Positions 1 to 32,000 of a stretch of 32,000 nt of DNA are shown in pieces (the first letter of the stretch is position 1; every line of letters starts with the position of its first letter). This DNA comes from Candidatus Iainarchaeum sp. (lineage in GTDB: Archaea; Iainarchaeota; Iainarchaeia; Iainarchaeales; 0-14-0-20-30-16), in contig JAQTTP010000001.1 in the NCBI GenBank assembly GCA_028710695.1, forward strand, positions 60,001-92,000, written 5' to 3'. The position numbers and the translations under genes were made by a program. The notes under the pieces are model-generated. The model was given only the letters and a program-made list of their open reading frames with translations, had not been told where the DNA came from and did not search any database.

Positions 1-36
1 GATATATTATCTAAAATACATAGTAAGGTGAATAAA

Positions 37-513
37 ATGGCTGTTTTGGACCAATACGACTTCAAAATACTTCAAATGCTAATAAAGGACGGAAGAGCAT
101 CTTTTAGTAACATAGCTAAAGAGATTGGCATAAGCGATGTTGCAGTAAAAAAACGGTTTGAAAGGCTTATTTCTAAAAAAATAATAAAACAAATATCTCT
201 TGACGTAGGTTATGATGTTGTTGGGTTCCAAGGTCTATTTTTAGTTTTGCTAAAAGTAAATAATTTCTTTTATAAAAAAATAATGGCATCTCTTAAAGCA
301 GAGGATTTTGTAAAAAGCATCTACAGAACAACAGGTGACTATAACATAACTCTTTTTTACTTAGTTCCGGATATGTCTCAAGTTGAATTATTGGACAACT
401 TATTAACAAAGCTAGAGGGCGTGATAGATTTTAAAATACTAATCGTTACTGGAAAAGAATATGAAAAAGATTCTTTGCCGTTATCAAGTTTACAAGTTTA
501 TTATAGGCATTAA
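37..513 (+). CDS. Lrp/AsnC family transcriptional regulator
   Basis: The N-terminal HTH (DFKILQMLIKDGRASFSNIAKEIGISDVAVKKRFERL) is followed by a C-terminal alpha/beta ligand domain of the right size. ATG at 37 follows the SD AAGGTGA (22-28), so the GTG at 28 in the ORF track is probably part of the SD. Confidence 0.8.
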   Translation: MAVLDQYDFKILQMLIKDGRASFSNIAKEIGISDVAVKKRFERLISKKIIKQISLDVGYDVVGFQGLFLVLLKVNNFFYKKIMASLKAEDFVKSIYRTTGDYNITLFYLVPDMSQVELLDNLLTKLEGVIDFKILIVTGKEYEKDSLPLSSLQVYYRH

Positions 514-543
514 AATTTATTTTGCCTTATTTATGTGATTCCA

Positions 544-2657
544 TGAAAACTATAATTGTTGCAGAGAAACCAATTGCGGGAAGAACAATTTCCGAAATTC
601 TTTCAAGCAAAAAGTATTCTGCAAAATTTTATAATAAAATGCCGTATTTTGAATTTTCTTCTAAAGAACTAGGGGAAATAATACTAATTCCATTAAAAGG
701 CCACATTTCAGATGTTGCATTTCCACTAAAGTATGCACGGTGGCTTGGTACTGACTTGAAAGATTTAGTTCAAAAGCCAGAAATAAAATATATTATGAAA
801 GAAAAAGAAATTACTGCTCTTTTGAAAAAATATGCTAAAGAAGTAAGCAAAATAATAATTGCAACCGATGCAGACCGTGAAGGTGAATCTATTGGCAAAG
901 AAGCAGTAACTTATGTTACAGAAGAAAATCCAAATATAGAAATAAAAAGAGTATATTATTCAGCAATTACAAAAGATGAACTTAGCAAAGCATTCTCAAA
1001 CCAGCAAGAATTAAATTATGGTTTGGCAGATGCAGCAGACGCTCGTAGAGAAATAGATTTAATCTGGGGTGCAGTTCTTACAAGGTTTCTATCTTTAATT
1101 ATAAAAAGACTTGGCCCAGACTTTTTGTCAGCAGGAAGAGTTCAGAGTCCAACTCTTGCAAAAATAGTTGAAAAGGATTTAGAAATTGCTAATTTTGTGC
1201 CAGAAAAATATTGGCAAGTAGAATTAACTTTGAAAAAAGGAGAAGAATTTACTGCTCTTTATGAAAAAGAAAAAATTGACAACAATGAATTAGCAGAAAA
1301 GATATTCAATTCAGTAAAAGAAAAAGTAAAAGTTCATAGCTTGGACAAAAAGCAGAAAAAGATTCCAAAGCCAACCCCATTTAACACTACAGACTTTTTA
1401 AGAGAAGCAACAAAGCTTGGGTTTTCAGCAGGAAAAGCAATAAGTATTGCAGAAAATCTTTATATGAACGGATTTATAAGTTACCCAAGAACAGATAACA
1501 GAAAATACGTTGGCGTAGACATATTTAAAATTTTGGCAGACTTAGAACCAGGTTTCAAAAAAGAAGTTGCAAAGCTAAAAAAACAAGATAAAATCACCCC
1601 CTCTGCAGGAGAAGAAACAAAAGATCATCCGCCAATCCACCCAGTAACTCTTGCGTATGAAAACACTCTTTCAAAGCCAGAATGGAAAGTCTACAAATTA
1701 GTGGTTGACAGATTTTTTGCAACCCTTGCAGAAGATGCAGAAGCAAACACAACAAAAGTTTATTTTTCAACCCCAGAATACTTATTTGTTTCAGAAGGTT
1801 TAGAAATATTAAAAGCAGGCTGGCTTGAGTTTTATCCTTATAGAAAAGTGGCAGAAAACTTTTTACCAAGCATGGAAGTTGGAGAAGAGCTTCCAGTACT
1901 AAATAAAGAAATCCTTGCAAAAGAAACTAAACCACCTGCAAAATATTCACAAGGAACACTAATTAAACTTATGGAAGATCTAAAGCTAGGTACAAAGAGT
2001 ACTAGGCCAACAATAATAGAAAAGCTTTATTCTAGAAACTATATAGATGGAGAAAAACAAGTAAACTCAACAGAAATAGCTAAAGCAGTAATATCTGCCC
2101 TACAAGAATATGCAAAAGCAATAGTTCTTCCTGAAACAACAGCAAAATTGGAAGACCAAATGACCTCTATAGAAAATAAGGAAACTACAAAAGAGAAAGT
2201 TGTAAACGATTCTAGAGACCTTCTATTAAAAATCTTAGACGAGTTATTAGAAAACAAGGGAAAGATAGCCCAGAAGCTTATGGCAGGCATAAGCAGGCAC
2301 GATTCTTTTGGCCCATGCCTATGTGGTGGAAGTTTAAGAAAGCTTACTTCTAGGGCCGGGAAATCATTCCTTGGTTGTAGTAATTATCCTAATTGTAAAA
2401 TAACATATTCTTTGCCACAAAAAGATTTCTACACTTATGCCGGCAAATGTAGTATATGTAATGCCCCAAAGATAGAGCTAAGAAAAGGCAAAAGAAAGTA
2501 TGAATTTTGCCTAAACCAAAACTGCCCTTCTCAAAAAGAATATGTAAAGAAAAGAGAAGAAGCGGGGCCAGCAGTAGCAACGGCAGCCTCCACAAAGCCC
2601 GTAAAAACAGTTACAAAGAAAACAACTAAGAAAAGAGTAACGAAGAAAAAAGAATAA
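544..2657 (+). CDS. topA: Type IA DNA topoisomerase (TopA / archaeal Topo I-III like) with C-terminal zinc ribbons
   Basis: It has a Toprim start (IIVAEKPIAG), the ATDADREGE acidic motif and the active-site Tyr context SYPRTDN. Two C4 zinc ribbons are present (CLCGG...GCSNYPNC; CSICN...CLNQNC), followed by a Lys-rich tail. ATG 544 (MKTIIVAEKP) is preferred over TTG 522. Confidence 0.9.
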
Positions 2658-2681
2658 ATAAAAAATAATTCTTACCTTTTT

Positions 2682-3413
2682 TTATCTATGTCTTAAGTAA
2701 GAATTGAATATATTGAACTTTGTCAAATATATTACTGTTTTTGTTATTTCTAGTAGAGGCACAATAAATATAGTATTTAGTATTAGCCCAACTATTAATC
2801 CAGTTGTTCCGCCTATCCACATTGAAATCAAACTAACAATAAATATCAATACCACAAATACAAGGTAAACTACAAAAGTAGTCAACTTGTTATTTTTCAT
2901 GAACTTGTAGTTATGTTCTAAAGCAACCCCAATTCCCTCTTCATCAATTATAATTGATTGGGCGCAATAAAATACAAATATCGCTAATATAAAGTATAGA
3001 ACAGGAATCAAGAATGCAACAACAGTTCCAACAAAGATGTAGTAAATTATGAAATAGATTATATTTACAATAAAGGATATCACAAACAAGCTTGTAGTTG
3101 ATTTTATTATGTGTTTTACCATTTCCATCTTCTTTACTCCTTGGAATAAGTCTCTTCTTACCACGAACACTAAGATTGAGGTAAACATGGAGTAAATTAA
3201 GCTAGATAGCACAATTGCTAACAAAACAAGCAAATAGACATAAATTGGATAGCCGGCGGCATATACAAAAGTTACATCATTCCCCATCAGAGAGAATGCA
3301 AAATTGTTTATAAAGAGAGTAATAAGCAAAGCAATAGCATATCCCACAACTACGTGGAAGTGCTTAAAGTAGCTCAAAAGGCTATTTTTTACAATATTTT
3401 TAACTTTTAACAT
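2682..3413 (-). CDS. Integral membrane protein, function unknown
   Basis: This 243-aa ORF consists almost entirely of long hydrophobic segments (about 6 predicted TM helices). I recognise no family motif. Confidence 0.5.
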   Translation of the reverse strand: MLKVKNIVKNSLLSYFKHFHVVVGYAIALLITLFINNFAFSLMGNDVTFVYAAGYPIYVYLLVLLAIVLSSLIYSMFTSILVFVVRRDLFQGVKKMEMVKHIIKSTTSLFVISFIVNIIYFIIYYIFVGTVVAFLIPVLYFILAIFVFYCAQSIIIDEEGIGVALEHNYKFMKNNKLTTFVVYLVFVVLIFIVSLISMWIGGTTGLIVGLILNTIFIVPLLEITKTVIYLTKFNIFNSYLRHR

Positions 3414-3478
3414 AACTAATCACACTTGTCTCTTGTTTGTCCTAATAAATAAAAGAAGGAAAGGGATTTAAAGGTTTA

Positions 3479-3535
3479 TTTCAAAATTGGTTAAATCCAA
3501 TTCTGAAATCCTAAAATGCCTAAGGGCATTTTTTG
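3479..3535 (-). terminator. Tandem hairpins downstream of the Cys-rich protein gene
   Basis: The first hairpin is TTTCAAAATTGG/ttaaat/CCAATTCTGAAA (3479-3508, 12 bp with 1 mismatch). The second is AAAATGCC/taag/GGCATTTT (3513-3532, a perfect 8 bp) flanked by T/A runs. Both lie just 3' of the stop at 3545 on the minus strand. Confidence 0.4.
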
Positions 3536-3544
3536 ATTCCCCAA

Positions 3545-5818
3545 TTACCTCAAACAAGTTACATAGATCTTTGAAACTAGCTCATCCTCTGTATTACTGT
3601 ATGTTTGTGAAACCCCAGTTATAGTACATTCTGCCTCTCCATTTGTGGTTGTAACTCCGTCATCATAGTCAAAGTTTTCTCCAGGGCTATCATCAATATC
3701 ATATTCTTTTCCGCCCTCACTAGTATATGCTACGGCATAGTCTGTAATGGGGTTGAATGTTATTCCTGCCAAGTCAAAAGTAACTAGGTTTGATCCTGTT
3801 GACCCACAATATTTCCTGGTTTCATGTACAAAAATGTGTTTACATTGATCTTTAATATTTCCTGCCTGGCACAAAGCAATGTTTTCTGAATAAGTTGAAT
3901 CACTTTCGTATCCAGTCATTCCACCAATACAACTCATTTCAAATAACACCCTAACTGTAATCTGATTTTCTTCTAAATCTAGGCCTGCATTGTACTTTTT
4001 GTCTTCAAATTCTGCACAAAGCCCATTATTAGCCTGGCACTTGTTGTATTTATCTCCAAACATATATTCACATAATTTATTGCCTGTGTAATTAGTGTTT
4101 AAAATACTCCAAGCTTTTGTACAATCTGGATCGTATTTTGTTCCAGATGTCCATTCTGTGTCTTCAACAGAATCAATAAAACTTGTGTTTGATATTAAAC
4201 CATATGACTTTGTAAATGAGTTTGCAGATAAGTGTAATTTATCTGAAACTGAACATTTCTTAGCGCCACCAATTTGTGTACAATATCCAGAGTCACATTC
4301 TGTGTCATAATTACAAGCAGATAATAATGATAATTTGCCGCTAGTCGTTGATGCAACAGAACACACACTATCATTACATGCTAAACCATTTTCACAAAAG
4401 CTAAACTTAGCTGAGTTTTTACAAAAACCGCCGGCTTTTAATAAGCCACAATTTCCCACTATGGCTTTGCTTATTGTTTTTTCTTTTGTCCAACTATATT
4501 TTCCATATTCTTGGTAATACAAAGAATTGAATTTATAAGTATTATTTATGTTTTTATTGTCTTTTACACAGATTGTGTCATCACAAAACCCATTGGCAGT
4601 ACACGGAGAACCAACAGGCTGATCAAACTTTTGTTTACAAGAATCTCCTATTCCCTCAGTAACAGCAATATTATTTTTTGTACACCAATATTTATCTGGA
4701 CACCCAGATATTTCATTGTCTTTAACACTACAAATTGTATCTTCTGTACTTTTTTTACATACTCTTAGGTCCATATCACAAATTAAATCTCCGCCACAGT
4801 CGGAGTTGTCATAACAACCTTCTTCGTGTAGTCCGCCCTTACAGATTTTTGACTCTGGGTCACAAACCCCGCTTAAGCATTGAGTTTCTGAAGCACAAGC
4901 CTCATTTATTGCAAACTTTTGCTTACATTCTCCTGAACTACAAAACTCAGCAGGTAAACAATCATCATTCTTTTCACAGGCAGTACAAGCCCCGCCTTTA
5001 CACAAATTTTTTTCACAATCACTATTTGCAAAACAAGAATCCCCTAATGACCGTGAGTTTAGGAGAATACAAGAAAACTCAGGTCCACAAACATATTCTT
5101 CTAATGCAAAGTTTTTATTGTCTTCAGTTTCTATTTCACAAAAATTGTTTGCAGAGTTTTCTTTACTTTGCTTACAAACCGCATCATTTAAAGTTGTATA
5201 CTCACATTTTTTTGTTGTTCCGTTACAATAAGATATGCCTTCTCCACCTGGAGCAACAGGACAATCTTTGTCATAATCACAAGACAGCCCAGGCCTTAAA
5301 TCAAAGATTTGTGAGCAATATGCATATTCTCCGCTTTTTAGTTTTGTACTCTTTAAATTTATTTTTGTGTTAGTCCCTTCTTTAACAAGGTTTTCTAGTT
5401 TTACTTCTTCGCCAGCGCCTAATTTTTTGTTATAAACTGCACAAATTAAGTCTTCACTACATTCTCCGGAGTTCTTACAAGTCTCTCCGACCTTTTTTGT
5501 ACCTATGGCGTCTTTGGCGCCACTTTTTCCGCTACTGCCACTAGTTCCAGATCCAACTGGGCCTTCGCTTGAACCACCCAAATCTGCGCTTTCTTCAGAT
5601 CCTTCTGTAGAACAATCTAGTTTTATATTAAAAAAATAAAAGTACATCTTTTCGTTTATACAAAGAGTGTCAGTTGCAGCATTTTGGCCTGCCTTACAAA
5701 AGCAGGAATTTGCTTCGTCAAAAATAGGCTTTTCAGCAAACCCAAAGCCAGAAATAAGAATAAGTCCTAAAAGAACACAAAAACATAAAGCAAGGCCATT
5801 AAATCTCATCGTAATCAT
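3545..5818 (-). CDS. Large secreted cysteine-rich repeat protein, function unknown
   Basis: The N-terminal signal peptide is MRFNGLALCFCVLLGLILISGFGFA/EKP, followed by a Gly/Ser-rich linker. I count about 60 Cys in 757 aa. About 8-9 copies of a G-x2-C-x3-6-[DEQ]C-x3-6-C-x3-6-C module occur, for example GDSCFANSDCEKNLCKGGAC, EGCYDNSDCGGDLICDMDLRVC and LSACNYDTECDSGYCTQIGGAKKC. There is no C-terminal TM anchor. Confidence 0.75.
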   Translation of the reverse strand: MITMRFNGLALCFCVLLGLILISGFGFAEKPIFDEANSCFCKAGQNAATDTLCINEKMYFYFFNIKLDCSTEGSEESADLGGSSEGPVGSGTSGSSGKSGAKDAIGTKKVGETCKNSGECSEDLICAVYNKKLGAGEEVKLENLVKEGTNTKINLKSTKLKSGEYAYCSQIFDLRPGLSCDYDKDCPVAPGGEGISYCNGTTKKCEYTTLNDAVCKQSKENSANNFCEIETEDNKNFALEEYVCGPEFSCILLNSRSLGDSCFANSDCEKNLCKGGACTACEKNDDCLPAEFCSSGECKQKFAINEACASETQCLSGVCDPESKICKGGLHEEGCYDNSDCGGDLICDMDLRVCKKSTEDTICSVKDNEISGCPDKYWCTKNNIAVTEGIGDSCKQKFDQPVGSPCTANGFCDDTICVKDNKNINNTYKFNSLYYQEYGKYSWTKEKTISKAIVGNCGLLKAGGFCKNSAKFSFCENGLACNDSVCSVASTTSGKLSLLSACNYDTECDSGYCTQIGGAKKCSVSDKLHLSANSFTKSYGLISNTSFIDSVEDTEWTSGTKYDPDCTKAWSILNTNYTGNKLCEYMFGDKYNKCQANNGLCAEFEDKKYNAGLDLEENQITVRVLFEMSCIGGMTGYESDSTYSENIALCQAGNIKDQCKHIFVHETRKYCGSTGSNLVTFDLAGITFNPITDYAVAYTSEGGKEYDIDDSPGENFDYDDGVTTTNGEAECTITGVSQTYSNTEDELVSKIYVTCLR

Positions 5819-5880
5819 CTCTTTAGCTAAAGATATGTAAAATATGGCGTATAAATATATAAAAGTATATCTAAAGACCC

Positions 5881-5920
5881 AAATAAGCCCAACTTATTTC
5901 ACATAAGTTTAAATAAGTTT
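5881..5920 (+). promoter_or_regulatory. Candidate operator/promoter of the toxin-antitoxin pair
   Basis: A perfect 7-bp inverted repeat AAATAAG-cccaa-CTTATTT lies at 5881-5899. It is followed by the direct repeats ATAAGTTT (5903-5910) and ATAAGTTT (5913-5920), within an AT-rich TATA-like stretch about 30 nt upstream of ATG 5947. Confidence 0.35.
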
Positions 5921-5946
5921 TGTGACTTTAATTATTAGTGATTGTT

Positions 5947-6213
5947 ATGTCTGAAAGTTATGTAAATGTTAATTTGCACATAGATGATTATACAAATAGG
6001 GTTTTGGGTGTTATTAAGGAAAAAAACGGATTAAAAGATAAATCCCAGGCCCTGATGTATTTTGCCAAACAATATGGCAGTGACCTGGTGGACCAAGAGG
6101 TAAAAGATGAAGTGATTAGAGAAGTAATACAAATAGAAGAGAACCACCTAAAGAAATATGGTCTTAGGGCAAAATCTATAAAACAATTAAGAGAAGAAAT
6201 AGAGCGTGACTAG
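5947..6213 (+). CDS. Putative antitoxin (small partner of a RelE-like toxin)
   Basis: This 88-aa acidic/basic helical protein sits 14 nt upstream of, and co-oriented with, a RelE-like gene. The pattern NRVLGVIKEKNGLKDKSQALMYFAKQYG is reminiscent of archaeal DUF2683-type partners, but that is recalled from memory only. ATG 5947 is preferred over GTG 5938. Confidence 0.5.
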   Translation: MSESYVNVNLHIDDYTNRVLGVIKEKNGLKDKSQALMYFAKQYGSDLVDQEVKDEVIREVIQIEENHLKKYGLRAKSIKQLREEIERD

Positions 6214-6227
6214 ATTAAAGTGATTTA

Positions 6228-6503
6228 ATGTTTGATCTTGATTATTCTGATGAATTAAAAGCCACACTTAATAAATTATCTAAAAAAGACCGGAAAAGAT
6301 ATTTTGAAGTAATTAAAAAAATGGATGAAATAATTAATTCGGATCCCGAAACAATAAACCACTACAAAAATTTGAGATACAGTTATTCTGACAGAAAAAG
6401 AGTGCACATTGGCGAGAAATTCGTTTTAACTTTCAGAGTATTTATAAAAGAAAATTTTATTCTTTTTGTAAAATTTGCACATAGAGACGATATTTACAAA
6501 TAA
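6228..6503 (+). CDS. RelE/ParE superfamily type II toxin (mRNA interferase-like)
   Basis: It is 91 aa and has the typical RelE layout: an N-terminal helix (LKATLNKLSKKDRKRYFEVIKKMDEI), then YKNLRYSYSDRKRVHIGEKFVLTFRV...FVKFAHRDDIYK (R-x-R-hIG, hhLhh, HR-x-x-hY). Confidence 0.7.
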   Translation: MFDLDYSDELKATLNKLSKKDRKRYFEVIKKMDEIINSDPETINHYKNLRYSYSDRKRVHIGEKFVLTFRVFIKENFILFVKFAHRDDIYK

Positions 6504-6620
6504 TTGTTTTCTGCCAAGAAAGTAATTTCTTTTAGTGGAAATTATTTCGGGGGCCAACAAAGCTTTTTTGTAGAAAACAAAAAAGTTTGAGGGTCAGAAG
6601 CAACCTTGTTTTACGCAAAG
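6504..6620 (-). repeat. Two-hairpin intergenic repeat, copy C (best aligned in minus orientation, 3' of mutL)
   Basis: The hairpins are GAAAGTAATTTC/ttttagtg/GAAATTATTTC (6518-6548) and AAAGCTTTTTTGT/agaaa/ACAAAAAAGTTT (6559-6588), separated by the core GGGGGCC (6549-6555). The flanking direct repeats are TTGTTTTCTGCCAAG (6504-6518) and TTGTTTTACGCAAAG (6606-6620), 12/15 identical. The 12-mer AAAGTAATTTCT (6519-6530) is identical to 26905-26916. Confidence 0.5.
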
Positions 6621-6637
6621 TTGACTTCTTACTGAAG

Positions 6638-6658
6638 AAATTTTATGAAATAAAATTT
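6638..6658 (-). terminator. AT hairpin at the mutL stop codon
   Basis: A perfect 9-bp inverted repeat AAATTTTAT/gaa/ATAAAATTT overlaps the mutL stop codon (6657-6659). Confidence 0.35.
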
Positions 6659-8405
6659 ACTTCCTGCTTACTTCTTTCTCAATTCTGTCTTTGCTTAGTT
6701 CTATAAAAATAGGCCTTCCATGTGGGCAAGTAAAGGGATTTTCACAATCAAACAAGTTTTCAATGATCTTTTCCATTTGAATCTCATTAAGTGGTGTTCC
6801 GGCTTTTACAGACATTTTACATGCAATAGTAGCAAATAACCCTGCTTGTTTGTCGGTAATATCTGCTTTAATCCCCCTAATAACATCTTTTAGTAATTCC
6901 TTGGTTTCTTCTTTAGTAATACTGTTCCTTATTTTCAAAGGAATAGTCCTAACTAGCAGTTCGTCCTTAAGTTCATCAATTTCAAATCCAAGTTTTCCAA
7001 GCTCATCTTTATTTTCAAGCAAAACCCCTCTGTCCTCAACAGGTAAAAGGAACCCAAATGGAACCAATAATTCTTGTTTTAATAAGCCATTGTGTTCATG
7101 ATATTGGGTTTGTATTTGCTCGAAATTATATCTTTCTTCAGCAACGTGCTGGTCAATAATATAAAAAGAATTATTTTTTTCAACAAGGATGTAAGTATTA
7201 AAAATTTGTCCAATAATTTTAAAGTTTTTTATTTTCGGAGTAGCATGGTGTTGCATTTCTTCTGGCAAAATATCCAAACTTTTTTGTATACTTTTTTCTG
7301 CTTTTATAAAGAAGTCATCCATATCCCCTTTTTCTGCCTTTGTTTCAGATTCCGCAATAAGTCTTGCAGTTATTGTTGAAATAAGTTGTGTTGGTCTTGT
7401 TTTATCAATTTCTGCTTCTTTAATTTGTTCTAATGCATTTTTAACAGCATAAAAAGTTGGCAAAAATAATAAACTATCTTCTTTAACCCTTACTTCTAAT
7501 TTTTGCGGGTGTACATTTACATCAACAATTTTTGGATTAATTTCTAAAAATATGAATGCATCAGGCCTATAAGTTTTTGGAATCTTTGCTTCAAATGCTT
7601 TTTTTATTGCTGACAAAACAGTAAAGTTTTTTATTGGCCTATTATTTATGTAAATTTGAGTAACGCCTTTACTTTCGCTTACTTTATTTGGCTTAGTAAC
7701 AAAAACAATTGCAGAAACCAAGGGATCTTTATATGTTCCTTGGGCTAGGTTTTTTGCAATGTCAAAATGAATTTCATTAACTCTTTCTTCATAGCCTGTT
7801 TTTTTCTGAAAGTTATAAGTTTCTTTTCCATCCACAATAATTTTGAAATTAACCTTTGGATTAGAAATTGCAATGCATTTTATCCAATCAATTATTTTTT
7901 TTAATTCATAATTTGTGGTCTTCAAAAATTTCTGTCTTGCAGGGATATTATAAAATAAATTTTGAACTGTAATCGATGTTCCCTTTCTAAAAGCCGTCAT
8001 TGTTTTTCTGTTAATCAGCCCATTTTCTATTTCAATTACATTAGAATGGTCATAACCTTCAATTGCACTTGTAATTTCCATTTTGGAAACATCCGCAATA
8101 GTAGATAATGCTTCGCCTCTAAATCCATATGACAAAATAGAATAAATATCCTCAATTTTTGTAATTTTTGATGTCGCATGTCTTAAAATAGTTAATTCTA
8201 GATCTTCTTCCTCAATGCCGGTTCCGTTGTCTATGACAGTTATTTCCTTTTTCCCGCCATCTTTTAGCTTGATAATGATTTCATCAGAATTAGCATCTAT
8301 GCTGTTCTCTACAAGTTCCTTTACTGCGGAAGCAGGCCTTTCTATTACCTCTCCAGCCGCAATTTTGTTTATTGTGCTGCTATCAAGAACGTGGATTTTA
8401 CTCAT
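6657..8405 (-). CDS. mutL: DNA mismatch repair protein MutL (endonuclease-type)
   Basis: The GHKL ATPase N-terminus is canonical (INKIAAGEVIERPASAVKELVENSIDA, VIDNGTGI, RHATSKI, GFRGEAL). The C-terminal endonuclease motif DQHVAEERYNFE (7119-7154) matches DQHA-x2-E-x4-E apart from A to V, and CPHGRP is present (6711-6728). Confidence 0.95.
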   Translation of the reverse strand: MSKIHVLDSSTINKIAAGEVIERPASAVKELVENSIDANSDEIIIKLKDGGKKEITVIDNGTGIEEEDLELTILRHATSKITKIEDIYSILSYGFRGEALSTIADVSKMEITSAIEGYDHSNVIEIENGLINRKTMTAFRKGTSITVQNLFYNIPARQKFLKTTNYELKKIIDWIKCIAISNPKVNFKIIVDGKETYNFQKKTGYEERVNEIHFDIAKNLAQGTYKDPLVSAIVFVTKPNKVSESKGVTQIYINNRPIKNFTVLSAIKKAFEAKIPKTYRPDAFIFLEINPKIVDVNVHPQKLEVRVKEDSLLFLPTFYAVKNALEQIKEAEIDKTRPTQLISTITARLIAESETKAEKGDMDDFFIKAEKSIQKSLDILPEEMQHHATPKIKNFKIIGQIFNTYILVEKNNSFYIIDQHVAEERYNFEQIQTQYHEHNGLLKQELLVPFGFLLPVEDRGVLLENKDELGKLGFEIDELKDELLVRTIPLKIRNSITKEETKELLKDVIRGIKADITDKQAGLFATIACKMSVKAGTPLNEIQMEKIIENLFDCENPFTCPHGRPIFIELSKDRIEKEVSRK

Positions 8406-8454
8406 ATAGAAATAGAAAACAGAAGGGTATAAAACCCTATAGTTTTTTGTGTTT

Positions 8455-8715
8455 TTATAGTAAGGTCATACCTTCATTTTCAACGTTTGTAATGTCTGGA
8501 ATAGAGTTTATTTCGTCCTCAAGTCTAGGCATAGCCCCGTCTACCTTGTCAGGTATGATGAAACTTATCTTTATTACCTTTATTCCAAATACCAAGTCTT
8601 CTATCTGACTTTTATCATATTTTGCATTTTTTATCTTCTTTAGCCTTTCATGCACAGCCTCTAGCTTGTCTTGGTCCTCTACACTTATCTTATAAACTAG
8701 TAAAACTTCACCCAT
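8455..8715 (-). CDS. Translation elongation factor aEF-1 beta
   Basis: It is 86 aa with the pattern typical of archaeal EF-1beta (MGEV..VYKI..ED...LE.....LKKI....; VFGIKVIKISFIIPD; C-terminal ...VENEGMTLL). The SD GGAGAG lies upstream. Confidence 0.85.
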   Translation of the reverse strand: MGEVLLVYKISVEDQDKLEAVHERLKKIKNAKYDKSQIEDLVFGIKVIKISFIIPDKVDGAMPRLEDEINSIPDITNVENEGMTLL

Positions 8716-8747
8716 TATAATCTCTCCAATAACTAGACCTTAAACGT

Positions 8748-8897
8748 TTATGGCAATTCTATACCACATTTCTTGCATTTGAAAGTATTGCTTAGAACCC
8801 TGCAGTGGTTACATCTATGAATTTGCTCTCCACATGATGGGCATTTATACTTCACATAATCATCAGTTTTCTTATTACATGTATTACATACTGTCAT
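8748..8897 (-). CDS. Small double zinc-ribbon protein (COG2888-like) upstream of aEF-1beta
   Basis: This gene is not in the supplied ORF track because it is under 60 aa. My translation is MTVCNTCNKKTDDYVKYKCPSCGEQIHRCNHCRVLSNTFKCKKCGIELP*, with four CxxC pairs. The SD AAAGGTGATAATA lies directly upstream of ATG 8897, and the stop is 32 nt before the EF-1beta start. Confidence 0.7.
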   Translation of the reverse strand: MTVCNTCNKKTDDYVKYKCPSCGEQIHRCNHCRVLSNTFKCKKCGIELP

Positions 8898-8946
8898 TAT
8901 TATCACCTTTTTAAGAATTTAGTATATAAGTGTTTGTATCTAAAGA

Positions 8947-8954
8947 TTTATATA
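8947..8954 (+). promoter_or_regulatory. TATA box for the tRNA-Arg gene
   Basis: TTTATATA is preceded by purine-rich AAAGA (BRE-like). Its centre lies about 22-25 nt upstream of the tRNA 5' end at 8972. Confidence 0.4.
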
Positions 8955-8971
8955 TTATATCACAAAAAGTA

Positions 8972-9044
8972 GGACTTGTGAGGTAATTGGATAACCTAGC
9001 GGGCTTCGGACCCGCCTATCGGGGTTCGAGTCCCTGCGAGTCCA
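8972..9044 (+). tRNA. tRNA-Arg (anticodon UCG)
   Basis: I folded the cloverleaf by hand. The acceptor is GGACTTG/CGAGTCC (one G-U pair), with U8. The D arm is AGGT-AATTGGATA-ACCT. The anticodon arm is GCGGG-CTTCGGA-CCCGC, with U33 and anticodon TCG. The variable loop is CTAT. The T arm is CGGGG-TTCGAGT-CCCTG, and the discriminator is A. It is 73 nt, has no intron and does not encode CCA. Confidence 0.9.
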
Positions 9045-10118
9045 CTAAGTAGGGTATAGCTCAAATTGTCCCTCTTTTATAGTATAGAGAACGAATTTTT
9101 CAGTAGTTTCTCCATTTTCATCAAATGAAACTCCAAAGTTTGTAGTTATTGCACTATCTTTGAATTTTTTGGCAGTACAAGCCACATCATCTTTGCAAAT
9201 TGAATAAATTTTTGCATATGCATTTGTTAAATTATAGTATTGCCAAGAAATCTGTGCTGGCTCCTCTGAATATTTTTCTTTGTATTTTTTATAAAATTCT
9301 GTATTTTTATCTAAAAAAGTAGTGCTAAAAATTATTCCGTCAGTAGCATTTCCGCCTGTCTTCATTAAATCTGGGTTTTGACATGCTTGGCCACACAAAA
9401 TTTGTTGTTTTAAGCCCAATTCTCGCGCCTGTTTTGCAATTTCGCCAACATTTACTGCAAATGCGCCAATATAAATCGCGTCAACGTTTTCGTCAATTTT
9501 TAGTAAAGTTGATTTTACGTCTGTAGATTCATTAAATTGTTCTATTAAAGAAACATTTCCTCCTAATTCTAAGTATGGCTTTTCAAAAGCATTTTTTACA
9601 CCTAAACCATAGTCGTCATTTTTGTAAATTATTGCAATGTTCTTTAGATTAAGATTGGCATATGCGAGTTTTGCTAAATCTTTGCCTTCTTGTACTGCAG
9701 ATGGTTGCACTCTAAAAGTATTTAGTCCATTTGTTGTATACTTTGCAGATGCGGCAATTGCAAACAAAATTTTATTATCCTCTTTTATTGGTTCTTGTAA
9801 TAGTATTGAATTTGGTGATCCCAAAGTAAAAAATGCAGTAATATCTTTGTCTATTAGATAATTATATTCACTTAACGTGTCCTTTGTTGTACTCTTTGTA
9901 TCCTCCAGATAAAATTCAACATCCTTACCTTCTGTTTTTAGTTCTTCAATAGCCAGATTAACTCCCTTCTGCATTAAGTCTCCTTGTCTGGACTCTACCC
10001 CTGTCATAGGAAGGAGAGCACCAATTTTTAGGTCGTTTGTAGAATTTGTGCTAAAAAGCAAAACAAAAACAATTACAACAATTAAAACTAATAATCCAAT
10101 TAGCCAAACTTTTCTCAT
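9045..10118 (-). CDS. Membrane-anchored type I periplasmic-binding-fold solute-binding protein (LivJ/LivK, branched-chain amino acid-like family)
   Basis: An N-terminal TM/signal anchor (KVWLIGLLVLIVVIVFVLLF) is followed by the family-typical IGALLPMTGVESRQGDLMQKGVNLAIEEL and alternating beta-alpha segments. No permease or ATPase genes are adjacent. Confidence 0.75.
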   Translation of the reverse strand: MRKVWLIGLLVLIVVIVFVLLFSTNSTNDLKIGALLPMTGVESRQGDLMQKGVNLAIEELKTEGKDVEFYLEDTKSTTKDTLSEYNYLIDKDITAFFTLGSPNSILLQEPIKEDNKILFAIAASAKYTTNGLNTFRVQPSAVQEGKDLAKLAYANLNLKNIAIIYKNDDYGLGVKNAFEKPYLELGGNVSLIEQFNESTDVKSTLLKIDENVDAIYIGAFAVNVGEIAKQARELGLKQQILCGQACQNPDLMKTGGNATDGIIFSTTFLDKNTEFYKKYKEKYSEEPAQISWQYYNLTNAYAKIYSICKDDVACTAKKFKDSAITTNFGVSFDENGETTEKFVLYTIKEGQFELYPT

Positions 10119-10207
10119 AAATAGAAACTTAATCTCTTAACTATTTACTATATTGTTGTCAAATAACTAACGACAGACATATATTATTTTCGTAAAACTA
10201 TTTTATT

Positions 10208-10930
10208 ATGGAACCGGAATTAAAAAGTTTGGGTTTGACTGACAAGGAAATAAAAGTATATCTTGCCCTATTAAATTTAGGTATTGCACTTGTGAATGAC
10301 ATTGCAAAAAAAGCAGGGACTTACAGAACATATACTTACGAAGTTTTAAAATCTCTTAAGGAAAAAGGATTAGTATCACACGTAATAAAATCTGGAAAAC
10401 AGTATTATGAGGTGGCACCACCTGAAAAATGGCAATCTATTTTAAAAGAAAAAGAACAAAAATTTAATAAAATCCTTCCCGAATTAAAAAAAATATATTC
10501 TATAACTGTTGAAAAACCAAGGACGGAAGTTTATGAGGGCAAAGAAGGTCTAAAAACAGTTTTGGATGACATGTTAAAAACAAAGAAAACGATTTATGTT
10601 TATGGAAATACAAAGAAAATGTGGCAATATTTACAAACAAATTTTCCACAGTTTATTTTGAAACGGTCTAGCCTAGGCATAAAAACAAAAATTGTTGATG
10701 TTAGATCCAAAGAAGCAGAAAAAATAAATACAAAAAGTAAGGTAGAGTTACGAGAAATGCGTTTTCTGCCCAAACAATACGAATTTTCTATGACTACAAA
10801 TATTTATGGAAACAAAGTTGCAATGTTATCTTTTCAAGATGAATTTGTAGGAATTATAATAGAAAACAAAAGTATTGCAGAATCTCAAAAAGTAGTTTTT
10901 GATTTTCTCTGGTCTTCTGCAAAACCATAA
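10208..10930 (+). CDS. TrmB family transcriptional regulator
   Basis: The N-terminal winged HTH is LGLTDKEIKVYLALLNLGIALVNDIAKKAGTYRTYTYEVLKSLKEKGLVSHV. A coiled linker and a C-terminal TrmB-like domain follow. Confidence 0.8.
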   Translation: MEPELKSLGLTDKEIKVYLALLNLGIALVNDIAKKAGTYRTYTYEVLKSLKEKGLVSHVIKSGKQYYEVAPPEKWQSILKEKEQKFNKILPELKKIYSITVEKPRTEVYEGKEGLKTVLDDMLKTKKTIYVYGNTKKMWQYLQTNFPQFILKRSSLGIKTKIVDVRSKEAEKINTKSKVELREMRFLPKQYEFSMTTNIYGNKVAMLSFQDEFVGIIIENKSIAESQKVVFDFLWSSAKP

Positions 10931-11698
10931 CTATCTTACATAGCTTGGTTTGACATCTGAAGCTTCATCTTTTGATAATTGCTTTAATGCTGTCTGAACT
11001 TCTTTGAATGCTTTTGAAATCTTCTTTGCTTCTTTGTCAATGTCTTTCAAATCAACTTTCAACTCAAAGTACTTTGAAATGAATTCTAACATTTTCTTTG
11101 CTGCCTCAAAATCACCATAAATAAGCTTTGATGTTGTTTCTGCCAAGATACAATATCCTTGCATGCCTTCTTCTTTTGCAAATCCAAGAGTTAATCCTGC
11201 AACCCCTGATATTGTAATTTCGTCTTGTAATAATTTTGCATATTTGCTTGGCTCTTTTTTCTTTGTATTTGTTGTAACAAAATATAATTCTGGATTTTTT
11301 GTAATTCTTGCATCAGAAATATCAAGCCCACCAAAAGTATAAATCTCTTTTACACCCAACTCTTTTGCAATTTCAACAATTTTTTTTGCAAACTCAAAAT
11401 GTGCTTCTGGATTTATGTTTTCAAAAAGTGCTGGTTGTGCAATTCCAGTAAGTAAAATAAAATCTTTTTTCTTTGTTTTTATTATAGAAAATTCATCTTT
11501 TATTAAATCAATCTGTCCTTTATAAGTTATTCCTGCAGGCGTAAAATAAGTTGAATAAATGGAACCAATCTTTTCATTTTTCATTTTTTCAGCAATGAAA
11601 TCTATTGCAATTTTTCCAACTAGGCCAATGCCTGGCAAGCCAATTAATAAAGTTGGATTATTTAGTTTAACATTTTTCACATTAGAAATAACTGCCAA
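10931..11698 (-). CDS. PAC2 family protein (putative proteasome assembly chaperone, COG1938)
   Basis: The N-terminal motif LLIGLPGIGLVGKIAIDFI and the 255-aa size fit the family. Its position downstream of aIF2-alpha matches the conserved archaeal neighbourhood. Confidence 0.7.
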   Translation of the reverse strand: MAVISNVKNVKLNNPTLLIGLPGIGLVGKIAIDFIAEKMKNEKIGSIYSTYFTPAGITYKGQIDLIKDEFSIIKTKKKDFILLTGIAQPALFENINPEAHFEFAKKIVEIAKELGVKEIYTFGGLDISDARITKNPELYFVTTNTKKKEPSKYAKLLQDEITISGVAGLTLGFAKEEGMQGYCILAETTSKLIYGDFEAAKKMLEFISKYFELKVDLKDIDKEAKKISKAFKEVQTALKQLSKDEASDVKPSYVR

Positions 11699-11710
11699 GA
11701 AATCACCTAT

Positions 11711-12487
11711 TTATTCTCTTCTTTTCATATTTAACTCGCCTTTTTTTCCAACTTTGGCTATTAAATAATCATTAACATCTTTTATGTGTTTTTCAATTGT
11801 TTTATAATCATTAGAAACAAATTTCAGCTGGTATTTTCCGCCACCAAGATAAGAAATCTTTTGCTCAACACCTTTATTTTTTGGCATTTCTTTGAACAAT
11901 TTCTTTATTTCCATTAGTCCGGTTCCAGTTGTAACTCTTAGTTCTACGTTTTCAATAATTTCTTTTTTTGTTATTGTCATGCTTCTTGAAACAACATTAT
12001 ACAATGCCTCTCTGTACTTTTCAGGAATTTCTTTTACTCCGTCTTTTCCAGATTCAAGCATCACCTTAAATGCGTCAGTAACAGAATTATATTTTTCAAG
12101 AATTTTTGGAACAAGGTCATTCCAGATTTCGTCTTGTTCTTTTTTCATGTCTTTTGCTAATACACTTAATAATTGTTGGGATCTTTTTGTTTCTCTCCAA
12201 GATATCATTTTTTTTCTTTCATTTATTGTATTCATTCTTGAAAATGAAACATCTATCTGCCCCCTTTCTCTATTGATGGACAGTACAACACCAACTTTTA
12301 TTTGTCCAGGCCTTACAAAATTTCTTATGTTTTTTATCCATCTATTTGCAATTTGTGACAACGGAACAAATCCAACAAGGCCAGGGTATTCTTCAAGAGT
12401 TACAGTTACCCCGTAAGGGTAAATTTTGTCGATCTTACAAACAAGGTGCTCTCCTGGTCTTACTTCATCTAAATCCATATTTCTCAT
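11711..12487 (-). CDS. Translation initiation factor aIF2 alpha subunit
   Basis: The S1/OB domain reads PGEHLVCKIDKIYPYGVTVTLEEYPGLVGFVPLSQIANRWIKNIRNFVRPGQ...DVSFSRM. Helical and alpha-beta C-terminal domains follow, and the 258-aa size fits. The start overlaps the S27e stop (ATGA). Confidence 0.9.
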   Translation of the reverse strand: MRNMDLDEVRPGEHLVCKIDKIYPYGVTVTLEEYPGLVGFVPLSQIANRWIKNIRNFVRPGQIKVGVVLSINRERGQIDVSFSRMNTINERKKMISWRETKRSQQLLSVLAKDMKKEQDEIWNDLVPKILEKYNSVTDAFKVMLESGKDGVKEIPEKYREALYNVVSRSMTITKKEIIENVELRVTTGTGLMEIKKLFKEMPKNKGVEQKISYLGGGKYQLKFVSNDYKTIEKHIKDVNDYLIAKVGKKGELNMKRRE

Positions 12488-12690
12488 TCCTTCTTTTCTT
12501 CCTTTTTCTTTTCCTCTTTTTTAACTATCTTAGCGCCTTTTGTTAATTTGGGGTGTGATGCGCCAGGAGTAGCTAAAACTTCTTCACATTTATTGCAAGA
12601 AATTTTGCTTGCTGGTTTGTTGAATGTATACTGCTTACTTCCACACTTACATTCTATTTCTACAAATTTTGAACTATGAACTTTCTTCAT
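12484..12690 (-). CDS. Ribosomal protein S27e (with Lys/Glu-rich C-terminal tail)
   Basis: The zinc ribbon is FVEIECKCGSKQYTFNKPASKISCNKCEEVLATPGAS. The SD AAAGGTGATAAA lies upstream. The tail reads KKEEKKKEEKKE. Confidence 0.85.
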   Translation of the reverse strand: MKKVHSSKFVEIECKCGSKQYTFNKPASKISCNKCEEVLATPGASHPKLTKGAKIVKKEEKKKEEKKE

Positions 12691-12704
12691 TTTATCACCT
12701 TTAA

Positions 12705-13229
12705 TTACACTTCTTTTCCTAATTCTTTTGAGATAAATATTTTTGCAATATTTTCTGGCAAAGTAACCTTGTCTCCTGCCGTATACGGACCATATTCAAT
12801 CATATCAGTTCCAATAAATTTTGGAATTTCTTTTATGATCTCCAGGTTAACTTGTTTGTCTTCAATTTCTTTTTCAGTCTTGAATTCAACTAAGTATTTT
12901 TGTGTGCTCTTTACAAGCTCATCATAGATTTTAATTTCTTTTCCTGACAGGTTATCAAAGTTTTTGTCATTTCCTTTTGCAGAAGATATTGCTCTTTTAA
13001 TTATTTTTGTGTACCTTAAGTTAAAAATATCGTCAACCATCTTTTTGACATTTATGTATTTTCTAAATTCGTCATCTTCAAAACTATACTGTTTTAACTG
13101 CACATCTTTCTGTGAGTTTTCCAAGAAATCCTTTATTTCGTTAAAGAAATTATCTGGTAATTTAACTAATTCAGGTTCCTTAATTTCTTGCCTATGTAAC
13201 TTTCTAATTATTTCATAGGATAACTCCAT
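12705..13229 (-). CDS. GINS complex subunit, Gins51 (Gins15)-like
   Basis: The helical A domain is (YEIIRKLHRQE...ELVKLPDNFFNEIKDFL; RYTKIIKRA). The beta-rich B domain is (VNLEIIKEIPKFIGTDMIEYGPYTAGDKVTLPENIAKIFISKELGKEV). It lies immediately downstream of priS, as in many archaea. ATG 13229 is preceded by the SD AAGGTG, so the GTG at 13238 in the track is part of the SD. Confidence 0.65.
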   Translation of the reverse strand: MELSYEIIRKLHRQEIKEPELVKLPDNFFNEIKDFLENSQKDVQLKQYSFEDDEFRKYINVKKMVDDIFNLRYTKIIKRAISSAKGNDKNFDNLSGKEIKIYDELVKSTQKYLVEFKTEKEIEDKQVNLEIIKEIPKFIGTDMIEYGPYTAGDKVTLPENIAKIFISKELGKEV

Positions 13230-14427
13230 CGGCAGCACCTTTTGCTAATAAATATAATGCAATGTTTTCGGGTAATTCAACTAATTGTTTGTAGTATGGC
13301 CCGTATGGTTTGCCCGCGATTAGGATTTGGGGCAGTTTTTCAATATATATCTTTATATTGCCGTTTTTATTAAAAGGATATGCGTCTACGAAGGGCGAAA
13401 AGCGATCTAACGTATCTAAAGGGATCTGTTTTGAGATTAAGGCGGCCCCGCCGTGTATTGTGTTTGGAACCCTCACAATCTTGAAAATATCTATTGATGT
13501 GCTTGTGTCAATGCTTAATTTGCTTCCTTGTTTTAAGTCCCCTAAAAATGAATCTATCACTTTATCCCACAATTCCTTGTTTTTGTCATCGTTTCCAAGT
13601 ATAGAAATCAGAACCTTCCTTTTTTCCAAAGTATTTACTGCATCTTTCTTGCTTTTTACAAATTTCAGGGCAAATCCTGGAATTATTCCCATCTCTACTA
13701 AGTCCTTTGTCTTCTGTTTTGAAATGAATTCTGTAAAGCTTTTTCTAATTTCTCCCTCTGCATTAAAGTAAGGGTATTTGTACTCAATTCTCTTATTAGA
13801 AAGCCCAGTTTTTGTAATATAATCGATCAATTCATTTCTCTCTTCTTGTGTGAGTTTTGACACTTTTTCGGATTTTATTTTCACGTGGTATCCTTTGTGC
13901 CCAGAGAAAGAAACAGAAATCTCCTCTTTTTTGAACCCAAGCTCGTTGATTAAAATATCAATTAAGTTTTTAGTTTGTTTTTTTGTTTCTTCTAAGCATT
14001 CATCACAAATATAATCCTCAATTTTTGTATTTCCTTTGCAATTTGGGCAGGTTTCTAAGCGCCCAGTACCATAACAATTACAATTTGCGCAAAACCACAA
14101 ATCGTGTTTATCCTTGCATTTAGTAGGCAAATCATCAGCATCAAACTCAAATATAAAATCCGAACCAGTTAGTTCTTTTGCCTGCATTGGCCTTGCTGCC
14201 GGCTTGTTGTAATATGCTACAGAACAAGATACATAGAACGGAATCTCGCGCCTTAAAAAATCATTGAAAACATAGTCATTTTTGAATTCTAAGTGCCTAT
14301 TCGCAATTTTCTTCCCAAATATCCCAATTCCGAACTCTCTTTTTTCAATATTGTCAACAGTAATAAAATGATTCTGATAAAAGCCCTTGTACTTTGATTT
14401 CAGATACTGCTCCGTGTCAAAAATCAT
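13213..14427 (-). CDS. priS: DNA primase small (catalytic) subunit PriS
   Basis: The AEP primase motifs are present: FIFEFDADD (acidic catalytic motif), SFSGHKGYHV and VRVPNTIHG. A zinc knuckle CANCNCYG...CPNC is also present. ATG 14427 with the SD GGGTG is preferred over GTG 14436. Confidence 0.9.
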   Translation of the reverse strand: MIFDTEQYLKSKYKGFYQNHFITVDNIEKREFGIGIFGKKIANRHLEFKNDYVFNDFLRREIPFYVSCSVAYYNKPAARPMQAKELTGSDFIFEFDADDLPTKCKDKHDLWFCANCNCYGTGRLETCPNCKGNTKIEDYICDECLEETKKQTKNLIDILINELGFKKEEISVSFSGHKGYHVKIKSEKVSKLTQEERNELIDYITKTGLSNKRIEYKYPYFNAEGEIRKSFTEFISKQKTKDLVEMGIIPGFALKFVKSKKDAVNTLEKRKVLISILGNDDKNKELWDKVIDSFLGDLKQGSKLSIDTSTSIDIFKIVRVPNTIHGGAALISKQIPLDTLDRFSPFVDAYPFNKNGNIKIYIEKLPQILIAGKPYGPYYKQLVELPENIALYLLAKGAADGVIL

Positions 14428-14460
14428 CCATTTCACACCCTTTGTGGCTCACCTACATAT

Positions 14461-14502
14461 TTATATATCTATTATATTATATTATATATCTATATTATAT
14501 AT
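14461..14502. promoter_or_regulatory. AT-only 21-bp tandem repeat in the divergent priS/RPA promoter region
   Basis: TTATATATCTAT occurs at 14461-14472 and again at 14482-14493, each followed by a TATATTATA-like sequence. This supplies TATA-box-like sequence in both directions. Confidence 0.4.
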
Positions 14503-14520
14503 GTAATTGGGGGCTTATTT

Positions 14521-15717
14521 ATGTCTTTAATAGAACAAATAAAGAAGAAAAGTAATTTAAGTGAAGATGAAATTAATTCAAAAATAAAGGAAAAAATATC
14601 CAAATATCCTGGGCTATTTACTGAGGAAAGTGCTGCCTATGTTTTGGCAAAAGAACTAGGCATTGTTTTAGAGGATAAAGATGTTAAACTTACTCCTTTA
14701 AACATTATAGACAACACAATAAAAACGGCAAATGTTAATACTGTTGTTGAATATATTTTCCCTCCAAAAGAGTATGTGCAGGGAAGTAAAAAAAGTAAAT
14801 ATGTAAGACTAATTGTTAGAGAAGATGATACTACAGTTAACTTGACTTTATGGGATAAATTTGTGCCTTTAGTTGAAACTAAAAAGATAAAAAAAGGATC
14901 AATTTTGGCATGTAAGAATTTATCTGTAAACAAATATAAAAATAAAATATCTCTTGGAACAACATCATTTTCTGATATTCAAGTGACTGGTGAAAAGAAA
15001 ATTGAACCAGAACAAAAAAGAATTAATGATTTGTCAGAAAGCGATTTCTTTGTAAAAGTAGAAGCAAAGTTGGTTTCAAAAAGAGAATTAAGAAATATAA
15101 ATAGCTCAAAAGTAATAAACTTTAGGCTTTACGATGGTTTTTACATAAATGCTTCCGCATGGGATGACGCAGCAGAAGAAGTAAATAAAATAGATATTGG
15201 AAAAACAATAGTTATTGAAGGCGCCTATGTAAGGAGAAGACAAAAACTAGAATTGAATGTTCCATCAGACGCAAAAATATCTACTTCTAGCAAAGCATTT
15301 GAAGTAGTTGCGGATGCAGACTTACCACTAAAAAATATTTCTGAATTAGCATACGGTGAAAGAGTAAGACTAAAAGGAACAATAAAAGGCCTTGACAGAT
15401 TAGTTTCATATAATTGGTGTGACAAGTGTAACAAAAAAGCAGAAGACGTTTGTGCTTGTGGAAACAAAGACTTGGTAAAGAACTATATTGTTGGATTTAT
15501 TTTCGGAGACGAATCTGCAACAACAAAAGCGATTCTTTTTAGAAACCAAATTTCCGCACTGTTGGGCTTACAACAAGATATTACAGGAATGACAGAAGAC
15601 GAAGTTAGCTCAAAACTTTCTACAGTTTTGGATAAAGATAAGGAATTTTTGGGTTACTTGAAAAAGAACACATTCTCCGGTGAGGATGAATTTATTGTCA
15701 TGAGAGTTGTTTCCTAA
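14521..15717 (+). CDS. Replication protein A (RPA41-like ssDNA-binding protein, OB folds plus zinc finger)
   Basis: The N-terminal domain (SEDEINSKIKEKISKYPGLFTEESAAYVLAKELGI) resembles the N-terminus of euryarchaeal RPA41. OB-fold patterns are present (VRLIVREDDTTVNLTLWDKF...KKGSIL). A zinc finger CDKCNKKAEDVCACGN is also present. Confidence 0.75.
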   Translation: MSLIEQIKKKSNLSEDEINSKIKEKISKYPGLFTEESAAYVLAKELGIVLEDKDVKLTPLNIIDNTIKTANVNTVVEYIFPPKEYVQGSKKSKYVRLIVREDDTTVNLTLWDKFVPLVETKKIKKGSILACKNLSVNKYKNKISLGTTSFSDIQVTGEKKIEPEQKRINDLSESDFFVKVEAKLVSKRELRNINSSKVINFRLYDGFYINASAWDDAAEEVNKIDIGKTIVIEGAYVRRRQKLELNVPSDAKISTSSKAFEVVADADLPLKNISELAYGERVRLKGTIKGLDRLVSYNWCDKCNKKAEDVCACGNKDLVKNYIVGFIFGDESATTKAILFRNQISALLGLQQDITGMTEDEVSSKLSTVLDKDKEFLGYLKKNTFSGEDEFIVMRVVS

Positions 15718-15797
15718 ATGCGGAAACAATCTCAGGCCCCTAAAGCAATTTCTGTAAACAAGAAATTGGCTTTTTGGTCATGAGGGTTGTGCAATAA
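15697..15797 (+). repeat. Two-hairpin intergenic repeat, copy A (3' of the RPA gene)
   Basis: Hairpin 1 is TTGTTTCC/taaatgc/GGAAACAA (15707-15729), and its loop contains the RPA stop codon. The core is CAGGCCCCT (15733-15741). Hairpin 2 is AAAGCAATTTCT/gtaaaca/AGAAATTGGCTTT (15742-15773). The flanks are GTCATGAGAGTTGTTTCCTAA (15697-15717) and GTCATGAGGGTTGTGCAATAA (15777-15797), 16/21 identical, with the first 14 nt 13/14. Confidence 0.5.
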
Positions 15798-15856
15798 TAA
15801 GAAATTAGATCAGACAAACAAAACCAATATAAAAAAAGTTTTCTTTGGGAGACCGT

Positions 15857-15881
15857 AGCTTTCTTTTTTGAAAAGAAAGCT
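15857..15881 (+). promoter_or_regulatory. Perfect 11-bp-arm palindrome between the TATA-like element and the SD of radA
   Basis: The palindrome is AGCTTTCTTTT-ttg-AAAAGAAAGCT. A TATA-like CAATATAAAAAAAG lies at 15825-15838. The SD GGAGAGGT and ATG 15902 lie downstream. Confidence 0.4.
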
Positions 15882-15901
15882 TGGAAAGGGGAGAGGTTAG
15901 T

Positions 15902-16873
15902 ATGGGAGACATAAAGAAAGTATCGGACTTGCCAGGAATTGGTCCTGCAGCAGAAGAAAAGTTATTTAAGGGTGGATACAAGACCATTGAGAGCATTGCA
16001 GTTGCATCTCCGCTTGAGCTAGTATCTGTTGCGGGCTTAGGTGAAACAACGGCAGCAAAAGCCATTGCAGCAGCAAGATCATCAATGGATATGGGCGTAA
16101 TAACTGCAGAAGAATTTTTAGAAAAAAGAAAAACAATCGGAAAAGTTACTTTAGGAAGTAAAGCAATTGATGAACTTCTTGGTGGGGGGCTAGAAACCCA
16201 AAGCATTACAGAAGTTTATGGTAAATATGGTACTGGAAAAACACAGTGGTGTTTTGAAATATGTGTTACCGCACAGCTTCCACAAGACAAAGGCGGACTA
16301 GAAGGAAATGTTTTCTATATTGATTCTGAGAATTCATTTAGGCCAGAGAGAGTAATAAAAATTGCAGAAAAATATGGCTTAGACCCAAAAGAAGTTTTGA
16401 AGAATATTTATGTTGCAAGAGCATATACTGCAGACCACCAGATGCTTTTGGCAGAAAAAGCAAAAGAAATTGTTAAAGAGAAAAAAATAAGAGTAATGAT
16501 AGTTGATTCTCTAACTGCACAATTTAGATCAGAATATATTGGCCGAGGATTATTGGCAGATAGGCAGCAAAAACTTAACACACATATGAGGACCCTGGCA
16601 AAGATTGCGGAATCCCACAATATTGCTGTGTTAGTTACAAACCAGGTAATGTCAAAGCCAGACCAGCTATTTGGAGACCCAACAGAACCAATTGGTGGAA
16701 ACATTGTTGGTCACGCATCAAAAACAAGATTGTACTTAAGAAAAAGTTCTGGTCAGACAAGAATTGCTAAGCTAGTTGATAGCCCATACCTTCCAGACGG
16801 AGAAGTAATTTATAGGGTTACTGACAACGGTATAGAAGACCAAACAGAAAAAGAAGAGAAATCAAAGAAATAA
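15902..16873 (+). CDS. radA: DNA repair and recombination protein RadA
   Basis: The HhH N-domain reads DLPGIGPAAEEKLFKGGYKTIESIAVASPLELVSVAGLGETTAAKAI. Walker A is GKYGTGKTQ, Walker B is VMIVDSL, and the L2 region is VTNQV. ATG 15902 after the SD is preferred over TTG 15881, which lies inside the palindrome. Confidence 0.95.
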   Translation: MGDIKKVSDLPGIGPAAEEKLFKGGYKTIESIAVASPLELVSVAGLGETTAAKAIAAARSSMDMGVITAEEFLEKRKTIGKVTLGSKAIDELLGGGLETQSITEVYGKYGTGKTQWCFEICVTAQLPQDKGGLEGNVFYIDSENSFRPERVIKIAEKYGLDPKEVLKNIYVARAYTADHQMLLAEKAKEIVKEKKIRVMIVDSLTAQFRSEYIGRGLLADRQQKLNTHMRTLAKIAESHNIAVLVTNQVMSKPDQLFGDPTEPIGGNIVGHASKTRLYLRKSSGQTRIAKLVDSPYLPDGEVIYRVTDNGIEDQTEKEEKSKK

Positions 16874-16916
16874 TTCTTTTTCTCCTTTTTTATTTTATCT
16901 TATTTAAGGCGGTAGT

Positions 16917-17492
16917 ATGAATGCAGTAATAATAGGTGCATCAGATAGATCAATACTTTGGAAAGAAGGGAAAATCAAAGAAGAAGATTACTCCCAATTT
17001 ATTTCTGATTATGCTAACCTGCTTTCAAAACATTTTGACAATCTAATTGTAACTCCTGATGACGGCATCTATTCAGACATTGCATTAGAATTCGGAAAAA
17101 TTAAAAACAAAAAGCCAATTGGATATTATCCAGATAAAGACGCTAACTTTGGAATAAAACATATTGAGCAAAACTTTTCTAAATATGACTTGAGACCAAT
17201 TGATGGTGATTGGTACAAGCTTGGTGCGGACCTAACAAAGCAAGCACCAATAGTTATTTGTGTTGGATTTACTCCAGGCTCTCTTATAGAGATTGCATAT
17301 TTAAAATATCATCAAAAATATGGTGCCTACAAAGACCCCGCACTCAAGAATATACATTTGTTTATAGACAAAAGAAGCATAGGGCAAAAGCTTCCTCCAA
17401 GTTTCCATGAACAAATAAACAACATTTTTTACTTTTCTTCTTTTAGTGATCTAGAAAAGTTAATAAAATCTGCAAAAGCAAAGTTAAGTTAG
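16917..17492 (+). CDS. Hypothetical protein, possible SLOG-superfamily (LOG/DprA-like) Rossmann fold
   Basis: The order of elements resembles SLOG proteins. It reads AVIIGASDRS (beta1-Gly loop), then YANLLSKHFDNLIVTPDDGIYSDIALEFG, then PIGYYP, then PIVICVGFTPGSLIEIAY (compare PGGxGTxxE / SGSLIT). This is pattern-level only. Confidence 0.35.
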   Translation: MNAVIIGASDRSILWKEGKIKEEDYSQFISDYANLLSKHFDNLIVTPDDGIYSDIALEFGKIKNKKPIGYYPDKDANFGIKHIEQNFSKYDLRPIDGDWYKLGADLTKQAPIVICVGFTPGSLIEIAYLKYHQKYGAYKDPALKNIHLFIDKRSIGQKLPPSFHEQINNIFYFSSFSDLEKLIKSAKAKLS

Positions 17493-17508
17493 AACAAAGG
17501 TGATAATT

Positions 17509-17835
17509 ATGGATAAAAAAATAATTTGGTTAACTGTTTTTACTGTTATATTATCTGCTCTTGCAGTAGCTTTCTTGTGGAAATATACTTGGGCCTTATT
17601 TGGGGTTTTATTAGTTATTGCAATTTACAATTTTGTTGTAAGCAAATCTATGCAAGAACTTAAACTGTTTATCTTTGGAGCAATTATCGGCCCAGTTTTT
17701 GAAATATTTGTAATTTCTTTTGGCGCTTGGACTTATCCCGCTCCAAACTTATATAATATCCCCGTATGGTTAGTTTTGTTATGGGGTTTAGCCACATTAG
17801 TACTAATAAGAGCAAAAGATTACTTCAAAAAGTGA
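17509..17835 (+). CDS. Small integral membrane protein (about 4 TM), function unknown
   Basis: There are four hydrophobic segments. The motif GPVFEIFVISFGAWTYP...IPVWLVLLWG is present. The SD AAGGTGA precedes ATG 17509, which lies 16 nt after the previous gene. Confidence 0.5.
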   Translation: MDKKIIWLTVFTVILSALAVAFLWKYTWALFGVLLVIAIYNFVVSKSMQELKLFIFGAIIGPVFEIFVISFGAWTYPAPNLYNIPVWLVLLWGLATLVLIRAKDYFKK

Positions 17836-17874
17836 GTAATTCTTTTTTTATTATCTTCTTTTCAAGATTATCTT

Positions 17875-20403
17875 ATGCTTAAATCCCTGTACCTGAAGAA
17901 CTGGAAAAGCCACAAGGAGACAAGAGTGGATCTTTCTAAGGGTGCCAATGTAATAGTTGGAACAATAGGTGCGGGAAAGACAAGCATAGTAGAAGGTATT
18001 GCTTTTTCTCTTTTTGGAACAACCCAATCTGTGATCTCAAAAGGCATTTCTGTAAAAGATCTAATTATGCAAAAGCCAAACAAAGAAGACAATGCGGAAG
18101 TTATTCTTGAAATCGAAATGGAAAACAATCTCTACAAAATAGAGCGCCAGATATTTGAAAACAAAAGTTCTCAAGCAAGAATTTATTGTAATGACTTGTT
18201 AGTTGCTGGCCCAAAGCCCCAAGACGTAAATAAGAAAATAGAAGAATTATTTTTTGTGAATTTTGACTTGTTTATGCGTGCAAATTATTCTGAGCAGAAT
18301 CAGCTTGATTTTTTTGTAAAGCTTCAACCAAGAGAAAGAAAAACAATATTTGACAGTATCTTAGGCATTGATGTTTTTGACAATATAGAACGAAACTCAA
18401 AGCAAGTGCTAAATAGATTAAAAGATAAGTTGGATTTAGAAAAAACAAATTATGAACAAAACGGAAAGACCTTGGAATCATTTAATTATTCTACTTTACA
18501 AAACACAAAAAAAGAATTGGAAAATTTAATTGCAGAAACAGAATTGAATTTGAAAGCTCTGCTTACTGAATCTGAAAAAATGAAAACAGATCTTTTTGAA
18601 TTGAAAAAAAACCAAGATAGATACGACTCGATAACGGACAAGCTGTTTGTTTTTGATGGCCAAATATTAAATTTATCCTCATTCATAAAAGACAAAAAAT
18701 ACCTTTCAGAAGATCCTCTCGCAGATCTTGAAAAACAGAACAATCTCGCAAAAAAACAATTTGAAGAGCTATCTAAAGCCCATAAAGAAAAACAAAACCT
18801 TTTAGCAGAAATTTCTTTGCTAAAAAAACAAGAACTTGAACTTAACTTAAAGTTGAAAGACTATGAATTGAAAAACCTTGATGAAATAAAAAAAGATTAT
18901 GAATTAATTTCTGTTGAAAAGCAAGAGGCAGAACAAGCCCAAACAAAACACAAGTCAGAAATAGAACTAAAAAGACAGAAATTATTTTTTGAGCAAGAGG
19001 AATATAGCAAAGCAAAACCAATTTTGGAAAAACTAAGATCCCTTAGTAATATAGAGAAAGAATATTCTGTTCTTGTGCAATCAATAGAACAAGACAAAAA
19101 CCAAGAAATTGCTTTATCTGAGAAAATAAGTTCCATAGAAACTGAGTTGTCAATTTTAGAAAAAGGAGAAAAAGATTGCCCTCTCTGTGGTTCAGAATTA
19201 GACGAAACACATTTGAAAAAAGTGCGGGCTGCAAAGAACGAATTAAAAGTAGGTTTTGAAAACGATTTGAAGAAAATAAAAGAGAAACAAACCAATAATA
19301 AAAAAGAGTTCGGCCAAATAGAAAAAAAGTATTTGTATTTTATTGAAAATAAGTCATATCTTTCAAAAGACTATTCATCAACTGATTCTGACAAAAAAGA
19401 ATTGGACGTCTTGTTAGAACAGTTTTCAAAACAAGAGCAAAAATATTTGGAATTAAACAAAAAATATGAAAAAATAAAGAAAGAATATGAGGCATCAAGT
19501 AATTATTATTTTATTTCAGAACAGCTAAAGTCAATAATTAGTAAAAAAGAGCTAAATGAAAAACTTTTTGGCGGCTTTAATGTTGACGATGAATTGCTAA
19601 AGCAAAAAGAAGAAACTCAAAAAAGCTTGGAGAAACAAATAGAATACAAAAAACATCAGCAAGAACTAGAACTTTTACAAAAACAAAAAGAAATATTGCA
19701 AAAAGAAAAAGAAAGTATAAAGTTCACAAAAAAAGATTTAGAATCATTGCAAACAAAGTATTATGATAATCTTGCCAAGATAAGTTCAATTACAGAAATT
19801 GTGGCAAATAAAAAAGAAAGCCTTGTAGAACTTGTTAAACAGGAAAAAATAATTATCGAATTTAAAGAAAGATTAAATCTTTCTAAATCGAAAATGGAAA
19901 AATACTCTTTAGTTACTGAAGATATGTCTTTGTTTAACACAGTTGCAAAAAAGACACAAGAAGATTTGAGAAAAAGAATTATCGAAAAAATAAATATAAT
20001 CTTTTCTGAGCTTTGGAACCAATTGTATCCTTACACCGATTTCAAAAAAGTAGAAATAAGTGTAAAAGATGGGGATTATAAGATCGAAATTTATTTTAAC
20101 AATTACAAAAGAGATTTGGATTCATTTGTTAGTGGCGGAGAACGGTCTCTAATTGCTTTGTGTTTGCGTGTAGCAATAAGTTTAGCTATGCAAAACAAAT
20201 TAGATTTAATTATCTTGGACGAACCAACCCACAATCTAGACAAGAACTCAATCCAATCTTTGTCAACAATGATAAATGAAATGCTTCCAAAGTATATTGG
20301 CCAAATTGTAGTTATAACCCATGATGAATTATTAAGTTCTTATTCAAATAATGTTCTTGCAGTAAAAAGAAACAAAGAATTAGATTCTGCAAGTAGTGTT
20401 TAA
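17875..20403 (+). CDS. rad50: Rad50-type SMC-like DNA double-strand break repair ATPase
   Basis: Walker A is GTIGAGKTS. Long coiled coils are present. The central zinc hook CPLC lies at 19177-19188. The signature motif is SGGERSL, Walker B is LIILDEPTHNLD, and the H-loop is VVITHD. Confidence 0.9.
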   Translation: MLKSLYLKNWKSHKETRVDLSKGANVIVGTIGAGKTSIVEGIAFSLFGTTQSVISKGISVKDLIMQKPNKEDNAEVILEIEMENNLYKIERQIFENKSSQARIYCNDLLVAGPKPQDVNKKIEELFFVNFDLFMRANYSEQNQLDFFVKLQPRERKTIFDSILGIDVFDNIERNSKQVLNRLKDKLDLEKTNYEQNGKTLESFNYSTLQNTKKELENLIAETELNLKALLTESEKMKTDLFELKKNQDRYDSITDKLFVFDGQILNLSSFIKDKKYLSEDPLADLEKQNNLAKKQFEELSKAHKEKQNLLAEISLLKKQELELNLKLKDYELKNLDEIKKDYELISVEKQEAEQAQTKHKSEIELKRQKLFFEQEEYSKAKPILEKLRSLSNIEKEYSVLVQSIEQDKNQEIALSEKISSIETELSILEKGEKDCPLCGSELDETHLKKVRAAKNELKVGFENDLKKIKEKQTNNKKEFGQIEKKYLYFIENKSYLSKDYSSTDSDKKELDVLLEQFSKQEQKYLELNKKYEKIKKEYEASSNYYFISEQLKSIISKKELNEKLFGGFNVDDELLKQKEETQKSLEKQIEYKKHQQELELLQKQKEILQKEKESIKFTKKDLESLQTKYYDNLAKISSITEIVANKKESLVELVKQEKIIIEFKERLNLSKSKMEKYSLVTEDMSLFNTVAKKTQEDLRKRIIEKINIIFSELWNQLYPYTDFKKVEISVKDGDYKIEIYFNNYKRDLDSFVSGGERSLIALCLRVAISLAMQNKLDLIILDEPTHNLDKNSIQSLSTMINEMLPKYIGQIVVITHDELLSSYSNNVLAVKRNKELDSASSV

Positions 20404-20419
20404 ATTTGAGGTGTTGAGA

Positions 20420-20557
20420 ATGGAATGTAAGAAAGAAGAAAACAAAAAGAATTGTACTTGTCCAAAAAAAGATTGTGTAAGGAATGGGCTTTGCTGTGAT
20501 TGTGTAGAATATCATAGATCACAAGGGAATCTTCCAAATTGTCTGCGGGCTAAATAA
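20420..20557 (+). CDS. Small cysteine-rich protein (45 aa)
   Basis: This gene is not in the ORF track. My translation is MECKKEENKKNCTCPKKDCVRNGLCCDCVEYHRSQGNLPNCLRAK*, with 8 Cys and 1 His. The SD GAGGTG (20408-20413) lies 6 nt upstream of the ATG. From memory it resembles the small C-x-C...CC-x-C..YH...LP-x-C family annotated as DUF6485. Confidence 0.55.
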   Translation: MECKKEENKKNCTCPKKDCVRNGLCCDCVEYHRSQGNLPNCLRAK

Positions 20558-21707
20558 AGAATATCAACACGGGCACAATAATCCCGGCCATAAGCAGGGT
20601 TCGAGAGTTATTTGATACAATACAAATATACCCTGTTAGTCCGCATAAAACAAAGATGAAAATCCCGAACAAGTTTGTTGATATTGCTGCCAGCACGAAC
20701 AAAATAACTGGAATCACAAATTTTATTTTGTTTCCAATCTTATTTCCAAGCCTGACAAACAATTTTCCGATATAATATGTGATAATTACTCCTGCAATAA
20801 CAAAAATAATTGTAAGTAAATAAGTGTAATACCACGGAACATTTAATGGCAGATAATATGCAGTTCCAGTTCTTGCTTTACCCGTAAAATAAATATTTAC
20901 AAAAGAAAGTAGCATTACACAAACCCCTACACCCCCAATTATCTGTAAATAATCAGTTTTTTCTTTGAACAACTTTAATTCTTTACCTAAAAAAGCAGCG
21001 AATCCACTTCCAAGTCCGGGAAAAAATGTTACCAGCAAAGAAAGAAAGTTTGCAATGATTCCGTTTTTTATTAGCCCCGGGGCTTTTTCTGTTTTATCAC
21101 TTTGTTTTATCCATTCTGTTTTATAATAAAATAATGTTATTGCGGAAGACAACCCAAATAAGCCTCCAACCAAAACAAATAAAGGATTAGAAACGATTTC
21201 TGTAGTTAAACAAACATATCCCAAACAAGAAGCAAGAATCACAACAACAATTGAATAGATGTTTTTTGTTTTCTTAATTACTAAAAATAAAAAGCACAAA
21301 CTCAAAACAGGCACGATAATGTAAGGATAAAACGAAATAATTTTTTTAGAATAGAAAATAATTAACACAACAAAAGGCAAACTAAACACTGCAGAAACTA
21401 AAATTGCTTTTAGAGTTATCACTAGTGCGGCGAATGCTTTCCCTTTTTTAAAATATTCTTGCCCAGGCAAAACAGAAAGATAGTTTGCATCTGTTGGAAC
21501 CATAAAAAAATATGCAGGAATAAAAGATAAGCAAACATACAAAACAGAACTCAAAAGCACACAGAAATAAAGTTCTTGAGAGCCAAGCAAGCTAGAAACA
21601 AAAGGCATAATTTGGTTTATGTGCAAAGATGGAATCAATCCACTTAGGAATCCAAAAAGAGTACCAAATCCAATTCCACTTAAGGCATTAATTAGCTCAA
21701 AAACCAT
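20550..21707 (-). CDS. Polytopic membrane protein, TctA/DUF112-like putative transporter
   Basis: It is 385 aa with about 10 TM segments. Gly-rich motifs recur: GTLFGFLSGLIPSLHIN near the N-terminus and FFPGLGSGFAAFLG in the second half, as in the DUF112 (COG1784) family. Confidence 0.45.
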   Translation of the reverse strand: MVFELINALSGIGFGTLFGFLSGLIPSLHINQIMPFVSSLLGSQELYFCVLLSSVLYVCLSFIPAYFFMVPTDANYLSVLPGQEYFKKGKAFAALVITLKAILVSAVFSLPFVVLIIFYSKKIISFYPYIIVPVLSLCFLFLVIKKTKNIYSIVVVILASCLGYVCLTTEIVSNPLFVLVGGLFGLSSAITLFYYKTEWIKQSDKTEKAPGLIKNGIIANFLSLLVTFFPGLGSGFAAFLGKELKLFKEKTDYLQIIGGVGVCVMLLSFVNIYFTGKARTGTAYYLPLNVPWYYTYLLTIIFVIAGVIITYYIGKLFVRLGNKIGNKIKFVIPVILFVLAAISTNLFGIFIFVLCGLTGYICIVSNNSRTLLMAGIIVPVLIFFI

Positions 21708-21762
21708 TGCTTTATAATAACAAAAACCATAATTATATAGTTTCTGGTAGTTTGGTGATTAG

Positions 21763-23013
21763 ATGATAGTTTACGCAGATTTACACTTACATGGCCCTAA
21801 TGCTGGCGGAACAAGCAAGAATCTAAGTATTGAATTGATTGCCAAGTATTCAAAACTTAAAGGCCTAAACTTAACTGCATCAGGAGATATCCTGAACAAA
21901 GAATGGCTTGATATGGTTCGGAATTCAGTTGTTCTAGATAATGGTTCATTTTATCACGATGTTAATGGCGAAAAACAGCATATTATGTTACAAACAGAAA
22001 TAGAAACTGCTGGCAGAGTCCACCACATTTTATTATTCCCTGATTTTGAAACTGTTGAAAATGTAAGATCAATCTTAGGAAAGTACGCAAAGTTAGATGG
22101 CTATATGAACGGCAGACCAAGAATTGCTTTACCCGCAAAAGAAACATTTAAACTTTTGGCAAATGAAGAAATAATCTTTGGACCTGCACATGCATTTACC
22201 CCTTATTTTTCAATATATGCACATTATAATTCCTTAAAAGAAGCTTATGGGGATTTATTGGACAGAGTAGCATTTATGGAATTGGGCTTAAGTGCGGATT
22301 CTTATGGTGCAAACAATATTGCAGAACTAAAAAATATACCATTTTTAAGTAATAGTGATGCACACTCTTTTTGGCCACATAGAATGGGCAGGGAATTTAA
22401 CAAATTTGAATTATCAAACCCAAATTACAAAGGCCTTAAAGATGGTTTAAAGTTTTGGGAAGAAAAGCACCTTTTGAATGTTGGTTTGAATCCACAAGAA
22501 GGAATGTATAACAGGACGGCATGTAATTCTTGTTACAAAATTTATTCTTTAAAACAGGCAGTAGAAAACAATTGGAAATGTGATTGTGGAAAACCAATAA
22601 AAAAAGGAGTTTCAGAAAGAATAGAAGAACTTTCAAGTCCAAATCAAGAATACACTCGTGCAAAATACGTACACTCTCTTCCATTGGCAGAAATAATACA
22701 GCTTGCATTGAAATCGAAAAATGTATTTTCTGTGCAAGTTCAAAGTTTGTGGGAAAAGTTTGTTAATACAATTGGCACAGAAATTGACGTTCTGTTAAAT
22801 GCAAAAGATGAAACTCTTTTATCAATAGATGAGAATATTGCAAAATACATTATTGCATTTAGAAAAGGATATGTAGTTTACAAGCCCGGTGGTGGCGGAT
22901 CATATGGTGTGCCTTACATTACATTTTCAGAAGCTGAAAAAGTGGCAAAACAAAAAGAAATAGATGCAGAGATTTCTGGAAAGGCCAAACAGATCCAAAA
23001 GAAATTATTTTAG
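21763..23013 (+). CDS. Endonuclease Q (EndoQ; PHP-domain nuclease with zinc ribbon, TIGR00375/COG1379 family)
   Basis: The PHP start is YADLHLHG. The following motifs match my recollection of the Pyrococcus EndoQ sequence: RVHHILLFP, GPAHAFTP, MELGLSADS, LSNSDAHS, GREFN, zinc ribbon CNSC...WKCDCGKPIKKGVSERIEEL, PLAEII and KPGGGGSYG. Confidence 0.8.
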   Translation: MIVYADLHLHGPNAGGTSKNLSIELIAKYSKLKGLNLTASGDILNKEWLDMVRNSVVLDNGSFYHDVNGEKQHIMLQTEIETAGRVHHILLFPDFETVENVRSILGKYAKLDGYMNGRPRIALPAKETFKLLANEEIIFGPAHAFTPYFSIYAHYNSLKEAYGDLLDRVAFMELGLSADSYGANNIAELKNIPFLSNSDAHSFWPHRMGREFNKFELSNPNYKGLKDGLKFWEEKHLLNVGLNPQEGMYNRTACNSCYKIYSLKQAVENNWKCDCGKPIKKGVSERIEELSSPNQEYTRAKYVHSLPLAEIIQLALKSKNVFSVQVQSLWEKFVNTIGTEIDVLLNAKDETLLSIDENIAKYIIAFRKGYVVYKPGGGGSYGVPYITFSEAEKVAKQKEIDAEISGKAKQIQKKLF

Positions 23014-23553
23014 CGGAAAAGATCTAACCCGCCTATAAATTGTACCATTCTCGGAAATTACACTTTCATACAAAACTACATTGTCTACTTGCATCTTGCC
23101 AAAATCAAGATTAGAAAGTTCAGAAATTAATTCTGCTAACTTGTCTGGATTTAATAAGTATTTAGTTCTTGCAAAAGTTATATGTGGGACTATTTTTTTG
23201 TAATCTTCTTTTTTTATATTGTCAAATTCTGCCCGAAAGCTACGTGTTAAGTCTATTAGCCCTTTGCCTTTTGCCCCAAGCCATAGAACCCTTGGATTTT
23301 TTAAATCTGGAAAAAGCCCAGCCCCCTCGGCCAACGCCTTGAAGCTTTTTGTATTCCCAACAGCTTTTTCAACTCTTTTTTCTATATTGGATAGCCTAAG
23401 CGGGTTTATTTCCCCTAGAAATTTGACAGTTATATGCATGTTTTCATATGGGCTAAAGTTCAAGTTTGGGAATTTTTTCTTTTTTGGTTCAAGCGTTTCA
23501 TAGATTTTTTCTTTAATTTCATCAGAAATTGGGATTCCCACAAACAATCGCAT
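23005..23553 (-). CDS. thpR: RNA 2',3'-cyclic phosphodiesterase / 2'-5' RNA ligase family (ThpR/LigT, 2H phosphoesterase)
   Basis: Two H-x-T/S motifs are present in the correct contexts, HITVKFLGE and PHITFAR. The 182-aa size fits, and the protein starts MRLFVGIP. Confidence 0.85.
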   Translation of the reverse strand: MRLFVGIPISDEIKEKIYETLEPKKKKFPNLNFSPYENMHITVKFLGEINPLRLSNIEKRVEKAVGNTKSFKALAEGAGLFPDLKNPRVLWLGAKGKGLIDLTRSFRAEFDNIKKEDYKKIVPHITFARTKYLLNPDKLAELISELSNLDFGKMQVDNVVLYESVISENGTIYRRVRSFPLK

Positions 23554-23619
23554 AATAGAACTTAAAATGAAAAATATAAATACTTTTACTTCTTATACAT
23601 ATAGATTTATGGGGTGTTT

Positions 23620-24114
23620 ATGATGTTAAATTTACTTTTTTGGAAAAAAGGCTCAAAGGGACAAGGTGCCTTAGAGTATCTATTAATCATTGGTGCGGCA
23701 ATTCTGATTGCAGCAATAGTAGTGACAATCTTGGTAAAAACCACAAAAACCACAGAAGGATCTGTGGACAAGGTTTACGGGGATTTTAACAAAGTTGTTA
23801 GCGATATAAACTTAGATACCGATATTAATACGGGAGAAGTAAATACGCCAGTAGGTTGTGATGCGGATTGTATTTCAGAAAAGTTTAAAGGCTGTATTCC
23901 AGCAGAACACACAGATCAAACCGGGGACGGGTACGATATAACAATTTATGGTTTAGAACCAGTGACTGATGACCCACCCTATGAAGAAGATGAACTGTGG
24001 TGTAAAATAAACGTTTATAAAGAATCCGAATTAGACACTAACTGTATTATTCCAGAATATTGGTTATATAATGAATTAACAACTGCGATAATAGAACACT
24101 GTGATTTGGGCTAG
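23620..24114 (+). CDS. Archaeal type IV pilin-like protein with class III signal peptide
   Basis: KKGSKG/QGALEYLLIIGAAILIAAIVVTILV has a basic stretch, a G-Q cleavage context, Glu at +5 and a hydrophobic helix. The C-terminal domain is acidic and globular with 6 Cys. The SD GGGGTG lies upstream, and the start is ATG 23620 or 23623. Confidence 0.7.
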   Translation: MMLNLLFWKKGSKGQGALEYLLIIGAAILIAAIVVTILVKTTKTTEGSVDKVYGDFNKVVSDINLDTDINTGEVNTPVGCDADCISEKFKGCIPAEHTDQTGDGYDITIYGLEPVTDDPPYEEDELWCKINVYKESELDTNCIIPEYWLYNELTTAIIEHCDLG

Positions 24115-24219
24115 GCAAATCCGCCCCCCTTCATTCTTTATTTTATATAACATATAAAAACATTATCATACATTTAATATTCAACAATTAAGAGAAAGTC
24201 TTATTTTGGACGTGATTTA

Positions 24220-25260
24220 ATGGCCTTCATAGATAGTTTATTTGAACATAAGAAATACTTATATCTTTTGATAATTCCTGCAATCATATTTGTGATTGCA
24301 ATCATATCTACCTTCTTTGTGCCTACAAGCATAGATTTGAAGGGTGGAGTTCTAATAATAATGCAAACAGACCAGGATGTAACCCCTAAGGCCCTTGAGG
24401 AAGCCATATCTTCCAAATTTGGAATAAATGAGGTTAAAGTTACTGTAACCCAAGGAATTGGCCTTAAGGGTGTTCAGGTACAATACCTTCAGGCGAAAGA
24501 TGTAATGGATCTTGATGCATTGATAAAGAGCATTGAATCTACTTCAGAAAACGATGTTGAGCTGGCAAAGACCCAGGCATTAAAATATTTAACTGAAAAC
24601 AACATACAAGTTGAAAAGAAAGAATTAACTGATTTGCTTAATGCTATGAAGCAAGAATATAACAACAAAAAGAACGTAACAATAAGCGATATATCTTCAT
24701 TTTTAGTATCTGATTATGGTGCAAAAGCAGAAACTGCACAAATTAAAGAGATTGCCCCTACTTTGGGAGCTACTTTTTATAAAACAGCAATAAATGTTGG
24801 AATCACTGCACTAGTTTTGATTGCGATAGTGGTATTTTTATTTTTTAGAAAGCCAATACCTTGTTTTGCAGTTATTTTATCTGCGATTTTAGATTTATTT
24901 GGTGGGTTATTGGGTATGGCAATATTTGGAATACCCTTATCATTGGTAACTATTCCTGCATTGCTTATGTTAGTTGGTTATTCAATTGACACAGATGTAA
25001 TGCTTACAGCAAAACTATTGAAACAGCAAGGCGGAAGCGTAAAAGAAAAAACTTTGTCAGCTTTGAAAACAGGTTTAACTATGACTTTAACATCATTTGC
25101 TGCTGTTGTAGTAATGGCAATAGTTGCATATGTAATGAACATAACTGTATTGTACGACATGTCAATCGTATTATCTTTTGGATTATTAGTTGATATAATC
25201 TCAACATGGCTAATGAATGCCCCAATTTTATTGTGGTATGTTGAGCACAAGAGTAAATGA
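24220..25260 (+). CDS. secF: Protein-export membrane protein SecF
   Basis: It has an N-terminal TM, an extracytoplasmic domain of about 150 aa and a C-terminal bundle of 5 TM segments. The SecF-type motif VGYSIDTDVMLTAKLL is present. It lies directly upstream of secD. Confidence 0.85.
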   Translation: MAFIDSLFEHKKYLYLLIIPAIIFVIAIISTFFVPTSIDLKGGVLIIMQTDQDVTPKALEEAISSKFGINEVKVTVTQGIGLKGVQVQYLQAKDVMDLDALIKSIESTSENDVELAKTQALKYLTENNIQVEKKELTDLLNAMKQEYNNKKNVTISDISSFLVSDYGAKAETAQIKEIAPTLGATFYKTAINVGITALVLIAIVVFLFFRKPIPCFAVILSAILDLFGGLLGMAIFGIPLSLVTIPALLMLVGYSIDTDVMLTAKLLKQQGGSVKEKTLSALKTGLTMTLTSFAAVVVMAIVAYVMNITVLYDMSIVLSFGLLVDIISTWLMNAPILLWYVEHKSK

Positions 25261-25269
25261 GGGATCTGA

Positions 25270-26868
25270 ATGGAATTTAAAGACGTTATAAAGAAACCGA
25301 GAGTTGCAATATTAATCTTTTTGCTTATTATTGGTGCAATAATATTGGGTGTAAACGGCCTTAAATATGGTCTAGATTTTAGTGGTGGAACCCAATTTAC
25401 TATTGAACTTGATAAAGAAGTTACTGACGCAAGTACTTTAGCCTTAGTAACTAGTACAATAAGCCAAAGACTTGATTGGTCTGGATTAAAAGACACAACA
25501 GTTAATACCTGGGGTGGAAAATATGTTGTTGCACAAGTTGGAACAACAGATCCTGCAGAAATAGAGGCTTTAGAGTCTGTATTATACAAACAAGGGCGTT
25601 TTGAAAACATCATGGACGGCGAAATACTTTTTAATGGTGAAGATATTCTTTCAGTAGATAAAAATCCTTCTCAAGGATATAGCATAACAGACACAGGTAG
25701 TGGATATTATAGTTGGACTCTACCGTTTACATTAAAAACAAAATCTGCCAAAAAATTTGCAGAAATGACATTCCATAAATGTGTGCCATCAGGAACCGGT
25801 GGAGCATATGATTGTCCAAAAACATTTTTCTTTATTGACAGGCCTTTGAACTCAGTTTTTATAATCCCACAAGACTTATATGACGAGGAGCAATTACTTC
25901 CAACAGATCCAATAAATAAACAATCTTCAACAATAGAACTGGATGAAGCAATGAAAAATGCAAATATTGAATATATAATTGCGGATACAATAGATGCAAA
26001 TGTGATTGCAAAATTAAATGATTATAAATCAAAAGGGATAGAGAAAGTAATAGTTCCAAAAAGTGTTTATGATTTATCTGGCTTAGACTTGAATTTACAA
26101 TTTGTTGAAATAGCAAAGAACAATAAAGAGCCATGGGTTTGGACCGCAAGTGGTCTGAAATCTATTATTTGGGTTAATGAAGATATTACAAATTTAGGGG
26201 CCCCAAATACAAGCTCTTCAAACTTTAAAGTATTTTACACTTTGACTATTAGAGGCAGTGCACAAAACAAGGATGAAGCAGTATACAAATCAGATAATAT
26301 TTTTGTATTACTATCCTCTGGTTCTTTGCCAGTAGGTGTTTCTAATATTTCAAAAGAAACAATATCCCCTGTTTTGGGAGAAAACTTTTTAACTACTATA
26401 TTTATTATAGGAATTTTAGCAATAATTATTGTTGCATTAGTAGTTTATATTAGATATAAACACCCAACATTAATTGCAGCAATTATGGTTTCAACACTAG
26501 CAGAAGTATTTTTAATTTTAGTTTGTGCTTCAATAATTGGTTGGAGACTTGATCTTGCGGCAATTGTTGGTTTAATTGCAGCAATTGGAACTGGTGTAGA
26601 TGATGTTGTAATCATCACTGATGAAATCTCAAAGAACAAGGAAGAAAAAGAAGAACATAGTTTGTTAGCAAAAGTTAAAAGAGCATTCTTCATGATCTTT
26701 GCTGCTGCAGCAACAACTATCGCAGCAATGGTACCAATATTGATCTTTGGCTTCGGATTTGGAAAGCTTACTGGATTTGCTTTGACAGTAATTATGGGTA
26801 TATTGATTGGAGTAATAATCACAAGACCAGCATATTCCGAAGTAGTGAAATACATAATGTCCAAGTAA
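25270..26868 (+). CDS. secD: Protein-export membrane protein SecD
   Basis: It has an N-terminal TM, a large extracytoplasmic domain and a C-terminal TM bundle. The motif IGTGVDDVVIITDEI is present (compare the bacterial SecD G-x-x-VD-x-x-V). It is 532 aa. Confidence 0.85.
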   Translation: MEFKDVIKKPRVAILIFLLIIGAIILGVNGLKYGLDFSGGTQFTIELDKEVTDASTLALVTSTISQRLDWSGLKDTTVNTWGGKYVVAQVGTTDPAEIEALESVLYKQGRFENIMDGEILFNGEDILSVDKNPSQGYSITDTGSGYYSWTLPFTLKTKSAKKFAEMTFHKCVPSGTGGAYDCPKTFFFIDRPLNSVFIIPQDLYDEEQLLPTDPINKQSSTIELDEAMKNANIEYIIADTIDANVIAKLNDYKSKGIEKVIVPKSVYDLSGLDLNLQFVEIAKNNKEPWVWTASGLKSIIWVNEDITNLGAPNTSSSNFKVFYTLTIRGSAQNKDEAVYKSDNIFVLLSSGSLPVGVSNISKETISPVLGENFLTTIFIIGILAIIIVALVVYIRYKHPTLIAAIMVSTLAEVFLILVCASIIGWRLDLAAIVGLIAAIGTGVDDVVIITDEISKNKEEKEEHSLLAKVKRAFFMIFAAAATTIAAMVPILIFGFGFGKLTGFALTVIMGILIGVIITRPAYSEVVKYIMSK

Positions 26869-26946
26869 TTAATTCCAAAGTAACTGGAATTATTACAGGG
26901 GCCTAAAGTAATTTCTGATAAAGAAATTAACTTTTTGTCCAAGTAA
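26858..26946 (+). repeat. Two-hairpin intergenic repeat, copy B (3' of secD), bracketed by a perfect 11-bp direct repeat
   Basis: TGTCCAAGTAA occurs at 26858-26868 (the last secD codons plus stop) and again at 26936-26946. In between lie hairpin 1 TAATTCCA/aagtaac/TGGAATTA (26870-26892), the core CAGGGGCCT (26896-26904) and hairpin 2 AAAGTAATTTCT/gataa/AGAAATTAACTTT (26905-26934). Confidence 0.55.
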
Positions 26947-26974
26947 GGGCAACCTTACTCTTTTTTTATTTTTC
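26943..26974 (+). terminator. Hairpin plus T-run terminator (probably the original secD terminator)
   Basis: GTAAGG/gcaa/CCTTAC (26943-26958) is followed by TCTTTTTTTATTTTT. The stem begins within the second copy of the duplicated TAA. Confidence 0.55.
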
Positions 26975-27010
26975 AAAAAGTATATATTTCTTTAGGATTA
27001 AGATGTTATT

Positions 27011-28252
27011 ATGCCTACTAGAATTGCAGAACGAAGAACACAGCTTGCAGAAAGGCTAAGAACTTTGAACACTAAACATTCCTGGATGCAATTTGAGAGC
27101 ATATATCAAAGACCTGCAGAAAGACCAAGAAAAGTGGGGGGTCGAAAATTTACTGTTTATTCTGAAACTGAAAGGCAGTTGTCAGAAGTGATACCTGAAT
27201 ATTGGGACAAAGAAAGTTTAAGAAAATTTGTAAAAAAACATGGCCTCGGATATGAACATATTAAATTACTCCGTATAAAACGATATTTTCGTGAAGCAGC
27301 AGTGGAGGCCAGGAAAGAATTATTAGAAACATTATTTTATAACCCTGAAAAAATAAAAGAAAAATATGATGCTTTGCAAGAAAAAATTGCTAAAGGTGCG
27401 TCTAAATCTAGTGGGTTGGTTGATTGGTCACGCGCAGAGTACATTTTAAATGTCGAATTAACTTCTGTTTTTAGGCGTATGTCAATCTGGATGAACTCAA
27501 AATTTGGAGAAACGCGGGCCGTAGGTCCAGACAATGAATTAGCAGCAAAAACTATTTGTAATTTGTTTAGCGAAGCTTATAAAAAATTTTCTGGACAAAC
27601 TCTCTTTTATAAGGACTATGAGGCCAGGGTCAAAGGGTTTCTTTCAAATCCTTTTTTTGCACTTCAAACAAATGCGCTTGAGCGATTTTTATATTTAGGG
27701 GAAACAAAGGGTATTGAGAATCTAATTTATTGGTATAAAAAATTAAGGGCTGGAGAGAAGGTAACCTTTTTTGATCTTCAAAAAGATTCTGTACTATGGG
27801 GCCTATATGTTCCAAGAGGACCAGGCCATAGTTTTCGGTGGGCGGATAAAATATTTGGCCTTACTGCGGGAGTTAATGTATTAAGTCACGAATTTATACA
27901 TATGATGTTAAACAATACTCTTTCCCATCGTCGTCGTCCACTATTTAGGAATGAATCTTTTGTAGATTATCTTGCTCATTTATTTACAATCATATCTTGC
28001 CCACATGATGTACGTATTAGTAAGAGATCCAGCACATTTACTAAACCTCAACAGGAGTTTATTGAAAGTTGTGTGTTCGGAAGCCAAGGTTATGAACGTT
28101 GGGAAGAACTGCCTAATTTGTTTTCATCAAGCCCTGGTTTAGAATATGATTTGGGGGTAGAGGCCGCAAGAAAATTTTGCGAATCAGTAGGTTATGACAA
28201 AGAAAAGATAAAACAAAGAATACAAAAAGAATTAGCTACAATATATTCTTAG
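27011..28252 (+). CDS. Cytoplasmic HExxH protein, possible gluzincin / peptidase-MA-like domain
   Basis: HEFIH lies at 27887-27901. It is followed 17 residues later by NESFVDYLAH (Glu codon at 27953-27955), resembling HExxH...NE(G/S)F of the MA-clan peptidases. There is no signal peptide or TM segment. The first 280 aa or so are unrecognisable, basic and helical. Arg codon usage is atypical, with many CGN codons. Confidence 0.45.
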   Translation: MPTRIAERRTQLAERLRTLNTKHSWMQFESIYQRPAERPRKVGGRKFTVYSETERQLSEVIPEYWDKESLRKFVKKHGLGYEHIKLLRIKRYFREAAVEARKELLETLFYNPEKIKEKYDALQEKIAKGASKSSGLVDWSRAEYILNVELTSVFRRMSIWMNSKFGETRAVGPDNELAAKTICNLFSEAYKKFSGQTLFYKDYEARVKGFLSNPFFALQTNALERFLYLGETKGIENLIYWYKKLRAGEKVTFFDLQKDSVLWGLYVPRGPGHSFRWADKIFGLTAGVNVLSHEFIHMMLNNTLSHRRRPLFRNESFVDYLAHLFTIISCPHDVRISKRSSTFTKPQQEFIESCVFGSQGYERWEELPNLFSSSPGLEYDLGVEAARKFCESVGYDKEKIKQRIQKELATIYS

Positions 28253-28257
28253 TTACA

Positions 28258-28719
28258 TTACTTATTTTCAAATATATACCACATTAGTAGAATACATCCA
28301 GAAACAAAGAACCAACCAAATATATGCAAATATTCCACAGTTCCTTTTGTTGAATATTCAAAAATAATATACAACCTTAAAAGGTTCACAACAAACAAAA
28401 CAGGAATAGATGCAATTAAAAAAATCACAATTTGTTTCCAATTCTTCTTTGTGAGCTTAAATGCCTTTTGAACAATTACTATGCTTGCTAACAAAAATAT
28501 GGCTACAAATCCAGTACATAAATTGTTTATGCTTACTTCGTAGCCATCTTTATGCAAAGTAGGTAAGTCAGAATAGTTTAAATCTTCACTAATAAATACA
28601 TCAAGAGTTTTTCCAGTAATTGCTGGAAAAGGGAGTTTAACGTAATCTATTAGGGCCATAAAACAAATGTTTACTATAAGACAAACGATAATGAAACCCC
28701 AAATCTTTTTGTTTATCAT
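28258..28719 (-). CDS. Mini exosortase/archaeosortase-family membrane protein (putative Cys transpeptidase)
   Basis: It is 153 aa with about 4-5 TM segments. The ordered signature is Cys68 in VSINNLCTGF (codon 28516-28518), Arg115 in VVNLLRLYII (28375-28377) and His132 in EYLHIFGWFF (28324-28326). This matches the C...N-x-x-R...H-x-x-G layout of the exosortase/archaeosortase core domain. Confidence 0.6.
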   Translation of the reverse strand: MINKKIWGFIIVCLIVNICFMALIDYVKLPFPAITGKTLDVFISEDLNYSDLPTLHKDGYEVSINNLCTGFVAIFLLASIVIVQKAFKLTKKNWKQIVIFLIASIPVLFVVNLLRLYIIFEYSTKGTVEYLHIFGWFFVSGCILLMWYIFENK

Positions 28720-28785
28720 ATAAGATAGAAAATAATAAAGCTTTTTAATAACTCATTTGTTATTTATATATCTTTGAGTGGTATT

Positions 28786-29139
28786 ATGGCTAGAAAAGGA
28801 CAAATAAGTCTTGATCTCTTATTGGCAGTAATCATCTTTGCGATCCTTTTCTCGGTATTTTTCGTTTTTGGCAATACAATTGTTGAAAAATCAGATTTGT
28901 TTAAACAAGACGCCGAGCTTTCAAAAGAAGCAAACGAACTGAGGCCATACTTTGCAGCCATATCTTTACCACCGGAATACAAACTTCTTTATGACTTAGG
29001 CTGTAAAGATAAATCTTTCTACACTCAAGATGGGAATTATTTTGTTTCTTTTGCTGACGGAAATGGTCTGGAGAAATTAATAGCCCCCGGAAATTTAGAT
29101 AATTATTTTTGTAATACCAAAGTTTATTTCAATAAATGA
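28786..29139 (+). CDS. Pilin-like protein 1 with class III signal peptide
   Basis: MARKG/QISLDLLLAVIIFAILFSVFFVF has a basic stretch, a G-Q cleavage context, Asp at +5 and a hydrophobic helix. The mature part has 2 Cys. ATG 28786 is preferred over GTG 28774. Confidence 0.6.
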   Translation: MARKGQISLDLLLAVIIFAILFSVFFVFGNTIVEKSDLFKQDAELSKEANELRPYFAAISLPPEYKLLYDLGCKDKSFYTQDGNYFVSFADGNGLEKLIAPGNLDNYFCNTKVYFNK

Positions 29140-29624
29140 TTTTTATGGTGCGATTAAATCGGAAAGGAATAATGTTTTCATTGGATTTGGTCTTTGCAGT
29201 TGTGCTATTTGTACTTCTGTTTGGAATATTATATCAAACCTTTTCCTATTCTTTACACCAATATAACTCTCTAAAAACAAATGTAGAGTTAAGCAGCTAT
29301 TTAGACCTGATCGAAAACAAATTTGTTTTAAGCAAAGATTTCTCATGTGATCTTGTAACTCAGGATGATGTAGTAATAAAACAAATTGCTTATTGTATAG
29401 ATACCTCTAAATTTAATCGAAATTTGCTTGCCTTGCCACCAGCTCTGAAATTATCAATCCCCGAGTTAAATATTAATGATACAATAGAAATGGAGTTTGC
29501 AAAAAAGTTCAAAGTAATTTTGCATAATGGCCCAGTAAAAAAAGCAGATTATTATAATTGTGTAATGGGTGCGGAATGTAAACTTGTAGAATCAGAATTA
29601 ACTATTGGGGTTGGTTATCAATGA
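29136..29624 (+). CDS. Pilin-like protein 2 with class III-type signal peptide
   Basis: The signal region is RLNRKG/IMFSLDLVFAVVLFVLLFGILY. The mature part has 4 Cys. The start overlaps the previous stop (ATGA), and ATG 29145 is an alternative start. Confidence 0.55.
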   Translation: MIFMVRLNRKGIMFSLDLVFAVVLFVLLFGILYQTFSYSLHQYNSLKTNVELSSYLDLIENKFVLSKDFSCDLVTQDDVVIKQIAYCIDTSKFNRNLLALPPALKLSIPELNINDTIEMEFAKKFKVILHNGPVKKADYYNCVMGAECKLVESELTIGVGYQ

Positions 29625-29890
29625 ATCGCGGATTCATATTCACATTTGACCTGCTTTTTATAGTTGGCCTGTTTATAACTCTTTTTTCTGTGCCAGTAAA
29701 TGATTCTAAGACCCCCTATTTTGATTACTCTTATATGAACTCAGATAAAATGATGTCATATTATTTTGACAAGAGCCCAGCAGATGTAAACAAAGATGTA
29801 AGTTTTTTGTGTTATAATACTTACAAGCAAAACCCTGGAGAAGAACAAGCCCAAATAAAAGAATATTGCTATGGTGGTTATCATGAATAA
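29621..29890 (+). CDS. Pilin-like protein 3 with class III-type signal peptide
   Basis: The signal region is MNRG/FIFTFDLLFIVGLFITLF. The mature part has 2 Cys. The start overlaps the previous stop (ATGA). Confidence 0.55.
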   Translation: MNRGFIFTFDLLFIVGLFITLFSVPVNDSKTPYFDYSYMNSDKMMSYYFDKSPADVNKDVSFLCYNTYKQNPGEEQAQIKEYCYGGYHE

Positions 29891-30413
29891 TAGATCAAGT
29901 AAAGGTTTTTTCAGCGTGATCCTGGCAGTAGCGGGGGTTGCTCTTTTGTTGTTTAATATTTCAATTCCAACATATACCTCAAATAATTATCCTGAATTTA
30001 TAACAAAAAATGAAATGCAATATTTGTATTTAAATAATGTGATAACAAAACAGATGGCAGATTATTTTATTTCTACTCCCGGTTGTGATTTTGATTTTGT
30101 GGGATTCAAAGATTATCTAAACTCTAATGCTGCGTCTTTCTGCGAAAACTTTAGTAGCGAATTCTTTAAGTGCGATATTAAGGTAGTAACCGTATTTCAA
30201 AAGTTTGGGTTAACAAATGTAACTCTTTCTATAAATAATTCTTTTGATAAAGGGGCAATCCACTTTACATATTCAAAAGAAATAACATTTTCAAAAATAT
30301 TTGCCCCAACACAACTTACAATACCTATGCCAGATGGTACAGAACAAAAGACTTGTAATTATACAATAACTGATTTTGAATCCCAGTTAGTAGAAGCATC
30401 AGGAACCAAATAA
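29883..30413 (+). CDS. Pilin-like protein 4 with class III-type signal peptide
   Basis: The signal region is MNNRSSKG/FFSVILAVAGVALLLF, with no acidic residue at +5/+6. The mature part has 4 Cys. ATG 29883 overlaps the previous gene by 8 nt, and ATG 29871 is an alternative start. Confidence 0.5.
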   Translation: MNNRSSKGFFSVILAVAGVALLLFNISIPTYTSNNYPEFITKNEMQYLYLNNVITKQMADYFISTPGCDFDFVGFKDYLNSNAASFCENFSSEFFKCDIKVVTVFQKFGLTNVTLSINNSFDKGAIHFTYSKEITFSKIFAPTQLTIPMPDGTEQKTCNYTITDFESQLVEASGTK

Positions 30414-31784
30414 AGTAGTTTGCTTTGCTTTTTCGCGTGTAGGTGTCAAATCTTTTTCTGAGGCTTTTGCATTGTTGTTTTTTGTCTCCTCTTTTTGTTT
30501 TTCTTTACCTTGTAGGTTGTCAAAGCCCATCTTGATTTTCTTTGTATTGATTTTGTTTGACTCCTTTTTATCATCTTTTTTGTCTTCTTTTGCAAGTAGT
30601 TTAAATTTTATCTTTAACAGCTTCTCAAGGTTTTCTAATTCTAAATCTGTATACCTGCTTTGTAGGAACTCGGCATCAGCGCTTTCAAAATACTGTTTAT
30701 AATATGGAATTTCATTTAAAATTCTTTTTGAGCTTCCCCGTATCAGTTTTTGCACTAACTTTGCAATTTCTTTGTTTTTTGAAAAGCTACTTCTTTCTTT
30801 AGACATCCTTGAAATAAAAGTTGGAAAATTGAACTTTGCAAACTTTTTGTTCTTTAACATAAAAGGCGCAACAATGCCAGTCATTAAATAATATTTCAAG
30901 AAAATCCAATTCTGTCTTTTGTAAATATAATTCCTCATCAAATCCGCATAGGACACAAGATCGTATGCTTTTTTTAGTTCAGGGTAACCATAAATATTAG
31001 AAATATTTTCATTAACCCATGCAAATTGCATATCATAATCTATATTGCAGGAATCTTGTATCCGCTTGCCTTCTGTTAGAGACTTTGATCTTTGTAAATT
31101 CATCAATGTCGAAAATATATTATCTGTTTTCTCTCTTTCCCCCAATATTGCAACAGTTTTTTCTGTTACTCCAATATCAGCCAATGCTTCTAAATCCAAA
31201 ATTGCAGAACGTATATCTCCTTTTGCGTTTTTTGCAATCATTTCTAAAGCGTTCTCAGAAAAATAAATGTCTTCTTTTGCAATAATGTCTTTTAGTTTTT
31301 TCTGTATTTCTAAATAAGTTAATTTCTTTAGATTCACTACGACACAATAATTTACTACGTCTCTGATCTTCTGATTAGAATAAACATCCGTTGCGGTGAA
31401 TATAACTGGATTTTTTGCAACCTTTATTATTTCTAGAATTTTAGAACTTGCTCCACTGTCTTTTACTGGCAAGAAATCTAGATCTTCAAAAATGAAAAGG
31501 TTTCTTTTATTAAAAAATGAGTTTGACTGAACAAATAATTCCATTCTTTTTTCCAGAGATTCTTTGTCTCTCTGTTCATCAGGGCTGATTTCGTTTATTT
31601 GCCAATTTTTTTCATAAGAAACAACTCTGGCAATAGTGCTTTTCCCAACCCCTGTGCCACCTACAAGCAAAAGTGGTTTACGTTCTTTGTCGAAGTTTTC
31701 AGCCCAGGCTTTTACATCAGCAATGGCTTGTTTGTTTCCTACAAACCCTTCGTAGCCCTGTGGCTCGTATTTATCTAAGAACAT
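30399..31784 (-). CDS. rfcL: Replication factor C large subunit (RfcL)
   Basis: The N-terminus FLDKYEPQGYEGFVGNKQAIADVKAWAENF corresponds to the W-x-EKYRP...VG motif. Walker A is GGTGVGKST and Walker B is IFEDLD. The tail is Lys-rich, and the C-terminal KQTTLFGS resembles the PIP-type end of archaeal RFC-L. The 3' end overlaps the convergent pilin-like gene 4 by 15 nt. Confidence 0.9.
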   Translation of the reverse strand: MFLDKYEPQGYEGFVGNKQAIADVKAWAENFDKERKPLLLVGGTGVGKSTIARVVSYEKNWQINEISPDEQRDKESLEKRMELFVQSNSFFNKRNLFIFEDLDFLPVKDSGASSKILEIIKVAKNPVIFTATDVYSNQKIRDVVNYCVVVNLKKLTYLEIQKKLKDIIAKEDIYFSENALEMIAKNAKGDIRSAILDLEALADIGVTEKTVAILGEREKTDNIFSTLMNLQRSKSLTEGKRIQDSCNIDYDMQFAWVNENISNIYGYPELKKAYDLVSYADLMRNYIYKRQNWIFLKYYLMTGIVAPFMLKNKKFAKFNFPTFISRMSKERSSFSKNKEIAKLVQKLIRGSSKRILNEIPYYKQYFESADAEFLQSRYTDLELENLEKLLKIKFKLLAKEDKKDDKKESNKINTKKIKMGFDNLQGKEKQKEETKNNNAKASEKDLTPTREKAKQTTLFGS

Positions 31785-31852
31785 ATATATTCTTGTCTCA
31801 GATTAACCTTAAATAAATATGGGGAGGTATTCTAACCCCCAGAATTAGATAA

Positions 31853-32000
31853 TTATTGGGTATTTTTTTCCTTTTCGAATTGAGTTTCCATTGCTTTTTC
31901 AACTTCTCTTACGAATTCAGGCTCTTTATCTGATGCTTTTTCTAAATGTTTATCCTCTAATTTATTGTGTACATAAAAATAAGCAGTTATTATTGCATCT
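31853..32000 (-). CDS. 3' end of an unidentified CDS that runs off the window
   Basis: The minus-strand frame is open from the window edge and reads ...DAIITAYFYVHNKLEDKHLEKASDKEPEFVREVEKAMETQFEKEKNTQ*, with the stop at 31853-31855. No family is recognised. Confidence 0.35.
   Translation of the reverse strand, partial: DAIITAYFYVHNKLEDKHLEKASDKEPEFVREVEKAMETQFEKEKNTQ

Follow-up and report, generated by a model that had tools for sequence, protein, structure and literature searches.

The 78 bases that separate the secD stop codon from the secD terminator appear to be an old insertion of a gene-less palindromic DNA repeat. The repeat belongs to a family of 60–90-nt elements that, by all the genomes searched, is restricted to one genus of tiny DPANN (Iainarchaeota-type) archaea. 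We put at roughly 60% the probability that this genus-specific palindromic repeat, which inserts with target duplication, has spread replicatively and without a dedicated transposase. Most of what is known about small palindromic repeats such as REPs and MITEs comes from bacteria and a handful of well-studied archaea, and dedicated transposases account for them. The present DPANN genome is reduced and has hardly any mobile-element genes, yet hairpin repeats of one family are both gained and lost in it. What is unusual in this family is the long and variable target duplication, often with an added inverted copy of the target, a footprint that lies outside those of standard enzymes.

The secD end and its inserted repeat

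The secD gene (25270–26868, + strand; 532 aa in the open reading frame list; Pfam SecD_SecF_C and Sec_GG) ends in the codons ATG TCC AAG TAA. Its native end, TGTCCAAGTAA (26858–26868, +; M-S-K-stop), recurs as a non-coding duplicate at 26936–26946 (+), and the sequence confirms the preliminary description of this 11-mer as duplicated around a two-hairpin unit, here called copy B. The left repeat comprises the last three secD codons and the stop, so secD stays intact. Hairpin A (26865–26896, +) folds as GTAAT-TAATTCCA, loop AAGTAAC and TGGAATTA-TTAC; its stem contains the secD stop codon, with the TTAC arm pairing with GTAA of the left repeat. The GGSCC-centred linker L1 (26897–26908, +; AGGGGCC-TAAAG, core AGGGGCCTAAAG) leads into the family-type hairpin B (26899–26940, +; GGGC..AAAG.AATTTCT, loop GATAA, AGAAATT..CTTT..GTCC), whose outer pairs use the start of the right repeat. 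Fold z-scores for copy B are −5.1 for + strand RNA, −3.6 for − strand RNA and −5.1 for single-stranded DNA. The right repeat runs into a GTAAGG/gcaa/CCTTAC hairpin (26943–26958), followed by two T-runs (26961–26967 and 26969–26973). This ancestral transcript-end structure of secD (26943–26973, +) was displaced by 78 nt upon insertion of copy B.

A contig from a fourth, related species (L109) retains the arrangement without the insert. There, a structure homologous to 26943–26973 stands directly at the secD stop codon, which lies inside a terminator-like hairpin (AATAAGGG-tacc-CCCCTTATT), as had been supposed for the window (the whole 32-kb stretch of DNA analysed here) before insertion. The secD orthologs of two sister species, G002 and G001, are 92% and 78% identical, respectively, and both keep the C-terminus M-(S/A)-K-stop; S4 has M-A-S-K-stop. 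Copy B is probably a fixed and fairly old family member rather than a fresh insertion, because a diverged ortholog is present in G001, the more distant sister species. For an element common to G001, the perfect 11/11 repeat is surprising, and would reflect either upkeep by pairing or conversion, or independent acquisition by the two species. An exact search of metagenome contigs for the secD end matched no strain variants. Members of the 90% secD protein cluster are all G002-like, each 92% identical to the secD of the window, and therefore supply no strain-level alleles of copy B.

By itself, the 11-mer repeat is only modestly significant, because repeats of at least 11 nt at 40–110 nt spacing occur in ∼6 other places in the window. 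A perfect direct repeat of this length arises in 0.9% of dinucleotide shuffles of the copy B region. Part of the 11-mer (TTG-SCC-AAG) is the family's own junction motif, and the inverted match of copy B to its own repeat is just 4 nt. We nonetheless judge the repeat to be real because flanking repeats are enriched across the family (see below). The insertion adds two hairpins to the 3′-UTR ahead of the T-run, and any effect on the secD mRNA is probably a by-product.

Distribution and architecture of the family

A covariance model identifies ∼19 loci in this 0.9-Mb genome (G000), of which 16 score E<1e-3 and three are weaker matches judged genuine by eye; the best reach E=1e-14. The proposal that copy B is a dispersed non-autonomous repeat is thus borne out. 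G001 and G002 each carry ∼30 loci, with 44 and 46 matches to model R1 when both strands are counted; all of these genomes are incomplete MAGs (76–86% complete). Model R1 had no match among 38 further genomes from the family and order, nor did model R2 in 150 additional genomes from the phylum. The hairpin-A consensus pattern, screened against 185,579 species genomes, is present only in the two sister MAGs. The pattern also occurs in 14 metagenome contigs of relatives and has no match in the plasmid collection or viral contigs. In keeping with the preliminary description, which knew of no matching family, no Rfam family corresponds to the repeat: at gathering and E-value thresholds, the sole matches were a tRNA at another place in the window and a snoRNA match without meaning.

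Each element is a short, non-coding chain of hairpins joined by palindromic linkers, CTTYTTG-SCC-AAGAAAG and TTTCA-GGSCC-TGAAR, the latter being the L1 family consensus. The stems vary in sequence from copy to copy yet remain complementary. In the family alignment, 88.6% of cells are paired (71% in shuffles), 257 cells are changed on both sides (82 in shuffles), and 24/27 pairs covary. Helix 1 (hairpin A) is 87% paired with 13/14 pairs covarying, and helix 2 (hairpin B) is 90% paired with 11/13 covarying. All copies in G000 are intergenic. They lie at gene ends, at gene starts, beside tRNAs, inside a tRNA intron and in divergent promoter regions, in both orientations, so the early impression that every copy occupies a 3′ flank co-oriented with its gene does not hold. 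Several sites are clusters of units (L065, L036, L061 and copy C in the window), and an identical 80-nt unit (100%) is found at two loci.

Target duplications, gains and losses

Across the three species and their metagenome relatives, an orthologous site is commonly filled in one and empty in another, and many such cases are clean polymorphisms of the kind the preliminary description had called for. Duplications checked against empty sites measure 10, 11, 14–15, 16, 19, 20 and 21 nt. These include GCAAGAAGTAA (11 nt, at the L10e gene end), AAACTTATTTCTTCT (14–15 nt), AGAAGAAGATAATTTA (16 nt, including a stop codon), TGTGATTTTATGGGCAAGA (19 nt, spanning the ribosome-binding site, ATG and three codons), TTGTCCATAAAGATAACACC (20 nt) and ATTAGAAAAGAGTTTTTTGTC (21 nt); at copies outside the empty-site comparison, duplications extend up to ∼34 nt. 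Duplications often hold the gene's stop codon, or its ribosome-binding site and ATG. Across the family, 25% of 59 copies have copy-specific flanking repeats scoring at least 11, a 16-fold enrichment over the 1.6% of cross-copy controls, in which the left end of one copy was paired with the right end of another. This control excludes the possibility that the flanking repeats are merely the family's consensus ends. Together with the empty sites, the flanking repeats of the family support the original reading of copy B as an insertion with target duplication.

An inverted copy of the target, at least 7 nt long, accompanies 56% of repeat-bearing copies and 17% of controls. About half of the repeat-bearing copies show the order x - x′ - x, where x′ is the inverted copy of the duplicated target. 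One hairpin of the pair is thereby built from x′, with the target as one of its arms, and lies beside a hairpin of the family type. The position of the duplication slides relative to the element consensus, and insertion sites are in intergenic DNA with a TTG-N-CC or CTTCTT-like motif.

Comparison of orthologous sites indicates both arrival and departure of copies. New copies come by insertion with target duplication: copy C and C23:77164 are filled only in G000, and L102, ∼90% identical to G000, carries the element at three sites that G000 has empty. Copies are also lost precisely, with one copy of the repeat remaining. At the L043/L069 site, the downstream repeat in G001 keeps the ancestral gene end, and G000 has a single copy. 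At C19:100681–100702 and C5:24584–24610 of G000, the insert and one flanking repeat have been lost and the original site restored. Tn10 and Tn5 undergo host-mediated precise excision by slippage between 9-bp duplications. The losses seen here resemble that process in that a palindromic insert disappears with one flanking repeat and the original site is restored; unlike it, the repeats are longer, and excision explains loss but not origin.

These insertions remodel gene ends by placing stop codons within stems, and they duplicate ribosome-binding sites and start codons, creating short upstream ORFs. Given this remodelling and the copy in a tRNA intron, the family may influence gene expression in genomes whose intergenic spacers are very short.

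Mechanism of spread

Most likely, the copies spread by a replicative process that needs no dedicated transposase. This process could be template switching or snap-back synthesis at the common CTTYTTG/CAARAAG microhomology. Three features point to template switching: the variable duplication length, the x - x′ - x topology and the common microhomology. Losses most likely occur by replication slippage between the flanking repeats. Complementarity of the hairpin arms may be maintained by the intrastrand copying proposed for the spread, or through selection on DNA structure. If the mechanism is indeed replication-based, neither the origin and spread of hairpins nor their apparently compensatory evolution would require selection on RNA, a practical warning for covariation-based discovery of RNA structures.

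More tentatively, the family could represent an undescribed mode of DNA mobility, in which a hairpin module is copied and 10–20 or more nt of target are triplicated in direct-inverted-direct order (x - x′ - x). Without a transposase, this might proceed by snap-back or template switching at CTTYTTG/CAARAAG, or through an unknown hairpin-forming enzyme. The result would in effect be 'miniature tandem-inversion duplications' turned into a self-propagating repeat family. Known processes of this kind are tandem inversion duplications, as in the Salmonella TID model, and short-range template-switch mutations at quasi-palindromes (compare PMC7954356 and PMC4689423). The likeness lies in a direct-inverted-direct local segment, palindromic junctions and variable extent, and in perfect hairpins and apparent compensatory changes that arise in one step with no dedicated enzyme. 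Those events are confined to local sequence; in our family, a family-type hairpin originating elsewhere is inserted as well, and this one module is found at dozens of loci, among them the identical 80-nt pair.

We regard as unlikely a classical MITE- or REP-type origin, in which a dedicated enzyme not seen in the assemblies would mobilise the repeat in trans and leave the flanking repeats as ordinary target-site duplications. Candidate enzymes would be a DDE transposase, a Y1 HUH transposase or RAYT, or a casposase-like integrase. In favour of such a history are the element's small size, lack of coding sequence, intergenic position, palindromic structure, restriction to one genus and flanking duplications, and the alternating-orientation clusters at L065, L036 and copy C resemble BIMEs. 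Against this stand duplications of ∼10–21 nt that slide relative to the consensus, unlike a fixed stagger, and covarying stems in place of one transposase-binding sequence. The chemistry of REP/RAYT and IS200/IS605 elements, moreover, gives no target duplication.

The search for a partner transposase or recombinase with matching termini, as the preliminary description had proposed, came back empty in these three incomplete MAGs. Y1 domains (PF01797) are absent from G000 and G001 at their 76–86% completeness. The single Y1 match in G002 is an IS200/IS605 TnpA adjoining TnpB, which would offer a source of the enzyme, but the ends of this IS605 element lack family hairpins and have no similarity to the repeats. 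TnpB, like TnpA, is confined to G002 among the three genomes. This IS200/IS605 is the only IS seen in the three genomes, and none with family-type ends was found. Neither Cas1 (PF01867) nor RVT_1 (PF00078) was detected in any of the three genomes. Each genome has one conserved Xer-type tyrosine recombinase of ∼282 aa, which we take to be XerA. A few extra integrases are also present; no link of these proteins to the repeats was found. With MAGs only 76–86% complete, an unassembled transposase is possible.

Comparison with known systems

The repeat is REP/BIME- or MITE-like, yet fits neither family. Like REPs and BIMEs, it consists of short, extragenic, imperfectly palindromic hairpins that are lineage-specific and non-coding, with compensatory variation. 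It often lies at gene 3′ ends and between convergent genes, and occurs singly, in pairs or in alternating clusters with conserved linkers between units. REPs are linked to RAYT (Y1) transposases, which are typically REP-flanked, and make no target duplication. Here, no RAYT is common to the three genomes, the empty-site-checked duplications are ∼10–21 nt and come with an inverted target copy, the host is archaeal, and the copy number is low (∼20–30).

With prokaryotic MITEs (Correia, RUP and Sulfolobus SM elements), the family has in common small, non-coding, non-autonomous insertions in multiple copies, target duplications, intergenic location, taxon specificity and presence/absence polymorphism between relatives. 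MITEs are defined by conserved terminal inverted repeats of at least 10–15 bp and by duplications of 2–10 bp, fixed per family (PMC11602168). The present repeat has no conserved terminal inverted repeats matching an autonomous IS; what its ends have in common is limited to CTTYTTG-SCC / SCC-AAGAAAG, which doubles as the target motif. Its duplications are long and variable, and some of the 'element' consists of copied target sequence. The earlier label 'MITE-like' accordingly suits the small size, multiple copies and duplications, but not the variable duplication length, the lack of conserved transposase-type termini or the missing partner enzyme.

Other systems are more distant. The PATE elements derived from IS200/IS605 have subterminal hairpins at the left and right ends, homologous to a resident IS200/IS605, and insert 3′ of a fixed tetra- or pentanucleotide without duplication; our repeat, in contrast, has duplications and no similarity to the G002 IS605 ends. 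Casposon-type integration uses a Cas1-family integrase and produces 14–15-bp duplications, unlike the variable lengths observed here in three genomes that lack Cas1. Retroelements that use target-primed reverse transcription do generate variable duplications, but PF00078 is absent from the three (incomplete) genomes.

DNA element or RNA module

The element looks like a non-coding unit acting as DNA and not like an RNA module, because copies occur in mixed orientation, G·T mismatches are about as frequent as A·C mismatches (32 vs 29) and both strands fold. Orientation relative to the neighbouring gene is opposite, for example, at copy D, C5:22173 and C3:178266. The retention of hairpins over long divergence, with compensatory changes between orthologs (copy A in G000 vs G002, and L069), could equally reflect a selected function.

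A selected RNA module, recruited at gene ends as a 3′-UTR stabiliser, terminator or translational control, with repeats and hairpins maintained for transcript structure, strikes us as rather improbable. Many copies are close to stop or start codons, a stop codon or ribosome-binding site and ATG often lies within a stem, hairpins persist with compensatory changes between species, and a T-run follows copy B. However, neither the mixed orientation nor the symmetry of mismatches (G·U is not in excess over A·C) lends support to the recruited terminator or 3′-UTR module of the preliminary description. The empty sites show that orthologous genes fare well where the element is absent, and copies also occur in a tRNA intron and in divergent promoter regions. 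Further, the repeat has neither the match to a curated family in Rfam nor the strand-specific conservation expected of a structured RNA or intrinsic terminator.

Finally, chance features of AT-rich intergenic sequence are a negligible explanation that family-wide evidence has already refuted: the window does contain ∼6 other places where perfect repeats this long (at least 11 nt) are similarly spaced, but the fold z-score of −5, model matches to E=1e-14 at ∼19 loci, the 16-fold enrichment of flanking repeats and the empty sites in relatives show the family pattern to be real.

We also considered and set aside several specific candidates. Translational bypass ('hopping') between the 11-mers would gain nothing, as the landing copy is directly followed by the same stop. 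The folds do not have the geometry of an archaeal bulge-helix-bulge intron, and C/D-box or kink-turn RNAs are excluded by the lack of a box C and of G·A pairs. Integron attC sites do not suit the housekeeping contexts, which have no cassette array. A classical attenuator is disfavoured, since the arrangement is unique to copy B and, to our knowledge, hairpin-dependent termination is not established in archaea.

Other copies in and near the window

Three copies had been counted in the 32 kb. Copies A and C do exist, and immediately beyond the window there is another, copy D, whose orientation is opposite to that of its gene. Copy A (15697–15790, +) follows an OB-fold (RPA-like) gene, is flanked by the repeat GTCATGAGAGTTGT / GTCATGAGGGTTGT and has same-site orthologs in G002 and G001. 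Copy C and its adjoining unit (6512–6634, −) lie between convergent relE-like and mutL genes at a site that is empty in G002 and G001; the two units share their central hairpin, giving three hairpins in total.

Copy B and the repeat family

The secD gene (25270–26868, with SecD/SecF Pfam domains) ends in ATG TCC AAG TAA. The preliminary description placed an insert flanked by an 11-bp duplication between this stop and its terminator, and both 11-mers (TGTCCAAGTAA) are indeed present, at 26858–26868 and 26936–26946, the downstream one leading into GTAAGG-gcaa-CCTTAC and then two T-runs. Copy B consists of hairpin A (26865–26896), whose stem includes the secD stop codon, the core AGGGGCCTAAAG, and a long, bulged hairpin B (26899–26940). 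This region folds far better than its shuffles (z-scores of −5.1 and −3.6 for the two strands, and −5.1 as DNA). Taken singly, the 11-nt repeat is unusual only to a modest degree: it turns up in 0.9% of shuffles, and the window holds ∼6 others of 11 nt or more with similar spacing. The case for insertion is therefore built on the whole family.

That the repeat is dispersed and multi-copy, as first proposed, was borne out genome-wide. Covariance model R1 identifies ∼19 loci in the window's own 0.9-Mb genome (G000), and 44 and 46 matches (both strands; ∼30 loci each) in the congeneric MAGs G001 and G002, and none in 38 other genomes from the same family and order. Model R2, built on 53 copies, found no match in 150 further genomes of the phylum. 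Among 185,579 species genomes the hairpin-A consensus pattern occurs in the two sister MAGs only; it also occurs in 14 JGI metagenome contigs, from relatives, and had no match in viral contigs. The double-hairpin repeats are a genus-specific, non-coding palindromic family. A literature search found no paper describing repeats of this kind in DPANN archaea; distant SecD homologs carry the label Candidatus Diapherotrites.

An alignment of copy B with copy A (15697–15790), copy C (6512–6634, minus strand) and copy D (contig C3:39959–40045, outside the window, after an L10e ribosomal protein gene and in opposite orientation), contains seven covarying pairs. The 53-copy consensus reads TTCTTG-SCC-AAGAAAG, stem A, loop, stem A′, TTTCA-GGSCC-TGAAR, stem B, loop, stem B′, CTTCTTG-SCC. 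Both linkers are palindromic around a central GGSCC, and the stem sequences are drawn from a common pool (CTTTTTGC, CATTTTGC, CAATTTTG, AAATTTCT and others). Alternately oriented units cluster at loci L065 and L036 and at copy C, and two G000 loci share an 80-nt unit that is 100% identical. Pairing of the stems is strongly supported, with 88.6% of cells paired (71% in shuffles) and both-side changes in 257 cells (82 in shuffles). Non-Watson-Crick cells are symmetric (32 G·T vs 29 A·C), unlike RNA read from one strand. We infer that the repeat acts at the DNA level.

Insertion and target duplication

Using BLAST, we compared the sequences flanking G001 and G002 copies with G000, and vice versa. 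Many clean pairs of filled and empty sites emerged, with further pairs from metagenome contigs, supporting the proposed insertion with target-site duplication. The duplications include AAACTTATTTCTTCT (14–15 nt; filled in G001 and G002, empty in G000 at C5:24584–24610), AGAAGAAGATAATTTA (16 nt, including the upstream gene's stop; empty in G000 at C19:100681–100702), ATTAGAAAAGAGTTTTTTGTC (21 nt), TGTGATTTTATGGGCAAGA (19 nt spanning a ribosome-binding site, ATG and three codons; filled in G000, empty in G002), TTGTCCATAAAGATAACACC (20 nt) and, at copy D, GCAAGAAGTAA (filled in G000 and G001, empty in G002). G000 alone has filled sites at copy C and C23:77164, and a relative's contig ∼90% identical to G000 (L102) carries three elements within 2.4 kb where G000 has none. 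In 25% of copies the flanking repeats score 11 or more, vs 1.6% of cross-copy controls, which excludes the possibility that they are mere consensus ends of the family. A TTG-N-CC motif always lies within the flanking repeat, whose extent to its left or right varies. Copies are gained with long target duplications of variable length.

Family copies also often carry their target in inverted copy. In filled alleles the insert comprises one family-type hairpin and a segment, not in the empty alleles, that is complementary to the duplicated target; the second hairpin is the target plus its inverted copy. Of 16 copies with clear repeats, 56% contain an inverted match of 7 nt or more, vs 17% in controls. 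Copy B has only a small component of this kind (TTAC pairing with GTAA, and GGGC with GTCC).

Age and loss

All three species have copy A at the same site (in G001, locus L035 on contig C1, ∼95 bases over the left part read as N and the comparison covers the right hairpin), and between G000 and G002 a G-C pair in its hairpin B is replaced by A-T, a double change. At the copy B site, G001 (78% SecD identity) has a diverged two-hairpin ortholog without the downstream repeat, and G002 (92%) has TGTCAAAG-TGAGCCTTT-TGTCAAAAG plus an unrelated short hairpin, an arrangement that may be an element remnant. The proposed pre-insertion state, with the secD stop embedded in its own terminator-like stem, exists in a fourth species (L109, 80% identity): the stop lies within AATAAGGG-tacc-CCCCTTATT, corresponding to the GTAAGG-gcaa-CCTTAC after the downstream 11-mer in G000, and a convergent gene follows directly.

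Copies are also lost precisely. At one site (L043/L069), the gene-end copy in G001 carries five synonymous changes, mirrored exactly by the inverted copy. The G001 downstream copy retains the ancestral sequence, which is single in G000; the insertion is thus ancestral and was precisely lost in G000.

Candidate enzymes and mechanism

Neither a reverse transcriptase nor Cas1 was found in the three genomes, an absence that MAGs 76–86% complete do not prove. Only G002 encodes an IS200/IS605 element (C9:14425–16956), with divergent TnpA (Y1, 144 aa) and TnpB (379 aa); no family hairpins were found at its ends. G002 also has two further TnpB-like matches. Each genome has one conserved Xer-type tyrosine recombinase, and a few extra integrases are present; no link between these enzymes and the repeats was found in the three genomes.

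In its behaviour the family resembles REP/BIME or MITE elements, but it differs from both in their defining features. REPs have a RAYT and make no duplication; MITEs have conserved terminal repeats and a short duplication of fixed length (as defined in PMC11602168). We infer that the shared CTTYTTG/CAARAAG microhomology would serve for spread, through template switching or snap-back copying, and that loss would occur by slippage between the flanking repeats. Each of these processes is known from palindromes; PMC7954356 treats short-range template switching and PMC4689423 inverted triplication.

Genomic context

All family copies are intergenic. The preliminary description had its three copies all in 3′ flanks and co-oriented with the gene; this does not hold for the family, since copies lie at stop codons, at gene starts, between convergent or divergent genes and beside tRNAs, in both orientations relative to neighbouring genes. 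Where spacers are this short, regeneration of the gene end by a long duplication explains the closeness of surviving insertions to genes. In two gene-start copies outside the window (G000 C3:178266–178339 and C19:26966–27043), the ribosome-binding site and ATG are duplicated, short upstream ORFs arise (MGKKAIYK* and MDKKAIYKKGKLFQAHK*), and a hairpin stem holds the true start codon.

A tRNA-Gly(CCC)-like gene outside the window (G000 C3:189260–189560) is interrupted by a long intron containing a family copy flanked by AAAAGCGTTC; in the G001 ortholog (L086) the intron is shorter and lacks the copy. Run on the G000 locus, ARAGORN did not call this gene. A perfect palindrome, AGCTTTCTTTTTTGAAAAGAAAGCT (15857–15881), lies just upstream of radA, ∼75 nt past copy A; this module adjoins many G000 tRNA genes and has the CTTTCTT/AAGAAAG motif in common with the double-hairpin family.

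Upstream of copy C are two small genes (5938–6503), the second with a weak YhaV/RelE-type toxin match that does not reach the Pfam cut-off (E = 3.7e-5). The spacer from these genes to the convergent mutL is ∼12 nt in G002 vs ∼150 nt in G000, owing to the inserted hairpins. Finally, a relative's JGI contig (Ga0210051_1029311) has two tandem elements exactly where synteny switches between the G000 C5 and C19 regions, and the repeats there may mark a rearrangement breakpoint.

Follow-up and report, generated by a model that had tools for sequence, protein, structure and literature searches.

Among the closest described systems to the locus studied here is that of ArtA and the PGF-CTERM signal in Haloferax and methanogens. 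ArtA is a member of the exosortase/archaeosortase superfamily (PF09721/TIGR04178). The artA gene is syntenic with pssA and pssD, ArtA processing needs PssA and PssD, and in the model proposed for the attachment CDP-archaeol is the precursor that leads to archaetidylethanolamine (PMC7157517). The same superfamily contains small subfamilies of similar length to the protein described below and with the same C-terminal catalytic core (XrtH, XrtK, XrtX, XrtF, ArtH, heimdallarchaeosortase and pacearchaeosortase); the bacterial XrtH has a partner gene of its own, XrtH_assoc. In Gram-positive pilus-specific (class C) sortase operons, a Cys transpeptidase is encoded beside pilin genes, this co-localization is conserved, and the pilins carry a C-terminal LPXTG motif, a transmembrane (TM) helix and a basic tail. 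Archaeal pilins with class III signals, which are processed by PibD, EppA or FlaK, have [KR]G followed by a hydrophobic N-terminal helix.

We analyzed a window of 32,000 nt from Candidatus Iainarchaeum sp. (GCA_028710695.1 JAQTTP010000001.1:60001-92000). The original prediction for this window was that a 153-aa membrane protein with ordered Cys, Arg and His residues forms an undescribed surface-assembly module with four pilin-like genes (p1 to p4), an idea for which the class C sortase operons are the analogy. The gene of this protein, called the mini-sortase here, is located at 28258–28719 on the minus strand, with its start codon at 28717–28719. The proposed domain was confirmed, since the mini-sortase matched both PF09721 (Exosortase_EpsH, 33.4 bits, cut-off 25.7, E = 3.9 × 10−8) and TIGR04178 (exo_archaeo, 33.0 bits, cut-off 23, E = 5.6 × 10−8) above their curated cut-offs, and TIGR04178 was matched by 16/16 of its relatives. 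The NCBI label of the protein is already 'archaeosortase/exosortase family protein'. None of the named Art/Xrt subfamily models of NCBIfam reached its cut-off with the mini-sortase, and the scores were far under those cut-offs for XrtX, the top named subfamily (31 bits vs 170), ArtH (22 vs 200), XrtH (17.2 vs 86) and heimdallarchaeosortase (15.8 vs 130). The ArtA model TIGR04125 received weak matches from the relatives and none from the window sortase at E 1 or better. A PDB sequence search with the mini-sortase profile returned nothing meaningful, and our literature search found no paper joining Diapherotrites with exosortase.

The mini-sortase is about half the size of ArtA and EpsH, as had been stated, and covers positions 156–251 of the 254 in PF09721. 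Such a small size is not unusual: the NCBIfam models for XrtH, XrtK, XrtX, XrtF, heimdallarchaeosortase and ArtH have 158–202 positions, and 144–193 aa is usual among the relatives of the mini-sortase.

The catalytic candidates are in the motifs INNLCTGF (C68), NLLRLY (R115) and YLHIFGW (H132), which correspond to the Cys/Arg/His of ArtA. All three were invariant in a 16-sequence alignment (A1; relatives 22–88% identical), as were N112, G70, W136 and W147, and the three were likewise invariant in the alignment of the clade (A4). When 28 sequences were aligned, R115 was still invariant, three sequences had Ser at the position of C68 and two had Asp at that of H132. The conservation that had been expected of the triad was borne out. 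The AF2 model (pLDDT 87.3, pTM 0.80) has helices at 4–27, 31–40, 71–86, 94–122 and 128–152, four of them long, and a beta-hairpin at 54–63; it agrees with the membrane protein that had been claimed, and four TM helices are predicted. Basic segments are found at the N-terminus (KK) and in the loop 87–95 (KAFKLTKKNWK). When the positive-inside rule is applied to this model, C68, R115 and H132 would be placed at the outer-leaflet ends of the helices.

The genes p1 to p4 are all on the plus strand. The first, p1 (28786–29139), encodes 117 aa with the N-terminus MARKG/QISLDLLLAVIIFAILF and two Cys. It is followed by p2 (29136–29624; 159–162 aa), with a likely start at 29145 (MVRLNRKG/IMFSLD) and four invariant Cys, by p3 (29621–29890; 89 aa; N-terminus MNRG/FIFTFDLLF), with two Cys, and by p4 (29871–30413; 176–180 aa), with an alternative start at 29883 (MNNRSSKG/FFSVILAV) and four Cys. 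The paired Cys of the original prediction are thus real, and the even counts (2, 4, 2, 4) are the same in the L005 orthologues. ATGA overlaps had been claimed throughout; they exist between p1 and p2 (29136–29139) and between p2 and p3 (29621–29624), but the overlap of p3 and p4 spans 8 nt (ATGAATAA) if p4 starts at 29883 and 20 nt if it starts at 29871, with no 4-nt ATGA. As in minor-pilin and pseudopilin operons, the genes are translationally coupled, and their four products are small and differ in size.

The class III signals claimed for p1 to p4 stood as a pattern but not as a family assignment. An N-terminus with [KR]G and a hydrophobic helix, as in the archaeal pilins above, is present in 4/4 under a relaxed class III pattern; a stricter pattern gave 0 matches in 50 shuffles of the window. 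No match to p1–p4 at E 1 or better was obtained with Pfam PF04021 or the NCBIfam archaeal pilin/flagellin models. The positive control for PF04021, a bona fide class-III-signal pilin of the window (166 aa, 23614–24114, plus strand, KG/QGALEYLLIIGAAILIAAIVV) that lies beside SecF, was matched with 30.5 bits vs 23.7. With an HMM of the lineage's own pilin N-termini, p1 was the sole significant match (E = 3.8 × 10−5), p2 and p3 had E values of about 0.5–0.9, and p4 was not matched. The N-terminus of p3 resembles that of p2 (phmmer, 4 × 10−6 in a set of 11 sequences). The weakest pilin-like case is p4, which does not significantly resemble the local pilins. The AF2 model of p2 (pLDDT 83.8) has a helix at 6–62 and then a beta domain, which may be the 'lollipop' layout of pilins; p2 had no match in the PDB by Foldseek or by sequence profile, and the PHROG search gave no family for p1–p4. 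Orthologues of p1 were found in L002, L003, L005, L012 and L013, and the p2 family consists of 9 proteins at ≥42% identity in a set of 5.8 billion proteins. An apparent loss of p1 and p2 in L004 was rejected, because a run of N masks this stretch.

A replication factor C large subunit gene (RFC-L; 30399–31784, minus strand; NCBIfam NF003229, E = 2 × 10−71) sits between p1–p4 and a pilin/prepilin-peptidase cluster past the window end (L001, 508–3181). In this cluster, four short pilins adjoin an A24 prepilin peptidase of 358 aa (L001, 1303–2379), which matched PF01478 (Peptidase_A24) and PF06819 (Arc_PepC) and scored 55.7 bits against EppA and 33.1 bits against FlaK, both under the equivalog cut-offs. 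This peptidase is about 5.5 kb from p4 and is expected to process the class III signals of p1–p4. The locus resembles type IV filament systems in these neighbors; it differs from them in that the ~35 kb examined yielded neither an assembly ATPase nor a platform gene.

On the other side of the mini-sortase, SecF (24220–25260) and SecD (25270–26868) were identified by Pfam and NCBIfam matches; both are on the plus strand, and SecD is convergent with the mini-sortase. A 413-aa HExxH orphan ORF (27011–28252, plus strand) lies between SecD and the mini-sortase. It is convergent with the latter, as had been described, but it is missing from L002, L003, L004, L005 and L013, in which the gap between SecD and the sortase is about 19–70 nt. 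No Pfam, NCBIfam or PHROG family was found for it. On this comparison of genomes, the orphan is a strain-specific insertion outside the conserved arrangement.

The substrates of the mini-sortase were sought by scanning ORFs of at least 80 aa for a motif, a C-terminal TM helix and a basic tail. The scan agreed with the earlier statement that the window has no C-terminal sorting signal: no tripartite signal was found in the window apart from polytopic membrane proteins, and none in L001, L004 and L005. The scan covered ~35 kb of the window genome, in which the NCBI contig has 238 kb. Neither PGF-CTERM, a part of the ArtA system, nor any other tripartite signal was found in the DNA examined. The pilin-like proteins p1–p4 have no C-terminal TM helix and no basic tail, and their C-termini are soluble (…VYFNK, …IGVGYQ, …YGGYHE and …EASGTK), which differs from the pilins of class C sortases. 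Their N-terminal helices have no obvious motif in common at the outer end. The alternative that the substrates are encoded elsewhere is supported. In three related loci of the CarS-linked clade described below (L048, L053 and L054), one candidate signal protein (…PVPDYSL-TM-RKK) is encoded 3.2 kb upstream of the sortase; no NCBIfam CTERM model matched it.

The 66-nt divergent intergenic region between the mini-sortase and p1 (28720–28785) is as had been claimed. It contains a conserved 19-nt block (28731–28749, AATAATAAAGCTTTTTAAT) and a second, A/T-rich and TATA-like block (28760–28771, TTATTTATATAT). Over six genomes, its mean column identity was 77%, compared with 40–64% in the flanking proteins. 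We looked for the 19-nt block upstream of other pilin genes, and no second copy was found in the window or in L001.

Related loci were searched with a 4-sequence sortase alignment (A2) on genomes and with the clade alignment (A4) on metagenomes. The p1–p4 cassette was limited to one narrow lineage (the window, L002, L003, L004, L005, L012, L013 and L014). The adjacency of sortase and p1–p4 is kept in every genome of this lineage, down to 40% sortase identity. However, the whole block of RFC-L, p4–p1, sortase and SecD is syntenic in the lineage, which also retains the SecF–SecD–sortase block, and the adjacency is therefore no independent evidence.

The order in the nearest wider clade (43 metagenome loci; L006, L007 and L010) is different, with CarS followed by the mini-sortase and, convergent to it, SecD and SecF. 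CarS (CDP-archaeol synthase), identified at the equivalog level (NF003114, 186.7 bits vs cut-off 148), was directly upstream on the same strand in 37/37 loci (34 scored, and three with alignments overlapping the sortase start). The gaps between the alignment ends were 0–154 nt, with three overlapping. SecD was convergent with the sortase in 36/37 metagenome loci, and also in L002–L007, L009, L010 and L013; because of this orientation, the adjacency of SecD and sortase cannot reflect co-transcription. SppA, a signal-peptide peptidase (TIGR00706, 189 bits vs cut-off 155), and a DUF92 membrane protein are often upstream in the wider clade, and L009 retains SecD/SecF and SppA with no CarS. The loci may all be of one phylum, and part of the synteny would then be shared ancestry. 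CarS was not found in the DNA examined from the window lineage. The artA–pssA–pssD synteny thus has a parallel in the relatives of the mini-sortase, which are linked to CarS instead of PssA/PssD. This CarS/SecDF context is specific to the archaeal clade of the mini-sortase and distinguishes it from the named small subfamilies. Our literature search found no report of CarS–sortase synteny.

Homologues of p1–p4 were beside the sortase in 0/43 metagenome loci and in none of four other nearest-clade loci, and no pilin operon was found there either. The same was true of the DUF460/AMMECR1 clade and of bacterial XrtH, in which the sortase neighbors are DUF460/AMMECR1 or XrtH_assoc; no XrtH_assoc is present at the mini-sortase. 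The adjacency to pilin-like genes thus recurs in a single narrow lineage whose whole neighborhood is syntenic, and the conserved co-localization of class C operons, whose sortases also have an unrelated fold, is not reproduced. The original prediction had itself named a lack of conservation of this adjacency as what would speak against the module, and this is what we found.

All five genes (the sortase and p1–p4) are under purifying selection, with dN/dS of 0.05–0.14 where it could be estimated. The value for the mini-sortase was 0.05 (vs L004); for p1, synonymous sites were saturated, and pN of 0.15 vs pS of 0.82 points to purifying selection too. The sortase identity between the window lineage and the CarS-linked clade was 31%, compared with ~43% expected from SecD, and that between the window and L005 was 42%, compared with ~63% expected. 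Judged by these identities, the sortase of the window lineage is evolving much faster than SecD predicts, and this could mean a changed function. The window-lineage sortases scored 45–62 bits against the CarS-clade profile and 22–32 bits against the DUF460/AMMECR1-clade profile. By profile score, the window-lineage sortase is as distant from the CarS-linked clade as a different archaeal clade is.

The explanation that we consider probable, with moderate confidence in the whole, has three parts. The mini-sortase is a genuine small exosortase/archaeosortase family member that appears to be functional and is predicted to act as a Cys/Arg/His membrane peptidase or transpeptidase; p1–p4 would be lineage-specific type-IV-pilin-like (minor-pilin-like) proteins; and the window gene would be orthologous, by its position, to a small archaeosortase with a housekeeping role, its adjacency to p1–p4 being a lineage-specific juxtaposition. 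A small archaeosortase is widespread in the relatives of this DPANN (Iainarchaeota-type) archaeon, and in the wider clade it follows CarS on the same strand, apparently in an operon, and faces secD–secF. Its job would most likely be a housekeeping one, the processing of the C-termini of surface proteins that are exported by Sec and encoded elsewhere in the genome. This probably includes attaching a lipid derived from CDP-archaeol, a step for which the model proposed for ArtA is the precedent. The SecF–SecD–sortase block retained in the window lineage, and its higher scores against the CarS-clade profile, speak for this explanation. In the window lineage, a rearrangement would have swapped CarS for the divergent operon p1–p4. 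Such a rearrangement, and lineage-specific genes with their own peptidase nearby, would make the adjacency a juxtaposition and not a conserved functional module. We counted against this explanation the unusually conserved promoter region of sortase and p1, the lack of a tripartite-signal substrate in ~35 kb, a sortase that evolves faster than SecD predicts and by profile score is as far from the CarS-linked clade as another archaeal clade, and a synteny with SecD that is convergent and may in part be shared ancestry. The absence of CarS from the window-lineage DNA was counted against the lipid link for the window sortase.

The same absence would fit a plain protease that cleaves C-terminal anchors and releases or sheds Sec substrates without any lipid, with CarS being part of a membrane-biogenesis cluster. 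The neighbors SecDF and SppA have to do with export and the clearance of peptides and not with lipid transfer, and it is still open whether archaeosortases are one-step transpeptidases (bioRxiv 10.1101/2023.06.07.544157). However, the tight same-strand position of CarS in 37/37 loci, and the dependence of cleavage by Haloferax ArtA on PssA and PssD, which are enzymes of lipid synthesis (PMC7157517), argue for a lipid step, and we regard the plain protease as rather unlikely. A recruitment of the mini-sortase in this lineage to act on or with p1–p4, by covalent anchoring, lipidation or the cross-linking of a pilus-like fibre without a C-terminal TM signal, appears less likely again. It would agree with the divergent layout, with an intergenic region better conserved than the proteins around it, with an adjacency present throughout the lineage, and with a sortase that speeds up in step with the loss of CarS linkage and the gain of p1–p4 while purifying selection is still strong. 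A more specific form, in which the sortase was uncoupled from the ancestral CarS operon, came under a tightly conserved divergent promoter common to p1–p4 and evolved rapidly because it acted on or with them, seems slightly more doubtful still. Against such a role are the synteny of RFC-L, SecD and SecF in the same genomes, the absence of p1–p4 or any pilin operon at the other sortase loci, the C-termini of p1–p4 and their lack of an obvious common motif, the peptidase that their class III signals have nearby, and a promoter block not seen at other pilin genes in the DNA examined. We hardly credit the idea that the gene is what remains of a longer archaeosortase and is decaying or non-catalytic. 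Coverage of about half of the PF09721 model and quick divergence within the lineage would be expected of a remnant, but the low dN/dS, the invariant triad with N112, G70, W136 and W147, the confident and compact AF2 fold, and a length that is usual in a family for which curated small-sortase models exist all speak against it.

On the explanation that we favor, the window adds one unclassified small archaeosortase beside lineage-specific pilin-like genes and no new surface-assembly system. If the sortase did act on or with p1–p4, this would be the first link of an exosortase-family enzyme to type IV pilin-like proteins, and the still unexplained speed at which the window-lineage sortase evolves offers a small lead. 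Of more use is a by-product of the analysis, the CarS–mini-sortase operon that is near-universal in the wider clade and lies beside secDF and often sppA. This CarS linkage in a DPANN lineage gives independent comparative support for the idea of archaeosortase cleavage that is coupled to the attachment of a CDP-archaeol-derived lipid, and a protein of about 150–160 aa may be a minimal enzyme for this cleavage and lipid-attachment chemistry.

The window is AT-rich (GC content about 32%) and carries archaeal housekeeping genes, including those for the replication factor C large subunit (RFC-L), SecD/SecF, RadA, Rad50 and primase, among others. We found that the 153-aa product of the ORF at 28258–28719(−) passed the curated thresholds of both PF09721 (33.4 bits, cut-off 25.7, profile positions 156–251 of 254) and TIGR04178 (33.0 bits, cut-off 23). 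An identical NCBI entry is titled ‘archaeosortase/exosortase family protein’. None of the named Art/Xrt subfamily models came near its own cut-off, and HMMER, run exhaustively over 1.84 billion representatives, returned only 14 relatives of 144–193 aa each. This sortase adds a new, unclassified member to a known family; its size alone is not novel, because small exosortase-family models (lengths 158–202) are already catalogued.

Seven residues (C68, G70, N112, R115, H132, W136 and W147) were invariant across the alignment of the relatives. The AF2 model was confident (pLDDT 87, pTM 0.80) and has four long helices; its first loop contains a beta-hairpin and one short helix. According to the positive-inside rule, the candidate catalytic residues C68, R115 and H132 would lie where helices 2, 3 and 4 end at the outer leaflet. 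No solved structure matched the sortase by sequence or by fold. Among small archaeosortase relatives, the catalytic Cys is replaced by Ser in three (P0031, P0032 and P0033) and the His by Asp in two (P0037 and P0039), which are possible nucleophile and base variants, respectively. The sortase and the neighboring genes p1–p4 are under purifying selection (dN/dS 0.05–0.14 where synonymous sites are unsaturated).

The genes p1–p4 (28786–29139, 29136–29624, 29621–29890 and 29871–30413, all on the plus strand) diverge from the sortase. The 66-nt spacer, the even Cys counts and two ATGA overlaps were confirmed as originally predicted, but the third overlap is 8 or 20 nt. All four N-termini fit a relaxed class-III pattern, in which a hydrophobic helix comes after a short basic leader with [KR]G at its end; a stricter pattern gave no hits in 50 window shuffles. 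A profile built from the bona fide pilin N-termini of the lineage was significant for p1 only (E = 3.8e-5), and p1, p2 and p3 are similar to one another at the N-terminus. In the AF2 model of p2 (pLDDT 84), a 57-residue helix precedes a beta domain, which is a pilin layout; Foldseek found no match to it in the PDB, and p1–p4 belong to no family in Pfam, NCBIfam or PHROG. The label ‘pilin-like’ is thus reasonable: the case is firm for p1, and p4 is the weakest of the four. A G-x-G-Y-x C-terminal motif is shared by p2 (IGVGYQ, 29600–29624) and p3 (YGGYHE, 29870–29890) and kept in orthologues, with G155, G157 and Y158 of p2 invariant.

A pilus gene neighborhood lies past the 3' end of the window (L001 508–3181) and in a locus of the same lineage (L012 3930–9108). 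It encodes four class-III-signal pilins (59–70 aa), two more pilin-like proteins (154 and 121 aa), a Cys-rich/CARDB surface protein (794 aa) and an A24 prepilin peptidase (358 aa, L001 1303–2379; Peptidase_A24 and Arc_PepC, with EppA and FlaK hits). Because this peptidase is just past the window end, the enzyme expected to process p1–p4 is near. Neither a pilus assembly ATPase nor a platform gene turned up in the DNA examined around p1–p4 and this neighborhood. A class-III-signal pilin gene also stands directly beside secF in the window (23614–24114), in L005 (10118–11314), where its product has 398 aa and a long C-terminal extension, and at one locus of the wider sortase clade (L017, ~7654).

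The order RFC-L, p4–p1, divergent sortase and SecD is kept in L002, L003, L004 and L012 (sortase identity 83%–88%) and also in L005 and L013 (40%–48%). The whole block is syntenic in these six loci, and therefore one lineage is seen repeatedly. An apparent loss of p1/p2 in L004 was rejected, as an N-masked gap covers that stretch. The p2 family has nine members only, all with at least 42% identity. Outside the lineage, tblastn found no p1–p4 homologues at the 43 metagenome loci of the nearest wider clade, where the relaxed pattern hit only internal CarS/DUF92 segments and the one pilin beside SecF (L017). No clade, whether this one, the archaeal DUF460/AMMECR1 clade or the bacterial XrtH clade, has pilin neighbors of the sortase. 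The original prediction of a sortase–pilin surface-assembly module therefore failed on conservation, and it failed on substrate signals too: the C-termini of p1–p4 are soluble and carry neither a TM helix nor a basic tail. No tripartite C-terminal signal was found in the window-lineage DNA examined (window, L001, L004 and L005). p1–p4 are a lineage-specific minor-pilin-like gene set inside a wider pilin/peptidase neighborhood.

The wider clade has another fixed context. Its gene order is DUF92, (SppA), CDP-archaeol synthase (CarS) and sortase, convergent with SecD and SecF, in L006, L007/L008 (L007 4796–10233), L010 and the 43 metagenome loci (L015–L057) retrieved with the clade profile, with sortase identity of 37%–65%; L009 has the same order without CarS. 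By tblastn, CarS was immediately upstream of the sortase on the same strand in all 37 loci whose upstream DNA was long enough (34 scored and 3 with overlapping alignments), and SecD was convergent in 36 of 37. CarS and SppA were identified above equivalog cut-offs. The DUF92–SppA–CarS–sortase–SecD–SecF block is deeply conserved, and we found no report of a CarS–sortase operon in the searchable literature. A second archaeal small-sortase clade (178–184 aa; L011 6627–8120, L060 297–2482) has DUF460 upstream with overlapping ends and AMMECR1 convergent downstream, and the bacterial XrtH clade has XrtH_assoc as its fixed neighbor.

The window gene retains the SecF–SecD–sortase block, and the sortases of its lineage score 45–62 bits against the CarS-clade profile and 22–32 bits against the DUF460-clade profile. 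Because of both observations, we read it as a probable positional orthologue of the CarS clade with its upstream partner exchanged, on scores no better than cross-clade ones. In the CarS clade, the identity of the sortase follows that of SecD (fit 0.56x + 19, with a residual sd of 5). The window-lineage sortase is an outlier relative to SecD: its identity is 31% against the CarS clade (43% expected) and 42% against L005 (63% expected). The 66-nt promoter region is conserved more than the proteins, and the 19-nt core of this region occurs nowhere else in the window or L001. This fast divergence and the conserved promoter keep alive, at small probability, a new lineage-specific role for the sortase. 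Between SecD and the sortase, a 413-aa HExxH orphan ORF (27011–28252) is a strain-specific insertion that five relatives (L002, L003, L004, L005 and L013) lack; it fell into no Pfam, NCBIfam or PHROGs family. A second copy of the final 10 nt of secD (GTCCAAGTAA, 26859–26868) occurs 78 nt downstream (26937–26946), just before this insertion.

Two other window features were observed. A 757-aa protein (3545–5818(−)) with a signal-anchor and very many Cys is probably secreted; its only family match is a DUF7107 hit below threshold, and it lacks a C-terminal anchor. Two adjacent 91-aa ORFs (5938–6503(+)) are an antitoxin/toxin-like candidate pair, judged from sequence only.

Family membership, the conserved triad, the predicted membrane topology and purifying selection are established for the sortase, as is the conserved CarS/SecDF/SppA context in its relatives. 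The sortase would cut off the membrane anchor at the C-terminus of Sec-exported proteins, on the outer side of the membrane. By analogy with ArtA, the new C-terminus may then be transferred to a CDP-archaeol-derived amino-lipid, and the released helices could be cleared by SppA. The analogy is drawn because, in Haloferax, processing by ArtA depends on PssA and PssD, and in Methanosarcina artA lies in synteny with the genes for both (PMC7157517); the CarS-clade sortase differs in being linked to CarS. A single lead to a possible CarS-clade substrate type is a Cys-rich secreted protein with thrombospondin-type-1 (TSP1)-like repeats at three related loci (L053 3–716, L054 3–716 and L048 1–711), 3.2 kb upstream of the CarS–sortase pair; its C-terminal tail, …PVPDYSL-ISILSLLGIVIFILV-RKK, is of the classic tripartite kind, but no NCBIfam CTERM model matched the protein. 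The CarS–sortase operon and the accelerated evolution of the sortase are the findings worth following.
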